IMG/VR virus record: IMGVR_UViG_2654587921_000002
Coordinates: 1-64,000 of that record
Direction: 5' to 3' (one strand)
Length of the DNA stretch: 64,000 nucleotides
DNA from: a virus
Lineage: Duplodnaviria; Caudoviricetes
The position numbers and the translations under genes were made by a program. The notes under the pieces were generated by a model. It was not told where the DNA came from. It did no database searches and saw only the letters and a list, made by a program, of their open reading frames with translations. Positions within the stretch are counted from its first letter, which is position 1; every line of letters starts with the position of its first letter. Shown piece by piece: positions 1 through 64,000 of this stretch.

Positions 1-350
1 TTAGAATGACTCTGATATCTGTTCGACCATAAATACATTTCTATCATTTGCCTGCCCCATTAGATCCAAGTATAAAGAAAGTGCAGTAAGCAAAATTAAT
101 ATATTACATGTCTGAATCTCAGTAAGATCTGAAGTATCCCTAAGATTGATTAAATAGGGAGAGTCTTCGTGAGCAATATATTTTTCAATAGAGTTGACAG
201 ATACATGAGTATCATCAAAGTAAAGCCGATATACACTTTGATATATTATTTCGAGATTTGCCCTTTTGGTTAATTGTTCGATTGGTTCTATATCACTTAT
301 CAGTCCATTATCTTTTTTAGCCTTTACCTCATCTCTCATTTGCTCGAAAT
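1..350 (-). pseudogene. 3' fragment of a hypothetical protein gene (DUF5677-like C-terminus), 5' end missing
   Basis: ORF 1..390 has no RBS; its first codons run through the REP-like hairpin at 354-380. The remainder (YQSVYRLYFDDTH) reads like genuine protein. Confidence 0.4.
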
Positions 351-462
351 GGAGAAGCAAGGGGACGCAAAATCTGCTTCGTAACAACACTTGATTTTAT
401 AATTTCTGGAGGGAGACTGGGGTCTGACACGATAGAAGCAAAATGTACGTCCCCACGCTTCC
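351..462. repeat. REP/REPIN-like inverted repeat pair
   Basis: GAAGCAAGGGGACGCAAAATCTGCTTC (354-380) and the reverse complement of 435-461 (GAAGCGTGGGGACGTACATTTTGCTTC) share GAAGC..GGGGACG..TGCTTC; each copy can form its own hairpin. Confidence 0.55.
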
Positions 463-571
463 GTCTTAGGTAGCGTGTAAAAATGCCCCGTTAGCACGCG
501 ACCCAAAGTCCTTTTTGCCCCTATAAAAGAAAAAATCCGTAGGCTATAAACCTACGAATTTACTGAATTTC

Positions 572-618
572 CTGGAGCGGGCAACGAGATTCGAACTCGC
601 GACCCACGGCTTGGGAAT
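572..618 (-). repeat. att site (distal): 3' half of tRNA-Gly(CCC)
   Basis: Reverse complement reads TTCCCAA-GCCGT-GGGTC-GCGAG-TTCGAAT-CTCGT-TGCCCGC-T-CCA (anticodon loop, T arm, acceptor strand, U73, CCA). Identical to 26830-26876; the 5' half of the tRNA is absent. Confidence 0.92.
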
Positions 619-732
619 TGGTCAAATGGAGTTTTACACCACCTAACCAGTCCCTAAGGTTCTAATGAAATCAGGATTTTCCAGGTTCAGAAGAATTATC
701 TTTTCCTATCAAATCTAGCCCGTTTTATTGCG

Positions 733-757
733 TTTTGTCCCGCAGATTGTCCCGCAA
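733..757. promoter_or_regulatory. Putative integrase arm-type sites (2 x TTGTCCCGC)
   Basis: TTTTGTCCCGCAGATTGTCCCGCAA; 24/25 identical to 26760-26784 at the other end of the element. Confidence 0.7.
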
Positions 758-821
758 AATAATCCTAAATTAGTAGCTACGTTACTTTATATTATACATG
801 TCATACCTTAACAAAAAGCCC

Positions 822-1296
822 CTGAGAACCTTCTACCTTACTTTGTATACTTACTCTTGATATTAAGCTCGTTAAGCTGCTAACCTTTCAACAACATACT
901 GAGAACCTTCTATCTTACTTCGTGTACTTACTCTTGATATTAAGCTCGTTAAGCTGCTAACCTTTCAGCAACATACTGAGAACCTTCTACCTTACTTTGT
1001 ATACTTACTCTTGATATTAAGCTCGTTAAGCTGCTAACCTTTCAACAACGTACTGAGAACCTTCTACCTTACTTCGTGTACTTACTCTTGATATTAAGCT
1101 CGTTAAGCTGCTAACCTTTCAGCAACATACTGAGAACCTTCTACCTTACTTTGTATACTTACTCTTGATATTGAGCTTGTTAAGCTGCTAACCTTTCAAC
1201 AACATACTGAGAACCTTCTACCTTACTTTGTATACTTACTCTTGATATTGAGCTTGTTAAGCTGCTAACCTTTCAACAACATACTGAGAACCTTCT
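822..1296. repeat. Tandem array of 6 x 77 bp plus a 13-bp partial copy
   Basis: Units start at 822, 899, 976, 1053, 1130, 1207 and 1284 (CTGAGAACCTTCTACCTTAC...CAACATA) with only a few SNPs; no variable spacers. Confidence 0.97.
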
Positions 1297-1319
1297 TAAC
1301 GTTTCAACCAAAAAACTGT

Positions 1320-2780
1320 TTACTCAACTATTAATTCATAGTACTGATTAGGGTCATTCCTATTCAAAGCCACTCTCCGTATAAAACCTTTTGCTGCTAA
1401 CTCTTCTAACACTTTTCTACTTACATTAGTACTTCGTTCAATTATCTTTGCCAACTCTTTTGTAGTTACTTTCCCACGGCTATACATAATCTCCAATGCC
1501 TGTTTATGATGAGACGGCAGACTATTCCACTCACTGCTCACCAGAGTACCAATCCGTTCTTGCCGCCGATTCCTTCTCATAAATACATTATTCTTCAGAG
1601 TAAGCAGTACCGACTGATTATTTGGTTCATCATAAATAGGCTCATCTAAAAAGAATGACTTCATCTCCTCATAAATACGCTTAACTCCTTCACCAAGTTC
1701 TTTAACCCAACCAAACTCAGTAAGAACTCTAGCAATTCTCGGATTCCTAGAATACCTGACCTCCCGAATATTCGATGTAGTAACAATGTTAGGCAGCTTG
1801 CCAGGACTCACTATCTCCATTCTATCGTCAAACAATAGAATCTTTATATCATCGCCTTGTATGTTATAAGCTCTATGTGTAACAGCATTTACAATGCCTT
1901 CTTGCCAAGCAAACGCAGGGTACTCCGGAATAGAAACAAACTTGCCATCCAGAGGATTGAGAGCTGTAAACGTCCGCAACTGGCTTTGAACCAAACTGCG
2001 TGCGGTTTCTATCTGCTTAACCAGAGGCCCTTCAATATATTCTTGTTTAATAATATTCATGCTCGTACCGACTTCTGCTTTTCCGCCTTCATACCGGATG
2101 AAACGAATACGGGCATTCGGAAGATAGGCACTTGGATATTTAGCAAAAAGCAATACCCCAGCAATTGTAATTAACGGTCTGTCTGCACTTCGCTTTGCTA
2201 AACCTCTGGCATAAAGGATTTGTAGCAAATCGTCTCCCTGAAAATTCACTGCCTTTTTATATTCGCTCAATAATTCTTCATCCAAGTCTTCCCAGCGACA
2301 GTCCTCAATCACGTTATCTTCAAAAAGACGTTCACCTTTGTCATACTCCAAGCTTAAACGCTGTTCAAAGGAAAGCTTCTTACTCTCATCACCAACCCGC
2401 AGGAAAACTTCATCCGCGCTATTTCTATGGACCCTATCTGAGCTGGCTTCAATATGGAGGAAGAGCAACCGGTCACTATTTCCATTATTCTTAATTACAT
2501 CAACAAATTCAGGAGTATACCTAACCGAAGGAATGCATTTTTCAAAACCACACTGTATAAAATCATTAATTTTTACATTACCCTGTGCATCAATTCCTTC
2601 GATAGCTCTATCTTTAATTCCTATGGCTATCGTCCCACCATCGGCATTAGCAAACGCGATGACAGTCTCGGTTAACTTTGCTATGGATATAGAGGCGGAC
2701 TTCCTATCAAAGTATTGGCTCTCGACACCAGGGGTAAGTAGAAATTCCATAGTTAAGTTTGTATTATATTTTGACAACAT
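1320..2780 (-). CDS. AlbA_2/Schlafen-like domain + HATPase_c_4 (RecG-C-like) + C-terminal winged-HTH protein
   Basis: N-terminal ESQYFDRK..ETVIAFANADGGTIAIGIKD; central AWQEGIVNAVTHRAY..DDRMEIVSPGKLP..SRNPRIARVL..ELGEGV; HTH at the C-terminus. Start placed at ATG 2780 after GAGGTG. Confidence 0.8.
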   Translation of the reverse strand: MLSKYNTNLTMEFLLTPGVESQYFDRKSASISIAKLTETVIAFANADGGTIAIGIKDRAIEGIDAQGNVKINDFIQCGFEKCIPSVRYTPEFVDVIKNNGNSDRLLFLHIEASSDRVHRNSADEVFLRVGDESKKLSFEQRLSLEYDKGERLFEDNVIEDCRWEDLDEELLSEYKKAVNFQGDDLLQILYARGLAKRSADRPLITIAGVLLFAKYPSAYLPNARIRFIRYEGGKAEVGTSMNIIKQEYIEGPLVKQIETARSLVQSQLRTFTALNPLDGKFVSIPEYPAFAWQEGIVNAVTHRAYNIQGDDIKILLFDDRMEIVSPGKLPNIVTTSNIREVRYSRNPRIARVLTEFGWVKELGEGVKRIYEEMKSFFLDEPIYDEPNNQSVLLTLKNNVFMRRNRRQERIGTLVSSEWNSLPSHHKQALEIMYSRGKVTTKELAKIIERSTNVSRKVLEELAAKGFIRRVALNRNDPNQYYELIVE

Positions 2781-2946
2781 CCATCTCACCTCATCCTGAA
2801 TAAAGATAATCTAATTTACATTATATACCAAAAAGGTTTAATAATACAGCATACACCATCAATTAGTATAAACAATTTTAGGTACATCTAAAATCATTAT
2901 ACTATAAAAAAGGAACCACCCCAAGGAATGGCTCCATTTAGTACAA

Positions 2947-4203
2947 TTACGCAGCATCACGCCGTTCTTCCGGTATGCAGACAGAAGTCTGCACACCAAC
3001 CGAATAGCCTGTAGATGATTCACGAAAAAGACCTTCTAGTGCCTTAACTGCAGTGTCTTGCATATCTGGTAATAAGTGGCTGTATGTATCCAATGTCATC
3101 GTGACTGTACTGTGACCAAGCCGCTCCTGTACAATTTTAGGATTTATCCCTTCCAGGAGAAGCAACGTGGCATGTGTATGGCGTAAGTCGTGAAATTTGA
3201 TACTGCGGTCAATACCTGCGTCTACTAGCATTGCCTTGAAATGCCGTGTAGTAAAGTTGCTGGTATCTACCGGCCTGCCAAACATATTCGCCACCACAAA
3301 ATTATTATTTTCGTATTTATCACCAAGTTGCGCTATTTGCTCTTCCTGCCATGTTTTATAAATTCGTAATTCTTCAGTAACTTTGTCAGGTAAGGGTATC
3401 TGTCGCTTAGACTTTTGGGTTTTAGGTTCTTGCAGCCATTGTCCGGTAACAAGTTTGCGCCCGGTTATTAGTGACCGCCTGACAAAAACTACACCTCGCT
3501 CCAAATCAACACAATCCCATTGCAGACCAAATATTTCACCAAGCCTCATACCGGTTGATAGTGCCAATAATATTACGATATATGGAACTTGACCTTTTTG
3601 CTTAGCAACACAAAGTAACGCCGTCACCTGCTCTTTCGTCATAAGGCATATCTCTTTCTTGGTTAGTTTAGGCGGAATCGTATCTTTTACTACATTTCTT
3701 ATCACCAGCCCTGCCTTAACGGCTTGTTCAAGGGCCATACTTAAGTATCTTCGAGTGGCTTTAACTGTACTTGTTGAAATACCATTTCCATTCTTTCCTC
3801 CCTCATTTAATAGCTTATTTAGTAAGCGTTGGACATCCGGAGATTTCAGTTTTCCAATCTGAACATTACCTAGTTGTGGCTTCACATAACATCGCAAACA
3901 GCCTTCATACTTATCATACGATTTAACCCGAACTTTTTGTTTAACATAATCTTGTAACCAACGTTCTAGCCACTCCCAAAGTGTAGTTTTGTCGGTACCC
4001 GGCAGCAAACCACCCTCCAAATTCTCCAGCCATTGTTGACCAATTTTTAAAGATGCAGCCTTTGTCTGCGTTCCTTTGAGCTTTTTGCGTTTCGTTTCAC
4101 CAGTCATGGGGTCTTTGTAGGTAACTTTAACAAAATAACATTCTCTTTTTCTATCCCATTCCAGAGTGCCTTCCCCATGACCACGATGTGAACTATTTGC
4201 CAT
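2947..4203 (-). CDS. int: Tyrosine recombinase / site-specific integrase
   Basis: TGMRLGEIFGL, FHDLRHTHAT, RLGHSTVTMTLDTYSH catalytic motifs; N-terminal arm-binding region. RBS GGAGGG before ATG 4203. Confidence 0.95.
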   Translation of the reverse strand: MANSSHRGHGEGTLEWDRKRECYFVKVTYKDPMTGETKRKKLKGTQTKAASLKIGQQWLENLEGGLLPGTDKTTLWEWLERWLQDYVKQKVRVKSYDKYEGCLRCYVKPQLGNVQIGKLKSPDVQRLLNKLLNEGGKNGNGISTSTVKATRRYLSMALEQAVKAGLVIRNVVKDTIPPKLTKKEICLMTKEQVTALLCVAKQKGQVPYIVILLALSTGMRLGEIFGLQWDCVDLERGVVFVRRSLITGRKLVTGQWLQEPKTQKSKRQIPLPDKVTEELRIYKTWQEEQIAQLGDKYENNNFVVANMFGRPVDTSNFTTRHFKAMLVDAGIDRSIKFHDLRHTHATLLLLEGINPKIVQERLGHSTVTMTLDTYSHLLPDMQDTAVKALEGLFRESSTGYSVGVQTSVCIPEERRDAA

Positions 4204-4234
4204 GTTATTCCCTCCTATCCCAAATAATGTCTGA

Positions 4235-4432
4235 CTAAGCACCTTGTGTGCATGCCTCATTAAGCAGACTGTCAACATACCACGACGGAACAAATACTCT
4301 TTTGCCTACACGCACCGACGGAATAACGCCTTTTTTTACAGCCGCATATATCCCTGCTCGGCTCATGGGAATTGGTCCTCCATTTTTTCTTAACAGTTCC
4401 GGTAATTCGTAAAGTGTTTTGTTGATTGACAT
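4235..4432 (-). CDS. xis: Excisionase-like HTH protein
   Basis: 65 aa with MSRAGIYAAVKKGVIPSVRVGKRVFVP (HTH_17/AlpA-like), directly upstream of int. Confidence 0.75.
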   Translation of the reverse strand: MSINKTLYELPELLRKNGGPIPMSRAGIYAAVKKGVIPSVRVGKRVFVPSWYVDSLLNEACTQGA

Positions 4433-4703
4433 GTGTACATTCCTCCTAATTAATCTTATAAGAGATGCGCAGTGTCATCTCAAATTGCTTATAACAAATT
4501 TATTTCGACTAACAGTACCATACACCACTAATTACTCCTCTCGCCCTGCATAATCCATATAGCTTTAACTTCGACACTTGTTATTCATTAGCAATAACCG
4601 AAAAGCTTTTATTTATTTAGCTTATCTTTTTTTTTAATGAAATTTCATTGCTTAAGAAATTACGTTTCTTTTGTAATATAAAAAAATTTCCTTCCCAACT
4701 ATA

Positions 4704-5234
4704 TCACGTCCAAACTACGCCCATTTTTATATTTCCATTTTCGTCTGGGTCATTAAATTTTTTCACGAGAACACTATTGTCATTTTCAAGAAAGTACTGC
4801 ACTCCTTTAGACTCCTTTGCTTCTTCATTGCCACATATGCCTATTTTAGCTAGGTCACGGTACGCTAGCCACAGGAATGCACCAAAGAAATTCACCATGT
4901 TTTTAGAATATTCTTCGACCAGTTCTTCGGAAGTCCACATTCGTTTTTCAATGGTAAGTGCGTATTTACGGTACTCCCGAACAACTGCTGGTGAAAGTCG
5001 ATGCTGAGCACCATTAATCAACCTGTAACTCGCAATAAACTCATAAACAGTATCACTTGGGTATTCTGTAATTTTGCCAACCCCGCGTCCTCCACCGCGT
5101 CTCTCCGGCTGAGGTATTAACTTATCATTTTCATAATTAAGGAGAGTTCTCGTTGTTATTTTAATTTTTTTATTATCTAACTCTTGTACAATGGTAGTTG
5201 GATTCTTAACATTAGTGGACTCATTAAAGTGCAT
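4704..5234 (-). CDS. Hypothetical protein with MerR-like HTH N-terminus
   Basis: ITTRTLLNYENDKLIPQPERRGGGRG..TEY; RBS GAGGTG before ATG 5234. Confidence 0.5.
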   Translation of the reverse strand: MHFNESTNVKNPTTIVQELDNKKIKITTRTLLNYENDKLIPQPERRGGGRGVGKITEYPSDTVYEFIASYRLINGAQHRLSPAVVREYRKYALTIEKRMWTSEELVEEYSKNMVNFFGAFLWLAYRDLAKIGICGNEEAKESKGVQYFLENDNSVLVKKFNDPDENGNIKMGVVWT

Positions 5235-5419
5235 ACAACACCTCTTATCAATTATTATAATGAATAAGAACTTCCGTTTCATTTTTAATATTAATATACA
5301 CTGGATTTTTAGTTCAGTCAAGTACTTTTTGATTTTTTTTAAATAGCTAGTTGTAAAAGTAATACTACATATAAAGAAGCCACTGGCACTCAAAAATTGA
5401 GTAGCCAACGGCTTCTTTT

Positions 5420-5623
5420 TTATACAGGTGCTCCTCTTGAAAGCCAGTCTCGCAAGGCGTCCCGGTAAACCTTATATACCCTTCCTATTTGTACTCGCGG
5501 CAAGGTGCCTTCTTTCAGCATTGCATATACTTGATTTGTGCTGATGGAGAGTATCTCGGCAACCTGCTTCGTATTTAAGACAAGTGGATAATTATCCCAA
5601 CTATTGGATTGCATTAGCAACAT
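5420..5623 (-). CDS. Second excisionase-family (HTH_17) DNA-binding protein
   Basis: LVLNTKQVAEILSISTNQVYAMLKEGTLPRVQIGRVYKVYRDALRDWL. Confidence 0.8.
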   Translation of the reverse strand: MLLMQSNSWDNYPLVLNTKQVAEILSISTNQVYAMLKEGTLPRVQIGRVYKVYRDALRDWLSRGAPV

Positions 5624-5912
5624 CCTCCTTGTGAGACAGCAATACCATCAAAGCTGCGGTACTGTTGTACTTTTCAGCGTAATCATAGGCATCTCTGCCC
5701 AGATAATCATTAGCAGTTTCTACGGCTGCACCGTTTTCTAGTGGTAACTTAATCATAGCAACATCGTTATTACGCACAGCAACCATTAGCGGCGTAATTT
5801 TCGCTTGCCCTGCTATTATGTTTGGAGTTAGTCCTTGGCCTAGCAAACCTTTAACTCCGACCAAGTCTTTAGTGGCAACCATTTGAAAGAGCTGTCTATG
5901 TGGTTTACGCAC
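5601..5912 (-). CDS. Ankyrin-repeat protein
   Basis: ITPLMVAVRNNDVAMIKLPLENGAAV..GRDAYDYA. Confidence 0.8.
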   Translation of the reverse strand: MRKPHRQLFQMVATKDLVGVKGLLGQGLTPNIIAGQAKITPLMVAVRNNDVAMIKLPLENGAAVETANDYLGRDAYDYAEKYNSTAALMVLLSHKEDVANAIQ

Positions 5913-6486
5913 TCTTGCTCACCTCGTCAGTAATCTTAAGAAATTCCCGCTTGTGTTTTTTTAGGTCATAGGGGTAATCTTGAATTAGCCTATCTAGCCG
6001 ATGACGCAATTCTGCCGGAACAGCAATTCCCATTAGTGCTGACCATCTATCTAAACAGCAGCGCCGTTTAATCCCACGTAACAATTTCAAATTTAAGGGT
6101 GGTTTAGGTAATCCGCTTTCGTCATAAATGGCTATTGACTCGTATTCACCGCAGTTAACCATCAAATCTCTAGCGGTCATACCAAAATCATTAGTCACAT
6201 AACAATCCGGGTTATACCTTACCAATAACTTAACCATAGCAGGTGTTGCTGCCAATATTAGTGCAAAACCAACAAGTTCAGGGAAGTCCTTAAAGCCTTG
6301 CTCTAGCAAATATTCAGCCATTTGCTCATGCCCGTTTTCTACAGCGTGCCACAGAGCATACCAACCTACATCATCTCGGGCAAGTATATCCACGCCCCCG
6401 TCTAGCAGGTTTATTACTTCTGCTAGGTCACCCATCCTGGCTGCAAAATTGAAATTCTCATTAAGAATTGACTGGTTCATCTTCAT
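5905..6486 (-). CDS. Ankyrin-repeat protein
   Basis: AARMGDLAEVINLLDGGVDI..GWYALWHAVENGHEQMAEYLLEQG..GMTARD. Confidence 0.8.
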   Translation of the reverse strand: MKMNQSILNENFNFAARMGDLAEVINLLDGGVDILARDDVGWYALWHAVENGHEQMAEYLLEQGFKDFPELVGFALILAATPAMVKLLVRYNPDCYVTNDFGMTARDLMVNCGEYESIAIYDESGLPKPPLNLKLLRGIKRRCCLDRWSALMGIAVPAELRHRLDRLIQDYPYDLKKHKREFLKITDEVSKSA

Positions 6487-7012
6487 CGTCTCCTGTGTAT
6501 TTTTCGATATTATCTCTCATGTCCTGAAAAACCTCCGCTGTCATAATGGGTAGCATTTTGCTCCCATAAAGAGCTTGACTCTGCGGGTCGCCAGTAGGAT
6601 GTCCGTATAGCAATTCCTTTGCATACTGTTCAGCTTTTTCCACCATTACAGCATCAACACTAGTACCACCCTGTGGCGCTGGTACGCCGCCATATATATT
6701 AACTGCTTTTAACACCTCAACTGCGATTCTGCTATCACCACTATCGAGTGCGGCCTCCATGACATCTAAAGACTTAGTTACCATTCCCCTAAGCCGTTCA
6801 TGGGCTTCACTCCAAAGCTCTTTGCGACGAGAATTGAGCTGGGCCATAAAAAAGGGGTTACGAGTCTTCCATCTGGTTATAGTATGTCTATTCACTCCGA
6901 GCACCTCGGCAGTTTTAACCACGCCAACACCGGAAGCAAGAAGGTCTATAGCATTCAATTGCTGAACAGTCAATTTAGGGTGTATTGGGGAACTATAGGG
7001 CATAGTATTCAC
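6461..7012 (-). CDS. HTH protein (terminase-small-subunit-like N-terminus)
   Basis: LTVQQLNAIDLLASG...TAEVLGVNRHTITRWK...F; helical C-terminus. Confidence 0.5.
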   Translation of the reverse strand: MNTMPYSSPIHPKLTVQQLNAIDLLASGVGVVKTAEVLGVNRHTITRWKTRNPFFMAQLNSRRKELWSEAHERLRGMVTKSLDVMEAALDSGDSRIAVEVLKAVNIYGGVPAPQGGTSVDAVMVEKAEQYAKELLYGHPTGDPQSQALYGSKMLPIMTAEVFQDMRDNIEKYTGDDEDEPVNS

Positions 7013-7017
7013 CTCGC

Positions 7018-7311
7018 TTACAATAACAGTCTTCCATCTTCAAGAAATCGTTCAGGGTTTAGCTCAATGGTAATTGCAGGTAAGCATTCGTACTTCGAGC
7101 CATATAAAACTATTCCCCTTGCAGAGCTCTCATTATGCTCTAACGCTACTCCTTCTTTAGCTAAGGAATACAAGAACTGATGCAGTTCAGGCGCTACCGA
7201 TTCAAATTGACAAAGAAACCTTGACCAATCTTCAGATATTTCCGGCTCCACCGTTGGCACTACCGGTTCTTTTCCGAACTTTAACGCTGCAAATTTGTCA
7301 ATAAGGGACAT
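7018..7311 (-). CDS. Hypothetical protein
   Basis: RBS GAGGTG before ATG 7311; co-oriented with the operon. Confidence 0.55.
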   Translation of the reverse strand: MSLIDKFAALKFGKEPVVPTVEPEISEDWSRFLCQFESVAPELHQFLYSLAKEGVALEHNESSARGIVLYGSKYECLPAITIELNPERFLEDGRLLL

Positions 7312-7354
7312 TTGAAACACCTCACTAGTATCATTTATAATAAAATAATAAGTT

Positions 7355-7612
7355 TGTAATAAGCCGTTATTACAACATATTACCTGCCTGTACCGATACA
7401 TTTAGCCGATGTAATAATGTAATAAATTTTTCAGACATACACCCAAATATTTTAAGAGCGTATCCTTACCTCCACAGCAGAGATATATCAAAAAAATATA
7501 TGGTATATTATCATTTATTACTTTATTACATTATTACAACAAGCTATTGTCATCGGTACTGGCCGGACTATTTTTGTAATAAATTTGTAATAACTTTTAT
7601 TACATTTATTAC
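7355..7612. repeat. Putative replication origin: about 12 GTAATA/TATTAC hexamers in both orientations in AT-rich DNA
   Basis: Clusters such as TATTACTTTATTACATTATTAC and GTAATAAATTTGTAATAAC, immediately downstream of the primase-helicase gene. Confidence 0.6.
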
Positions 7613-10530
7613 GCCAGCAGTGGCAAGCGGATTTCGATTACCATAGCATTTTTTCTATCAGGGTTGCGTTTGCTTTTATAGTCAACTTTTTTACCCTTTG
7701 AGTTGATATGCGGTATTAGCCATTGTCGGGCTAGAAAATCCGCCTTGACTCTGATAGCATTAAACCCGCCATCTTTCATTGCCCTTGTAAAAGTACCTGA
7801 GTTGATAAAGACCGTGTTGCCGTCCTCAATCCAGCCGTATTCGTATCGCGCATCACAATCAAAGCGTCGGGTATTTTCTTGCATCCATGAATGGAAGTGC
7901 ATAATGGCACGGGTTGCCTCATCTGCTTCCGACTTGGTTTCTAACTGTTTAGCAATGGTTTCAAGCATTGCCCAGCAATCATTTACAGCAGTGTCTTCAT
8001 CTTCCGCAAATATCCATTGCGAAACCAGTACATCTGCTGTGGCGATAAGTGCAAGTGCGCTTTGATGACTACCCATTAGGTCGGATGTTTGCTCTTGTAG
8101 CTTTTTGCAAATGGACTGAAATAGTTCGCTGAGCTCAGAGTAATCAATAAGCCGCCGGATAAACTCTGACCCTGCCGTACCATAGACACTATCTAACCTC
8201 TGGTGTAACTTCGAACCGTAACTTTCCGGAACAACACTTTGCGAGTGGAGTTCAAGCACCCTACTTTTAACACCGGTAGCGGAACTGGTATCAGACATCG
8301 GATGTTCTCCTGTGGTTATCGCTAACGTTCTCCAGTTTTGATAGTTGGCTAAGCCACCAGTTTTGTTACCGCGTGTCCGGCCCTTCCCTTCTCCGAGCAT
8401 GTAAAGAAGCGACTCAACAAAACTTTGCTTATTAGCAACTGCAACTATCTGCTTTTCATCAATAACAAGCGGTAAGTTTGATAGAAAGCCGACCTGCTGC
8501 TCGAGACCAACTCCGGTTGTATTAAAGGTCATCATTCCTTGATGTGGGTTACCCCATACAGACAATGCGGCCTTAGCTACTGCAGATTTTCCTGCGCGGC
8601 TATCCCCCCAGATGTGGAGTGCAAAGTTACGTTGCTTTAAAGGCTGCATCATAGGTGCTGCAAACCCAGCGGATAAGACGAACCTGCTTAATGGGTTACC
8701 TCGCATAGGGTTCACCAAGTCTATCCATTCCTCCAAAGTACCAGATGGCTTAAAAGCATCAGCCAGTTTAGCATTTCCGCCCTCGGCATCAAGGATAATA
8801 TTGCTAAGAGAAGGTACAAACTCTCTGTCATTAATCCAACCTAGTCGATTAATAGTGGAAATTACCGGGATATCATTGGCAGCCTCAACATCCGCTAAGT
8901 ACTTAACCAATAATCTTGCTGTTTCACTTGTAACAGGAAGTCCAAAGTTCGCCAAGTCCACTATTTTGGTCTTAGAGCATATAGTACTCCGCTCTGTCCG
9001 TATTGTCCGCCAGCGATTGTCCCTTTTAAAAAACAGTTCCACTTTCTCTGTATTTTCATCTACATTCTTTAGGCGTCTGGCAATCGTTATTGGGGTTGGT
9101 GAAACTGTTATCTTTCCTTCTTTAGTCCAAGCTTGGATGCCCTTCGTGGTAACCACCCAATTTTCCGGAACAGTAAACTCATAAGGTAACCCTTCAAATA
9201 TATTAGTTGCCGATTGCTGCTTATCCCATTTCCTAACAGCTTCGTCAACTGCGCTCTCAAGGTGCTTTATGTTTAACTTCTTTCCGGCAAGTTCCCTAAA
9301 TTCAACAATTGCCTTACCATATTCCGCTTTATCACGGTTTTTCAGTACTCCCAGTGCTGAAACATACTCCTGGTTAAATGCAGCAGTGGGCTGTGATGCT
9401 ACTCCTTGCCACAACTTTCTTAATACCAGCTTCGCTTTAAACACGGCTGAAGTTGCCATTGCTATAGGTGATTTAACACCACATCCACCCGATGGACAAT
9501 TATGAAAACCTACTTTATCTTGTATGTACTCGCAGGTGTGCGGCCCACCATCCTGCAAGCAATGTCTAATTTTTTCATCAGTTTCTTCAACAGAATATCC
9601 TGTGTAAGACCGACTAAACTGATGAATTACTTCGTTTCCCTTTTCCAATCGGCATAAGTTGCTCACCATAGCAAACCAATCGTTTTCGTGAAGGTTAACT
9701 GCATTGTCACGACAATGTTGAATGAATGCACAGTTTTCCACGAGTACTCGCACGCTATCATCAGGATTAAGACCCCTATCTATTTGCGGTTGTATAGGTT
9801 CCGCTATTGGTAAAAACTCTTCAACTTTTTCGATAGTATACCGCCGTTCAGGGTGAGCTTCTAATATCTCAACTTTTATTGGCTGCTCTGGATATTTATA
9901 ATTGAGAGTTCCAGGAACACGCAATATTCGGGCAAGGTCTGACGTGTTATCTAGCTTCCAGCCATTTTCTTTACCTTTATCTTTCAACAAGCCTTGAAAC
10001 CTGCTCATGAGTTGTTTTGCTCTTAAGTTTTCAGCTTCATCTAAATCCCAGGGAGTATTCAGCAGCCAGTAAGCATGTAAGCCATGTCCCGAATTTATAA
10101 TTACTGAGGGTAATAGCGGAAAGCTATTCACAAAATCTACTGCTTCCTCAATACCTTGTGGCAAATTAGTCTCTTTATGAGCATCCGCTTTAACGTCAAT
10201 GTCAGCCCAAAGACAGGTAATACAGCGAACATCTTCAACTTTGCCCCGCCCGCTATCCAGCTTTTTCCTGCGTAATCCAAGACCGAAATAAACATCTTTT
10301 TTTTGTGACGACAGTTGTTTAGCCATATCAATGGCACTCGTAAGCTGTGTAGTTTTAAACCATTTTGTTTGAAAATACTGCTCACATTTTTGTTTATATG
10401 CAATGGTCATCCAACCGTCTTGACATTCCCCAAAAAGAAAGTGAAACCAATTGGAAATATCGGTACCCTTTGTTGTATTAACTGATTCTGCAATAACCGG
10501 TAAAGCCACAGGATTTGTATCTGTAATCAT
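7609..10530 (-). CDS. Primase-helicase: AEP/RepB-like primase + primase C-terminal domain + DUF927/Cch-like helicase
   Basis: WADIDVK, SGHGLHAYW, DLARILRVPGTLNYK (AEP); HIWGDSRAGKS Walker A; LPLVIDEKQ Walker B; GEGKGRTRGNK. RBS AAGGAG before ATG 10530. Confidence 0.85.
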   Translation of the reverse strand: MITDTNPVALPVIAESVNTTKGTDISNWFHFLFGECQDGWMTIAYKQKCEQYFQTKWFKTTQLTSAIDMAKQLSSQKKDVYFGLGLRRKKLDSGRGKVEDVRCITCLWADIDVKADAHKETNLPQGIEEAVDFVNSFPLLPSVIINSGHGLHAYWLLNTPWDLDEAENLRAKQLMSRFQGLLKDKGKENGWKLDNTSDLARILRVPGTLNYKYPEQPIKVEILEAHPERRYTIEKVEEFLPIAEPIQPQIDRGLNPDDSVRVLVENCAFIQHCRDNAVNLHENDWFAMVSNLCRLEKGNEVIHQFSRSYTGYSVEETDEKIRHCLQDGGPHTCEYIQDKVGFHNCPSGGCGVKSPIAMATSAVFKAKLVLRKLWQGVASQPTAAFNQEYVSALGVLKNRDKAEYGKAIVEFRELAGKKLNIKHLESAVDEAVRKWDKQQSATNIFEGLPYEFTVPENWVVTTKGIQAWTKEGKITVSPTPITIARRLKNVDENTEKVELFFKRDNRWRTIRTERSTICSKTKIVDLANFGLPVTSETARLLVKYLADVEAANDIPVISTINRLGWINDREFVPSLSNIILDAEGGNAKLADAFKPSGTLEEWIDLVNPMRGNPLSRFVLSAGFAAPMMQPLKQRNFALHIWGDSRAGKSAVAKAALSVWGNPHQGMMTFNTTGVGLEQQVGFLSNLPLVIDEKQIVAVANKQSFVESLLYMLGEGKGRTRGNKTGGLANYQNWRTLAITTGEHPMSDTSSATGVKSRVLELHSQSVVPESYGSKLHQRLDSVYGTAGSEFIRRLIDYSELSELFQSICKKLQEQTSDLMGSHQSALALIATADVLVSQWIFAEDEDTAVNDCWAMLETIAKQLETKSEADEATRAIMHFHSWMQENTRRFDCDARYEYGWIEDGNTVFINSGTFTRAMKDGGFNAIRVKADFLARQWLIPHINSKGKKVDYKSKRNPDRKNAMVIEIRLPLLA

Positions 10531-10971
10531 AATGAAAACCACTCCTTGAATGTAATTGAATTTTGTTTTGCATCTGCATTTTTCATGAATTCCAATAATA
10601 TCCTTCACTTTTCGTTGTCATCAATGTATACCTTTGTATTCTATGGATAATGAGCAATGCTCAAATATCAAAATTGCCGCAATTAATTTACTGCTTTTGC
10701 TCCTTTTTCTGTATTTCTCATTTGTATTTGTGTTCCTATATATTATTATACCTGCCCATACATTTTTCGAAGGGTTCTTATATAATTTATTATACCTAAA
10801 TAAAATTTAACCAAAATTTGTAATAGAGAGCATTTTGGCTTTAAAAATTTCTAAATTCTTACCTATTATTAATTATACCTAGACAGTCTGATACTGAACA
10901 AAGAGCGTAAAAAAAAGGCTCTAAGGCCAAACTTCAAACTATATCAAAACCTTTCTGGCTGCCGCTTTTAG

Positions 10972-11571
10972 CTATATTATCTGTTGCTCTTTAAAGCTAA
11001 TGTACTTTGAACTCCTTCCGATAATTACATGGTCCAAAACTTGTATTCCCAATAATTTTCCTGCCTCTACAAGCTTCCTGGTTAGTTCAATATCTTCCGG
11101 ACTGGGCGTTGGGTCACCTGATGGGTGATTATGAACGAAAATTGCACTGGCACTGGCACGTTTTATGAGCAGCTTGAATACCTCACGGCAATGAACCAGG
11201 CTTGCATCCAGTGTGCCTTGCGATACCGTTTCCTGAAAGAGAACATGATGCTTGGTCGATAGACCCACAACACGGAAGTGTTCTGTCTGGAGGTACTCCA
11301 TATCTGAACGTACCAGATTACAAACATCTTGAGGGCTACGAATAATAACTCTTTTATCCGCCACAGGTGCATTGACTTTCTTTACAAATTCCAAAATAGC
11401 AGTAAGCTGCCGGGCTTTCACCGCGCCAATGCCTCTAATTAATTTAAGTTCATCCTCACTGGCATTCATTAAATCTTGTACTGTAGGAAAAGAATTCACT
11501 AATTCAGTTACCATATATCCATTAGGCTCTTCACGCAAGCAACCTGCCAGCAAATGTCTCATTGTATTCAT
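10972..11571 (-). CDS. radC: RadC/JAB-domain protein
   Basis: HhH (IRGIGAVKA) plus EHF..HCREVFK..VHNHPSGDPTPSPEDIELT JAB motif. Confidence 0.92.
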   Translation of the reverse strand: MNTMRHLLAGCLREEPNGYMVTELVNSFPTVQDLMNASEDELKLIRGIGAVKARQLTAILEFVKKVNAPVADKRVIIRSPQDVCNLVRSDMEYLQTEHFRVVGLSTKHHVLFQETVSQGTLDASLVHCREVFKLLIKRASASAIFVHNHPSGDPTPSPEDIELTRKLVEAGKLLGIQVLDHVIIGRSSKYISFKEQQII

Positions 11572-11679
11572 TATGCATTCCTCCACAAATAAAATAACCA
11601 GCCCTTGCACGGTTGTTATAGCACCCGTAACAAGAGCTGGATTTTTGCAAAATCACTAACCCCAACACGCTCATCAGCC

Positions 11680-11910
11680 TTACAAATCATCCACCTTAAA
11701 ACAGGGCTCTCCACCTGCCCTACAACCAAACAGCCATTTCGCCAATACCACCCCGTCAGATAACCCAACCAGATAAGCGGCTTCCTGTTCAGCACATGTC
11801 TCTTCCTCTTTGCTGTGCACATTGCCCATCAAATTAGGTTTTATCTCACTCATCCCGGCTACAACCCTGCGGCCAATAAAGTCCAGCAAATCTTTTTTAA
11901 AGCTGCTCAT
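11680..11910 (-). CDS. Hypothetical protein
   Basis: Start overlaps the upstream stop (translational coupling). Confidence 0.5.
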   Translation of the reverse strand: MSSFKKDLLDFIGRRVVAGMSEIKPNLMGNVHSKEEETCAEQEAAYLVGLSDGVVLAKWLFGCRAGGEPCFKVDDL

Positions 11911-12899
11911 GCCGCACCCTCTACACTGACCCGCTCAAGCATAATACGGACTTGTTTACGAAGTACCTCAATGGTAGAACGGACCTCTCCAAGATTTGCT
12001 TCCAGTAAGCTTTCATATTCACCAACCTGCTGTTTTAACCCTTGAAGCTGCTGAATAGCGTTGCTGGCAGCAGACTTTGATACTACCTTCTGGTCGCGCA
12101 GCGTTGCCGCAAATTCTGCCGCAAGAGAAGCCAAAGTTTTCTTAACGCCCAGCACTTCCGCGTTACCACCAAGCATATTGCCAATTTGCGATACCTGGGA
12201 CAGCACATGTCCACGCAGCTTTTCTTCCAGCATCTGTTTCTGCTCAATAGCGTTGATAACAGGCAAACAGTGCATTTCCGCATTATTCCCCGGCAGCAGT
12301 TTCACCAGAGAATTCATGGCCTTAACCGTGCCGGCATGAACAGCAGGCGTGAAATAAACGGCCCCCGCAGGTCGAACTCCAATAGCCTGACATTCTCCCA
12401 AAACAGTTTTTATCATCTTGCGCAAATGGTCGCCCACAAAATAGTCACGGTACTTATTGTACTGCATTTCCGCTTTGCGCAGAGCCGGCATGGCTTCGTC
12501 CGACAGAGCGGTGGTCTTAATACTGCCCCACTGCCTTTCAAACTCAATTTCACCAATTTGCTCATAGTTAAGCCGGACATTCTTTTTATCCCTGACCTCT
12601 TTAATCATATGGCGTACCACTCGTTCTTCTGAAGATAGGACTTCCCGAACCATCAGAACTTCCGTGATTTCCTCGCCAGCCCTTAATACGCCGCCTACTT
12701 CTGAGGTGGCTCGGCGAAAGGCATCGGACGGGCGTATCGGCGCGGGTACATACTTTTCCGGCAAGCCGACATTAGCTGCCAAATTTACCAAATCGTCGCG
12801 AAGTATTTCCATATCGCTGACACTGAACCACACAAGGTTTCCCAGGATAGTATCTGCCTCGCCGCCTCTGACAGCATATAAGTTATTCATATTGTTCAT
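11907..12899 (-). CDS. Hypothetical protein (DUF6744-like)
   Basis: LGNLVWFSVSD..P.PIRPSDAFRRAT..RPAGAVYFTP; coiled-coil C-terminus; coupled to the vWA gene. Confidence 0.55.
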   Translation of the reverse strand: MNNMNNLYAVRGGEADTILGNLVWFSVSDMEILRDDLVNLAANVGLPEKYVPAPIRPSDAFRRATSEVGGVLRAGEEITEVLMVREVLSSEERVVRHMIKEVRDKKNVRLNYEQIGEIEFERQWGSIKTTALSDEAMPALRKAEMQYNKYRDYFVGDHLRKMIKTVLGECQAIGVRPAGAVYFTPAVHAGTVKAMNSLVKLLPGNNAEMHCLPVINAIEQKQMLEEKLRGHVLSQVSQIGNMLGGNAEVLGVKKTLASLAAEFAATLRDQKVVSKSAASNAIQQLQGLKQQVGEYESLLEANLGEVRSTIEVLRKQVRIMLERVSVEGAA

Positions 12900-12913
12900 A
12901 TTCCATCGCTCCC

Positions 12914-14350
12914 CTATATTTTTTGAAATAATTCTTTAACAATGCTTTCATCTAGCAAATCCGCTATATGCCACACAGCATCTGACCAGAGCTTAAGCTC
13001 ACAAGCACTGCTGCCAATCAAAAGGCTATATATCCGGAATTGCTTTTCGGCCTTAAGTTTATGCAGCTCTTGCAAAAACACATCGCTTAGCCGGCACTCC
13101 CCATCGGTAATCAATACAACGTCAGCCTTGGCAAAGCCGCCTGTTTGCAATTGCTGCATTGCCCAGCGCAATGGCTGTTCATAGTCCGTACCGCCTCCCA
13201 GAAACTCTGTCGCCAGCTTTAGCAGCTTATCCGGCGGGCGTTTACCTGCCGGGAATATATCTGTAATGAGCTCACGGTGCTTACTGGCAAACAAAGCGTA
13301 CCCGAATGCCCGGCGTTCCCTTTCTGCAATTTCGGCTAAGCCAACCGCTACCGCCTTTGACCAGACCTCTCTTTCCCCCCGCATAGACCCCGAGGTATCC
13401 ACAAGTGCCAGAACCGGCCCCTGCCCCCGATAGTCTGTCTGCCGCAAGTCATATTGCATCAGCTGTCTTTCTGTCATTTTTCTATAGAAATCCAGCTTTA
13501 GAGAAGGCTTTCGCAATGATAACAGTTCCTGGTGCAACATATGGTTGATGTCGCTACCCTGGGTAATACTATGCAGTTCAAGCCGCTGCTCCAACTTTAC
13601 CTTGCGGGAGGCGGCTGCGATATTGCGCATCCGTCCTACCAGCTTGGTCATATCCCGGAATTTTTGCTGTCCGCGCAAGATTGTTATGAGGTTTGCCTTT
13701 TTATCATAAGGCAAACGGTTAAATTCGCCTTGCTGCAGCCCCCATGCCATGATAACGCTTTCGGTTGCTTCTAGTTCCAAAGTTGCTGCACTAATCGCAC
13801 TATCTCCGGCTTTCCGCACTACCGACTGGTTACTGGCAAGAACTGCTTTTACGTCATCCATAGCCGCCTTAACCGCGGCCAGCGCCCGCTGAGCTTCCTC
13901 TGTGTGATTATCCAATAGCTCAGCTTCCCTCTTTCGCTCTACTGCATAGTTAACTTTTTGAACCGCCTGCCGCAGCTGGACATCCTCCTGAAGCTGATTC
14001 ACAAGGGCTTCCAGCAGGGCTTTACTGCCCAGGCCAGCCCCAAACTCATCACACTGCGTATATTGCCGTAATTCTTGATAAGCAGGCGATTCCAGCATTT
14101 TAGCCATTTGCGCCTGATTGAACAGGTATTCCGGCATTACCTCCCTCACCGGGATTAATTCCGGCATGGTCTTATACAGAGAAAAGAATATATCGGCAGA
14201 CAGCTCCCCCACTGTCGCCAGCAGGATTCCCCCATTAGTTACCATCGCCTGCAACTCCTTTGACTGGACAAATACATTATCATAGGCGGCACGGTCGAAT
14301 ACATCGTGCCGGACGGTATGGCGAGACAGCTTTTTATTAGTTTGCTTCAT
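12914..14350 (-). CDS. von Willebrand factor A domain protein (ViaA-like)
   Basis: MIDAS motif LVDTSGSM, GGTDY, VLITDGE. Confidence 0.88.
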   Translation of the reverse strand: MKQTNKKLSRHTVRHDVFDRAAYDNVFVQSKELQAMVTNGGILLATVGELSADIFFSLYKTMPELIPVREVMPEYLFNQAQMAKMLESPAYQELRQYTQCDEFGAGLGSKALLEALVNQLQEDVQLRQAVQKVNYAVERKREAELLDNHTEEAQRALAAVKAAMDDVKAVLASNQSVVRKAGDSAISAATLELEATESVIMAWGLQQGEFNRLPYDKKANLITILRGQQKFRDMTKLVGRMRNIAAASRKVKLEQRLELHSITQGSDINHMLHQELLSLRKPSLKLDFYRKMTERQLMQYDLRQTDYRGQGPVLALVDTSGSMRGEREVWSKAVAVGLAEIAERERRAFGYALFASKHRELITDIFPAGKRPPDKLLKLATEFLGGGTDYEQPLRWAMQQLQTGGFAKADVVLITDGECRLSDVFLQELHKLKAEKQFRIYSLLIGSSACELKLWSDAVWHIADLLDESIVKELFQKI

Positions 14351-14362
14351 TGTAAACTCCCC

Positions 14363-15496
14363 TTATAGCCCCAACAGATAGGTGTTGACTACCGCCTCAT
14401 TCATAGCTTGAATCGCTGCCAACCGCTCGGTAATGGTAACAGACGACTTACCTTCTGCTTTGGCCTGCTTAATCAGTTCTGTCAGCATTCTCTGGGCAGC
14501 CTTCAATTTATGATTGGCTTCTGTTGCCAATGCTGTACGCTCTGCCCCGTCAGGTGTAGCCGTTAGCTTGGCTTTCCATTCAAGCGCACCATCAAATATT
14601 TCGTTGGCCTTAACAACTAAGGGGTTAGCGAAGCCCAGCACCATTTTCCTAATGGCTTTTATTTGCTCCGGTTCGGTCCAAAGCATATGTGACAGGATTA
14701 CAATATCGTCATCTGCAACCTCCAGCCTCCCTTCAAGCCAGGCATGAGCCTGCAAGAATCGTAAGCAGTTCCTGAAACGGCGGTCAGAAATAATAAAGCC
14801 CTGCGCACGAAGCTCTTTCCAGAGCCGCACCAAGGCTTGAATGATGTCACCTGTTATTTTGACTTGTTCCGCTTGCTTCTGTACCGTAGTTAGTTCCTGC
14901 AAGCTTATTGTCGTCCTTGGCTTAGCACTGCTAAGCTGCAGCATACCGGCAAAATTACGCTCGTCTTTAATGTACTCAACGGTATACCGCAGGTCAAACC
15001 TATCCCAAAGAGCTGCAAGTTCTCCGTCTGTGCCGCCATCCGGCAGTTCGTTGGACAGCCCCACCAGTACTTGCAGCGGAATTTGCCGTGGAGTACTGCC
15101 ATCATCAAAATATACCCGCTCATTCATTATCGGCAATAAGGTGTTCAAAACAGCGGAATTGCACTTGAATACTTCATCAATGACAGCAATATCGGCTTCC
15201 GGTAACTTTCTGGCTGTAACCCGTTTATATTGGTCATTTTCCAAAGCCTTCAAGGATAATGGCCCAAACAGTTCCTCCGGCGTACTGACTTTGGTTAGCA
15301 GCCGACTGAAGAAGACTCCGCCGAGCTGTTGAGCCAGACATTCTGCAATGGCAGTCTTGGCACCGCCGGGTGCACCCAGGATTAATATATTCCCCCTGGC
15401 AATAGCCGCCACCAGTAGGCCGCGAATGACTTCTGCCCGCTCCAGAAAGCAGCTATTTAGCTCTTGCTCCAACGCGGCGAATGTTTTGTTTATCAT
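14363..15496 (-). CDS. MoxR-family AAA+ ATPase (RavA-like)
   Basis: GAPGGAKT Walker A, IAVIDEVFKCNSAVLNTLLPIMNER, SNELP, ALWDRF, SDRR. Confidence 0.9.
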   Translation of the reverse strand: MINKTFAALEQELNSCFLERAEVIRGLLVAAIARGNILILGAPGGAKTAIAECLAQQLGGVFFSRLLTKVSTPEELFGPLSLKALENDQYKRVTARKLPEADIAVIDEVFKCNSAVLNTLLPIMNERVYFDDGSTPRQIPLQVLVGLSNELPDGGTDGELAALWDRFDLRYTVEYIKDERNFAGMLQLSSAKPRTTISLQELTTVQKQAEQVKITGDIIQALVRLWKELRAQGFIISDRRFRNCLRFLQAHAWLEGRLEVADDDIVILSHMLWTEPEQIKAIRKMVLGFANPLVVKANEIFDGALEWKAKLTATPDGAERTALATEANHKLKAAQRMLTELIKQAKAEGKSSVTITERLAAIQAMNEAVVNTYLLGL

Positions 15497-15554
15497 ACAT
15501 ACATCCTCCAAACATTATTGAAATTATATCCCCGGCATCCCCGGTGCCAGGCAT

Positions 15555-16640
15555 TCAACAGGCTTCTTTGGCCTTAATCAGACGAAAAGTATTGGAAACC
15601 TTTTTCTTACCGAACGCAGCTAATTTAGTCTCGTCTACGCCCATTTTCTTAAGGTTCGCTGCCGTCAGCGTCAAATACTGAAACACGTCCACCCCGGCGT
15701 CGTGAAGCTCAGTGCATAGTTCATACAGCTTATCGGCCTCCATATGCCAGCTTACACTGGGAACAAAGGAGAAGGCGGCATCACCGACAGGAATGTCGCC
15801 GTTTTCCTTGGCCCATACTTTTAACCTATCTTTCATATCATCCAATGCCGCTTCCAAGCGAATCACTTCTGCGGCAACACGCTCGGCATCGGCACGGTCA
15901 GTCACAGGCACCGGGTCAAAGCTTACACTTTTTATGCATAAGCCGGCATGACGGCAATACTGGCAGTGCTTGCCCGGCGCAGCAGGAAACAGGCTGTCAC
16001 TCATCCCGTCAATCCCGCCGGACATATTCCATTCGGCTACTTTATCTTCAATATCTTCCGCAAGACGGAATGCCCAAATTCGCGCTTTTTCCATTTCTTC
16101 CAGTGTATAGGTATGGGCTTGACGGCTCTGTGCGTCAGGGTAACGCAGAAATACCAGTTCCGCATGAATTTCCTGAACTCCCGTTACTTGTGATAAGTAC
16201 CAGGCGTATAAGCCCAACTGGTGATTATCCACAGGTAAATATTTTTGCCTATTCGTTTTCCAGTCGATAAGCTGAATTGTGCCGTCCGGTAATGTCTGAT
16301 ACCAGTCGATGTACCCCTGAAAGTAAAGCAACCCGGTGCTATCCAGGGGAATTACAAAGTGTTGCTCTGCCTGACCGCCAGTAACGCCCATTACCATGCT
16401 ATGCTGCGTCAAATAAGTAACCTCGTCTGCATTTACCGGGATTTGGGCTTCTTGCACGATGGCAGCATTGACCGCCGCTTGTATATCCATCCCGTTTAAA
16501 TACATTTGTATGGCCGCATGTACCGTTTTGCCTAATACTAACGTTTCTGTCGGCGATTCCGTCATTTCATATAGGTACTTATATTGGAAAGAAGCAGGAC
16601 ATTCTTCATAGCGCTTTAGACGTGAATAGCTATATATCAT
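15555..16640 (-). CDS. PD-(D/E)XK exonuclease (RecB/AddB/Cas4-like, four Cys)
   Basis: SYSRLKRYEECPASF, FQGYIDW, LIDWKT, QLGLYAW, HCQYCRHAGLC. Confidence 0.85.
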   Translation of the reverse strand: MIYSYSRLKRYEECPASFQYKYLYEMTESPTETLVLGKTVHAAIQMYLNGMDIQAAVNAAIVQEAQIPVNADEVTYLTQHSMVMGVTGGQAEQHFVIPLDSTGLLYFQGYIDWYQTLPDGTIQLIDWKTNRQKYLPVDNHQLGLYAWYLSQVTGVQEIHAELVFLRYPDAQSRQAHTYTLEEMEKARIWAFRLAEDIEDKVAEWNMSGGIDGMSDSLFPAAPGKHCQYCRHAGLCIKSVSFDPVPVTDRADAERVAAEVIRLEAALDDMKDRLKVWAKENGDIPVGDAAFSFVPSVSWHMEADKLYELCTELHDAGVDVFQYLTLTAANLKKMGVDETKLAAFGKKKVSNTFRLIKAKEAC

Positions 16641-17656
16641 GCCGCCTCGCCACCTTTTACAATGCTGTAGGCTTCGATGATATTCGTTCCGTTCTTTTGC
16701 ACAATGCTAGCCGTTATGAATGTTCCAACTGGAACCTCCAAGATGTCTGCACAGGCTGACCAAGCCAATATGTGGGTATCCTTTTGAAGCAGTACCAGCT
16801 TAACAAAGGTTTGCTTGCCTTTAATTTTGGCCTCAGCACTGACGATTTGGTATGCATTTAAAAGCTCTATAGTATTTGAAGTGAATATGTCTGGAACTTC
16901 TTCCGCTTCTGGTGGCGGTAATGGCGTTACTTCAGCTTTAGATATGCTGTTATTATCGCAGTTAAGCCATGAGAGTAGCTTATTTCCTGTAGAAATATCT
17001 GGCTTGAAATATTGACCGTCAAAAATGCCTGTACGGTCTTTAGATGGAGTGGCTATATGTTCGATGCTTAGGTCAAACACAGTAGTGAATTCATATTCAA
17101 TGCCTTCACGCTGAATAGCGGACGTCCCCAACTTCTTAATTGTAGTTTTGCCATTCTCCACAACCTGGGCGTATTCTACTTTTGACCGCAGTGTAGCGAT
17201 TATATGGCAAGAAGATTTAAGCATGGTTTCTACCAGAGCATTGTGTTTGGGCGTGTACTCGCGCCAAGCAGCCCAGCTATTACCCTTAAACTTACTGTCC
17301 GTTGCTTTCCCCTGCTGGTCAAGTATGCCGCCTTCGCCGGACCAGCAATGCGAAAGGCTGTCAACGATAATGACTTCAAAGCCCTTTTGTTCTGCCAGCT
17401 TTATGGCGGCAATGTATTTGTCCGGGTCATATGGCGGCGTTAAGGTCAATACGGAATAGTCTCCCAATTGGGCGTACAGTTCGGCAGAACCATTCTCGCT
17501 ATCAATGACCGCTATGCTGGACCAGGGAGCCATGCCGTTGGCGACCAGTAAAGCACTGTAGGTCTTTCCTGCTCCGCTCGGCCCGGTAATACCCAGACGT
17601 AATTTAGCCCGTTTACGTTCCGCAGTTTTGAATTCCACGATTATCAGTCCCTTCAC
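16637..17656 (-). CDS. AAA_24 / Sak4-like phage recombination ATPase
   Basis: GPSGAGKTYSAL, VIDSENGSAELY, IIVDSLSHCW, QREGIEYEFT; the true start may be GTG at 17638. Confidence 0.8.
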   Translation of the reverse strand: MKGLIIVEFKTAERKRAKLRLGITGPSGAGKTYSALLVANGMAPWSSIAVIDSENGSAELYAQLGDYSVLTLTPPYDPDKYIAAIKLAEQKGFEVIIVDSLSHCWSGEGGILDQQGKATDSKFKGNSWAAWREYTPKHNALVETMLKSSCHIIATLRSKVEYAQVVENGKTTIKKLGTSAIQREGIEYEFTTVFDLSIEHIATPSKDRTGIFDGQYFKPDISTGNKLLSWLNCDNNSISKAEVTPLPPPEAEEVPDIFTSNTIELLNAYQIVSAEAKIKGKQTFVKLVLLQKDTHILAWSACADILEVPVGTFITASIVQKNGTNIIEAYSIVKGGEAA

Positions 17657-17657
17657 T

Positions 17658-17723
17658 TTATTTGTTACGCTGGATAAGAAAGTCGATAAATTCGGCCAGT
17701 AGATGTAGTAAAGCTTTTCTCAT
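17658..17723 (-). CDS. 21-aa small peptide MRKALLHLLAEFIDFLIQRNK (not in ORF track)
   Basis: Strong RBS AAAAGGAGG before ATG 17723; the stop abuts the next gene. Confidence 0.5.
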   Translation of the reverse strand: MRKALLHLLAEFIDFLIQRNK

Positions 17724-17755
17724 AGGCAACGCCTCCTTTTCAATAGTTGCAGAAA

Positions 17756-17790
17756 ATGAAAAAGACCCAGCTATTTCCAGCTAGGTCCTA
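17756..17790 (-). terminator. Intrinsic terminator-like hairpin upstream of the recombination operon
   Basis: GGACCTAGCTGGAAATAGCTGGGTC followed by a T-run on the minus strand. Confidence 0.55.
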
Positions 17791-17857
17791 GTTGATTACA
17801 TATTACTTATACCAAAATATGCAGTTTCGTTGTTGCTATTCAAAAGGTGTTTTTTTA

Positions 17858-18150
17858 TGGATGATTTCCAAGAAGTTTACCAGTTTTATCAATGTAGCTA
17901 AATCCTTCTCCATCTCCATTTGCAACAACAGCCATCCCTTCTGAAAAATGGCTTGCTGCTACAAATTATCATATTTCCGCTATGGTCAATAAAACCATAT
18001 TTACCATTGACCTCCACTCCTGCAAGCCCCTCAGAAAATTCCGTTCCTCATTTATACTGTAACCTAATTACTTCTTTTTCGTTTTTGTCAACGCAGCCTA
18101 CTTTGTCAGCAATTTAACAAGAGTTCAACCTTCTGAAACTCATGCATAAC
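17858..18150 (-). pseudogene. Degraded WG-repeat (KWG) protein
   Basis: Fragments FSEGLAGVEVNGKYGFIDHSGNMII and FSEGMAVVANGDGEGFSYIDKTG, interrupted by stops and frameshifts. Confidence 0.7.
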
Positions 18151-18249
18151 ACCTGTATATATGCTGCATTATAATAACCACCCTACATGTAAAACCTACC
18201 GTAATTCCGACAGGGCGTACACTTTGCATATGCTAAGCTTTACAAAAGC

Positions 18250-18987
18250 TTATGCTGGTTTTTTATTTTTTGCAAACCTCAATAATGCTATATAATTTAT
18301 AAAACCAAATAGACCAAATGCCACATACAGAGTAGCTTCACGAAACATATAATCTATTACAAGTATTAGCATCCATCCAATAATTGATGAAATAAAACTA
18401 ATTAATAAGTTTCTCTTAATGCCATGTACGCCATTAAACCTAATACCAGAGCCTACTACTAATAGGACACTTTTTGCAACTGGCATAACCATTCCAGCCG
18501 TAAATAACCATACAAGATGAAGAAATGGGTTTTGCGGAAATGAAAAATATAACATATATCCCGGAATAGTTACTGCTAAACCAATTATAGCACCACCTAT
18601 TCCATACTCCCAATCAACTCGTCCTGCTTTTTGACGTATAGTTGAAATGGCACGAATAGCAAAACCATACAGAATTCCATACCAAAGTAAAACCGTCGTA
18701 TTTTGTTCTAACTCGAATCTAACATAATTGTTAGGGTACTTTGAAGTAGCGCCAAGCATAAACATAAATATTAATATTCCTAACCCTACTGCCAATTCAG
18801 CTAACACAGCCATATTATTATTTCCAATTGAGTCATTTCCTACGGCTTTCGACATACTTATAGTGCTTGATATTTCTCCTATCGCACTGGTAGTATCTAT
18901 TCCATCCTGCGCCGTAGCCTTACCACATTTCTGGCAAAAACGAGCACTATCTGGTACTTCTTGACCGCAATGAATACAAAATCGCAT
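18250..18987 (-). CDS. Zinc-ribbon N-terminus + polytopic membrane protein
   Basis: MRFCIHCGQEVPDSARFCQKCG; about six hydrophobic segments. Confidence 0.75.
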   Translation of the reverse strand: MRFCIHCGQEVPDSARFCQKCGKATAQDGIDTTSAIGEISSTISMSKAVGNDSIGNNNMAVLAELAVGLGILIFMFMLGATSKYPNNYVRFELEQNTTVLLWYGILYGFAIRAISTIRQKAGRVDWEYGIGGAIIGLAVTIPGYMLYFSFPQNPFLHLVWLFTAGMVMPVAKSVLLVVGSGIRFNGVHGIKRNLLISFISSIIGWMLILVIDYMFREATLYVAFGLFGFINYIALLRFAKNKKPA

Positions 18988-19018
18988 AAATTAAGTCCCT
19001 CTTTCTTTTTACAAAATA

Positions 19019-20053
19019 TTAATGACCATGTTGAATTATTTTTTGTATGTTATCATCCCCCGGGTAGATATCTCCTTTTATTACGTTACTAACTTTAGCT
19101 GCATCGGGCAATAAATTAGGATTTGTCTGAACCATTTTACCTGAAACGCCCAATTCGATTGGTATATACAGTTGAAAGGTAGTATCAATATCTTTAACAT
19201 GTGCATAGTACATTCCCTCACCACCATACCACAGTTTGCTAACTTTATAATTCTTCCGTATATCTCCTAAAGTACTACCTTTACTCACCTTGTTGGACGC
19301 TAGTTTTGGCTGACCACTTTGAAGTAATTGAATAACAGCCTCTTGCCCTGATGTATTCAGCCCTAGCTTTTGCCAACCGTTCTTTGTCTTTTCTGCGCAT
19401 TGCAGAGCTGTTAACCCTGCCGAATCTTTTGCATTTATTTCTATGTCTTTCGCGCTTAAGAGCACCTGAACAGTTTCTATATATCCTGCTGAAGCTGCAA
19501 GCATTAATGGGGTACCTCCTTTTGTGTCTCTTACATTAACATTGGCACCTTTATCTATTAATAATTTTACAATTTGCGCATTATCACCCGCACAAGCTAA
19601 TTCCAATAAAGTTGCTCCGTCATTATCCTTCAAGTTTGGATTGAGCCCAGATTCTATCAATGCTTTTGCACCATTTACATCTTTATTAAATAAACACTCA
19701 ACAAACTCACTAACAGTAACGTTTTTTGTACTGTTTACTTCCATAGCCTGCTTGGTACTCTCCTGATAAGAACTTTGCACCGAAACAGGTTCGCTTTTTC
19801 CGAAAAAAGCTATCCCTATTCCGATAATCACAACAATACTCCCAATTATTAAATATACGTTTTTATTTTTTAATAGCTGACTTTTTTCTGCCGTATATTT
19901 CAACTCACCTGAAACATCTGCAACCGTAGTAGTATTAACTTCATTGTCGTCACTTGCAGTAAATATACCACGGTAAATTTTTTTGCCACAATTTCGACAG
20001 TATTGTGCTTCATCTGCAGCCTGACTCCCGCAATAATTGCAATAGGACACCAA
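19019..20053 (-). CDS. Zinc-ribbon + TM + ankyrin-repeat protein
   Basis: YCNYCG..YCRNCG; TM IIGSIVVIIGIGIAFF; GATLLELACAGDNAQIVKLLIDKGANVN, GGTPLMLAASAG. Confidence 0.8.
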   Translation of the reverse strand: MVSYCNYCGSQAADEAQYCRNCGKKIYRGIFTASDDNEVNTTTVADVSGELKYTAEKSQLLKNKNVYLIIGSIVVIIGIGIAFFGKSEPVSVQSSYQESTKQAMEVNSTKNVTVSEFVECLFNKDVNGAKALIESGLNPNLKDNDGATLLELACAGDNAQIVKLLIDKGANVNVRDTKGGTPLMLAASAGYIETVQVLLSAKDIEINAKDSAGLTALQCAEKTKNGWQKLGLNTSGQEAVIQLLQSGQPKLASNKVSKGSTLGDIRKNYKVSKLWYGGEGMYYAHVKDIDTTFQLYIPIELGVSGKMVQTNPNLLPDAAKVSNVIKGDIYPGDDNIQKIIQHGH

Positions 20054-20322
20054 ATCTCATCTCCTTTTAGAAACATATCGCAAACAAGAAACCTTGCCTA
20101 TCCTCCATACAGATGACAAACATAATACTATAAATTAGAACCACAATACGAGCAGAACTGAAACCCTTCCATTACAATTACTCCCCCTCTTGAAAAATAG
20201 CGTAGACAAGCGCTCTGCCTACACTATTCTTATAACAAAATAACACTCTCTTTAAGAAACCTTGCATTCCCTGGAACTTGTTGTCCGCAATTTATACAGA
20301 ACATAACCTACCTCCATGATAA

Positions 20323-20859
20323 TTACTCCTGCTTTGACTCCCCTAATAAAATTATCTGCTCACTAATTGTTGCTTGTATATGTAAATGTGCAGGTGGTTC
20401 TGACGGTATTTGCGCTTCTACATCGGCCTTGGCACTTTTAACACCAGTTTGTAATATTTCTTTTAGCTCCTCCAATTCACTACGCATTTTGTTATTCTGG
20501 ATTTTTAAATCTTCAAGCACTTCTTCCCAAATTTTCATGACCATCGTATACTTTTCTGCCTCTTCCGAACTAGTGGCCTGTTTAGCCATTTCAGCTGCTT
20601 CTTCTGCCTTTTTCTTTACCTCTTCCTGTTTGCGCATATTCTCTTCCTGTTGGCGTACATTGCTTGAAGTAAAATAATCCTTTATTTTATTTTCAAAGGC
20701 AACAATGGCTACTATTACTACTTCAACTATATATTCTCTAATTCTTGGCCATATGGATTCAACAAACCAAGGCCAAAATTTTTCTACCGCCCATATTTTA
20801 ATCATTCCCACTATCTGCTGCCATACTTTTTGTTTGAAATTCATTTGCATTTTTCCCAT
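20323..20859 (-). CDS. Hypothetical protein, Trp-rich amphipathic N-terminus + coiled coil
   Basis: ORF track; KVWQQIVGMIKIWAVEKFWPWF followed by an EKQ-rich helix. Confidence 0.6.
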   Translation of the reverse strand: MGKMQMNFKQKVWQQIVGMIKIWAVEKFWPWFVESIWPRIREYIVEVVIVAIVAFENKIKDYFTSSNVRQQEENMRKQEEVKKKAEEAAEMAKQATSSEEAEKYTMVMKIWEEVLEDLKIQNNKMRSELEELKEILQTGVKSAKADVEAQIPSEPPAHLHIQATISEQIILLGESKQE

Positions 20860-21025
20860 CTTTTAAATTAATCTTAAATTCCAGCAATTCTTTTAGTGTC
20901 ATTTCGTATCTTTTATTCTGGTAAATTCTACATTTATTGCTTCATTCCTGCTTTCGTGCGACTTTTTGTCACCTATGTTGAACTCTATATATAAACAAAT
21001 TATGTTTATATATAGAGGTGAAATA

Positions 21026-21352
21026 ATGGAACATTTAGGAAGCAGAATAAGATTGGTGCGTGGCGAAAGGACACAAGATGATTTTGCCTCCTCTATTGGA
21101 GTTGACCGTACTACTTTATCAGCCTACGAACGCGGCAGGAGAGAGCCTGATTTGAAAACGCTATTAATTATTGCCCAGTTTGGCCGCGTTAGTCTTGACT
21201 GGTTGGCAGGTCGCCATAGCAATCCTTCTATCGAGCGCGCCCAAGCCTACAATGACCCCAAATGGTCTGAAGTCCAAGAGCTTGCCTTAAGCCATAATGT
21301 AAAACCCGTTAAAATCGAACAACTAATCAAAGCCGCTCTAGCCTTGAAATAA
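21026..21352 (+). CDS. XRE-family HTH regulator (probable element repressor)
   Basis: LGSRIRLVR..TQDDFASSIGVDRTTLSAYERGRREPDLKTL; RBS GAGGTG. Confidence 0.88.
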   Translation: MEHLGSRIRLVRGERTQDDFASSIGVDRTTLSAYERGRREPDLKTLLIIAQFGRVSLDWLAGRHSNPSIERAQAYNDPKWSEVQELALSHNVKPVKIEQLIKAALALK

Positions 21353-21426
21353 TGGCATAAAAAAGAGACGGCTTTTTTAATTTGCCGCCTCTTCCTTAGT
21401 AACCCAGTACTCATATGGCTCGAATT

Positions 21427-21510
21427 CTATATCTCGTTTTCCTCCAGCAGTTCACGGTTTTCCCGCTCTAGTTTTCTCAGCCACTCATCATCTGGACTGA
21501 GCTTACCTTG
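21427..21510 (-). pseudogene. IS3-family OrfA remnant
   Basis: QGKLSPDDEWLRKLERENRELLEENEI* resembles the C-terminal leucine zipper of IS3 OrfA. Confidence 0.5.
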
Positions 21511-21565
21511 TTATTGAAAGTATGTTTATCATAATTGAAAAGCGGGAATTACTATATTGTCCTTT

Positions 21566-24500
21566 TTAATCTAGACTACCAACTTCCTGAAGTAACTTTG
21601 GAACACGAACATCCTTCTTGCGAAGCTCTGCAAGAACATCGGTTTTTTTATTTTTTGGCAACCGTTGCAAAGCCAACACGCAATCACCGATAATATTTTC
21701 TAAAGTAGTTTCGTTACTGCCTCGAACATATCTAGTGTGATAATAAAACATAAGTTTAAATAAGACAAGTTTTAATAAATCTCGATTTTTTACTTCTTCT
21801 GCAAACTTAGCAAGTTCTTGCAGAAAATTAGGCATTTTTAAATCCGCATATAAAAACACATACATAAATTTTGAAAACTCATTTGCTTCGGCATCCATAA
21901 CCTGCTTAACTGTCTTGGCAAGTTTCGCAGTACCAATACTTTCAGCAGCAATGTTTTGTACTACTATCGGGGCAGTTATGCTAAGAAGGTCATAAAGGAA
22001 TTCTATATCTTCATTACGTTCATCTCGAACTTCAGTATTAGCCCCCCTACTATGATGATGGTTAATCATTTCTATCATGGTAGCCAGAAACACTCTATAA
22101 CCTTGTATGCATTTTTTTAATGAGTTTAGTTTAGTATTTTTGTCAGCTCTTTCATTATTCTTAATAATACGCCCATACAGGTGCAATGTTTTAAAGAAAA
22201 CTCGCCCTTCAAATGGGGATGTTTCTGCCTTTATAACCTTGGGTCTTACCGCTTCCCTACCATTATCAGGTACGTCTACCAAAGAATCATGTTCTTCCTC
22301 GGAAAGTTTGTTCTCTCTTAATTCCTGTTTTAGCCCTTCTGCATCAGCTTCCATCTCTAGTCTAAGACTAAAGCTTTCGAGATTAGCAAGTAGATGTAAA
22401 TACTTTTCAACAAAAGGTTCTAACTTACCTTCTATTCTAGTTAAGATGTCTTTGCGGTTCCTTTGAATTCCCGCAATAAAACATAATTCATTGCTACATT
22501 GCAAGTAGTTTTCATCCCGAAGCATCCATTCAAGAGCCTCATTATCTACAATTGCCCTTTTAGCTAAATAATATTCAAACAAACAGTGATACCGAAAGTA
22601 GACCATTCCCTCATTCTCAGTTAGAATTTGTTTATCAAAGAAAAGCTTGCCGAATTTGCTTTCTACTAAACTCAAATCCATATCATCAAAGTATTGGGTT
22701 GCTAACTTTAAAAAATCTTCTTTAGTTATTTGGGAGTTAGGCGCGCTTACAATTTTCCATGCAATGTAAGCAAGAAAATCTTCTTTAAATGAAAAATCAT
22801 AAGTACTTCGATATGTATCATTAGGGGATAACTTTTCTAAAATTATTTCCATGAAGCGCTCCATGACTGATGCTTCGTTGACAGGAATAAAGTCTTCTTG
22901 GTAATTACTACAAATAGCAAGAATTAGTGATACATTAAAGGGCGTTCTGGGCATACCAACACATCTCAGGTACAGCATTACTCGGTCTAGCAGTTGGTCC
23001 AAATCCACGGTTCTACCATCAAACCATTTTGAAGCAATTTTTCTAATAGCATGTCGTGAAAAAGTATGCATATATATTTTTTCATATGCACATCCAAAAT
23101 CATGTAACTCATCAGCCTTTACTGTATGAAAAATGTCTTCGTTCATAGTAAAAATAAATCGGTTTGTGGGATATGTTAATGTGAATGCCCGTAAATATTC
23201 ATGTTGCTTTGGTTGGTAATAATCATAATTATCAAATTGTACTACGCATTGACCGGCATTTAGGAGTTGCTTTATCTGCTCTACCGTCAGATACTCTTCA
23301 GGCAACGTATGCTTAGAAACGAACGATTGCATACTTTTTTCAATTGGTTCAATGCCTTGAAGTCGCTTCTTCAAGTCTATAATAAACGGTATTTTTTTTC
23401 TCTCGCCAAATTCGGATAGGTATTTCAGTGTAATATAGTTAAGAATGGTGCTTTTACCGAGTTCCTTTTTTCCGAGTAGTACAAGGTTCTCATTGCCCCT
23501 TATAAGGTCGTCTATATCTACGTGCTCTTGTTGGTCTTCTTCCTCCTTCTGATATTCGGATTGCTTACTTAACGGTTGCGAAACAAAAAGTTCTTCAAAC
23601 TTTTGCGGTGCACTTTTATCAATAATATGAGTCAATAAGTCCTTATTTATTTTTTCTGTGAAACCATCCTTCAGCGGTTTAGCTACCTTATATGCGTTTT
23701 GCATTGCCGGGTTGCTACAGTTAAGTTGCCAATTATAATGACCATTAGAGCATATTCTGAGGGCTTCATCAAAGGAGTCTCGCTCATCGTAATATTCGCG
23801 AAAATATACATTTACCTCCTTTATGAATGGATTAATGGAAAGCAAAGAATAGCCATTAAAATACGAACGCCCTTGAAATATCGAACCACCACTAGAAAAA
23901 AGGGTCGATTGTTTAGGGCCGATGACCTGCTTGTCCCATGAATTATGTAAATGACCACTTAAGACAATATCAAATTTCCTTAGTGCAACTTCTACTGAAT
24001 CTTGGTCCTCATCGATTAACCAGTCTAAAGGGTGATGCATCAGGGCTATCTTAATGTTGCATGAAGAAATACTCGCATATGCACGCTCCACTTGCCTCTG
24101 CCCTATAACTAACTTTCGTTTGTCCTCTGCTCCCTTACCAGCTGCCCGCCATGCTGAATCCAAACATGCAAAACCAATAGAAGTATCGCTTACTTGCTTT
24201 ATAAATGCAGCACCTAATCCTTTTGGATGCTTCCAGACAGCCTCACTTTGAAAATCTTGAAGAAATTTGTAAAAAGGAAGTATTCTCGCATTGTGTGTGT
24301 CTTTTAATTCACTATCAATAAAAGTATTTATTGCGTCCTTTGATTTCAGTTTCGTAAGTAAACCGGCCTCTATAACAGCATCAATAGCAGTTGTATCAAC
24401 ATCATGATTACCAGGTACAATTAAAAAATGTGACGCGTCTAAATCGGTTATCTTTAAAATTGGGGTAATAAAACTATCCATTGCCATTTCCAATTGGTTT

Positions 24501-24688
24501 TCACCTTGCCAAGCGTGTTGTCCCTGGGCAATGAGGTCTCCCGTAAAGCACACAAAATTAACTTTTCCCTTATCTTTAATAAAAGTTGCAATATCGTCTT
24601 TTAAGGCATTAACTACTTTTTGCACATCAAATTCGCGTTTCTTGCATATATGTAGGTCAGACAGATGTAATATGTTTATTTGTTCCGT
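21566..24688 (-). CDS. Calcineurin-like metallophosphoesterase fused to STAND/NACHT-type NTPase (candidate anti-phage NLR-like protein)
   Basis: LHLSDLH (upstream of GTG 24625), FTGDL, VPGNHD, ALMHHP, LSGHLH; Walker A GKKELGKST; Walker B VVQFDNYD; long helical C-terminus. RBS GGGGGA lies 6 nt before ACG at 24688. Confidence 0.85.
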   Translation of the reverse strand, partial: TEQINILHLSDLHICKKREFDVQKVVNALKDDIATFIKDKGKVNFVCFTGDLIAQGQHAWQGENQLEMAMDSFITPILKITDLDASHFLIVPGNHDVDTTAIDAVIEAGLLTKLKSKDAINTFIDSELKDTHNARILPFYKFLQDFQSEAVWKHPKGLGAAFIKQVSDTSIGFACLDSAWRAAGKGAEDKRKLVIGQRQVERAYASISSCNIKIALMHHPLDWLIDEDQDSVEVALRKFDIVLSGHLHNSWDKQVIGPKQSTLFSSGGSIFQGRSYFNGYSLLSINPFIKEVNVYFREYYDERDSFDEALRICSNGHYNWQLNCSNPAMQNAYKVAKPLKDGFTEKINKDLLTHIIDKSAPQKFEELFVSQPLSKQSEYQKEEEDQQEHVDIDDLIRGNENLVLLGKKELGKSTILNYITLKYLSEFGERKKIPFIIDLKKRLQGIEPIEKSMQSFVSKHTLPEEYLTVEQIKQLLNAGQCVVQFDNYDYYQPKQHEYLRAFTLTYPTNRFIFTMNEDIFHTVKADELHDFGCAYEKIYMHTFSRHAIRKIASKWFDGRTVDLDQLLDRVMLYLRCVGMPRTPFNVSLILAICSNYQEDFIPVNEASVMERFMEIILEKLSPNDTYRSTYDFSFKEDFLAYIAWKIVSAPNSQITKEDFLKLATQYFDDMDLSLVESKFGKLFFDKQILTENEGMVYFRYHCLFEYYLAKRAIVDNEALEWMLRDENYLQCSNELCFIAGIQRNRKDILTRIEGKLEPFVEKYLHLLANLESFSLRLEMEADAEGLKQELRENKLSEEEHDSLVDVPDNGREAVRPKVIKAETSPFEGRVFFKTLHLYGRIIKNNERADKNTKLNSLKKCIQGYRVFLATMIEMINHHHSRGANTEVRDERNEDIEFLYDLLSITAPIVVQNIAAESIGTAKLAKTVKQVMDAEANEFSKFMYVFLYADLKMPNFLQELAKFAEEVKNRDLLKLVLFKLMFYYHTRYVRGSNETTLENIIGDCVLALQRLPKNKKTDVLAELRKKDVRVPKLLQEVGSLD

Positions 24689-25046
24689 ATAAATTCCCCC
24701 TAGGTAATATTTGGAGGTTCAGCAATGAAAAATAAAAAAATACTGAGCATTCTTTTAAAACAAAAATCTAAAAAAGATATAATCAATGCCCTCCGAGTAC
24801 ATAGAGCAAACATGGAAAAAAATATTACGCCCTACAAAACATAGATTACTAATTGTAATATTCCATATTTTAGCACATTTTTCTTGAAATATCTACATTA
24901 TCCGAGACCAAAACGCAATCTTTCATACACCAGCAATTACATTTTCATATTTTCTTTGCCTATTTTGTAAACTTTATTATGTCAGTCTAATGCTGATATA
25001 TATTTTTATAAACAAATTAGGGCCCAGTTTACACTAGGCCCAAAAA

Positions 25047-26561
25047 TTACGCAGCATCGGGTGATTCATCCCCGGCATCGCCGGTATCCTTGGTTGTACG
25101 ACTATCTTCAACAATCTGCCCACCCTCAGATTGTGCTTCTCCGGGGATAGCGGTGATAACATCGCTAGTGTTAATGCGTTTTAATTCTATGACAGTTTTG
25201 TTCTTATTTGTATTGGTGCCAAATGTACATTCGACATTCTTGGCGCGAAGATTGCTGGTTATTTCTCTAATATGCCTTGACACTGCATTCGGCATCTTAG
25301 GAAAACTATAAGTAGGGTTTTGTTCCCTAAGTTTAGTTAATAACTCCGTAGTATAGCCGTTCCAGCTACCCTCCTGTTCAACAAGTCTAACAATAGCGTC
25401 AGCAACTGGGTCGCTAGCTACAACTTCATCATTTACCATAGAGATATTGCTGCTATATGCGTCTAGAAAGGTTTTACCGCCAATACCTGCCGCCTCTGCG
25501 ATAGCATAACCCCATTTAGCAAAATCAGCCATTCGAGGCAGTTTTTCTATTTGAAGGTCAGTTGTCATCAAACATTTGGCTTCCACTAACACATCAAATA
25601 TAGCGCCTAATATGAAAGGCTGCTTTTCTTTAAAAGATTTCCAGAAAGTTTCCTCTGTCTGGCGTTGTTCTTCTCCTATCCGCATTACTTCAAACAGCAA
25701 CATCCTGTCCAGTAAGTCTGACCGCCTAGCCGCTAGATTAACGCCGTTAAGGGTAATACACGACTTAACCGAAATGATGATATCCTCCGTGTCAGTATAT
25801 AGCTTCCGTTTATGTACCGCCCCGCCTGTTACAGCGCAACATAGCAAATCTGACACACTAGGGGATAACGTACTAAGGTTATCGAATGCAGGCATATAAT
25901 TGTGCGCTATTAATTGAGCCAGTTCATTCTGACTTCGCGGCAACACCATAAGTTCGTGCTTCGCCGGGTCAACCAGTTTTCGCAATAGCCTTAGTGCTGT
26001 GCTTTTTGCTGCCCCTTTTTCACCATAAAAATTAGGGATAGGGTGCGCTATATCCGGTACAAAACAGGTGACTAAGTATACCATAAACAGTATTTTATCC
26101 TTATCATTCATCAAGTTAATAAACTCTAATACATCTTTCAGCTTCACACCATCATTTCGCTGCGGAGCTATTTGTTCTCTCTTATTTTTGTGACATTTAA
26201 AATAAACTGGCGGGCTGCTGATTACCTCCCAGCTATCTCTTCCAACTTTTACGGCAGACTCGCCAAGGTCATAATAGAAGTCTTGGTCTTCTTTTGCAAC
26301 TCTTAAGTGTAACCGACGCTCACTGGTATTCTGCCTAGCTAATACCTCAATATGATGGATATAGTCCTTAAGCTGCTGTCTCTTGGGCATCTTGCCAAGT
26401 TGGTTTTTGTGCTCCCAGTAGAGCATATCCTCAATGGATTGGTCATTAGGTGGGTAGACTTTTTGCCCATTAGCTACGTAGATTTCTCCTTCAGATGATT
26501 TTAGTAGGGTTAGACTCTTATCTTGGATAAGACGTTCGATATCAATAATGTTGTAGACCAT
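25047..26561 (-). CDS. Second replication-type P-loop protein (SF3/primase-associated helicase-like)
   Basis: FYYDLG, NFYGEKGAAKST, AFDNLSTL..SDLLCCAVTGG..RKLYT, NG..RRSDLLDR. Confidence 0.6.
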   Translation of the reverse strand: MVYNIIDIERLIQDKSLTLLKSSEGEIYVANGQKVYPPNDQSIEDMLYWEHKNQLGKMPKRQQLKDYIHHIEVLARQNTSERRLHLRVAKEDQDFYYDLGESAVKVGRDSWEVISSPPVYFKCHKNKREQIAPQRNDGVKLKDVLEFINLMNDKDKILFMVYLVTCFVPDIAHPIPNFYGEKGAAKSTALRLLRKLVDPAKHELMVLPRSQNELAQLIAHNYMPAFDNLSTLSPSVSDLLCCAVTGGAVHKRKLYTDTEDIIISVKSCITLNGVNLAARRSDLLDRMLLFEVMRIGEEQRQTEETFWKSFKEKQPFILGAIFDVLVEAKCLMTTDLQIEKLPRMADFAKWGYAIAEAAGIGGKTFLDAYSSNISMVNDEVVASDPVADAIVRLVEQEGSWNGYTTELLTKLREQNPTYSFPKMPNAVSRHIREITSNLRAKNVECTFGTNTNKNKTVIELKRINTSDVITAIPGEAQSEGGQIVEDSRTTKDTGDAGDESPDAA

Positions 26562-26759
26562 ATTTTAAAATCCTCCTGTTAGATTTGTTCTTTCATTTTA
26601 CCGCTTAACTCACATTTTTTGTCAGCATTCTACGATTATAATTCGATTACCGAAAAAGCCATCGACATTTTTTAAAATAGCTTTCACTAAATTTATAAAT
26701 CAGTAGCTTCTAACTAAAATTCATACACTATCCCATTGTCTACAGCGTATTATTTCGTC

Positions 26760-26784
26760 TTTTGTCCCGCTGATTGTCCCGCAA
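26760..26784. promoter_or_regulatory. Putative integrase arm-type sites (right end of element)
   Basis: TTTTGTCCCGCTGATTGTCCCGCAA, matches 733-757. Confidence 0.7.
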
Positions 26785-26829
26785 GCACAAAAAAGCCCTC
26801 CAAGCAGATGCCTGGAAGGCCTGATTTTA

Positions 26830-26876
26830 CTGGAGCGGGCAACGAGATTCGAACTCGCGACCCACGGCTTGGGAAT
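26830..26876 (-). repeat. att site: second 3' half of tRNA-Gly(CCC), junction of element and prophage
   Basis: 47/47 identical to 572-618; not continued by the 5' half of a tRNA. Confidence 0.92.
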
Positions 26877-26972
26877 GCGATTCCTGAACGTGTCATCATT
26901 CCCAAGAGCCGCGAATAATCTATGTTTGTTAAATTCTACAAATGGCGCCCAGATACTAAAAACGGTCACAAA

Positions 26973-27001
26973 TTGCACACTTCTGCACACCGATTGCACA
27001 C
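26973..27001. promoter_or_regulatory. Putative arm-type sites of the prophage integrase (3 x TGCACAC)
   Basis: TTGCACAC-TT-CTGCACAC-CGA-TTGCACAC, about 100 bp inside the att. Confidence 0.55.
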
Positions 27002-27016
27002 CAAAAGCTATGCATG

Positions 27017-27289
27017 TCAAAGCTGTTTTGTGGTGTCACGTGCTTCCAAATATCCATGCTTATAATGCTTTGCGCACGTAGCTGCAAACATAAATATCAC
27101 AGTATTAATATCTGACTCTGATAAGTTCATACTTTTAAGTAAGTCATGAGCAATCTTTAAAGACTGACTATCTACACGACGGGAAAAGCAATAATTTATT
27201 CCCTCAACTATAACATTTGTATTTGAATTGCTATTCATCACGCCACTCCTCATGCTAATAATTTTTATATCTATTGCTTGCAAAGTCAT
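27017..27289 (-). CDS. Hypothetical protein
   Basis: ORF track only. Confidence 0.45.
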   Translation of the reverse strand: MTLQAIDIKIISMRSGVMNSNSNTNVIVEGINYCFSRRVDSQSLKIAHDLLKSMNLSESDINTVIFMFAATCAKHYKHGYLEARDTTKQL

Positions 27290-27368
27290 GATATTTTATA
27301 TATGATTATCATGTAATTTTAAGTAGCGTTTTCGCATTTTTTGTCGAAAACACTCTTATAAACTTGTA

Positions 27369-27398
27369 ATCCAGTCCCCTGGCCGGGACTGGATTTTT
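27369..27398. terminator. Hairpin ATCCAGTCCC-ctggcc-GGGACTGGAT with T tail
   Basis: 10-bp perfect stem. Confidence 0.65.
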
Positions 27399-27493
27399 CT
27401 GTTTACGAAGTATCAATATATATCATAAAATACCTCCTTACAAATAACTCAATTGAGTTTTATATTAAATTGAAATAGCTTTATATTAAATGC

Positions 27494-27775
27494 ATGGATA
27501 TCAAGATGCGAATTTTGCAATTATGCGCTGAGCGGAATATATCGCTTAATGAACTGGCCTTGTCATCACTTTTAACACAATCTACAATTAACAACATCAC
27601 TTCCGGTAGAAACAAATCTGTAAAAGTCAGCACTATTGAAACGATTTGCAAAGGTCTTGGCATTACCTTGTTTGATTTTTTTGAGCCAACCAGGCGGCCT
27701 AAGTTTACACCAGAGGCTACCGCTGAACTAAAGGAATTCGAGAATTATCTTATAAAAAAATACAATCTCAAGTAA
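27494..27775 (+). CDS. XRE-family HTH protein
   Basis: ISLNELALSSLLTQSTINNITSGRNKSVKVSTIETICKGLGITLFDFF. Confidence 0.85.
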   Translation: MDIKMRILQLCAERNISLNELALSSLLTQSTINNITSGRNKSVKVSTIETICKGLGITLFDFFEPTRRPKFTPEATAELKEFENYLIKKYNLK

Positions 27776-27780
27776 CCATA

Positions 27781-27984
27781 TCACTGCTTCGGCGGTACAT
27801 ACAACTCCTCGATCGCTACCTGTAATGCTGCTGCAATTTTTTGCAATGTTTCTTTGTTACCTAACATTTTATGCCGTTCAATTTCGCCCAGCGTAGACTC
27901 TGGTACGCCTGCTAAACGAGCCAGAGCTGCCTGGGTTTTTATGCCTCGTTTTTTTCTGTATTCTTTGATATAGTTGCGCTCCAT
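27781..27984 (-). CDS. XRE-family HTH protein
   Basis: IKEYRKKRG..TQAALARLAGVPESTLGEIER. Confidence 0.82.
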   Translation of the reverse strand: MERNYIKEYRKKRGIKTQAALARLAGVPESTLGEIERHKMLGNKETLQKIAAALQVAIEELYVPPKQ

Positions 27985-28298
27985 GCAATGCCAAGAGCGA
28001 TATGGTTACCATATCAATGTTAACATAAAATTAAAAATTTCCTAGATAAAAATATAATTAATTCTTGGGGAAAATGAAAAATCCTGCCTGTAAAATATCG
28101 CAAATTCTTCTAAAATAATACAAAAACTGCATGTGTAATAAAAATAGCCGACAACGGCTATTTTTTTATTCGTTAATTATTTGTTTGCCTGTACGCTCGA
28201 TATTCGCGCCCACGTACAAAGACAAGCTTTAAATCCAGCAATCACACTGTCCAATCCCCCGAAAACAGGGCTACGGCGTTATATCTAACGCGTGCGGA

Positions 28299-28592
28299 CT
28301 AGCCTGCAACCATCTCGCAAAATTGTTTAAATAACATCATTGCTAATGAGATAAATATCCCGACAGCAGCAAGGTAACTGCCATTCGTAACCAGCCGGGC
28401 AACTTTCCCGTTTCCGAACGCGGACAATATCATGCTGCCGGCAAGCCCCACAATACCGACCGCAAATATCGCCACAACCCCATATAGATATGTTTTTGCA
28501 TCCGGGCTGGCACCGACGATTAAATCTCTAAGCCCAGCAGCTGAACACACCTTGGGAATTACCAACAGCACCAGAAACACTATTTTGCACAT
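28299..28592 (-). CDS. Small membrane protein (pilin/VirB2-like topology)
   Basis: Signal-like N-terminus plus two hydrophobic helices. Confidence 0.55.
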   Translation of the reverse strand: MCKIVFLVLLVIPKVCSAAGLRDLIVGASPDAKTYLYGVVAIFAVGIVGLAGSMILSAFGNGKVARLVTNGSYLAAVGIFISLAMMLFKQFCEMVAG

Positions 28593-29038
28593 CTTAATTC
28601 CTCCCTGATGTTATTTATTAATTCATCAGTAATGGTAATTACGTGGTCGCCTGGCAGTTTAAACACCCTGTCCGTTATCCTGTATTCTCTACTGGTACCA
28701 GTAACTGTATTAACCACCGTATAAATACCTGCCGCATAATCCATAATTGTACGTTCCCATGATTTACGCCGATTATCCAACCACAGCCGGCACCAATTAA
28801 CGCCGATCCGTTTTAACGGCTCCCGGCACTCTTTCAGGTAATAAAAATACGGCGCCGTCTGTGTACTACGGTTTATCACGCCCTGATCGGCGAGCGCGGC
28901 CAGCCTTCGCTGTGCTACCCGGGTTGACGGGTACAGCAATATCTGTAGCTGCTCCGTATCCAGTACGCCCCATTCCGAAAGTATCTCCTGCAGTCGTGAA
29001 TCCCTTTGGTAACATTGACGCCTGAAATTGATCAACAC
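28580..29038 (-). CDS. Replication-relaxation (Replic_Relax)-like protein, short
   Basis: RDSRLQEILSEWGVLDTEQLQILLYPSTRVAQRRLAALADQGVI; RBS GGAGG. Confidence 0.55.
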   Translation of the reverse strand: MLINFRRQCYQRDSRLQEILSEWGVLDTEQLQILLYPSTRVAQRRLAALADQGVINRSTQTAPYFYYLKECREPLKRIGVNWCRLWLDNRRKSWERTIMDYAAGIYTVVNTVTGTSREYRITDRVFKLPGDHVITITDELINNIREELRCAK

Positions 29039-30089
29039 ACATAACCTCCTCCGGATCTAAGTACGGTGTTTGAATCTCCGTAAGTTCCCGCCCCAGTCGC
29101 CAGTACGCCCGGCCAGGAATTGCCGGTAAATTTGCGCCCTCGGATGAATCCAGTATGATCCTGCTGTCGACACCGGATATGGTCTGAAAACACAATCGAC
29201 CGGTGAAGTTGGCTTTGGCATCTCCGAAACTCTTGCTGGTAAAAATCTTACTGGACGGCCGCTGAGTGGCAGCTACAATGCATATGCCGGCGGCCCGACA
29301 CAATCTGAGTAATGTTTCTAAATCTTCCTGCGCGTCCTTGTCTTTAAGTTCGGCAAGTTCATCAATAATCAGCACTATGTATGGGATTTTTGCTTTCGTT
29401 TTGGCATTATACTTCTGGACGTTAACAAACCGCGACTCTTTTAATAATAGTTGCCGACGGCGCATTTCCTGTACTAATCGGTTAAGCGCCTGGCAGGCTG
29501 TTTCTATTTCCGTAACCAGCAGTATTCTGTTTTCAAGGTAGTTATATTCGCTCATTTTTAAGTCAAGCATGACGACAATAGGCGGCTCTGGCAACGACAA
29601 TAACGAATTAATAATTACATGCACCGCGTTTGACTTCCCCGCCCCCGTAGTCCCACCAATGAGCATATGAGGAAGTTTTGCTAAATCGATTACTTGCAAT
29701 CCTGCTGTACTATAACCTAATGGTACTGGCAGTACGCCGGCACGCGGATAGTCTGCCGGGTAATCAAAGTAATTTTCCAATAAGTTATTACTGATTTTTA
29801 AGATAGCCATTTTCCCCGACTGTCGGATTTCTGCATTGACCTTATCCCCGCCGGTTGCGTCCTTGAAATAATCAATTTTGCTGTAAAAATCCTTAAATGA
29901 TATTCCGGCCGGCAGAGCTATTGTAAATGTGTAGCCGGTCGCTGTTTTATTTTTGACATGGATTTGTGGTCTGCGCGTGTCAGTCCAAAGGGCTTCCAGC
30001 GTTTCGATGACGGCCAGCGGAATTTCTTGGCCGAACATCGGTAATAAGATTGACCGTACATCGTTTTTAATCTCGGTGAGTATATCCAC
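28866..30089 (-). CDS. FtsK/SpoIIIE-family ATPase
   Basis: PHMLIGGTTGAGKS, LIIDELAEL, RLCRAAGICIVAATQRP. Confidence 0.9.
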   Translation of the reverse strand: MDILTEIKNDVRSILLPMFGQEIPLAVIETLEALWTDTRRPQIHVKNKTATGYTFTIALPAGISFKDFYSKIDYFKDATGGDKVNAEIRQSGKMAILKISNNLLENYFDYPADYPRAGVLPVPLGYSTAGLQVIDLAKLPHMLIGGTTGAGKSNAVHVIINSLLSLPEPPIVVMLDLKMSEYNYLENRILLVTEIETACQALNRLVQEMRRRQLLLKESRFVNVQKYNAKTKAKIPYIVLIIDELAELKDKDAQEDLETLLRLCRAAGICIVAATQRPSSKIFTSKSFGDAKANFTGRLCFQTISGVDSRIILDSSEGANLPAIPGRAYWRLGRELTEIQTPYLDPEEVMCVDQFQASMLPKGFTTAGDTFGMGRTGYGAATDIAVPVNPGSTAKAGRARRSGRDKP

Positions 30090-30186
30090 TGTATCACCTC
30101 CGTATATTCGCTTTGCTTTATGCTATAACAATATTCTGATTAGGAATAAAAATTGCAAGTCCATGAATATAATTAAATAAAAAATA

Positions 30187-30393
30187 TCACTCCTCTTCAG
30201 AAGTGATATAAAAAAGGTCGTTGACTGTGCATTTTAATTTCTCGCTAATTCGCAATGCCATTTCCAAAGTAGGTTGTAATTTTTGATTCTCCCACCTGTT
30301 GTAATGGCTTTGGTTGACACCTAGAAAGGAGGCAAATTCGATTTGATTCATTTCGTACTTATGTCGCCATGTTTTTAGTTTGTTTTTAAGCAT
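30187..30393 (-). CDS. XRE-family HTH protein
   Basis: LKNKLKTWR..NQIEFASFLGVNQSHYNRWENQKLQPTLEMALRISEKL. Confidence 0.88.
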   Translation of the reverse strand: MLKNKLKTWRHKYEMNQIEFASFLGVNQSHYNRWENQKLQPTLEMALRISEKLKCTVNDLFYITSEEE

Positions 30394-30473
30394 ATATTTA
30401 TCCCTCTAGGAATATATTGTTATTTATGGTATTCTGTGTATATCAACAAAAACCTTTTAAGGAGGCACAAAAT

Positions 30474-31034
30474 ATGCGAACACGGATAAAAATTAGTATG
30501 CTAATGCTCGTATTGCTCGCGATTATTACCCTAGGGTGCGGTAGCAGCAATAAACCTGAGAACAAACCTGCTGCTTCTCCTCCACCACAAAACCAACACC
30601 AGTCAATTACTACCATGAAGGCTACTACATCTCAATTTATTGAAATATATAACAAGGAAATTAAACAACGCCTTAGTGATAAATCAGTACTAGGTACAGA
30701 AAAACCAGTGCGTGACGGTGTGGTAATGTATGACATTCCGGACGGAAAAGGTTCTCATCTTATATTGAATTACAATCCAGCAGATAAGAAACTAACAACA
30801 GTGACCTTTACAGTTCAGGGGGAAAGTGGTAAGAAATTCGAAAGCAATACAATGCAGGCCTGGGCGACCGCGGTTATAAGCGCCACTGCTCCAGGAGTAT
30901 CCAATGATAATGTTCTTGAGATTCGCGGAAAGCTGTTAAATGATAACCCTGTCATAAAAAATGGTATCTATTATATGTCCCAATATACAGAGAAGGGAGC
31001 TCCCTTTTTTCAAATTATAGCGAGAGCACAGTAA
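30474..31034 (+). CDS. Lipoprotein (candidate superinfection-exclusion moron)
   Basis: MRTRIKISMLMLVLLAIITLG-C lipobox, Pro/Gln-rich linker; RBS AAGGAGG. Confidence 0.7.
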   Translation: MRTRIKISMLMLVLLAIITLGCGSSNKPENKPAASPPPQNQHQSITTMKATTSQFIEIYNKEIKQRLSDKSVLGTEKPVRDGVVMYDIPDGKGSHLILNYNPADKKLTTVTFTVQGESGKKFESNTMQAWATAVISATAPGVSNDNVLEIRGKLLNDNPVIKNGIYYMSQYTEKGAPFFQIIARAQ

Positions 31035-31035
31035 A

Positions 31036-31224
31036 ATGCCCCAAATCCACTCTGACGTAAATATCCACGATATTGTTATGCTGGTGCTTAGCCGTGCAAG
31101 TTTCGCCAGCACTTCTCCTGAACAGATGGCTGCCGAAGTCGCTCAAAAATACATACAGGTTCGTAGTATTATATTAGAAGAAATTAAGCAACATGCGAAC
31201 CCAGGAACTATGATCATTAAATAA
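31036..31224 (+). CDS. Hypothetical protein
   Basis: Coupled to the lipoprotein gene; followed by a terminator. Confidence 0.5.
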   Translation: MPQIHSDVNIHDIVMLVLSRASFASTSPEQMAAEVAQKYIQVRSIILEEIKQHANPGTMIIK

Positions 31225-31226
31225 GC

Positions 31227-31252
31227 TAAGCCCCGGCATGTGCCGGGGCTTA
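31227..31252. terminator. Bidirectional terminator
   Basis: TAAGCCCCGGCA-TG-TGCCGGGGCTTA between convergent genes. Confidence 0.75.
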
Positions 31253-31255
31253 TTA

Positions 31256-32056
31256 CTATCCTGTCTTCTTTTTCCGTTTCGGCTTCTCCTGCGCCTTGAT
31301 TGCCGCAATACTCGCTTCCAGCGCGGCCATAATATCGATAACCTTGCCAGGCGGCTCAGCTTGTTTTGTCCCAATTACGGTTTTGGCTTTACTATCAATC
31401 AGGTTCATAACGGCTTTATGATACTCGTTTTCATATTTACCGGGTTCAAAGTCAGTTATTAGCGATGTAATTAATTGCCGGGCCATATTAAGTTCTTTGT
31501 CTGACAGCTTAATACTTCCAGGCAGATACGTTTCTAGCGCTGCTACCGGTACAATCTCGTCGACAAAAAGCATAGTTGAAAGCGTCAGCGCTCCTTCAGC
31601 CGGCCGGATCGCTGCCAGGTATTCCTTGCTCCGCAAAACGAATTTTGCAATACCGACTACATTAGCCTCGCCCATAGCCTGCAGCAATAGCGCATAAGCT
31701 TTTTGGGCGCCGGTCTCCGGCACTAAATAGTAAGACGCGTCATAGTGGCGCGGGTCGATCTGATCCAATTTAACAAAGTCCTCTATGGAGATTACCCTGC
31801 TGGCCTGGGGTGCAATGGCATCTAGCTCTTGTTTGGCAATTACAACATAGCGGTCAGGGGAGATTTGATAGCCTTTAACTATTTCGTCTTGACGGACTTC
31901 GGCACCGTCAGAACCGACCTTTTTATAACTGATTCGGCTATAGTCACTTTTGCGCAGTTGATTAAAGCTGATAGTTTTCTTTTTGGTGGCCGGGTATAAA
32001 GCCACCGGAACATTAACAAGCCCGAAACTAAGCATACCTTTCCATATGGGGCGCAT
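31256..32056 (-). CDS. ku: Ku (NHEJ DNA end-binding protein)
   Basis: MRPIWKGMLSFGLVNVPVALYPAT..FNQL..IVKGY..IEDFV..YYLVP..KAYALL; Lys-rich tail. No ligD in the window. Confidence 0.95.
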   Translation of the reverse strand: MRPIWKGMLSFGLVNVPVALYPATKKKTISFNQLRKSDYSRISYKKVGSDGAEVRQDEIVKGYQISPDRYVVIAKQELDAIAPQASRVISIEDFVKLDQIDPRHYDASYYLVPETGAQKAYALLLQAMGEANVVGIAKFVLRSKEYLAAIRPAEGALTLSTMLFVDEIVPVAALETYLPGSIKLSDKELNMARQLITSLITDFEPGKYENEYHKAVMNLIDSKAKTVIGTKQAEPPGKVIDIMAALEASIAAIKAQEKPKRKKKTG

Positions 32057-32153
32057 AGTCTCACCCAATCTAGATATAGAAATAAAGCTGCCGTTGCTGG
32101 CAGCTATTTTAGTTATAATTATATCATATTGGGTTATCCCGGTCAGGTGGAAA

Positions 32154-32384
32154 TTAATGTTTTATATACCATTTACCGCTACTGTCGCAAAACAAGTTAA
32201 CCTGCTTATTGCATATCTGGCATATATACCGTTTGCCCAGGCCATTACCGACAGTGGCAGACGTTCTAACGTCCAGCAATTTGTCAACTTCAAAGTCCCT
32301 GCCATCTGCCCAATGCATGATTAGCGGCTTAATGTTGCCGTTTAGGTCGTGTTTGGCTGTGATCGTTACATATGTTATAGCCAT
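32154..32384 (-). CDS. Small conserved Firmicute protein of the type seen in SOS cassettes
   Basis: G.IKPL..HWADGR.FEVDKLLDVR....G.G.RY.C motif; LexA box in its promoter. Confidence 0.6.
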   Translation of the reverse strand: MAITYVTITAKHDLNGNIKPLIMHWADGRDFEVDKLLDVRTSATVGNGLGKRYICQICNKQVNLFCDSSGKWYIKH

Positions 32385-32404
32385 GTCTTATCACCCCTGG
32401 TTTT

Positions 32405-32433
32405 ATAATAGAACATATGTTTGTAGTTGGCAA
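32405..32433 (-). promoter_or_regulatory. SigA promoter with a LexA/DinR (SOS) box between -35 and -10
   Basis: TTGCCA-17 bp-TATTAT; AGAACATATGTTTG (32410-32423) matches 13/14 of CGAACRNRYGTTYG. Confidence 0.8.
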
Positions 32434-32477
32434 GTGGGAATAAAAGGAAAAGCCGCCCGGTTGAGCGGCCAAGAAAA

Positions 32478-32849
32478 CTACTTTGCCCTATCGGCAACTT
32501 CTGTAATTATATCGTCAATAATCGTATCCGTATCTAATGGGTGGAATTCTTGCATGTCAATTATCCATGCTTGAGTATCACCGTCATAGTGTTCATCAAT
32601 GTAACCTTCTCTCCGCGCGCCAGGAAATTGATATACTAAAATTGACTTACCGTTCAGGATATCAACGCTTGTATGGTGCGCTTCAGTTATGTACTCAAGG
32701 ACAGTTCCGTCTTGGCGAAGTTCTACTGCATGCTGCCGCAAGTCATCCCCTGGTGTTTCATCGAGGGAGTTTACCCATTGGCGTATTAGGGCCGCTTCTA
32801 TTTCTTCCCGATTGTCTTCAATTATTTTTTTCCAGTTAACCATTTTCAC
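32478..32849 (-). CDS. Hypothetical acidic protein
   Basis: ORF track; coupled to the upstream gene. Confidence 0.6.
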   Translation of the reverse strand: MKMVNWKKIIEDNREEIEAALIRQWVNSLDETPGDDLRQHAVELRQDGTVLEYITEAHHTSVDILNGKSILVYQFPGARREGYIDEHYDGDTQAWIIDMQEFHPLDTDTIIDDIITEVADRAK

Positions 32850-33304
32850 CCCTCCAATTTAGCTAACATTTTTTCGAAAAACCGAATGCTCTTATTTATA
32901 ACTTCCCCATTTTTGTAAATTGCGAAGTAATACTGGTTTCCCTTTTCGATATGTTGCCATACCTCGTATTTGTCCCCGTCGAGTTCAAATCGACTAATGC
33001 GGGATTCGTTTCTGTTTCTATCAATATTGATGATTCCTTCGACAATTTCCTTGGCTTCGCCGCTTACGATTAGCACCCAATCGCTGTTTAATATTAGGCA
33101 ATTTTTTTTGAGCCATTCGTACTTTTCAGGGTTAATCCATACCTTAAATTGACTATCCCACTTGAAACCAGCTTGATTGATTTGTTCTTTCGCCTCAAAG
33201 GTTTTGCCAGTAATCCGGTCAACGATATTGAAGGATTCTTCTATGGTGTATTGCTTGCCGTTATACTCAACCATACCGTTTTTTAAGATTCCGTCTTTTA
33301 ACAT
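32846..33304 (-). CDS. Hypothetical protein
   Basis: Its ATG is the end of the left 67-bp inverted repeat; GKTFEAKEQINQAGFKWDSQFKVW motif. Confidence 0.65.
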   Translation of the reverse strand: MLKDGILKNGMVEYNGKQYTIEESFNIVDRITGKTFEAKEQINQAGFKWDSQFKVWINPEKYEWLKKNCLILNSDWVLIVSGEAKEIVEGIINIDRNRNESRISRFELDGDKYEVWQHIEKGNQYYFAIYKNGEVINKSIRFFEKMLAKLEG

Positions 33305-33368
33305 CCTTACCGCCTCCGTTTGTTTATCTTTAATTAAATTATAATCGAAGTTAATAATAAAGTCAATA
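33302..33368 (-). repeat. Left copy of perfect 67-bp inverted repeat (promoter+RBS+ATG)
   Basis: Exact reverse complement of 34520-34586. Confidence 0.95.
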
Positions 33369-33424
33369 AGATTTTAATTAACTTTGATGAAAATTTTATT
33401 AAAAACATGGCAAGCGATAATAGA

Positions 33425-33457
33425 CAAAGTAGACCGCTGAACCAACGGTCTACTTTG
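33425..33457. other. 12-bp perfect hairpin
   Basis: CAAAGTAGACCG-9 nt-CGGTCTACTTTG. Confidence 0.7.
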
Positions 33458-33612
33458 ATTACACCTTGTGTATAGGGTTGCCTTGAAAACACCAAAGATG
33501 TAATCATTAATGTTTTCGAACTAGCAGTAAATAATAGTTTCAATACATCCAATGTATGATATAATATTACTATTAAATGTAAATTTTGTCAATCAATAAA
33601 GGAGTGTTTTTT

Positions 33613-33873
33613 ATGCACGATAATATTACATATTCAACTTGTGCGATATGTGGAATAAAGTTAAAATGGAAATACTGCCGCGCCTGTAAAGATCACCAGA
33701 CCGAATATCACCGTTTGCAGCAGAAAAAGCGATATGATTACCGCAAGGCAAACGGCCTATGCGTAAGGTGTGGTGCTCCCGCCGCTCCTGATAATGTTCG
33801 CTGTGAAAAACACATCGAGCAAAATAAAAAGAGCGGCGTTGAATATTACGCCGCAAAAACTGCCGTCAAATAG
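33613..33873 (+). CDS. Cys-rich (three CxxC-type pairs) zinc-finger-like protein
   Basis: CAICG..CRACK..CVRCG..CEKH; RBS AAAGGAG. Confidence 0.65.
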   Translation: MHDNITYSTCAICGIKLKWKYCRACKDHQTEYHRLQQKKRYDYRKANGLCVRCGAPAAPDNVRCEKHIEQNKKSGVEYYAAKTAVK

Positions 33874-34165
33874 GCGGTTTTTTTGTATGTAATCCGCCCC
33901 TGAGAATGCGGCTAGTAGCGCATCCCATTAAAGTAGCAATCCCATCACGCCATGACTCGTTAGGAAACAGGGCTTCGATGGACCGGCAAAATTCTTCTGG
34001 TCCGAATGGCATATACTCAGTGTGATATCTGATAATAACTTCTTTTATATTTTCGTCACTACCGCCTGCACGCCGGAAAGCCGCAATAAGGCGGTCAATC
34101 TGTTCACCGCTAAACCGTCCGCATTGTGGATTGATTTCTAACGCCAAATCAGATATGCCTTGCAT
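33866..34165 (-). CDS. Hypothetical protein
   Basis: RBS AAGGAGGG. Confidence 0.55.
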   Translation of the reverse strand: MQGISDLALEINPQCGRFSGEQIDRLIAAFRRAGGSDENIKEVIIRYHTEYMPFGPEEFCRSIEALFPNESWRDGIATLMGCATSRILRGGLHTKKPPI

Positions 34166-34189
34166 GTTGTTATCCCTCCTTCTCCCCGG

Positions 34190-34444
34190 CTACTGCTGGG
34201 GTTCTTTCTTTTTCCAAACTAATTCATAGTCCAACGCGGCCGCGATACGTCTAAGCTTCCAATGCGGCAAAATCCCTTGCTTTAGTTGTCTGGTTACTGT
34301 TTGCGGGGTATCATTAGTACCAAACATTTCATTTATTCGTCTTACGGCATCAGAAACATTCGAACCGGCTCCTGCCAGTTCTTTTTTTATTTCTCGCTCA
34401 ATTTCCTGCGCTTCATACTCTGGTACTGCATCCATTTTAGGCAT
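34190..34444 (-). CDS. HTH-type regulator (DUF6471-like)
   Basis: IKKELAGAGSNVSDAVRRINEMFGTNDTPQTVTRQLKQGIL..LRRIAAALDYELVW. Confidence 0.6.
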   Translation of the reverse strand: MPKMDAVPEYEAQEIEREIKKELAGAGSNVSDAVRRINEMFGTNDTPQTVTRQLKQGILPHWKLRRIAAALDYELVWKKKEPQQ

Positions 34445-34519
34445 TTGCATCCCTCCTGGCATTAGTGTATCAAACATCATTAACTTTGTAAATATTTTTA
34501 TTAAAGTTATTTAAATTTG

Positions 34520-34586
34520 TATTGACTTTATTATTAACTTCGATTATAATTTAATTAAAGATAAACAAACGGAGGCGGTAAGGATG
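34520..34586 (+). repeat. Right copy of perfect 67-bp inverted repeat: TTGACT-17-TATAAT promoter, GGAGG RBS, ATG
   Basis: -35 at 34522-34527, -10 at 34545-34550, ATG at 34584. Confidence 0.95.
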
Positions 34587-34784
34587 ACAAAGGTAGAACA
34601 ACAATCCAAAGAATGTCAGGCTTTCAACCTTGGATTAATAGCATTCGGCAATGGCAAGAAAGCAATTCCCGCGCTGGATAAAGACCTGTTAGGACTGCTT
34701 CAGGGCAATAAGGTTGGCGAAGGGCTTCCAATTATCAAAAGCTGGATAGCCGGATACAACAGCGCAAATATTCTTGCAAACTAA
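34584..34784 (+). CDS. Hypothetical protein
   Basis: Starts at the ATG ending the right inverted repeat. Confidence 0.65.
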   Translation: MTKVEQQSKECQAFNLGLIAFGNGKKAIPALDKDLLGLLQGNKVGEGLPIIKSWIAGYNSANILAN

Positions 34785-34815
34785 GCGGCCAGCACGCGCG
34801 TGGGAGGTAATAAGA

Positions 34816-35004
34816 ATGGATATAGGTCAAAAGTTTTACATGTCTAGTAAGATAACTCCAAATCCCCGACTGTTTCAGTATCTTGGACAAGACAGCGACT
34901 TGTTTGACCAGTTTTGCAATCATATAGTTCAGGAAGTATCAACTGGCGAAATAAGCCACGTTGAATTAGAGTGGTTTAATCAAAGACAAATTAACCCGGC
35001 TTAG
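34816..35004 (+). CDS. Hypothetical protein
   Basis: RBS GGAGGT before ATG 34816. Confidence 0.55.
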   Translation: MDIGQKFYMSSKITPNPRLFQYLGQDSDLFDQFCNHIVQEVSTGEISHVELEWFNQRQINPA

Positions 35005-35033
35005 CCGGGGTCATGCGGAAAGGAGTGAATAAA

Positions 35034-35156
35034 TTGGAACTTTATTTATTAGACGGTGAATGGGTTGACAGAGAAACATTTATAAGAATTTGCGAATGCA
35101 CCCCAGAGGAAGCCAGACAAATGCAATTAGATTGGGAAGAAGAGTGCCAGGGCTAA
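35034..35156 (+). CDS. 40-aa acidic peptide MELYLLDGEWVDRETFIRICECTPEEARQMQLDWEEECQG (not in ORF track)
   Basis: RBS AAAGGAG before TTG. Confidence 0.55.
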   Translation: MELYLLDGEWVDRETFIRICECTPEEARQMQLDWEEECQG

Positions 35157-35176
35157 CGCCCGGAAAGGAGTACAAT

Positions 35177-35314
35177 ATGGTAATCGTTTTTAGCGACGGC
35201 AGCATGGCCAATATGGCAGCAGATTATCGGCTTGAATCCGAGGAAAGACCGGCAACGCCGGAAGAATCTAAAATCTACTGGCAATGGCTCGATGCTATCC
35301 CCTACCCCGCCTGA
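35177..35314 (+). CDS. 45-aa hypothetical protein
   Basis: RBS AAAGGAG; its stop TGA is part of the CTGATGA motif. Confidence 0.55.
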   Translation: MVIVFSDGSMANMAADYRLESEERPATPEESKIYWQWLDAIPYPA

Positions 35315-35360
35315 TGATGGCCTTTGGTACAGGCCAAAACTCCCTCCGGGGAGTCGCGGG
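35306..35360 (+). ncRNA. Type I hammerhead ribozyme-like fold (variant core)
   Basis: Stem I CCCGC/GCGGG; CUGAUGA; stem II GGCCU/AGGCC; stem III ACUCCC/GGGAGU with UCCG loop; GUC triplet. U inserted after A9 and A in place of G12. Confidence 0.7.
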
Positions 35361-35389
35361 AACCTAATAGAAAGGAGTGAATAAATATT

Positions 35390-35584
35390 ATGCTTAAAGT
35401 AACGATTACCCTTAGTAACGATGACGCCGAACTACTGCAAAAGGCTGCCGACAATATGACGGCATGGAATGCACGTCGAGGCAGGAATACCATTTGGACA
35501 ATTGAGGATTACCTGCGTATTGGGGCCTTGCAGCAAGCCAGGGAAGACCTGGAACGACATGCAGCCGATTTGACCGCCGAATAG
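35390..35584 (+). CDS. Small protein, ribbon-helix-helix-like
   Basis: KVTITLSNDDAELLQKAAD..TIEDYLR; RBS AAAGGAG. Confidence 0.55.
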   Translation: MLKVTITLSNDDAELLQKAADNMTAWNARRGRNTIWTIEDYLRIGALQQAREDLERHAADLTAE

Positions 35585-35608
35585 GCGGTATTTTTCTGCC
35601 CAAAAATA

Positions 35609-35647
35609 AAAAGCCCACCCCCGGCCATTGGCTGAGAGTGGGCTTTA
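35609..35647. terminator. Terminator hairpin
   Basis: AAAGCCCAC...GTGGGCTTT between convergent genes. Confidence 0.6.
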
Positions 35648-35741
35648 AACGAACCTGGAGGGTGCGGCTAAATATAAAAAATAACCCCTTTATGGAATAA
35701 CAACAGCTACTCCCAAAGTGGTTATTTTAAAAATATTGACA

Positions 35742-35951
35742 TTATACACAACTTGCTGTTGGTTGATAATTTCCTTCCTCACTTTCTCTAAAACTAATCA
35801 CATTATCATCATGATTTAAACGCGAAATTAAGTCTGGCCTAATTTCAATACCTACAGTATTGATGAATTTAGAAACGTAAATGATGTCGCAATACTCTTC
35901 TAATCTGCTAACCAATTTCCTGTCCTTCAACTTTACAATTAACCTTTTCAT
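35742..35951 (-). CDS. Free-standing propeptide/inhibitor-I9-like protein, paralogous to the neighbouring protease N-terminus
   Basis: LIVKLKD..IIYVSKFINTVGIE..VISFRESEEGNYQ aligns with protease YIVSLHD..ITYESKYVPVIGIK..IREIRVPYEGVFE. Confidence 0.7.
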   Translation of the reverse strand: MKRLIVKLKDRKLVSRLEEYCDIIYVSKFINTVGIEIRPDLISRLNHDDNVISFRESEEGNYQPTASCV

Positions 35952-36951
35952 CTTTCACCACCCCAACAAGTTTATCTATATTTAAGGCGCCATTGCCTTG
36001 GTAATATCGAGGATACCCTGTGTCGTCTGCTGTACTATATATATATTGCACTGTATCATTAATATGCCTGTCAGACGTCCGAATTGCTCCAATCACTCCA
36101 GCAACTATTGGAGCAGCCAATGATGTTCCAGTAATCAGGCTGCCATTAGCAACGCAATATCCCGGTGCCACAATATCGGGCTTAGAGCCATTAACGCTAT
36201 CTATACAAGAAAACTCAGCCACTCTCTTGAATTGGTCAATTGCTCCAACAGTAATGCTTTTTGTGGCAATACCAGGACATTGAATATTATATGTAACAGA
36301 ATTTCTATTGCCTGCGGCAACTACGATTGCTATTCCAAAGTCACTAGCCACATTAATTAATTGACATAAATCACATTCGCTTTTACATCGAGGATCACGA
36401 TATATAGATGAAGATATATTAACTACATTAACTTCATTTTCTATAGCCCATTCAATACCCTTCATCATATTAATTTCGTCAGGACGATCTTTCCCAATCT
36501 TAACTGAATATAACAATGACCCTTTTGCAAAGTTCTTAATGATTTTTGCGACAACTGTTCCGTGTCCTTTAGTATCAATTATACCTGTACCAGTTAAATC
36601 GATGTGATCAGCAATACTTTTATTTATATCGTTTGCTCCAGAATCTAAAAATGCTATTTTAGACCCCCATCCAATTAGATTGTTGTTCGTTAACAGTTTT
36701 TCAGATATCGTAGGTTGGAAGGTTATTGAAGATGTTGTTAAGTTTTCAAATACTCCTTCATAAGGTACCCTAATCTCTCGGATAAAATCATAATTATCGC
36801 CATCCCAAGGGGTATCCGTTTTTATTCCAATAACTGGCACATACTTCGATTCATATGTTATTAAAGCACCGATTTTATCAAGAGCCTTGCGGCAAGATTT
36901 TGTTAACCTGTCATGCAAGCTAACTATGTAATCCAATGTCAGGACCTCCAT
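35908..36951 (-). CDS. Subtilisin-like S8 serine protease without signal peptide
   Basis: Triad IAFLDSG / GHGTVVA / GTSLAAP, oxyanion AAGN, KPDIVAPG; likely start is TTG 36936 after GGAGG. Confidence 0.93.
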   Translation of the reverse strand: MEVLTLDYIVSLHDRLTKSCRKALDKIGALITYESKYVPVIGIKTDTPWDGDNYDFIREIRVPYEGVFENLTTSSITFQPTISEKLLTNNNLIGWGSKIAFLDSGANDINKSIADHIDLTGTGIIDTKGHGTVVAKIIKNFAKGSLLYSVKIGKDRPDEINMMKGIEWAIENEVNVVNISSSIYRDPRCKSECDLCQLINVASDFGIAIVVAAGNRNSVTYNIQCPGIATKSITVGAIDQFKRVAEFSCIDSVNGSKPDIVAPGYCVANGSLITGTSLAAPIVAGVIGAIRTSDRHINDTVQYIYSTADDTGYPRYYQGNGALNIDKLVGVVKDEKVNCKVEGQEIG

Positions 36952-37265
36952 AATGGACAGCCTTTACATATTTATAAGGCGATCAATAGCATGTCCAGCC
37001 GTTTTTGACTTGTCAAAATGTTTTTGCCAAGTCAAATTCTACACTGGCACTGGAAATTCCTGCATGTTTTTAAATATAATTAACATTTTCTTGTCTATTT
37101 ATACTTTATATCGTTAAAAATCTCAGAAAAATAATAATAAAGATAATTGCTGCTACTTATTTCCAAAACAAAAAAAGCCGCCCAGGTCTCCCCGGACGGC
37201 AATAAAATGTCCCACCCTGGTCCGCATAGCTTAGAGGCGTGGTGGGCTCTGTTGGTTATATTATA

Positions 37266-37694
37266 TCATTTCCGCAAAGCAAAATACAGCGCGGCCCCGG
37301 CAAATAAATTCCGCTGCCAAGTGAGCCTATTCCGTTCCGACTTGACCTCTTGCTCGTATGCCTGCAAGGATTCGTTGGCCTTCTGCAATAAGCCCTGCGC
37401 TGTCAATAAGTTTTCCTTGGCTACTGTCGATTCGGCTTTCAGCACCAGCAATTGATTCTGCAACGCCGCCAAGTCCGCCTGATATTCTTCCAGCTTCAGC
37501 CGCGCTTGCGTCAAGTCCGTTTTCGATTGCTCCAAGTCGCTCAGCAGCCGCCCGTTGTTCTCGCTGAGCTGCTGAAATATCTGCTCCAACCTGGTCAACT
37601 CCTGATCTGTCATGCTGTACTGAGCCGAACAGGTACCAGGCAGCGAGGCCAGCAAGCAGGCAACCAGTACCGATAGCAATAGTCTTTTTATCAC
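37266..37694 (-). CDS. Spanin-like protein (signal/lipobox, coiled coil, C-terminal hydrophobic tail)
   Basis: MIKRLLLSVLVA-C possible lipobox; long heptad repeat; NLFAGAALYFALRK; overlaps the next gene in another frame. Confidence 0.55.
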   Translation of the reverse strand: MIKRLLLSVLVACLLASLPGTCSAQYSMTDQELTRLEQIFQQLSENNGRLLSDLEQSKTDLTQARLKLEEYQADLAALQNQLLVLKAESTVAKENLLTAQGLLQKANESLQAYEQEVKSERNRLTWQRNLFAGAALYFALRK

Positions 37695-37731
37695 TGAGAA
37701 TCATCTCCTTTATCTTGGTTAAACTAAACAT
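37327..37731 (-). CDS. i-spanin (Rz)-like protein
   Basis: N-terminal TM IAIGTGCLLAGLAAWYLFG plus Ala-rich coiled coil, directly after the endolysin. Confidence 0.6.
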   Translation of the reverse strand: MFSLTKIKEMILSDKKTIAIGTGCLLAGLAAWYLFGSVQHDRSGVDQVGADISAAQREQRAAAERLGAIENGLDASAAEAGRISGGLGGVAESIAGAESRIDSSQGKLIDSAGLIAEGQRILAGIRARGQVGTE

Positions 37732-37777
37732 GTATCCCACTCCTCTCCCAATAAGCGCCGCCTCCACGGCGCTATTT

Positions 37778-38356
37778 TTATTGACTAAGATAATCAGTTA
37801 CGCCACGGGCTATGGCTCTTGCCATCCTATCCCGCCAGGTCGGATTTGCCAGCAGTGCGGCTTCTTCCGGATTGCTGATAAAAGCCATTTCGACAAGCAC
37901 TGCCGGCGCATTAGTGTACCTAAGCACATAAAAATTTTCCTCTTTATCAACGTCACCGTCAGACCAGTCGGCACGAATTGGCAAGTCCGGAAATGTGACT
38001 GCCACCTGATTAGTAATGCAAGTTGCAAGCCGATCAGCGCCAGTGTTGCCTTTAGTTGTGTAGATTTCAAAACCTTTGGCCGCCGGATTAGTCGCAGAAT
38101 TACAATGCAAACTGACAAATAAATCGGCTCCCCAGGCATTTGCAACATCACAGCGGAATTGCAGGCTATCGGTTTCCGGCTGTTCCCTCTCGGTTCTGGT
38201 CATTCGGACCAGGCACCCTGCCGCATCTAAATAGTGCGTTACTAATTTGGATACCGCTAAATTTACATCCGCTTCCTGCAAACCGGTTATGGGGTTGCAT
38301 GCCCCTGGGTCAGTTCTCCCGCCGGCGTGGCCGGGGTCAATTACGCTTTTAGCCAT
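37778..38356 (-). CDS. Endolysin, N-acetylmuramoyl-L-alanine amidase (Amidase_3)
   Basis: IDPGHAG, EADVNL, FVSLHCNS, PAVLVEMAFISNPEE. Confidence 0.93.
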   Translation of the reverse strand: MAKSVIDPGHAGGRTDPGACNPITGLQEADVNLAVSKLVTHYLDAAGCLVRMTRTEREQPETDSLQFRCDVANAWGADLFVSLHCNSATNPAAKGFEIYTTKGNTGADRLATCITNQVAVTFPDLPIRADWSDGDVDKEENFYVLRYTNAPAVLVEMAFISNPEEAALLANPTWRDRMARAIARGVTDYLSQ

Positions 38357-38802
38357 TACAGTTTTACCCCCTTTTCCTCTCTAATCTGGATCAGTTTATT
38401 CCGCAAAAAAACGGGTATGTAGTGACCATATCCCAGCCGGTCTATGTTTTCCAACAGACTTGTTACCTCAACTATCGCAAAACCGAACAACGCCATGGAG
38501 CGCAGTGTATTTGTCCCCATAGCCACGTCTGCCCAATATGCTACAGCAACAGCGGCAAACATGGCTATCTTTTTTTGCATACCCTTATAGCCCTTACGCG
38601 AGCTAATTTCGTCCCGCCTGCTGGCCGCCGCCCATCCGGTTATATAGTCGGCTAGGGCAAAACCAAGCAATGCCCATACTTGATTATCAACGCCGCCGAT
38701 AGCAAAGGAAAAGCAGGCTCCTAAAACAGAGCCCGCCGCTAGGATTTTTATCTCGCTGATCGTGTAAAAGGTTTTGAGCCAAATAAATACATCGTTAATC
38801 AA
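38356..38802 (-). CDS. Holin (phage holin 4 family)
   Basis: ADYITGWAAA..ISSRKGYKGMQKKI..EVTSLLENIDRLG; start TTG 38802. Confidence 0.88.
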   Translation of the reverse strand: MINDVFIWLKTFYTISEIKILAAGSVLGACFSFAIGGVDNQVWALLGFALADYITGWAAASRRDEISSRKGYKGMQKKIAMFAAVAVAYWADVAMGTNTLRSMALFGFAIVEVTSLLENIDRLGYGHYIPVFLRNKLIQIREEKGVKL

Positions 38803-38839
38803 ATTCCCCACCCCCAACAAAAATAGAGCCTTTCGGCTC

Positions 38840-38962
38840 TTACTCTGCAATCAGTCTCTCTGCCACCGCTTCCCTGTACTCTTCCGGCACATCTGTTTCA
38901 AGTGCCATTCGTCCAGCCTTGACTAAATAGGTGTAGGCCGTGATTTTCCAAGAAATCAACAT
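38840..38962 (-). CDS. 40-aa XkdX/CD1375-like protein (not in ORF track)
   Basis: MLISWKITAYTYLVKAGRMALETDVPEEYREAVAERLIAE, at the usual position after the fibre chaperone. Confidence 0.65.
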   Translation of the reverse strand: MLISWKITAYTYLVKAGRMALETDVPEEYREAVAERLIAE

Positions 38963-38963
38963 A

Positions 38964-39221
38964 TTACTTTCCCTCCAATACTTCAATTTTTGCAGACAAT
39001 GCAAGGATTGCTTCCCACATGTCTGCCGTGTCCTGGTCTACAGGCGGAGTTACTGGTGCACCAGCTTCTGCCTGCATCTCTGTCCAAGCCGCTTCTATTT
39101 CCGCTAGTGTTGGCAGAGTCTGCTTTGTATCTTCCCAGGTATTTTTTAAATTCTCGTATGTGTCTGACATGCGCCAAGCAGCACCAGGACGTATTCTATC
39201 CAGAACTAATGCAATATCCAT
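38964..39221 (-). CDS. XkdW-like tail-fibre-associated protein
   Basis: MDIALVLDRIRPGAAW..W.D..QTLPTLAEIEAAW. Confidence 0.6.
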   Translation of the reverse strand: MDIALVLDRIRPGAAWRMSDTYENLKNTWEDTKQTLPTLAEIEAAWTEMQAEAGAPVTPPVDQDTADMWEAILALSAKIEVLEGK

Positions 39222-39233
39222 TTAATTCACCCC

Positions 39234-41024
39234 TTACCCTATTTTTAGTAATTCTAGCATAGCGTAGGTTTCAACCTCGCCGCTAGACATTGCGCTGCCA
39301 AAACCATACGTGGCGAATGTCGATTGACTATAATGCTGTAGTTCTAAAACCGTAGTAACAGCTACTGTAAACACGTCGCCCAATATTGAATTAGTCTGAA
39401 CCCAGTCCCCTGTGTCTGGGGCGGCTGCTTGTTCCGTACTCCCTACAGATAAAGTCGTCGCCGCTGTAATGTTCCGTAATCGTATTTTATGCCCATCAAC
39501 ATTATTCCCAGGCGCTGAAGCTTTTACGGCGTATGTGCCTGCAGGGATAGTTAACTGGTTACCTGACAACGACACCCCGCTTATGTTCCCGTAAGTTTTT
39601 AACTGATTCAATTCCCGTGTTCTCCAGGCTCCAGATGTAAATGTACCGCCGCTTGTCCCACTTGCTTTTTGATCGCAGGCTTTAACATAACCAAGAGTTG
39701 TTTGCTTACCCGCTACCTCGTTAGCAAGCGCTGTTATATCAATTAAACCCTGATTTGTTTCCGCATCAAAGGCTTTAACACAATACAGCATTTTTATGGT
39801 TCTCGGTCGAACACTACTGAAATACCCAGTAAACGCGCTAGAAGCCTGCGTCGTCGGTACCTGATATTGTGTTAGGGTCTGCGCTATTTTTCCGTCGTTA
39901 TTAGGTAACTCACCAATTGCGAGCCGCGTAGGGTTAGAGAGATTTCCTACCCAATCCGGTACTTGTGTAGGTTCTTGCCATGTACCTGCTTCTGCCGCCA
40001 AGCCGCCGCGTCCGTAGTCTAGTAATCGTGGAAGTCTAAAAGTGGTACTTCCATCCCCGCTACTATACGCGCCTACAGACGACTGCACCGCCGCCTGTGC
40101 CTGCCATTCAGCCTCGGTAATTAGCGGCGCGTTTTCCTGTACCCATGCCCATAATTGCGGGTATGTGGCGCGGCTGATCATTGCGCCGGTGTCCAGGGCA
40201 AGCCAGCCTGGTGGCGGAGTGTTGGACAGACAGGCTTTGATACTGCCAATGGATTCGCCGCTGCCACTCTTAATGTCCCTTACCCGCCACCTGACTGTGC
40301 CGTCTGTTACTTCCTCTCCCACGGCAGGCCATACAGGCTCTGTCGCTGCTGTTGTACCGTCTTGGATGCACTCTAGGTAGGCGTAACTGGGGAGGGTAGG
40401 CGAATATTTTACATCACCGACAACATAGCTTGTGCTGTTCTTTCGTAGATGCAATAAGTCGGCGTGTGCTGATGTGCTGGTATTATGCTTGGTAATTGCA
40501 GGCTCGTGGGCGTCAGGGTCGTTATCGTGGACGTTTACGGCATTCTGCATGACCGCCACCGTTACCAGCCCGTCCATAGCAATGCTAGCTGTTATATTCG
40601 CGGTATTCGAAAACGCCAGGTTTATTACAAGTTCCTCCGACACCGCCACCGGCCCGCCTTCTGGTGGCAAAAAATCCGGACTGCCATCTGCCGTATAGGC
40701 GTACAATATTTCTCCCACATCCGGGTCCTGTGCAAAAACACCCAACTCCCGAACATAAAACCCATCTTCGATTCCTGCGTTGGTCGCTATCCCATGGATT
40801 TTGCAGGTACCATTTGCCAGAGGTGTCAGTGCCGATATATCAATAATTTTTATCGGATGTACTAAATCGCTGAGCGCTGCAACTGTCTGGCCAGTACCCA
40901 ATACACCGTCACCAATTTTTAATTTTGTGATATTCATGACAGTGCCGGCTTCCACCTTGGCCTGTAGCGCCAGGCCTTTGGCTGTCAATACTGTTCCGCT
41001 CCAATTAGGCATGCTGTATTTCAA
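39234..41024 (-). CDS. Tail fibre protein
   Basis: P2 gpH-like N-terminus (LTAKGLALQAK..VRELGVFAQDPD..LYAY); collar domain (IGSIKA..PPGWLALD..GDGSTTFRLP). Confidence 0.88.
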   Translation of the reverse strand: MKYSMPNWSGTVLTAKGLALQAKVEAGTVMNITKLKIGDGVLGTGQTVAALSDLVHPIKIIDISALTPLANGTCKIHGIATNAGIEDGFYVRELGVFAQDPDVGEILYAYTADGSPDFLPPEGGPVAVSEELVINLAFSNTANITASIAMDGLVTVAVMQNAVNVHDNDPDAHEPAITKHNTSTSAHADLLHLRKNSTSYVVGDVKYSPTLPSYAYLECIQDGTTAATEPVWPAVGEEVTDGTVRWRVRDIKSGSGESIGSIKACLSNTPPPGWLALDTGAMISRATYPQLWAWVQENAPLITEAEWQAQAAVQSSVGAYSSGDGSTTFRLPRLLDYGRGGLAAEAGTWQEPTQVPDWVGNLSNPTRLAIGELPNNDGKIAQTLTQYQVPTTQASSAFTGYFSSVRPRTIKMLYCVKAFDAETNQGLIDITALANEVAGKQTTLGYVKACDQKASGTSGGTFTSGAWRTRELNQLKTYGNISGVSLSGNQLTIPAGTYAVKASAPGNNVDGHKIRLRNITAATTLSVGSTEQAAAPDTGDWVQTNSILGDVFTVAVTTVLELQHYSQSTFATYGFGSAMSSGEVETYAMLELLKIG

Positions 41025-41667
41025 CTCCTTTGAACTGATATGTTACCCCGCCGGCATACGCCCTGCCAGCGATACTCGCTCCCCGGAACGTAGCTGGCAT
41101 AATCTCAACCCTGCGGCAGCTGCCAACAGCACCACCAGCATAAACCGTGCCCGACGTTTCTCTGTACAGCGCCACGCCTTCAAGCCAGCTCCGCGTATTC
41201 TTCACAGTATCAATGGCTTTTTTCAGCCTGGCATATATGGCAGCATCCGGCATCTGTCCGTCAATTTTTATAACCCTAAAAAAATACGGCTCTCCGCCGT
41301 ATTCAAACCATTCCTGGACAATGCCCTCATTCAGGATGGCTTTAACTACTTGCTCTACTGCCCAGGGCGTCCCTTTTCGGCGATGTTGCGCGATCGACGT
41401 TTTTACTAACGTCCGTTTCTGCGCTAAGCTAATTCCTGGTTCGTAAAAATCCACATGCCATTGCCAGGCAAGCAGGTCAATCACGTCCTCGGCCAGTTCG
41501 TCAATGCGAGATATTAGCAGCACCGTTGGAATGGCTGCCGTAACCGCCTGTAATTCACCCTCCAGGGCCGCGGCTGCCGCCTGCACTTCGGGATCATCCT
41601 TAATGCTCGGAGGTACCAGGTCAATTAACCTAATCGCGGACATATCAACCATCGGTAAGCCCTCCAT
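41005..41667 (-). CDS. Phage tail protein I (P2 gpI-like)
   Basis: IDLLAWQWHVD..HRRKGTPWAVE..VQEWFEYGGEPYFF..KNTRSWL. Confidence 0.88.
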   Translation of the reverse strand: MEGLPMVDMSAIRLIDLVPPSIKDDPEVQAAAAALEGELQAVTAAIPTVLLISRIDELAEDVIDLLAWQWHVDFYEPGISLAQKRTLVKTSIAQHRRKGTPWAVEQVVKAILNEGIVQEWFEYGGEPYFFRVIKIDGQMPDAAIYARLKKAIDTVKNTRSWLEGVALYRETSGTVYAGGAVGSCRRVEIMPATFRGASIAGRAYAGGVTYQFKGVEIQHA

Positions 41668-42760
41668 AGGTCACAGTGATATTATCAGCTATGGCGACCT
41701 GATATTTTTCCAGAGCCGTAAAAACTGGTGATGTTACTTCCACTCGCCCAGCGCCTGCTGCTCTTGCCCGCCAAATCAATTCAGACGGGTTTTCATCCCG
41801 GCCCAGCCTGGATTTCTGCCACGCCACGTAATCTGCAACAGCCTGATTTACCGTCACTTGGATATCGGTACTGATTGTTGTGTCATCCTTGTTAATATAG
41901 TAGACCATGTTAATATCAAACCCCACTACTTCTGGAGCCAGCGCTTCCACCTGATCCGTAAGCGGCCGAACTGCCTTATTGGTTACCGCAGAATAAACCA
42001 AATCCAATATTTCTGCTCCTGGTACTTCTCCACCAGCTAGCAGTGGCCGTAATTCAACTTTTCCTGGTTCTGGACTGCGCACCGACACGTCAACAATGGT
42101 TTGCGATGCCGACATAGCCCAGAAACGGTATGCTCCATCCGGTCCGGCAGTGCTAAAGGATTCCGGCGCCAGGCGGATCCGTTCGCGGTAGGCGTCGTCA
42201 GTTTCTTCATCGGCGCCGCCTTCGCTCTCCGTGGTATTCGCGATAGACTGCACCCATGGAAGCGGGTCGACCAATTGGTTAACCTGTCCAGGGACATAAC
42301 CATTGCCGGCGTCTCCCGCAGTCAGGCAGGCAGCCGCCGTATCGCCATATAAAGCACCGATCGGGATAGTAACCGGACTTGAAACCTGAAATACTATGCC
42401 GTTCGCCGTCGTACCTCTGATGCCAGCCGGGATAGTCACTGCTTGTGGCTGAGCAGCTGACAAATTAAACCGGATAGTTGTTTCCGCCGGCGATGCCGCT
42501 AGGCGGGTAACGCCGACCAGGACGCCGAGATGGTCCAAGTTGTCGCCCACGGCATAGGCCAGTAGATTTTGTTTAGCAGAGTAATCTATTAACACCCGCT
42601 GTTGAATTATAATAGCGGCAACAGATTGCAAAAATAGCCGGACCGGATCACCCTGGGCGAGTGTCCGGCCGGCTATGGCTTCATACATGGTTATCACTGA
42701 AGCTTCTATGTGCGCGGCGTCAGTGTCAGTAAAACTGATAGATGGTAGATTTGCCAGCAC
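41645..42760 (-). CDS. Baseplate J-like protein
   Basis: LLAYAVGDNLDHLG..GGADEETDDAYRERI..FSTAGPDGAY..RPLTDQV. Confidence 0.92.
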   Translation of the reverse strand: MLANLPSISFTDTDAAHIEASVITMYEAIAGRTLAQGDPVRLFLQSVAAIIIQQRVLIDYSAKQNLLAYAVGDNLDHLGVLVGVTRLAASPAETTIRFNLSAAQPQAVTIPAGIRGTTANGIVFQVSSPVTIPIGALYGDTAAACLTAGDAGNGYVPGQVNQLVDPLPWVQSIANTTESEGGADEETDDAYRERIRLAPESFSTAGPDGAYRFWAMSASQTIVDVSVRSPEPGKVELRPLLAGGEVPGAEILDLVYSAVTNKAVRPLTDQVEALAPEVVGFDINMVYYINKDDTTISTDIQVTVNQAVADYVAWQKSRLGRDENPSELIWRARAAGAGRVEVTSPVFTALEKYQVAIADNITVTYGGLTDG

Positions 42761-42762
42761 TC

Positions 42763-43596
42763 TTATCCCTCCCTTAGCTTCTGCACCACTTGTAGCACTG
42801 TACCGGCTGCCTTTGAACCATAGATAGATTTCGCCGCAGTCGGTTTGTCAGCCGACGTACTTCCCAACGTATCCAGCACACTAATTGCCGTGCCCATCGG
42901 GTCGCTTTTAGCGCTTACAGACAAATTAGCCACATCTAACCCCATACGGATATAACTGGCTGTCGCTGCCGCTGAGGCATTGCCGGTCTGCAAATCTGTA
43001 GTCGCCGCCAGAATGGATTCCATTCCGGTAATGGCCAGCGACGGATCACGCACACAACTAACTGCAATGGTTGCCATTTCAGCAATTTGACTAACAGACA
43101 GTCCCGTTTTCCTTGCCGGCTCTTGAACAGCAGCGGCAACCTTTTCGGCTTTCTCCTTCTGCACAGCCGCTGTGTCCGTTGTTTCCTTCACAGCGTTTGG
43201 ATCTGGTTCGAGATAGTATTCTTTCAGGTTAACGTCTACAGCAATATATAGAACAAATCCCTGGTTATCGACATATTTCCAGGCTTCGCTAATACTCTCA
43301 ATAACGAAATTACTCAGCGTTTCATTGCCAATAACGAGCGGATGATATTCCCCTTTTTGCACGATTTCTCGCAGTTGCTTAACTTCATTCAACGGATTCA
43401 AGCCGTGGAAGGCCGAAAAAATAACCTGGAAAGAAATTTCATCCAGGCCGGGAGAGATAAATTCTAATTTTGCTTTTTGCCCAATAATGGCATGTTCCTC
43501 AAATTTCGCTGCAGTCTTACGGCTAAACTCATCAAATGTCCGGGTTTTCTCGACAGACACTTCAAACGTGACCGGCCCAAATGTTCCTATTGCCAA
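42763..43596 (-). CDS. Phage tail protein (P2 gpU-like) with a C-terminal extension
   Basis: IGTFGPVTFEV..EHAIIGQKAKLEFISPGLDEISF..VNLKEY, plus about 145 extra Ala/Thr-rich residues. Confidence 0.75.
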   Translation of the reverse strand: MAIGTFGPVTFEVSVEKTRTFDEFSRKTAAKFEEHAIIGQKAKLEFISPGLDEISFQVIFSAFHGLNPLNEVKQLREIVQKGEYHPLVIGNETLSNFVIESISEAWKYVDNQGFVLYIAVDVNLKEYYLEPDPNAVKETTDTAAVQKEKAEKVAAAVQEPARKTGLSVSQIAEMATIAVSCVRDPSLAITGMESILAATTDLQTGNASAAATASYIRMGLDVANLSVSAKSDPMGTAISVLDTLGSTSADKPTAAKSIYGSKAAGTVLQVVQKLREG

Positions 43597-43601
43597 TCAG
43601 A

Positions 43602-43916
43602 TCACTCCTTTAACCGTAGGCGAACCGTCGGCTGTAGCCTGCCGTTGATGGGCTCACCGTTGAAGCTAACCCGTGTAACTTCTACTCGGGGCTCAAACTT
43701 CTGAACGGCTTGCACGATCTCCGCCGCCAGCTTCGCCCGTGATACCGGCATAGGCAAGTCCAGCAGTTTGGCATTGACGCCAAAAGACCGGTCTAATGGA
43801 ACGGAATACACCGGCGTTGCCAGGATGGTCCGGACGTTCTGAAATATTTCTTCGGCAGTAGTTGCCGGCGCAAAGTTAACGGCTATACTGGCAGCCGCCG
43901 TAATTTCGATTTCCAT
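43602..43916 (-). CDS. Baseplate wedge GPW/gp25
   Basis: QNVRTILATPVYSVPLDRSFG..FEPRVEV. Confidence 0.88.
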   Translation of the reverse strand: MEIEITAAASIAVNFAPATTAEEIFQNVRTILATPVYSVPLDRSFGVNAKLLDLPMPVSRAKLAAEIVQAVQKFEPRVEVTRVSFNGEPINGRLQPTVRLRLKE

Positions 43917-43928
43917 CCTTTATCCTCC

Positions 43929-44408
43929 TTATGCCGGCTGCCCGGTAGTGCCGCCGCCGGGCTCTACACCGCCGTGGACATGCGTTTTTAATGATACGCC
44001 ATCAGCAATTACGTCTCCGGTCACATTCACGTTGCCGGCCGCTACGATGTTAACCGGCCCCTGCGCGCTTATCATGAGCGTGTGAGTTCCAATGTCATAT
44101 TCCAGGACGGTGCCGTCCTTAAAACTGATATGGCGTTTCTCCATATCATCTACCGGCGGCTCATCTACATCCGAATAAAAAGACCCAAGGACAAATCCTT
44201 GGGCATTGCCACTCGGTAAAAACAGACAGACAACCTGTTCGCCGATATCTGGCATCCACCAGTCTTTATTTTCCTGACTCTGTTGTACAAGTACAGACAG
44301 GTCATAGGATACCATGTTCTGTCGATCACCAAACACCACTTTGACAGTTGCTTTGCCCCGTGACGATACCCGCCCAACTCGAACCAGATTTTTCAATACA
44401 GGATCCAT
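43929..44408 (-). CDS. Baseplate spike gpV
   Basis: WWMPDIGEQVVCL..GFVLGS..SLKTHVHGGV. Confidence 0.9.
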   Translation of the reverse strand: MDPVLKNLVRVGRVSSRGKATVKVVFGDRQNMVSYDLSVLVQQSQENKDWWMPDIGEQVVCLFLPSGNAQGFVLGSFYSDVDEPPVDDMEKRHISFKDGTVLEYDIGTHTLMISAQGPVNIVAAGNVNVTGDVIADGVSLKTHVHGGVEPGGGTTGQPA

Positions 44409-45421
44409 CAGTATCCCTCCAGTACCCGGCGCAAGTCAATTTTTACGGTGTAACCGGCGCCGGCGTGGGTTGCTTCTTCAATAAAATATTTGCCATCGAA
44501 TTTGCCGTAACCTTCAACCATCACTGTCCGGGCCGCCAACAGCCGAATATCGCCTAGAAGCGAAAACGACATTTTAGTTTCGCCTTTATTTTGCTTACGA
44601 AGTTTTTTCCGAGCCAGCTTTTCGGCCTTGGCAATACTCTTTACTCGTTGGTTTATCACCAGAGTTTTACCGGTAGCTGGCTTATTGGGCGCCCGGTAGG
44701 TATGGGATATGCTTTTCTTACCTTTAGGGTCGTGATATTCTACTCGACAGGCTGAATACACGTCCCGGGTAGTGGTCGAAAAACTATGATCCAGGATATG
44801 CGACTGTCCGCGCTTGATGGTCAGTACCGGCTCCATGGCTTCATATTTTTCTTCATCAAAAATGACAATCTGCTGGTCAGACACCTTTAAAGACAAACCG
44901 GCATCTTCGCAGCGCTGCTGTAAAAATGCCAGGTCAGACTGTTCGGTTTGCTCTACTCGATCCTCTTCCGGATCGTCGTCCGTGTCGTAAAACAGGGTTA
45001 GTCCAGCTTTGGTGGCAATGTCCCGAGCAATGGTTGACAGTTTTACCTTTTCCCAGCTCCGCGTTTTTTCCTCACCGCGCAGGCTGGCCGATTCCGGCAC
45101 GGATAACGCCTTTATGGTCACAGTAGCGGGTGAGGCTTTGCCGTCAATGGCATCAATTTCAAATACGCCCAGCGGCAATTCTTCCGTTTTCTCCTGCTCT
45201 GTCCAGTGCTCGGTAACCACGCTGGCGGTCAACGTGGCGCCCTTATCCGGCAGCCAGTCACCCATCCAAAGCCCTGCACGGTCCTCCAGGCTTATCTGTA
45301 AGTCATCAGCCTTGCCGCTGGCATGGTCAGTGTAAGACCAACTAAGTAAATAAACAGCCAAGTCTGCCGATATGTCTTTGTTGTTGTAAAGTAGTTTTAG
45401 TTTCGCCCTGCGTGCCTGCAT
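44408..45421 (-). CDS. Baseplate hub / late control D (gpD)-like
   Basis: SYTDHASGKADDLQISLED..EQTEQSDLAFL..GKFDGKYFIEEATH; start ATG 45421. Confidence 0.85.
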   Translation of the reverse strand: MQARRAKLKLLYNNKDISADLAVYLLSWSYTDHASGKADDLQISLEDRAGLWMGDWLPDKGATLTASVVTEHWTEQEKTEELPLGVFEIDAIDGKASPATVTIKALSVPESASLRGEEKTRSWEKVKLSTIARDIATKAGLTLFYDTDDDPEEDRVEQTEQSDLAFLQQRCEDAGLSLKVSDQQIVIFDEEKYEAMEPVLTIKRGQSHILDHSFSTTTRDVYSACRVEYHDPKGKKSISHTYRAPNKPATGKTLVINQRVKSIAKAEKLARKKLRKQNKGETKMSFSLLGDIRLLAARTVMVEGYGKFDGKYFIEEATHAGAGYTVKIDLRRVLEGY

Positions 45422-45425
45422 AAGC

Positions 45426-45626
45426 TCACCTCTTCCATGGCGGCAATACCGTAGATGTGGCAGTAGCAACATCGGGAACTTGCAGGGCCACGTCGGCCGA
45501 GAAAAACACCGTCTCTCGGTGCTGCGGATTAGCTTCAATTAGCACCGACATTTTACGCTCGTCCCCGTACATCTTATAAGCAATAATGTCCCATGTATCG
45601 CCCAAAGCGGTTACATATTTACGCAT
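45426..45626 (-). CDS. Tail protein X (P2 gpX, LysM-like)
   Basis: YVTALGDTWDIIAYKMYG..LIEANP..LPPWKR. Confidence 0.88.
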   Translation of the reverse strand: MRKYVTALGDTWDIIAYKMYGDERKMSVLIEANPQHRETVFFSADVALQVPDVATATSTVLPPWKR

Positions 45627-47910
45627 AGCCTAGTCTCCTTTGTTGTGCCGCCCAGGCATCCATTTTGGTTTTAAAATCCTCAGCTTCATTTCGAATAACT
45701 TGGCGCACCTTTGAAGCCACATTAGGATCGCCGCCATCTACGGTTACATTCGGAGAATAGACGAAGGTCGGACCGGAACCATTACTCGCCGGACTATCAA
45801 CAAAATCCTGAAACAGTGATCCACCACCAAGCCCCATCATCTGTCCTGCTGTCGCCCAGAGGGACAGCGCCCGTGAGCTACCATCAAGCGGAATAACCGC
45901 TTCCGGACCTTTCTCTGCAAACAATCCAATGTGTGGGCTTGTGGCAATCGTACCATTAGCATAAGCTGGTATTTGCATGGATACATCGGCGGCCGCGACA
46001 CTGCCACCACCGGTAAACAGGTTTTTTACCCAGGCTGCTTTTTCTCCGAGCCAGTCAAAGGCCCGGCCAAACCGGTTATAAATCCCGTCGACAAACGCCT
46101 GCAGTGCTGCTGCCGGATCATCCCAGAACCTTGTCCACCATCCTTTTACAGTGTCCCAGTTCTTAATAAGATAATATCCGGCTGCCACTAATCCGCCAAT
46201 GCCAACGATTAACATACCAATAGGATTTGCCGTCATAGCCAAGTTCCATGCCCACTGCGCACCAGTCCATACCCTAGTTACTCCTGCCGCTGAACCCGCA
46301 ATACTAAGAAAAGTTGCCATGCGCCCTACATATAGCAAGCCGGCGCCGGCTCCTCTTGCAACATTCCAAGCCCACTGTGCTACTGTCCATGCTTTCTGCG
46401 CTGCACCTATTTTGGTCATCCATCCGTACATGCTTACGAATGGAGAGATTACCGCCCAACCAGCCCAGGTCATGGCGCTCAAAGCGACCGTGCCGCCCAG
46501 GACCGCTGCTGTCAGCTTAACTACCCAACTGCTTAGAGTCGGATATTCTTGGCTCATTTTAACTAGCCATTCCGTTCCATTGCTTACTGCACCAGCTAAT
46601 TTATTTATTTCTGGCAATAGTACTGAGCCGAAAGTAATAGCTGTGCGGACAGCTGAAGCTTTAAGACCTCTTAGTTGGCTTTCCGTGTTTTGCAGTTGAA
46701 TAGCAAATTCTTTGGACATACTGCCTTTGGCTTCATCGGAATTGCCCATCTTGATAACTCGCAAAAATTCTTCATAGTTACCAGAAATTTTGGAGAGATT
46801 ATCAACATGCTCAGCTCCAAACAACTCAGCCAAAACATTGTTTCGGGTCGCCGCATCAAGACCGCCAATGCGTTCAAACAGATTCATAATAGTGCCTTCG
46901 GCGTCTTTGAGTGCGCCAGATTGCAATTCCTCTGCTGTCAACCCAACTTCAGCAAGTGCACCCTTGAATTTTTTCGATTGCGTAGGTGCTGCCGCAACTT
47001 TTGTAAATAATGCATTAAGCGCAGTACCAGCAGTCTCACCTGTTTCACCCATTTGCAGCATAGCAGTAGCCATTCCGGCTAGCGTGGTCCGAGACATTGT
47101 AGGTATCAGGGATGTCGCTGTGCCAGCTGTTCGCTTCAATACCTGTATAATATCGGCACCAGCCGCATTCGACCGGTCATCCAGATAATTGACAGTATCG
47201 GCCAATGCTTCCAGCTGGGCAATACCTTCTGTAGTTTGCAAGCTAATACCCATGGCGCTGCCTATTTTGGCAAAATCCTCAGTAACCTGTTCCGCTGGTG
47301 CCTCAAAAGCCGTCCCCATCATAATGCCCATCCGCGCGAACTTATCAATATTTTGCATCCCTTGCACGCCAGACTTAGCAGACATGGCAAACGCCTTAGC
47401 CATGTCATCCGGCATAATCATCATGTCTTTACTGGCCTGCATAACCTGGCTTTGCGCCTGGTAGTAAACATCAGTAAGTTGCCCTGCGTCATCCCGGGCA
47501 CCGTCAACCTGCTTGGCTACGCCGGACATGGCGGATTCGAAATTTATAGCTGAATACACTGGACCGCCAACTGCCACAGCAGTTTCAACAGCCCCAGCCA
47601 TATTCGCTCGGGCATCACTACGGGACTGACTTACTTTGTTCTGCAAAGCAAAAGCCTTGGCATAACTCTTTTGTGCTTGCTCCGCTTTTGCCGTTTGTGC
47701 CGTCAGTTTTCTATAGGCGTTACTGTATTCTCCCGCTGTCAGCACGTTCTTTTTTTGCTGGGCATCAAGCTCTCTCATCTGGCCTTTTAACGATGACACC
47801 CGGGTATTAAGCTGTGTCATGCGGTCAGAGGCAGAAGAAAAGCTGCGGTTGAAGTTAGAGCCCATACGAGCCATAATATTAAATGCAATTTCATGCATGC
47901 GACCAGCCAT
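45619..47910 (-). CDS. Tail tape measure protein (TP901 family)
   Basis: AINFESAMSGVAKQV..ETAGTALNALF..NPIGMLIVGI. Confidence 0.93.
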   Translation of the reverse strand: MAGRMHEIAFNIMARMGSNFNRSFSSASDRMTQLNTRVSSLKGQMRELDAQQKKNVLTAGEYSNAYRKLTAQTAKAEQAQKSYAKAFALQNKVSQSRSDARANMAGAVETAVAVGGPVYSAINFESAMSGVAKQVDGARDDAGQLTDVYYQAQSQVMQASKDMMIMPDDMAKAFAMSAKSGVQGMQNIDKFARMGIMMGTAFEAPAEQVTEDFAKIGSAMGISLQTTEGIAQLEALADTVNYLDDRSNAAGADIIQVLKRTAGTATSLIPTMSRTTLAGMATAMLQMGETGETAGTALNALFTKVAAAPTQSKKFKGALAEVGLTAEELQSGALKDAEGTIMNLFERIGGLDAATRNNVLAELFGAEHVDNLSKISGNYEEFLRVIKMGNSDEAKGSMSKEFAIQLQNTESQLRGLKASAVRTAITFGSVLLPEINKLAGAVSNGTEWLVKMSQEYPTLSSWVVKLTAAVLGGTVALSAMTWAGWAVISPFVSMYGWMTKIGAAQKAWTVAQWAWNVARGAGAGLLYVGRMATFLSIAGSAAGVTRVWTGAQWAWNLAMTANPIGMLIVGIGGLVAAGYYLIKNWDTVKGWWTRFWDDPAAALQAFVDGIYNRFGRAFDWLGEKAAWVKNLFTGGGSVAAADVSMQIPAYANGTIATSPHIGLFAEKGPEAVIPLDGSSRALSLWATAGQMMGLGGGSLFQDFVDSPASNGSGPTFVYSPNVTVDGGDPNVASKVRQVIRNEAEDFKTKMDAWAAQQRRLGYA

Positions 47911-48394
47911 TACTTCTGCCTCCTTTGCGCATCATTAATGGTTTCAATCCAGGCTTCAAGTTCTGGGAAAGGCATGCTTAGCCAATATGTAACCGAAGTC
48001 CGCGCTTCTCTGGACAATCGCAGTGCCACTGCTCTGATTGTCTTGGCCGGTTTAGCGCCCAATCCTATTCGAGCAAAAAACTTTGCACTTCTCCAGTAAC
48101 ACTGCTAAATTCTTTGGCCGGTAGCGCTTGTATCAAGTCGACTGAAACACCAGCCGCTTTAGCTGCAATGATGGCCTGGTAAGCCTTCGCTGACTCTAGC
48201 ATTATGGCGCGTACTCCCATAGCCCGCGCTTCGGCTTCAGCGTCAATTACATCCTTGCCGGTTAATTTGTCCAAATCTAACTTGATTTCGGTATATTTAT
48301 TGCCTTCAAATACAAACGGCTTTCTAAACGGAATCGTGATATTTCCCGTGGTAGTGTCTTGGTTTTCACTAGCAGTACCTTCCTGGTTTTTCAT
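47911..48394 (-). CDS. Tail assembly chaperone gpE (48065-48394) and -1 frameshift product gpE'
   Basis: Slippery GTTTTTTG (A6 at 48075-48080) just before the gpE stop; the -1 frame continues FARIGLG...YWLSMPFPELEAWIETIN...QK*. Confidence 0.8.
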
Positions 48395-48454
48395 TTCATA
48401 TTCCTCCTTGCTATTTACCTGTATTTCACATATACTGGAAGTGAGGTGAAAGAC

Positions 48455-48670
48455 ATGGACATTCTACATATGCTCTTGCGCATAATAGTCTTAGCAATAT
48501 CCATACCTTTCGGCCTGCTGGCCGCTTTGATACCTGGCTACGCCGCCGGACAGATCGTAGCGATGATCGGCCTACCGGCTGAAATTGGTTACTATCTGGT
48601 GGGCGGACTGGTGCTGGTAGTGTTTTGTGCCTACTTCCAGGACCGGATCACGCCACCGAAAAACGCATAA
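48455..48670 (+). CDS. Small multi-pass membrane protein inserted antisense in the tail operon
   Basis: RBS GAGGTG; 71 aa, almost all hydrophobic; own terminator at 48683-48712. Confidence 0.65.
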   Translation: MDILHMLLRIIVLAISIPFGLLAALIPGYAAGQIVAMIGLPAEIGYYLVGGLVLVVFCAYFQDRITPPKNA

Positions 48671-48713
48671 ACGAAATTATTCAGGCCGTACCCGGTTAAG
48701 GTACGGCCTTTTA

Positions 48714-49232
48714 TTATCCACCAAGCGCCAGGCGAACGGCGGCGAGATAATCCACCCCATCAATCTTGCAGATAAAATTCAGCTTGTCGATTTCGATGTA
48801 TTCTTTGCCGTCATACCAAACCTTATAATAGGTTACTTCCAGCGTATTAGAACTGTCTGTTGGGGAACCGACTTCTAGCTTGCCGGGCTCCGTGCTTTTC
48901 GGTATGCCGTTGACCGTCACTCGCAGCGGCACTGCCCGGTAGGTGCCGTTGGCTGCGTCATGCACCTGAATTGCACCCCGCAAATCGAGCTGGTGAACTT
49001 TCGGAGCTGCAAGAGAAAGTGATTTCGGTGTCGGTGTGCGCCATGACAATGAAAGTTCCATGCTGCTATAATGACCGATAACCGGGCTGTCGTATTCGCC
49101 AGCAATGCCGGCGCCTTTGACAGTTTCCGTCATTGCTTCTAATTTCGGCAATTCTGCATCAACGAGGCCGACAAAGTTTGTTCCATTTTCATATGCCCGG
49201 AAATTGATTAGTTTTTCAGGGATTCGATTCAT
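48714..49232 (-). CDS. Major tail tube protein (P2 FII-like)
   Basis: IPEKLINFRAY..VKGAGIAGEY..IEIDKLNFICKIDGVDYL. Confidence 0.92.
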   Translation of the reverse strand: MNRIPEKLINFRAYENGTNFVGLVDAELPKLEAMTETVKGAGIAGEYDSPVIGHYSSMELSLSWRTPTPKSLSLAAPKVHQLDLRGAIQVHDAANGTYRAVPLRVTVNGIPKSTEPGKLEVGSPTDSSNTLEVTYYKVWYDGKEYIEIDKLNFICKIDGVDYLAAVRLALGG

Positions 49233-49252
49233 ACATAAGCCTCCTTTCTTAG

Positions 49253-50713
49253 TTAATCAAACAGTGTGCTGAAATAGGACACATCATATTCGATTACTTC
49301 CTCGATATCCTCGGCCGGAGGAGGTGGTGCAACATAATAGTGCAAGCGAAAAACCCCGTTCAGCAAGTCTGTTACGGGGTTTTCTGATTCTAAAAACTCA
49401 ACCCGCCCGCCAAGAATTTTCTCCGTGGCCGCAAGGCCGTTAAACCAGATATTGGCGCTATCCACGAGCGTATCCACCAATCGGCGATTGGTCGGATCAT
49501 CAACTTTTTGCCAATGGGTCAGTACTAAGGTGTTTGCAATCCAGTTAAACATGCGCCGTACCGGAATAAAGGCGTCTTTAATGTCAGTGTTACTCGGGTA
49601 TGCGCCGGTACGGTTCCCCCAAAGTTTCCAGCCACCAATAAAGTTTAGTGCGGTAACAATTCCCTGGCCGTTTAGGTAGTTAGCCTGAATCAAGTCAAGA
49701 TACACTTTTTTACCGTCTGCTGTCAGCGCCATGTTAGCTTGCAGGGATTTATTAGACGGCGACTTATATGGAATATCGTCATTGGCCGCATCCGTCTGGC
49801 AACAAATCCCGGCCAGTTGCGTACTGAGATGAAACTGTTTGCCGCTTAAAGCAACTTTCGGCCAACAGACTATGAGCTGTGGGTCAATATAATTGTTATT
49901 GGTTTTCCAAGCTGGCACCTGAGTATATTGCGTAGCCGCATCTTCACCGGTTGTGGGTATATCGGCAATCGCCGTCGCCTGAAATACGCCGTTAATGCTG
50001 CCAGACTTGGCATGCAGTACTGCAGCTACCAGCGGATCCGTAGACCAGCCGGGGGCTAAAACTTGTCCAGGGACAAGTTGAAACATCGGATACACCCGGG
50101 CAACCAGTTCTAAACCCTCTGGCTCACCAGTGGTGATGTCGATACCGCCAACAATGTCGTCACTATCGACCATATCCGGCTTCAGTTTGGTGTAACTCAA
50201 AACTAAAGACGTTTTCTCGGCCGTAATTTCGCCACCCTCGACGGGGGTAATAACAACATTGAGCTCGTCATTGTAACCAGCAACATAGTCTGTGCCTTTT
50301 ACTAACGGTTGTCCGGCTTCGACCAGTTTAACTACCAGTGTACCCAAAAGGACTGGCTCGCCAGAGATAATGGCCGTACCGTCAGCAATGTTTACGGATT
50401 TATTGGTTACAGCTTCTTTATGCACCGCCGGGTCAAGTACGTTAATCAATACCACCGGAGCCACATTAAATAGGGAAAAATGACTGTAAATAAACTCGCA
50501 GAGAGTGTATTTATCCCAGTCATTTGAATACCCGAAAGCCTTGACTGCCTCGGCGTAGGAATAACAAAGTACCGGATTATTCGCCCCTGCTGGTTCACTG
50601 GCAAGGTGAAGCGGCGCTGTACCGAATACAACTGGTAGCCCCGCTGATGTTTTCACCGGTGGAATAATAGATGTTGGTACTTCTGAAGGAAATACGCCAT
50701 GTTTATACGTCAC
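49253..50713 (-). CDS. Tail sheath protein
   Basis: YKHGV..PYKSPSNK..LNGQGIVT..GWKLWGNRT..FIPVRRM..PPPPAEDI. Confidence 0.93.
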   Translation of the reverse strand: MTYKHGVFPSEVPTSIIPPVKTSAGLPVVFGTAPLHLASEPAGANNPVLCYSYAEAVKAFGYSNDWDKYTLCEFIYSHFSLFNVAPVVLINVLDPAVHKEAVTNKSVNIADGTAIISGEPVLLGTLVVKLVEAGQPLVKGTDYVAGYNDELNVVITPVEGGEITAEKTSLVLSYTKLKPDMVDSDDIVGGIDITTGEPEGLELVARVYPMFQLVPGQVLAPGWSTDPLVAAVLHAKSGSINGVFQATAIADIPTTGEDAATQYTQVPAWKTNNNYIDPQLIVCWPKVALSGKQFHLSTQLAGICCQTDAANDDIPYKSPSNKSLQANMALTADGKKVYLDLIQANYLNGQGIVTALNFIGGWKLWGNRTGAYPSNTDIKDAFIPVRRMFNWIANTLVLTHWQKVDDPTNRRLVDTLVDSANIWFNGLAATEKILGGRVEFLESENPVTDLLNGVFRLHYYVAPPPPAEDIEEVIEYDVSYFSTLFD

Positions 50714-50999
50714 GTTTCAAGCCTCCTTCCTGGATGAATTTCTGGATTTCCTTATACCGCAGGTTTTCCAGTGAACCTGATGATTGAATAGCTGTGGTGA
50801 CGGCTTGCAGCTTGGCCGGTGGCACAAATAGCGATTTTATCCCTGGACACTTTTCAACCACATCTTTCAGATGCTCCGGAATCCCGCCTTTATAGATGGT
50901 ATGCCGCTGCAGCAGTCCGCCAGGCAGGCTGGGGCCGCAATAAATAAAGCGCTCCGTTTTCACGGGCGCTTGTTCTTTCTTATTAGCCATAATATGCAT
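50703..50999 (-). CDS. Hypothetical tail-region protein
   Basis: IYCGPSLP..HTIYKGGIP; in operon. Confidence 0.6.
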   Translation of the reverse strand: MHIMANKKEQAPVKTERFIYCGPSLPGGLLQRHTIYKGGIPEHLKDVVEKCPGIKSLFVPPAKLQAVTTAIQSSGSLENLRYKEIQKFIQEGGLKRDV

Positions 51000-51474
51000 C
51001 TTCCTCCATTTCCGTTAGAATCGGCCGACCGATGGCCCATGTAGTAGTCATCCAGGCAATCCAATACGGCCAAGGCTGTTCGTCCGGTTGCTCCCACTTA
51101 ATGGGTAATTGCAAATCGAAATGTCTAGCCAGCGGCCGGCGCGTGATGATAGCCTGCCGGATCCGTTCCAATACATTCAGTGGGTCCCGCCAGCCCTGGC
51201 CATGTTTTGAGTAGGTCGTTGCAATCAGTCGAACAGTGGCCGTACCGACATCCTGGGTATCTTCTCCTGAGCGGAAGCGGACCAGAACAAATGGTACTGC
51301 TCTTGCAAATTCATCGTCCGGCGGTTTCCCTGGTCGCGGTTCGTCATCATCCAAAAAACCAGCAACTACGGACGGCGGACGCGGCGGTCCAGTTTTGGCC
51401 TCCAGGACTAATTCGGCAGTGGCGTCGGTAATTAACTTACATAATTCGTCGACTAAGATAAGCGGTGTACTCAT
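50983..51474 (-). CDS. Tail terminator/completion-like protein
   Basis: Position in the operon; PFVLVRF..EQPWPYW. Confidence 0.55.
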   Translation of the reverse strand: MSTPLILVDELCKLITDATAELVLEAKTGPPRPPSVVAGFLDDDEPRPGKPPDDEFARAVPFVLVRFRSGEDTQDVGTATVRLIATTYSKHGQGWRDPLNVLERIRQAIITRRPLARHFDLQLPIKWEQPDEQPWPYWIAWMTTTWAIGRPILTEMEEDAYYG

Positions 51475-52034
51475 TTGCCATACCTCGCTAACATACGGTT
51501 AATTTCGTGATTTAGTCGGTCGCTTAGCCGCCGGTTTGCGCCGGCTTCGACATATTGGCTAACTGATTTACTTTCTAGCATCTGGGCAACGGATGGGCCG
51601 TGTCGCTGGACAATAGGGAAGCGGCCAGCGCTAGTACGATTAAATACACCGACATGGCCGCTGGACATTTTTGCCACAAATGATTTTGCAATGGTACCAC
51701 CGCCTGATCGTTTTACCTGAGCATATACACCATCAGCCGGCCGGCGCTTAGTTACTTTGCCCGGGCGAATTTTATAGTACGACAGCGCCCGCGGCCGTCC
51801 CCGGGAGGTTACTGCCGCGCTTAGATTGGATGTACTAGCCTTGCTAATACTGATAGTTTCGCGCACACGACCGGCAGTGATGGTATAGTCTTCTTTTGCC
51901 TTGGTCACCGCATCAGTCCGCGCCCCTTCGGCTGCCCGGTTTATAGCATTGGCAAGCACTTTCGGTATAGCTCCTGGGATATGCCCCAGCATCAGCTTTG
52001 CCATGTTAATCTGCTCAGCCGTAATATCAATCAT
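51471..52034 (-). CDS. Minor tail protein Z-like
   Basis: LANAINRAA..SGHVGVFNR..RFPI..GPSVAQM. Confidence 0.75.
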   Translation of the reverse strand: MIDITAEQINMAKLMLGHIPGAIPKVLANAINRAAEGARTDAVTKAKEDYTITAGRVRETISISKASTSNLSAAVTSRGRPRALSYYKIRPGKVTKRRPADGVYAQVKRSGGGTIAKSFVAKMSSGHVGVFNRTSAGRFPIVQRHGPSVAQMLESKSVSQYVEAGANRRLSDRLNHEINRMLARYGK

Positions 52035-52354
52035 GAGCGATTCGCCCCCAGATCAATTTCCAGCATCCCCGCACTGGCAGCACAATTAAGCACCTTGTAC
52101 CATTCCCCGTCTACCGTCATTTTCTGATCACGTTCCGGTCGGTATCCCAAATCCGACTCACTGACAAACAGGGTTAATTCCCGCTGGTAGATTCCATCAT
52201 AGCTATCGCTTTGCCGGTTACTGCGCTGTTTGGAGATATCATCATCCACAACACAGAGGATTTGCTGGCCGTCAATCTCGTGCATCTCGGCGAATTCATC
52301 AGGATTAAGAAAAACGGCCACCAAATCGGCGGCCATCATATCTTTGAGACTCAT
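52031..52354 (-). CDS. Head-tail joining protein
   Basis: FLNPDEFAEMHEIDG..VDGEWYKV. Confidence 0.7.
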   Translation of the reverse strand: MSLKDMMAADLVAVFLNPDEFAEMHEIDGQQILCVVDDDISKQRSNRQSDSYDGIYQRELTLFVSESDLGYRPERDQKMTVDGEWYKVLNCAASAGMLEIDLGANRS

Positions 52355-52355
52355 A

Positions 52356-52700
52356 TTATCCTACCAATTTGACAGTAGCAGTTGTCGCGGCCTGCAGTTT
52401 AGCAGACAAACACCAGCCACCTATTGGTATATTATCAGTGGCAGTTTTAGTCAATTTACTTGCTGTTCCATCCCAATAAAGAACGTCACCTGCACCAAAA
52501 GCCACTGTTGTAACAGCCGGTACATCTGCAAAGACACCTTTAACTGCTACGCCACCAACACTCCCTGGTGCAATATCGGCCACTGCAAAGCCAATTCTTG
52601 TAGTAAGTGACACAACCTGACCGGCAGTAATGGTTTCCGTTCCGGCATTATAGTAATCAATAATATCACCGTTTTGTTGATATACACCTTGTCTTGCCAT
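52356..52700 (-). CDS. DUF2190 capsid decoration/cement protein
   Basis: YQQNGDIIDY..GFAVADIAPGSVGGVAVKGVF..GDVLYWD. Confidence 0.85.
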   Translation of the reverse strand: MARQGVYQQNGDIIDYYNAGTETITAGQVVSLTTRIGFAVADIAPGSVGGVAVKGVFADVPAVTTVAFGAGDVLYWDGTASKLTKTATDNIPIGGWCLSAKLQAATTATVKLVG

Positions 52701-52738
52701 TCTTATTCCTCCATTTTATAATGTTTTAACTCTAACAT

Positions 52739-54790
52739 TTATTTACCAGGGTTTTTGTATAGACCACGGAAGTCCAACGCTTTTACGCCGAACTCGGAAC
52801 GAACCTTATAGGTAATTCCGTCTACTTCAAAGCCAGGCTGCGTTTCAATGTATGGAGTATCTTCCCCGTTCAAGAATGCAACCTCTATCGTATCAATGAA
52901 ACCAGGAGCCGTTGCAAAATAATAGGCGTCCGGATCTACGGCATCCAACTGTGCATCGGCTACTACCTCTAACAGGTTTTGAAATACATTAGTTGCTGCA
53001 TTGTTAGCCCCTACATCCACGGCAGATTTTACAAGCTGCATCGCATCAAACTGTAAGGCTACAGGGCCAATCCAAAACGCCGGCGTAATGTTAAGCGGAA
53101 CGGCATCCTTCTTCTGCAGCCCTTTTTGTTTTGCCATGGCTGTGAACCCTGCCTTAAAAGTTTCCTTGCTTGGCGCTGCTTTGACTGTGGCTTCAATATT
53201 GGCATGAGGAGTGCTGAATAATGCATTGCCGTCTGCCATTTTGGGGTTGCCGGTTAAAATGGAATAAACCGAATAATTGATGGTTAGCCGAGCAGCGGCA
53301 CCAAACTTAGTCGGGATATCCGTCAACGCTTGCAGATCATCGTTAATGATGTCTTCACGGGTTAAGCTGAATAGTTCGCCGTATTTTTCCAACTGGATAT
53401 ACTCGCCGGTATCAGACATAGCCACATATTTATACTCATTTCCTTTGGTGACTTTACGCAGTAACGGTGCCTCGCTCACCTGCACCCTGAGTGCTGGCTT
53501 ATAATCATTCAGATTCCCTCGCTTGGTCCAACGTTGGTAAGTTGTTGGTGCAGTTTGATATGCCGTCATAAGAGATTTATTTGCAACGTTGGCCAGGACA
53601 CTGGGGAAGTCCGATGTGGAAATAACGGCTCTGACCAGTTCCCTGCGATCATACCCACGAAATGCTTTGCCATGCGTACGTTGATATATTTCACGCGCCA
53701 GGTCAATCATCGTCATTCCCCGCAGGCTTTCAAACCCGGCCGCCGGTTTCTCAACTTTTAGACCAGCTCTGAAAGACATTGCATCGGAAGCAGCTGCGCG
53801 AAATTTATCCACATCCTCCTGGCCGAATTCAATTGCAGGGGTTTCAATTGGTGTTCGTTGTTTAGCTAATCGCTGGACAATTTCTTTATTAACATCAGCA
53901 ACGGTAACACCAGAACGTATGAATTCCGTAGTGTCTAATTCTAATTGGGGAAAATTCCTGCAAAGTTCAGTAATTTCCAGTGCTCTCTGCGTTTCCTGTG
54001 CTCTAATTTCTTCAGGGGTTTGATTAGTTGTTTTACTTTGAGTATTGGTTTCAGGCATAGGTTGTTCACTCCTTTGTTCTTCTTGATTATTTTGAATTTG
54101 CGGTTGTGTCAATACTGGTTCAAACTTTACCGTTACTGCTTCTGGTTTAAGCAATGACCGAACACTTTCATCGTTCTTTAAAACATCTGCTATAATCCCA
54201 GCAATATCTGTTTCCTCTTGTTCCAACGACCTGCCAATTCCTACATTGGGATCAGCTGCCGTTGGTTCTAGACTAACTTCAAATGGTTCCCAGTCAATTA
54301 CAATTTCACAGGGGCCAGCAAAACCACGAACTACTTTTCCTGGTTCAACAACTGTATAAGCATTAGTAACATAGCCCATAGAAACCCCACGCAAGGATTC
54401 GCTATCGACCTTCCCTTTGATTTCTTGCGCTTTAGTATCACTATCAAATCGCACTTTGATGCGACATGTTCTTGCCTGTTCATCTTGCCAGGCATCAACA
54501 ATTGGGCCTAGAGGTACTAATCCGTGATTTGGATCTCGTCCATGGGCAAATAAAAAAGAGCCAACTGTTTTTAGTCGCTCTAATTTTGGTTCGCCTGGGT
54601 CATGACCTAGAATTTCAGTCCCCCACCAACGCGGGACTGGAGTTTCACTGGAAAAACTAAATTCATACACACCATCTTCGCCATCAACAGCTCTCATATC
54701 AGCGAGCTCTAAATAGCGATATTGTTTAGTCCCCTGCTCCTGTTGCCGGCGTTTTTTTGTTTCCTCCGCCTTCATCGGCAATATCATCAC
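52739..54790 (-). CDS. Prohead protease-major capsid fusion protein
   Basis: FSFSSETPV..FLFAHGRD..VSMGY..WEPFEVSL (protease); STSDFP..DDL..DIP..GAAA..PYIE..DFRGLYKNPG (capsid). Confidence 0.9.
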   Translation of the reverse strand: MMILPMKAEETKKRRQQEQGTKQYRYLELADMRAVDGEDGVYEFSFSSETPVPRWWGTEILGHDPGEPKLERLKTVGSFLFAHGRDPNHGLVPLGPIVDAWQDEQARTCRIKVRFDSDTKAQEIKGKVDSESLRGVSMGYVTNAYTVVEPGKVVRGFAGPCEIVIDWEPFEVSLEPTAADPNVGIGRSLEQEETDIAGIIADVLKNDESVRSLLKPEAVTVKFEPVLTQPQIQNNQEEQRSEQPMPETNTQSKTTNQTPEEIRAQETQRALEITELCRNFPQLELDTTEFIRSGVTVADVNKEIVQRLAKQRTPIETPAIEFGQEDVDKFRAAASDAMSFRAGLKVEKPAAGFESLRGMTMIDLAREIYQRTHGKAFRGYDRRELVRAVISTSDFPSVLANVANKSLMTAYQTAPTTYQRWTKRGNLNDYKPALRVQVSEAPLLRKVTKGNEYKYVAMSDTGEYIQLEKYGELFSLTREDIINDDLQALTDIPTKFGAAARLTINYSVYSILTGNPKMADGNALFSTPHANIEATVKAAPSKETFKAGFTAMAKQKGLQKKDAVPLNITPAFWIGPVALQFDAMQLVKSAVDVGANNAATNVFQNLLEVVADAQLDAVDPDAYYFATAPGFIDTIEVAFLNGEDTPYIETQPGFEVDGITYKVRSEFGVKALDFRGLYKNPGK

Positions 54791-56234
54791 TCCCTAATCC
54801 TTTATCTTGTATGTACTTTTTCTCCCTGGCTCTTTGATCAACAACCTCCTTCCAATCCTTGCCCTGTTCAGCGCATTTTTCTTCCAAAGTAGCAAAGTTT
54901 GCATCAACCTCCTCGCCGCTGGCCTTTACATCTTTCAGCGGATCAATCCATGTCCAACCTGGCGGAATCCATACATGCTCCAAATACCGTTCTTTTTCCT
55001 GCCAAAAATCCTTAATGTTGACCTCGCCAGTTAAAACGGCGCTCATAATGAATTCATTGAAAATTTCAATACAGGCATGCTCAATAAGATAATCCTGTAT
55101 TGGTTCGAATGTTTTTCGATCTTCCAACAATCCTTGTCGAGCCGAAGAGTAGGTTACCTTAGACACATCCCTACTAACCATTTCATAACTGAGGCCTTGA
55201 CCAGCACCAACCAAGCGCTGCTGTTGCTCTACAAAATCCTTTGTGTTTGTTGGGATATTCCCGGGATTAGCAACCTCAATGTCTTCGCCTGGCTGCAAGT
55301 ATTCAATCATACCTGGTTCAATAGTATCTACCCGTTTAGGGCTTTTTTGTCCATCGACCGGCATTTTTTGGATTCTTGCGTATGGGTTCGAATTACCAGG
55401 TGCAGCTTTAATAAACATAGAAAAACAAGCGGCAATTCTTGCTTTCACTCGCTCAGCTTCGAGGTATTCTCCGGAATCACGAATTGAATCCATGGAACTT
55501 GCTAATTCAGAAATACCACGAACCTGAGTCGGTCTGGTTTTACTAAAGAGATGAATTACTCGGTCAGCAGACACCCGAATTGAATTAACTGCAAAATAGC
55601 CGTCTGGCAGGGTTTCATAAAGCCAATATGCTACCGGTTTATTCACCTTGTTGACTTCCACACCAGATTTTACAAGATTTCCGTTTTCTCCATACTGGCG
55701 AGATGTATCTAGCTGATCCGGCTCTATTAACTGAATTTTAAAAGGTATTTTGGCTGTAGCATCAAAGGTCTTAATAATAAAAATTTCACCGTCTACAATA
55801 CGCCGGCGAATAAGCATTCTCATTATTTCGTTGAAGGATGACTGACCGGTAACATCGCAGTTTTCATGACGGCACCACTTTTTCCAGGCTTTTTCAATAG
55901 CTTTGTTAATTTTTTCGTCATCTTCGCCGTTTTTCTTTTTTACCCGCGCCTGGAAATTAAAACCCCGTCCAACGACATTACGTTCAAATGACAAAATAAC
56001 ACTTTTTGCGATGTCATTATTGCGTTCTAAATCCCTTGCCCGCCGTAGTAAACGCTCACGATATGGCCGATCAATCTGTTCTGCTGTCCCGCCGGCTGCG
56101 GCCCATCCTGATCCTAGTCTGTCCATACGAGCGGCGTCATAATTTCGAAGTGTTTCACCGGCTTGCCGGTAGGCTTCCCTTTCATAGGCCCAGCGTGGCG
56201 AAATCATGGAAATGACTTTATCAATGAAATTCAT
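54726..56234 (-). CDS. Portal protein, lambda family
   Basis: YDAARMDR..RARDLERNN..QLIEPDQL..RPTQVRGIS..YSSARQGLLE..WIDPLKDV. Confidence 0.93.
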   Translation of the reverse strand: MNFIDKVISMISPRWAYEREAYRQAGETLRNYDAARMDRLGSGWAAAGGTAEQIDRPYRERLLRRARDLERNNDIAKSVILSFERNVVGRGFNFQARVKKKNGEDDEKINKAIEKAWKKWCRHENCDVTGQSSFNEIMRMLIRRRIVDGEIFIIKTFDATAKIPFKIQLIEPDQLDTSRQYGENGNLVKSGVEVNKVNKPVAYWLYETLPDGYFAVNSIRVSADRVIHLFSKTRPTQVRGISELASSMDSIRDSGEYLEAERVKARIAACFSMFIKAAPGNSNPYARIQKMPVDGQKSPKRVDTIEPGMIEYLQPGEDIEVANPGNIPTNTKDFVEQQQRLVGAGQGLSYEMVSRDVSKVTYSSARQGLLEDRKTFEPIQDYLIEHACIEIFNEFIMSAVLTGEVNIKDFWQEKERYLEHVWIPPGWTWIDPLKDVKASGEEVDANFATLEEKCAEQGKDWKEVVDQRAREKKYIQDKGLGSDDIADEGGGNKKTPATGAGD

Positions 56235-56244
56235 AAACTACCTC

Positions 56245-56475
56245 CTACCGCGTCGGCCATCGAGCGTATGCCCGGGTTGTTCCCAAAGATTCGTAAGAAA
56301 TTTGCTGTTTTAAAGCTGCTTCGCGCTCGTATAAGGTTTTTAGATTTGCGTGAACAACATTTTTACTTCCTATTCCATATTCTTGGGCACCGGTTTCAAT
56401 TGCAGCAATCTTCGCCTGTACCCGGGCAAGCTGTTCTTGAAGCGTTTCCATATTTTTCATCACCTCCTCAGCCAA
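56245..56475 (-). CDS. Head-tail joining protein (gpW-like)
   Basis: AIETGAQEYGIGSK..ANLKTLYERE, between terminase and portal. Confidence 0.75.
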   Translation of the reverse strand: MAEEVMKNMETLQEQLARVQAKIAAIETGAQEYGIGSKNVVHANLKTLYEREAALKQQISYESLGTTRAYARWPTR

Positions 56476-58328
56476 TTGCTCTTCCTTGCTTCCCTCTCAA
56501 TAGGCGGTACCGGAATCACTATCTCAGGCTCAACCAAATACCTCACTCCGGCTATTTCAGCTGCCAGAGCACAGTTAACCTCAACGTCCAGCATATGGTT
56601 TTGCGCATGACTGCTGATCGGCTGCCATTCATATGTTACTCGGCCTTTTTTATCTTTTTGCTCAATCTTTTGCTCAGAACAAATCATATCGGCATAGCGC
56701 CGGTCACAGCCTTGATATACATTCCATGAGCCTGGAGCACCAGCAGGGACAGTTAGTCTGCCAGCTATAAAATCTTTGAATTGATTGGGATCAAAATTAT
56801 ACAGTAATAACCCGAAAAACTTATCCAGCTTGGTAACAGTATATCGTGCTTTTAGCGGTTTTGATGAGCCTTTAGTGGGCAGGCATATACCCTGGTGCTC
56901 CGCGCAGAACTGGTATACTTCATCGGTATTGTAACCAGAGTCAATGCAAGCTAGGTTAATATAATAGGCCTCACCCAATGTTGTTGGGTAAGGCCTATAG
57001 ATAATATTTTCAATTTCTGCCCACGTTTCTACGCGGCCATAATCCACCAGCCACGATGTCAACTTCGGCCCCCACGCTCTAACTCCCCACCAAAAATGAT
57101 TTAACTGCACATCAACGCCTAAAGTAAGCAACTGTGCTTTGTCAAAGACACGGCCTTGTTCATAATCCAATTGCTTTTCTAGCACTATATCTGATTTTAA
57201 CCTGCTTGCTTTGTTTTCCCACGGCTCTGCTAGCCATGAATTCACAAAATTCATGAGATTGGACGGTGTATCCTTGGACTCTAGAAACTCTCTAGCGATA
57301 CGGCCAAACGATACAAACGGGCTATAAATCGAATTGAGATGATAAGCAACGGTTCGAATTCGCCCAATCGGTTTGTTTTCAGATACCCACTCGCCAAGCC
57401 TAAGCATGGTTTGCTTATGGCTATCGCTAATTTTACCACCACAATGAGCGCATTCATACCAAGCTACATCTTCTACTAACTTAGGATTATCCTTTATTTC
57501 CTCCGGCCATTTAACTCCGCCGCGGTCCCCTTTCTTTGCCGGTCGAAAAACAAACGGCTGCATAGCTTTGCAATGAGGGCAGGGCACATGGTATTTATAC
57601 CGGACATCAGCCGCCATATAGGCAGGCCAAATATTTTTATTTTTTGTTACAGGGGTTGATGCATCAACAATTTTTTTATTATGGGGAAAAGCCTTGGTCC
57701 GTTCCTCCGTTAGTTTCATAGGACTTGCTTCATCACCAGACCATTTTTCGTATTTGTCAATTTCATCTCGAAACAAATAGCGAACCGGTCGGGATGCAGT
57801 TTGACTTGGAGAATTAGCGCTTAGTATAGCTATGAACATGTCGGTAAAGTCCAGTTCAAGCTCTTTACTGCGAACATTAAACTTATCAGCAATAGATATT
57901 GTTGATGTAATCATGGGCTGTAAACGCCTATTGCTTGAAAACTTGCCGGTACTTTCTTCCGGATATACTAACGCCGTTGGCCCGGGGTCCTGATCGATCA
58001 AATAGCCAATCATGTTATTGATGCACTCGGTTTTAGCTGATTGCGATCCCCAAACTAAAATAATGCGTTCAATTTCTTTGTCGGTAAAGGCATCCATCGG
58101 CCCCCGCGTGTAAGGAGTGAAATCGGTGCGCCATGGACCAGGCTTGGAGCTGATCAAATCCAGCACACGATTCTTGTCCGCCCACTGCGAAACAGTCATT
58201 CGCTCCGGCGGTTTTAATGCTTGCCTTAATGCTAACGGAAACTCAATTACATTATCTTTTCTTCGTCTTTTTGGCTTTTCGATACTGGCTGGTGCTGGAG
58301 AGTTGTTCAAGGAGGTCATGGACGGCAT
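56460..58328 (-). CDS. Terminase large subunit (lambda gpA family)
   Basis: PGPWRTDFTPY, SQSAKTE, FRDEIDKY, ASTP, PCPHC, LTLGVDVQ, NHMLD. Confidence 0.95.
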   Translation of the reverse strand: MPSMTSLNNSPAPASIEKPKRRRKDNVIEFPLALRQALKPPERMTVSQWADKNRVLDLISSKPGPWRTDFTPYTRGPMDAFTDKEIERIILVWGSQSAKTECINNMIGYLIDQDPGPTALVYPEESTGKFSSNRRLQPMITSTISIADKFNVRSKELELDFTDMFIAILSANSPSQTASRPVRYLFRDEIDKYEKWSGDEASPMKLTEERTKAFPHNKKIVDASTPVTKNKNIWPAYMAADVRYKYHVPCPHCKAMQPFVFRPAKKGDRGGVKWPEEIKDNPKLVEDVAWYECAHCGGKISDSHKQTMLRLGEWVSENKPIGRIRTVAYHLNSIYSPFVSFGRIAREFLESKDTPSNLMNFVNSWLAEPWENKASRLKSDIVLEKQLDYEQGRVFDKAQLLTLGVDVQLNHFWWGVRAWGPKLTSWLVDYGRVETWAEIENIIYRPYPTTLGEAYYINLACIDSGYNTDEVYQFCAEHQGICLPTKGSSKPLKARYTVTKLDKFFGLLLYNFDPNQFKDFIAGRLTVPAGAPGSWNVYQGCDRRYADMICSEQKIEQKDKKGRVTYEWQPISSHAQNHMLDVEVNCALAAEIAGVRYLVEPEIVIPVPPIEREARKSNWLRR

Positions 58329-58785
58329 CAGTCATCACTTTCTCTACAGAGCGCATATCCAAGTGTGCAAGTTCTGGGGCAATTGTCCTTGACCATAAAA
58401 GCAAGTTTGTTTTTAATTGATTTCCAATAACCATCCATTGCCTGTCCACCTCCTCTTTAGGGATATATTCGCCCTTCAGTACTCCAAGCTGTAGTTTTTC
58501 TTTTTCAGCTTTCATTTCGCGATAATCGGCATCAGATTTAAGCTTGCGAGCTTCATTGCTCAAAGGCGCATTACTGCCAGCACCAAGGCCACCTAGCCAT
58601 TCATTCAGCTTTTGAATATTCCACCAGCCACGGGCCTCATTGGGAGCTCCACGCTTTTTCCAATCAATCAAGGTCCGTGGTGTAACGTTAAAAAACTTGG
58701 CTGTCATTTCCGAATTTAGGTAAAAAAAATCACCTTCAAATTTTATCCATGAAGGCACAGTAATACTAGATTTTATAGTTGCCAT
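58252..58785 (-). CDS. Terminase small subunit (Nu1-like HTH)
   Basis: TAKFFNVTPRTLIDWKKRGAP..WNIQKLNEW, then coiled coil. Confidence 0.85.
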   Translation of the reverse strand: MATIKSSITVPSWIKFEGDFFYLNSEMTAKFFNVTPRTLIDWKKRGAPNEARGWWNIQKLNEWLGGLGAGSNAPLSNEARKLKSDADYREMKAEKEKLQLGVLKGEYIPKEEVDRQWMVIGNQLKTNLLLWSRTIAPELAHLDMRSVEKVMTDAVHDLLEQLSSTSQYRKAKKTKKR

Positions 58786-58849
58786 AATATTTTCGATTAC
58801 CTCACTTAATTCGGAAAATCGGAAGTGGATTTTTCAGTTTTCACAGAGA

Positions 58850-58902
58850 CAAAAGTCGGGGCTCGCAAGACCCTCAAGCCGTCTACCCCTCCGGAAGGAC
58901 CC
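58850..58902 (-). other. Putative cos region
   Basis: GGGTCCT (identical to lambda cosQ) at 58902-58896, followed by GC-rich TCCGGAGGGGTAGACGGCTTGAGGGTCTTGCGAGCCCCG upstream of terS. Confidence 0.55.
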
Positions 58903-59072
58903 ATTTATCATCAGCCGTTCTCGAATGGCCGGGGCCATCCAGACCACTCTCCCATAGCCGTTGCAGTCTGTCTGATGCTAATGATGGAGGAGTTACACAA
59001 ATAAACCTTGTCACTTGTTCTGACTTGCCAACGTTTCGAGTTTTATTTAACACAATATAGTCAGTCACGTTA

Positions 59073-59288
59073 TCAGCCTCTCTTTCGTTTCATCCTGCCT
59101 TTATCACGCTGACATATCCCCGCATTCGTTCGCATCAACTCACGATAGTTATCACCACGCGGCCGCTTACGATAGGTGACACACTGCCGGTCAACGTTAT
59201 ACACTCGGTTAACTGTACAAAGCTGCTCTGGATTATCGTTGTGCTGGCAGATTGAGTTGCAATAAAGTTTTTCCGGCAAGTGGGTCAC
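59073..59288 (-). CDS. Small Cys-rich protein
   Basis: YCNSICQHN..CT..CVTY. Confidence 0.5.
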   Translation of the reverse strand: MTHLPEKLYCNSICQHNDNPEQLCTVNRVYNVDRQCVTYRKRPRGDNYRELMRTNAGICQRDKGRMKRKRG

Positions 59289-59324
59289 CTCCGTTATGGG
59301 TAAAAAAAGAGCCCCGGTTAGGGC

Positions 59325-60002
59325 TCATATTGTTGGATATTGTTGAGCAATAATTTTTAACTGTTTTAATCCATTCTCGGTTAACAATCCTTCTTTATTT
59401 ACAATACCCATCTCAATTAACTTTGTACGCAAAGAAGGACTTGTAAGCATTTTAGACAATTGTTCTTCAATCTTTTTACAGTTTCTAGCTGAATTAATCG
59501 ATAAATTCAAGTTTTCTCTACCAAAGCTTCTAACTAGCATCTTAAATATATTAAGATGTTGATTCGACATTACAGACAATTGTTGGTGTAAAACTGCTGT
59601 CTCTAATTGATTTTGCAACTCAGAATATTTTACTTTTAGATTAGTTAATTCCTTATTTGCAGTTGATAAAGCTATTCGATATTTTTCAGCATCTTGCTCG
59701 TTTAATTTAGACTTTGTGATTAATTCCTGTATTAGTTTATCAACTTCGGCTTGCTTAGAATCTGCCTTTTCTTCGGTTTTAGCAACTTCCTCAATAATGT
59801 CAGGTGTTGTATCTTTAAATCTAAAGCTTAAGCCAAGCCCATTTCCTTCGAGTAATCGATCAAGTAAATCCTTTATAGCGTCCTTATGATTTCTCATAAA
59901 TATAATAGCTATAACAGATATAGCTATTGGCCATGATGCTATCACTTGAAATAATCGTATAACTATATCAGCCCATTTAAGGTAGAGTTCAGACCACTCC
60001 AT
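59325..60002 (-). CDS. AT-rich moron: membrane-anchored coiled-coil protein
   Basis: TM IASWPIAISVIAIIF, coiled coil, wHTH-like end (GIVNKEGLLTENG); hairpins on both sides. Confidence 0.6.
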   Translation of the reverse strand: MEWSELYLKWADIVIRLFQVIASWPIAISVIAIIFMRNHKDAIKDLLDRLLEGNGLGLSFRFKDTTPDIIEEVAKTEEKADSKQAEVDKLIQELITKSKLNEQDAEKYRIALSTANKELTNLKVKYSELQNQLETAVLHQQLSVMSNQHLNIFKMLVRSFGRENLNLSINSARNCKKIEEQLSKMLTSPSLRTKLIEMGIVNKEGLLTENGLKQLKIIAQQYPTI

Positions 60003-60154
60003 AAACACACATCCTTTCACCAACTTACACCATTCGACAAAAGGCAATAAATTCCTGCTAACAGAAAAGCCGCCCAAATGGACGGCTTGCAATTTAAATA
60101 TAATACTTTCAATTTATATTTTACTTTATTTATACTGCCATTTCAATGACATCT

Positions 60155-60877
60155 TTATGCCTTCTGTGATAGCCCGTCAATGCCGAATATTAAAGCACTT
60201 AGCCTGTTATAGTTGGCTTCCATGTCACGAAAAAAAGTTCTTTCTTCAATATCTTCCTGCTTGCAGATAGCTTCTCGGCTAGGCTTGGCGTTATCATCTT
60301 GAGGGAAATAAACCGCTTTAAGAATCCGGTATCGTCGCATATCCTCAGGCTTCCCGGTGCGCTCGCAATAAATGCCGTAATGCATAACCATCTGGTCAAT
60401 GTGTGCCAGGATCAGTTTGGTACGAGCAACCGACTGCTTGATAGAATGAATATAAGTTGTTGCGTCAGTATCGTCTAATGAATCCAGTATGTCAATGACA
60501 TATCCATATTCGTTTTCAACTCGTTGCTCCTTTTCGTAGATAGCATTTTCGCAATGGTCTTTTAGTAACTCATATTTTTTTAGCAGCAGCTTTGTATTCC
60601 GGAGCCGTTTATCATGACGTGATTTAAACTGCCGGCGCTTCTGCTGTTCAGAGTGATTTAATGCAGCCTTAGCAGCAGTTTCGGATATAATCTCGACAAT
60701 CATTTTTTCGGTTTCTGAATGGCTGTCAGACAGTCGCTTGAGCAATTTTGCTTTAGCGGCTGTTCTTATTGTTTCCTGCGCCCGTTCATGAATTTCGCGG
60801 CATTCCTTGCAAACATCAACACCGTAGAATTGTTTACAGTCCGGTTTTTCAGTGATGCATAAACTGCATGTAGTCAA
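60155..60877 (-). CDS. Late-gene transcriptional activator (ArpU/RinA-like)
   Basis: RNTKLLLKKY..RRYRILKAVY..EERTFFRD; last gene before the packaging module. Confidence 0.65.
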   Translation of the reverse strand: MTTCSLCITEKPDCKQFYGVDVCKECREIHERAQETIRTAAKAKLLKRLSDSHSETEKMIVEIISETAAKAALNHSEQQKRRQFKSRHDKRLRNTKLLLKKYELLKDHCENAIYEKEQRVENEYGYVIDILDSLDDTDATTYIHSIKQSVARTKLILAHIDQMVMHYGIYCERTGKPEDMRRYRILKAVYFPQDDNAKPSREAICKQEDIEERTFFRDMEANYNRLSALIFGIDGLSQKA

Positions 60878-61042
60878 AATATCACCACCCGTTTTTCTTG
60901 GAGTAAAAATTCTTGCTGGATTTAGGATACAACCCGCGACACTCGGCGCAGGGTTTATTGTGCGGATCCGCTTCGAAATGCTGGCAGCCATGGCAGAGCG
61001 GTGTTGGCATGGAGTTGGCTTCTGTGGTGTGGGGATATTTAA

Positions 61043-61351
61043 TCATTCAGGCACCTCCATAAACCGGACCGGGATATTATTTTCCCGGGCAAATTGTATT
61101 TCCATCTGGCATCCTTCGGACTGTCGCCAGTCGCCATAAACGTGGAGCTCATCTGAGCGGGCGAGTAACACCAGACAGTATTTGAGTACCAGTTCCTGCG
61201 GGCCGCGCGGGTCTACAAAATCGAATGCATGTAATGGTGACAACGGGACGATTTCGCCAGCAGCAAGGAGTTGCTGGCATATTTTATTGACACGGGTTAA
61301 ATTATTATCGATATCGCCCCTTAGCGGATGGGCTATGTATACGGTTTTCAA
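61043..61351 (-). CDS. DUF4406/nucleoside 2-deoxyribosyltransferase-like protein
   Basis: VYIAHPLRG..PLSPLH..LARSDELHVYGDWRQSEGCQME. Confidence 0.75.
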   Translation of the reverse strand: MKTVYIAHPLRGDIDNNLTRVNKICQQLLAAGEIVPLSPLHAFDFVDPRGPQELVLKYCLVLLARSDELHVYGDWRQSEGCQMEIQFARENNIPVRFMEVPE

Positions 61352-61554
61352 ATTTTCTCACTCCCAATTTTGAGTTGATTTTAATGGCAGGTTAGTTAAT
61401 TACCTCGGGAATTCCCTCAACTCTCGCATAACCGCCCGCCTTAGCGACTCCTTACCATGGTCTATATGCGCCTTACCGGACTGCCTATCCCACCGGCGCA
61501 TCCTCTGTAACTCCCGCTTGTCCGGTATGCACGTTGCTGTGTAGCCTTTGCGGG

Positions 61555-62428
61555 TCATGGTTTGGCCTCCCCATCCCCGGCATTGATCGCCCGCCTACTC
61601 GCATTATTAAAAACTTCAATTGCTCCAGTTGCTTTTCTAGCCAGCAGGACAATTCTCAGCAAATCCGGCCTGTGCACCTTGTCATATTTACTATCTACAG
61701 GCGTTTCAGCAATCTGGTTGGCCTGCTCGGCTCTGGTGGTCAGTTCGGCGACCTGATTAATTAAATTTTCATTTTCGATTAATAAACTTGCATAACGAGA
61801 ATGAATTGATTCACTCACCGTCCGCACCTCCCCGGTACTTGGCTAACGCCTCCGCTAAACATCTGCCGTGTCCCGTGTCTCCTAGTTTGTTTTGCTTTAA
61901 CCATGCAAGGGTATCAGTGGCGACAGTAACCAGATACTGTACCCGCTCCCCGGCCTGCTCTGGGGTGGTGGAGAGGGCTTGGTCAACCTTGCTATATTTC
62001 GCTAAACACCTTTCTGTATGTGGCTCATAATCACAAGACGGCTCGTATTTGCATACGTGACATTTTATATAAGAGCAATCTTTCAGCGCTTTTCGAGCTA
62101 TTTTGTTCTCCCATTCATGCGTTGTTAGTCCAGCTATACAATCCAGCGCCCCCCGCACCACCTCATAAGCGGCCTGGAGGTTGTTAATTTTGTGTTGCTG
62201 GTTATCAAATATTGCGCTCATGTCAAGCATTTTTAAGCAACAAGCTTTGTATGCATCGGCAATCTTTTGGTCAGTTTCAGCTATTTCTTTTTCAGCCGCC
62301 TCCAACCGGGCGCGGAGGTCGGCGTTTTCTTGCAATAATCCGTCGATAACAGCACTACCAAAAAACGTTTTTCCTTCCGCTCTTGCCTTTTCAACATAAG
62401 CAGAGTCATATTTTATACACTCACTCAC
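61555..62428 (-). CDS. Two hypothetical early proteins (61555-61827, 61811-62428)
   Basis: Coupled ORFs, coiled coil. Confidence 0.5.
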
Positions 62429-62646
62429 CCGCGCTCACTCCTTTTATTCCAAGCCGCAACAGCCTGTTCTTTGGTGTCAAAATATCCGCTTGAAGCTCCG
62501 CACCCACCTTTGCTAAAATTACAAACCACCAAAACATATTCTTCATTGTCGCAACACTCAAATTCCTTACAGTCTTCCAATCTCTTGCAGTCGCTAAAAT
62601 CAATTTCACTTCCTCCGCAAAACGGACAAGGTTTTAACTCACTCAC
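62425..62646 (-). CDS. Lar-family restriction alleviation protein
   Basis: MSELKPCPFCGG..VVCNFSKGGCGAS..A..AWNKR. Confidence 0.78.
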   Translation of the reverse strand: MSELKPCPFCGGSEIDFSDCKRLEDCKEFECCDNEEYVLVVCNFSKGGCGASSGYFDTKEQAVAAWNKRSERG

Positions 62647-63104
62647 CAGCGCCAGCCTCCTTCTCCAATTTAGCCCCGCAGTACGGGCAGTATATAACTT
62701 CATTCAGTACCGTATAAAAACGCAAATACCACTTTGCTGGTTTGTTTCCTGGCATTTGTACTTTCTCGACTCCAATAGTATCAATTTTATCTAAGACTCT
62801 ACACCTATGCTCATCGACTGTTAACGCCATGCTCACCCTACTCCGCTCCCTTTCGCTGTAGTCGGTCATGTTCATTCAACACCCGGCAAAACTCTTTGCA
62901 GTCGCACCCTGCGCACAAAACCTTATCCTGCTTGGCTTTTACCGCCGCCCTCCCAAGCTCTGCCTCCGGGGCCAGCGCTTTGATTAATTCAATAGTGTGC
63001 TGCAAATTCATAATGTCTCTGGCGGTACAATCTGCATGTACCAAAATAGCAATTGCATATTCTATAACATCTATCGCCTGCTCCGGCGTAATCTTAGCGT
63101 CCAT
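62639..63104 (-). CDS. Two small hypothetical early proteins (62639-62830, 62838-63104)
   Basis: CPYCG and CAGCDC motifs; RBS present. Confidence 0.5.
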
Positions 63105-63660
63105 TGGTGGCCTCCTTCACCTTACGTTTTATCTCCCAAAGTTCGTTTTCCACTTCATTGCATCTACGCTGTGTATTTCTCAATCTCCGTTCAAGATCAT
63201 TAGCCCGATTCTGCGCAAAATGCATATGGGATACAGCGCTTTTAACTTTCATCCGTTCAGACAGACCGCGACTTAAGACAATATACTGCAAGACTTCAAA
63301 TACAGCATCTTTATCAAATTCATTCCGCTTGGCCTTTTTAACACAGACTAAGCGATTATCAACCACATGGTATAAACCGATTCCGGCTGGCAAATCGTCC
63401 TTTCGAATTACTTCCGGCGGACTGACAAAGTAAAATGTGTTACAAACCGGCAAATAGTTTTGCCATTTCTTATCTTGCAGGAAGTCGTTCCGGCTGACTT
63501 TTACTTCATAGCCGATTGTCCGCATGTTTCGGTATGCCTGAGACATTGCAAAGCCATCAAGGATATAACCTTTTGTGCCTCGGTATACATGAGCGAAGAA
63601 TTTTAGCTTTTGCTCGGTGCAGTGGCGGTGCAGAATTCGAATTACATCACTCTCAGTCAC
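63094..63660 (-). CDS. MmcB-like PD-(D/E)XK protein
   Basis: LDGFAM..GYEVKVSRNDFLQDKKWQNYLPVCNTFYFVSP..LPAGIGL. Confidence 0.75.
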   Translation of the reverse strand: MTESDVIRILHRHCTEQKLKFFAHVYRGTKGYILDGFAMSQAYRNMRTIGYEVKVSRNDFLQDKKWQNYLPVCNTFYFVSPPEVIRKDDLPAGIGLYHVVDNRLVCVKKAKRNEFDKDAVFEVLQYIVLSRGLSERMKVKSAVSHMHFAQNRANDLERRLRNTQRRCNEVENELWEIKRKVKEATNGR

Positions 63661-63853
63661 TTGTCCCCTCCGTCCCCGGCAGCGGCGGTATAATCATCCA
63701 GTGAGTTTTATCGTGTAATGTCATATCCTTCCGATATGTACCAACACCAAAACCAAGCTTCACATCATTAACGATTATACGCTGTCCATTTCCCGGCATA
63801 GTCTCCGGCGACACCGGCACCCACTGCTGGGCCGCCTCTAACTGCTCTTTCAT
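63653..63853 (-). CDS. DUF551-like protein
   Basis: WVPVSPETMP..THWMIIPPLP. Confidence 0.7.
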   Translation of the reverse strand: MKEQLEAAQQWVPVSPETMPGNGQRIIVNDVKLGFGVGTYRKDMTLHDKTHWMIIPPLPGTEGTSD

Positions 63854-64000
63854 GCCCTAAAGTCACATAGTTACCCCGGCCAGGCGATTTATACCAACAC
63901 TCTATATAATCAATCACGCTCATTCTCTCCACTCCTTATTGTTTGGTTAGGCGGGGTTAGCCTTTAGCCAGTAACTTCAGCAAATGAATCAGATTCCCCC

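Follow-up and report, generated by a model that had tools for sequence, protein, structure and literature searches.

A DS-8-like metallophosphatase-STAND gene with ACG at the start position of its family, on an integrative element in tandem with a prophage

Background

The closest described counterpart of the gene considered here is DS-8 (DefensePredictor-discovered system 8), which confers phage protection on E. coli and depends for this on residues of both its metallophosphatase and its NACHT module (PMC13092281). That protection was seen with the cloned system expressed in E. coli (PMC13092281). Like the gene described below, DS-8 is a single protein that joins an N-terminal SMPDL3A-like metallophosphatase to a NACHT-type NTPase. 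More broadly, the Avs and bNACHT proteins are built from the same three parts, an effector, a STAND NTPase and a helical sensor. In the PDC-S60/nSTAND4 group, over 100 homologues, about 1040 aa long, have the architecture of the protein described here, a single-gene system with no conserved neighbor.

A second body of work concerns start codons. The AUU and AUA of infC, the AUU of S. aureus cvfC1 and the AUA of ccpN and citZ each place a near-cognate codon behind a well-positioned Shine-Dalgarno (SD) sequence, an arrangement from which attenuation is expected (PMC13009471). The locus we describe, in a window of 64,000 nucleotides (the whole stretch of DNA analyzed), brings the two themes together. 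The protein belongs to a catalogued family with a distant member already validated, and what is unusual is the start codon alone. This codon, ACG, is one T-to-C transition from ATG, and the single-letter change has probably almost switched the gene off.

The coding frame and its start region

On the minus strand an open frame runs from 24718 to 21566, closed upstream by an in-frame TGA at 24721-24719, as a first-pass annotation had claimed, and ending with TAA at 21568-21566. The peculiarity that this annotation had pointed to is also borne out: the first ATG, GTG or TTG in frame is the GTG at 24625, and the metal-binding motif LHLSDLH, at 24670-24650, lies upstream of it. Equally, GGGGGA is found at 24700-24695, with ACG (24688-24686) downstream by 6 nt, or by 7 nt counted from GGGGG. 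Translation from this ACG reads T/M-EQINILHLSDLH. The features of the region are as follows.

21566-24688, minus strand: full-length metallophosphatase-STAND coding frame from ACG (open translation; 1040 codons and the TAA stop)
24686-24688, minus strand: ACG at the homologous start position of the family (N-terminal alignment and homologue start offsets)
24696-24700, minus strand: Shine-Dalgarno-like GGGGG, 7 nt upstream of the ACG (genome-wide SD spacing)
24692-24694, minus strand: in-frame ATT, the start in one public annotation (1042 aa), 1 nt after GGGGG
24677-24679, minus strand: in-frame ATA, residue 4, a near-cognate codon upstream of strand beta-1, 16 nt after GGGGG
24623-24664, minus strand: downstream annotated starts CTG 24664 (1032 aa) and GTG 24625 (1019 aa), with no SD at either
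24700-24813, minus strand: small upstream ORF whose TAG stop overlaps the SD, 37 codons from ATG 24813 or 16 from ATG 24750
24867-25041, minus strand: terminator-like hairpin of the upstream gene, then promoter-like hexamers (consensus scan only)

In the leader, the terminator-like hairpin spans 25041-25020 and the promoter-like hexamers lie at 24926-24897 and 24895-24867, the latter with a TG; in the consensus scan these promoter-like sites barely exceed shuffled expectation. The small ORF that ends on the SD lacks an SD itself, and translational coupling through it is speculative. Likewise set aside was a predicted CCUCC/GGGGG hairpin able to hide the SD, its fold being no better than that of shuffles (z -0.95). 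Rfam returned no regulatory RNA family anywhere in the window.

Domain architecture

The encoded protein divides into three regions.

23717-24685, minus strand: metallophosphatase (calcineurin-like) effector domain, residues 2-324 (Pfam Metallophos, 1.3e-11, and five metal-binding motifs)
22499-23551, minus strand: NACHT-like STAND NTPase module, about residues 380-730 (PF24406 and Foldseek)
21569-22498, minus strand: C-terminal all-helical repeat domain, presumed sensor, residues 731-1040 (AlphaFold models)

The effector domain scores 45.8 bits against PF00149 (cut-off 21.5). Its motifs are intact, namely DxH (D11/H13), GD (50-51), GNHD (93-96), HH (218-219) and GHLH (245-248), as are the Walker A motif GKKELGKS (residues 406-413, at 23447-23473) and the Walker B-like FDN (485-487), in agreement with the first-pass annotation. 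All five metallophosphoesterase motifs are invariant across an alignment of 45 sequences, and H8, S10, D11 and H13, every one of them upstream of GTG 24625, are invariant in the same alignment, a pattern that goes beyond chance. At columns conserved in at least 80% of the 44 homologues the protein keeps 98 of 105 residues, which ranks it 21st of the 45; no other broken feature was seen in the gene, which to judge from its sequence shows no sign of decay.

An AlphaFold model (pLDDT about 90) has the beta-sandwich fold of the metallophosphoesterases and places strand beta-1 at residues 4-9, leading into the DxH motif. Among structural matches the effector is closest to Bacillus subtilis YydB (9a6c_B, an integrative model and not an experimental structure), with Z 32.6 and rmsd 2.6 over 304 aa; other metallophosphatases reach Z of at most 22, among them SMPDL3A, Rv0805 and purple acid phosphatase at Z about 20 and Mre11/SbcD at 17-18.6. 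YydB differs in being a separate 481-aa protein modelled with YydD, free of any STAND fusion, and shares 18% sequence identity. The literature found held nothing informative on YydB/YydD function.

The NTPase module matches PF24406 (nSTAND4; 22565-22732, residues 653-708) at 48.6 bits against a cut-off of 27. Foldseek places it among NACHT-like folds, with NLRC4, NOD2 and NLRP3 at E about 1e-8 and Avs4 (8dgf) at 2.5e-6. The C-terminal domain, folded alone, gave only generic HEAT/ARM-like matches (Z at most 8.6), from which no sensor family could be named.

Relationship to known defence systems

Full-length profile matches assign the protein to a known family. PADLOC PDC-S60 aligns residues 4-1008 with profile positions 1-1003 of 1027 (372 bits, E 1.8e-111), and NCBIfam NF053861 (DS8_antiphage) aligns residues 8-983 with positions 1-974 of 994 (205.5 bits, E 1.1e-60). 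The latter score lies well below the equivalog cut-off of 790 bits, and by this measure the protein is a distant homologue of DS-8, not an orthologue. The catalytic and P-loop residues that DS-8 requires are present; what differs is the host, the element and the start codon, ACG here, and this protein is known from sequence. PDC-S60 is mentioned in no paper that we found. Set against the rest of the PDC-S60/nSTAND4 group, the gene stands apart in lacking a canonical start codon and in having a nearest member only 42% identical.

The first-pass annotation had proposed a phosphoesterase-STAND (NLR-like) single-gene defence candidate akin to Avs and bNACHT. The candidate itself stands, and 0 of 5 neighboring genes recur as partners in 35 homologous loci. 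Membership of Avs or bNACHT does not: the Avs1-5 and bNACHT profiles of PADLOC gave no match even at E up to 10, Pfam NACHT gave none at E up to 0.01, and the C-terminal domain differs from theirs in being short (about 310 aa) with generic HEAT-like matches only.

By extension from DS-8 and the Avs/NLR proteins, and provided that the protein is made at all, the C-terminal domain would bind a phage-derived trigger, upon which the NTPase would drive oligomerisation. The oligomer would in turn activate the metallophosphatase, and hydrolysis of a phosphodiester substrate (nucleotide, cofactor or DNA) would abort the infection. The label of toxic protein, which had been attached to the gene earlier, is an assumption.

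The start position of the family

In the N-terminal alignment, ACG 24688 falls on the initiator methionine of the closest homologues. A canonical start lies five codons before the conserved I-L-H in 14 of 24 homologous loci, in each case ATG, GTG or TTG behind a GGAGG-like SD, and the window has its ACG at exactly that offset, which is also the modal one among homologous proteins (56/112). Across all 24 loci with the motif the start codon is ATG, GTG or TTG, and never ACG. One further family member reads CTG there, preceded by GAGGTG, a hint from sequence of recurrent weak starts among these genes. A frameshift from an upstream ATG can be dismissed, since homologues start exactly at the ACG position.

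The spacing of the SD is equally regular. With an anti-SD of CACCUCCUUUCUA, the genome shows peaks of both GGAGG and GGGGG 7 nt before ATG (278 and 89 cases, over a baseline of about 15-25), and GGGGG stands at this modal distance from the ACG, as would suit a functional non-canonical start. ACG, ATT and CTG themselves show no peak at SD spacing in this genome. Genome-wide, the SD-led ACG candidates number only three, where control codons give 1-8, which is no excess; of the other two, one belongs to a gene that starts at an internal ATG, the second is a non-coding frame, and neither is a real start.

Comparison of the start codon among close homologues had been suggested earlier; the 24 homologous loci start canonically, and no close homologue turned up. 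A collection of 5.8 billion proteins held nothing above 42% identity, either full-length or as a fragment. An orthologue is absent from 15 further species of the genus (best match 25% identical), and an exact-sequence look-up returned no other contig, leaving the gene in one assembly only. We infer the ancestral codon from distant relatives only, because no homologue closer than 42% was present in the collections searched.

A mobile element in tandem with a prophage

Two integrated elements occupy most of the window.

619-26829, no strand: 26.2-kb integrative element carrying the gene, bounded by 46-nt copies of the tRNA-Gly(CCC) 3' end
26877-64000, no strand: myovirus-type prophage of roughly 57 kb, left part, with genes for terminase, portal, head, sheath and tape measure

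The 46-nt copies lie at 572-618 and 26830-26876. Between them are genes for an integrase (2947-4293), a DUF927 primase-helicase, RadC, MoxR/vWA, PD-(D/E)XK and AAA_24 proteins, together with a helicase-like gene of 504 aa, and no virion gene was found in the 26.2 kb. The prophage extends outside the window to position 84331 in the same numbering, carries its own integrase at 82880-84202 and adjoins an intact tRNA-Gly at 84332-84406; megablast against phage records gave no match that would identify it. A co-resident prophage had been noted in the first-pass annotation and is indeed there, but the defence gene is cargo of the separate 26-kb element in tandem with it, not a chromosomal gene at its side.

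Explanations for the ACG

We favor, with a probability of about 0.6, a real ATG-to-ACG transition that would have cut translation to about 1% or less. An intact ribosome-binding site ahead of a changed start codon would amount to a start-codon knock-down. Because the codon at the start position is ACG and not ATG, full-length protein would arise only by near-cognate initiation, at the ACG and perhaps at the nearby ATT or ATA. Near-cognate initiation in E. coli reaches about 0.01-1% of AUG, efficiencies that belong to that species and not to this organism. ACG does support initiation with Met in E. coli, near the bottom of a 0.01-3% range (10.1101/063800), and an AmpR gene with an SD and ACG conferred resistance only after transcription was raised about 50-fold (PMC2715043). 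Either the change would be recent, or a trace level of protein is tolerated.

The open 1040 codons, at 36% G+C, and the retention of key residues would fit continued selection just as well, and this leads to an alternative in which selection has kept the ACG as a weak start, perhaps with ATT 24694 and ATA 24679 alongside it, so that only traces of an NLR-like sensor are made, for example where a prophage in tandem encodes the trigger of the sensor. The intact SD and its spacing, the ORF free of decay, the three in-frame near-cognate codons between the SD and strand beta-1, the family member with CTG behind an SD, and the prophage at the same tRNA all speak for this, as does the finding that non-canonical starts behind strong SDs lower S. 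aureus expression to about 10% (PMC13009471). We nonetheless consider it unlikely. ACG occurs in none of the 24 homologous loci, and the genome has no excess of ACG starts; natural non-canonical starts of bacteria in the literature found are AUU, AUA, AUC and CUG, not ACG; and DS-8 gives defence when expressed in E. coli, so that extreme attenuation has no evident need. Where the AUU or AUA codons of infC, cvfC1, ccpN and citZ are conserved among relatives, the ACG here is common to no relative, the 24 loci having ATG, GTG or TTG and the one further member CTG. The fuller proposition, that ACG 24688 is a genuine, selected start giving a trace sensor whose trigger the tandem prophage can supply, is slightly less likely again.

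Three further accounts remain. If the C arose wrongly, in base calling or in assembly, where the genome has ATG, one substitution would restore a perfect start, M-EQINILHLSDLH, and the gene is carried by one assembly only. Against such an error, which we regard as improbable, stands the genuine micro-heterogeneity that the assembly captures among its 12 rRNA operons: where the 12 copies of the 16S gene vary, they do so in shared and in part compensatory patterns, just one variant is a singleton, and the consensus accordingly looks clean. The gene is otherwise without broken features, and errors in long reads are mostly indels, not isolated transitions. Improbable too, and to a somewhat greater degree, is translation from ATT 24694, which would yield the 1042-aa protein at AUU-type efficiency. 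This codon is an accepted table-11 start with an E. coli efficiency of 0.1-3% of AUG, above that of ACG; it lies upstream of all conserved residues and was picked by one public annotation. Its distance of 1 nt from GGGGG, however, is a spacing found at baseline counts in the genome, no other purine-rich tract is placed 5-10 nt ahead of it, and the corresponding offset of 7 codons occurs in 2 of 112 homologous proteins, one of them being this gene's own annotation. Of the two codons in the earlier suggestion of ACG or ATT initiation, ACG has the homologous position and a well-spaced SD, and ATT is an unlikely start, so close behind the SD. We give very little credence to a shorter functional protein from CTG 24664 or GTG 24625. 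These starts appear in two public annotations, and CTG 24664 would retain D11 and H13, but both lose strand beta-1 and the invariant H8, GTG 24625 loses S10, D11 and H13 as well, and the SD is absent at both; since invariant residues and strand beta-1 would be missing, either start would imply a damaged effector domain.

Meaning of the locus and its annotation

The system is of a known kind, and the locus is best seen as a minor curiosity. It provides a natural comparison of ATG with ACG in an immune sensor of the DS-8 type, next to a prophage. Should the ACG allele protect, a trace amount of STAND sensor would suffice and ACG would be usable as a bacterial start; were the ACG moreover a selected start, start-codon strength would serve as a tuning knob for autoimmunity in defence borne on mobile elements. 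Should the allele fail to protect, the gene would be another recently switched-off defence gene on a mobile element, a common and expected thing.

The locus also illustrates clearly what goes wrong in gene finding once a start codon is lost. Public annotations of the same gene use three different starts, ATT 24694, CTG 24664 and GTG 24625 (1042, 1032 and 1019 aa), none of the three calls (0/3) using the homologous start position at ACG 24688. The PDC-S60 profile alignment begins at the ATA (residue 4). Two of the three calls lose conserved N-terminal residues, and one of these two loses the first catalytic motif.

A distant relative of a validated anti-phage protein

The minus-strand gene at 21566-24688, 1040 codons long if read from an ACG, had been put forward in the first-pass annotation as a phosphoesterase-STAND defence candidate, and profile searches bear this out. 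With the ACG codon counted as residue 1, Pfam Metallophos matches residues 5-249 and nSTAND_NTPase4 residues 653-708, the PADLOC family profile PDC-S60 matches full-length (1.8e-111), and the PADLOC "Effector/Endonuclease" profile also matches residues 7-322; Avs and bNACHT profiles give no match even at E up to 10. The validated system DS-8, found by DefensePredictor, is a single protein uniting an SMPDL3A-like metallophosphatase with a NACHT domain; it protects E. coli, and mutants in catalytic residues of the metallophosphatase, or in an ATPase residue of the NACHT domain, no longer protect (PMC13092281). Homology to DS-8 runs from end to end (NCBIfam DS8_antiphage, residues 8-983, 1.1e-60), but the score of 205.5 bits falls below the equivalog cut-off of 790. 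In essence, this is a new but distant addition to an established family, one of whose members has been validated by experiment.

Structural matches of the defence protein, by region
Effector domain: B. subtilis YydB model 9a6c_B, Z 32.6, rmsd 2.6, 304 aa
Effector domain: Lmo2642, purple acid phosphatases, Rv0805 and SMPDL3A, Z about 20-22
Effector domain: Mre11/SbcD, Z 17-18.6
NTPase: NLRC4, NOD2 and NLRP3, E about 1e-8
NTPase: Avs4, E 2.5e-6
C-terminal 310 aa, folded alone (pLDDT 79): generic HEAT/ARM-like chains, Z at most 8.6

Shorter homologues carry the effector domain alone or joined to TIR, SEFIR, AAA_16 or NB-ARC modules; in the homologues P0153, P0167, P0179, P0212 and P0235 its partner is a response-regulator receiver, SEFIR plus TIR, TIR alone, or NB-ARC/AAA_16. 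Such varied fusions suggest that the metallophosphatase is a shuffled effector domain, typical of modular defence effectors. No neighbour gene is conserved across the homologous loci.

An ACG at the family start position

The first-pass annotation's statements about the sequence all proved correct on checking. An in-frame TGA, placed by it near 24720, bounds the frame upstream at 24721-24719, and no stop intervenes before the TAA at 21568-21566. LHLSDLH does lie in frame ahead of the earliest ATG, GTG or TTG (GTG 24625), within I-N-I-L-H-L-S-D-L-H encoded at 24679-24650 (minus strand), and GGGGGA (24700-24695) precedes ACG (24688-24686). Three public annotations of the gene choose three different start codons:

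24694 (minus strand): ATT, 1042 aa product
24664 (minus strand): CTG, 1032 aa product
24625 (minus strand): GTG, 1019 aa product

A terminator-like hairpin, then weak promoter-like hexamers, precede the gene. A small ORF at 24700-24813 (minus strand; 37 codons, or 16 from its second ATG) ends in a TAG that overlaps the Shine-Dalgarno (SD) sequence, and CCTCC at 24717-24713 could pair with that SD, the predicted fold being no better than shuffles.

When the translated frame is aligned with 21 homologues, the ACG-encoded threonine falls on the initiator methionine of the closest ones, whose N-terminus reads M-x-x-[IL]-x-I-L-H-L-S-D. We compared starts at the DNA level in 24 homologous loci from genome contigs carrying the motif, a check that the first-pass annotation had suggested for close homologues. 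ATG, GTG or TTG stands exactly five codons before I-L-H, behind a GGAGG-like tract, in 14 of the 24, and in the remainder the start is shifted by one codon upstream or by one to three codons downstream; the five-codon offset is also modal among homologous proteins (56/112). These relatives are distant: because no sequence in the collections searched is more than 42% identical to the defence protein, the ancestral start codon is read from distant relatives only.

Two apparent exceptions are gene-caller artefacts. On contig L036 (JGI Ga0153798_10000707), a normal start, AAAGGAGG-N6-ATG, lies upstream (L036:3962-4001), and the public call of its protein P0003 uses an internal ATG, losing the first 13 residues and the DxH motif among them; on contig L039, GGGGGGAGG is followed by TTG. 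A real exception is L037:373-420 (Logan contig SRR19226398_3310), where CTG occupies the family start position 6 nt after GAGGTG and the gene caller began the protein, P0072, from a downstream TTG. By sequence, this CTG makes a second case of a non-canonical start among family members; next to the gene lie an Abi_2 gene and a fragment of a transposase. P0085 (L038:660-3761, ENA k99_56937) is without its first ~30 residues, motif I included, and has an in-frame stop four codons upstream of the called GTG. P0089 and P0091 are likewise shortened, all three being truncated or remodelled family members; the L038 neighbour is an Mrr-type restriction gene.

Silencing, weak initiation or error

Of 105 columns conserved at 80% or more among the other 44 sequences, the defence protein retains 98 (mid-rank, 21st of 45); most of its replacements are conservative, and the gene is not decaying. 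What sets it apart is a single trait, the ACG that follows an intact SD where the family's start codon is conserved. The host (a 4.96-Mb chromosome of 47% G+C with 12 rRNA operons, and a 59-kb second contig) has a canonical anti-SD, and genome-wide spacing before ATG peaks at 7 nt for both GGAGG (278 cases) and GGGGG (89 cases). The ACG lies exactly 7 nt after GGGGG, and ATA 24679 lies 16 nt after it. Initiation at ATT 24694 would have to occur 1 nt after GGGGG, where genome counts are at baseline, and we consider it unlikely. A functional truncated product is scarcely credible: H8, S10, D11 and H13 are invariant in a 45-sequence alignment and the first strand of the core in the AlphaFold model (mean pLDDT 84) is made of residues 4-9, so the GTG and CTG starts would damage the effector domain.

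That the C is an assembly error is only slightly less doubtful than the use of ATT. The 12 16S copies vary at ~17 internal columns in shared and partly compensatory patterns, with one singleton; these variants, some with compensatory pairs, are real intragenomic heterogeneity, and judged by them the assembly looks clean. A selected weak start at ACG is somewhat more plausible than either, though still improbable. Measured against AUG, non-canonical codons in E. coli give 0.01-3% initiation, with AUA, AUC, AUU and CUG in the better class, and Met-initiated protein was obtained from an ACG construct (10.1101/063800); an AmpR gene with SD and ACG conferred resistance only with a ~50-fold rise in transcription (PMC2715043). 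Natural AUU and AUA starts with extended SDs in S. aureus reach ~10% of AUG (PMC13009471). Against selection of the ACG, the genome-wide scan found no SD-spacing peak for ACG, ATT or CTG, and a stricter scan, limited to ORFs of 150 codons or more with an SD, a stop upstream and no canonical start close by, returned three ACG cases, not above control codons. The other two are on inspection not ACG starts, and ACG is not used as a start elsewhere in the host genome. The most economical reading, to which we give a probability of roughly 60%, is a real ATG-to-ACG transition that cuts translation by at least two orders of magnitude. The ACG state may represent recent silencing, or a tolerated or selected trace level.

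Two tandem elements at one tRNA gene

The 3' 46 nt of tRNA-Gly(CCC) occur three times, and the copies bound two tandem elements at this one tRNA gene:

572-618: tRNA-Gly(CCC) 3' copy
619-26829: 26.2-kb element with integrase, DUF927 primase-helicase, RadC, MoxR/vWA, PD-(D/E)XK, AAA_24, ankyrin, zinc-ribbon and a 504-aa gene
25047-26561 (minus strand): 504-aa protein of the 26.2-kb element
26830-26876: tRNA-Gly(CCC) 3' copy
26877-84331: prophage, ~57 kb, with its own integrase and myovirus-type late genes
84332-84406: intact tRNA-Gly(CCC), beyond the 64-kb window (C1:4876507-4876581 on the host chromosome contig)

The defence gene belongs to the 26.2-kb element, and the co-resident prophage supposed in the first-pass annotation is real, lying in tandem with it. 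The two integrases are 26% identical. Virion genes are absent from the 26.2-kb element, which may represent a satellite-like or a mobilisable island. Pfam, PHROG and NCBIfam gave no match for its 504-aa protein; structural neighbours in the ESM Atlas, at TM 0.8-0.87, come from the helicase portion of Toprim or Prim-Pol primase-helicases (DUF5906-like), and the protein is probably a replication helicase of the element. A Schlafen/AlbA_2 plus HATPase_c_4 gene (1320-2789, minus strand) occupies a place typical of cargo, between the integrase and the outer att copy.
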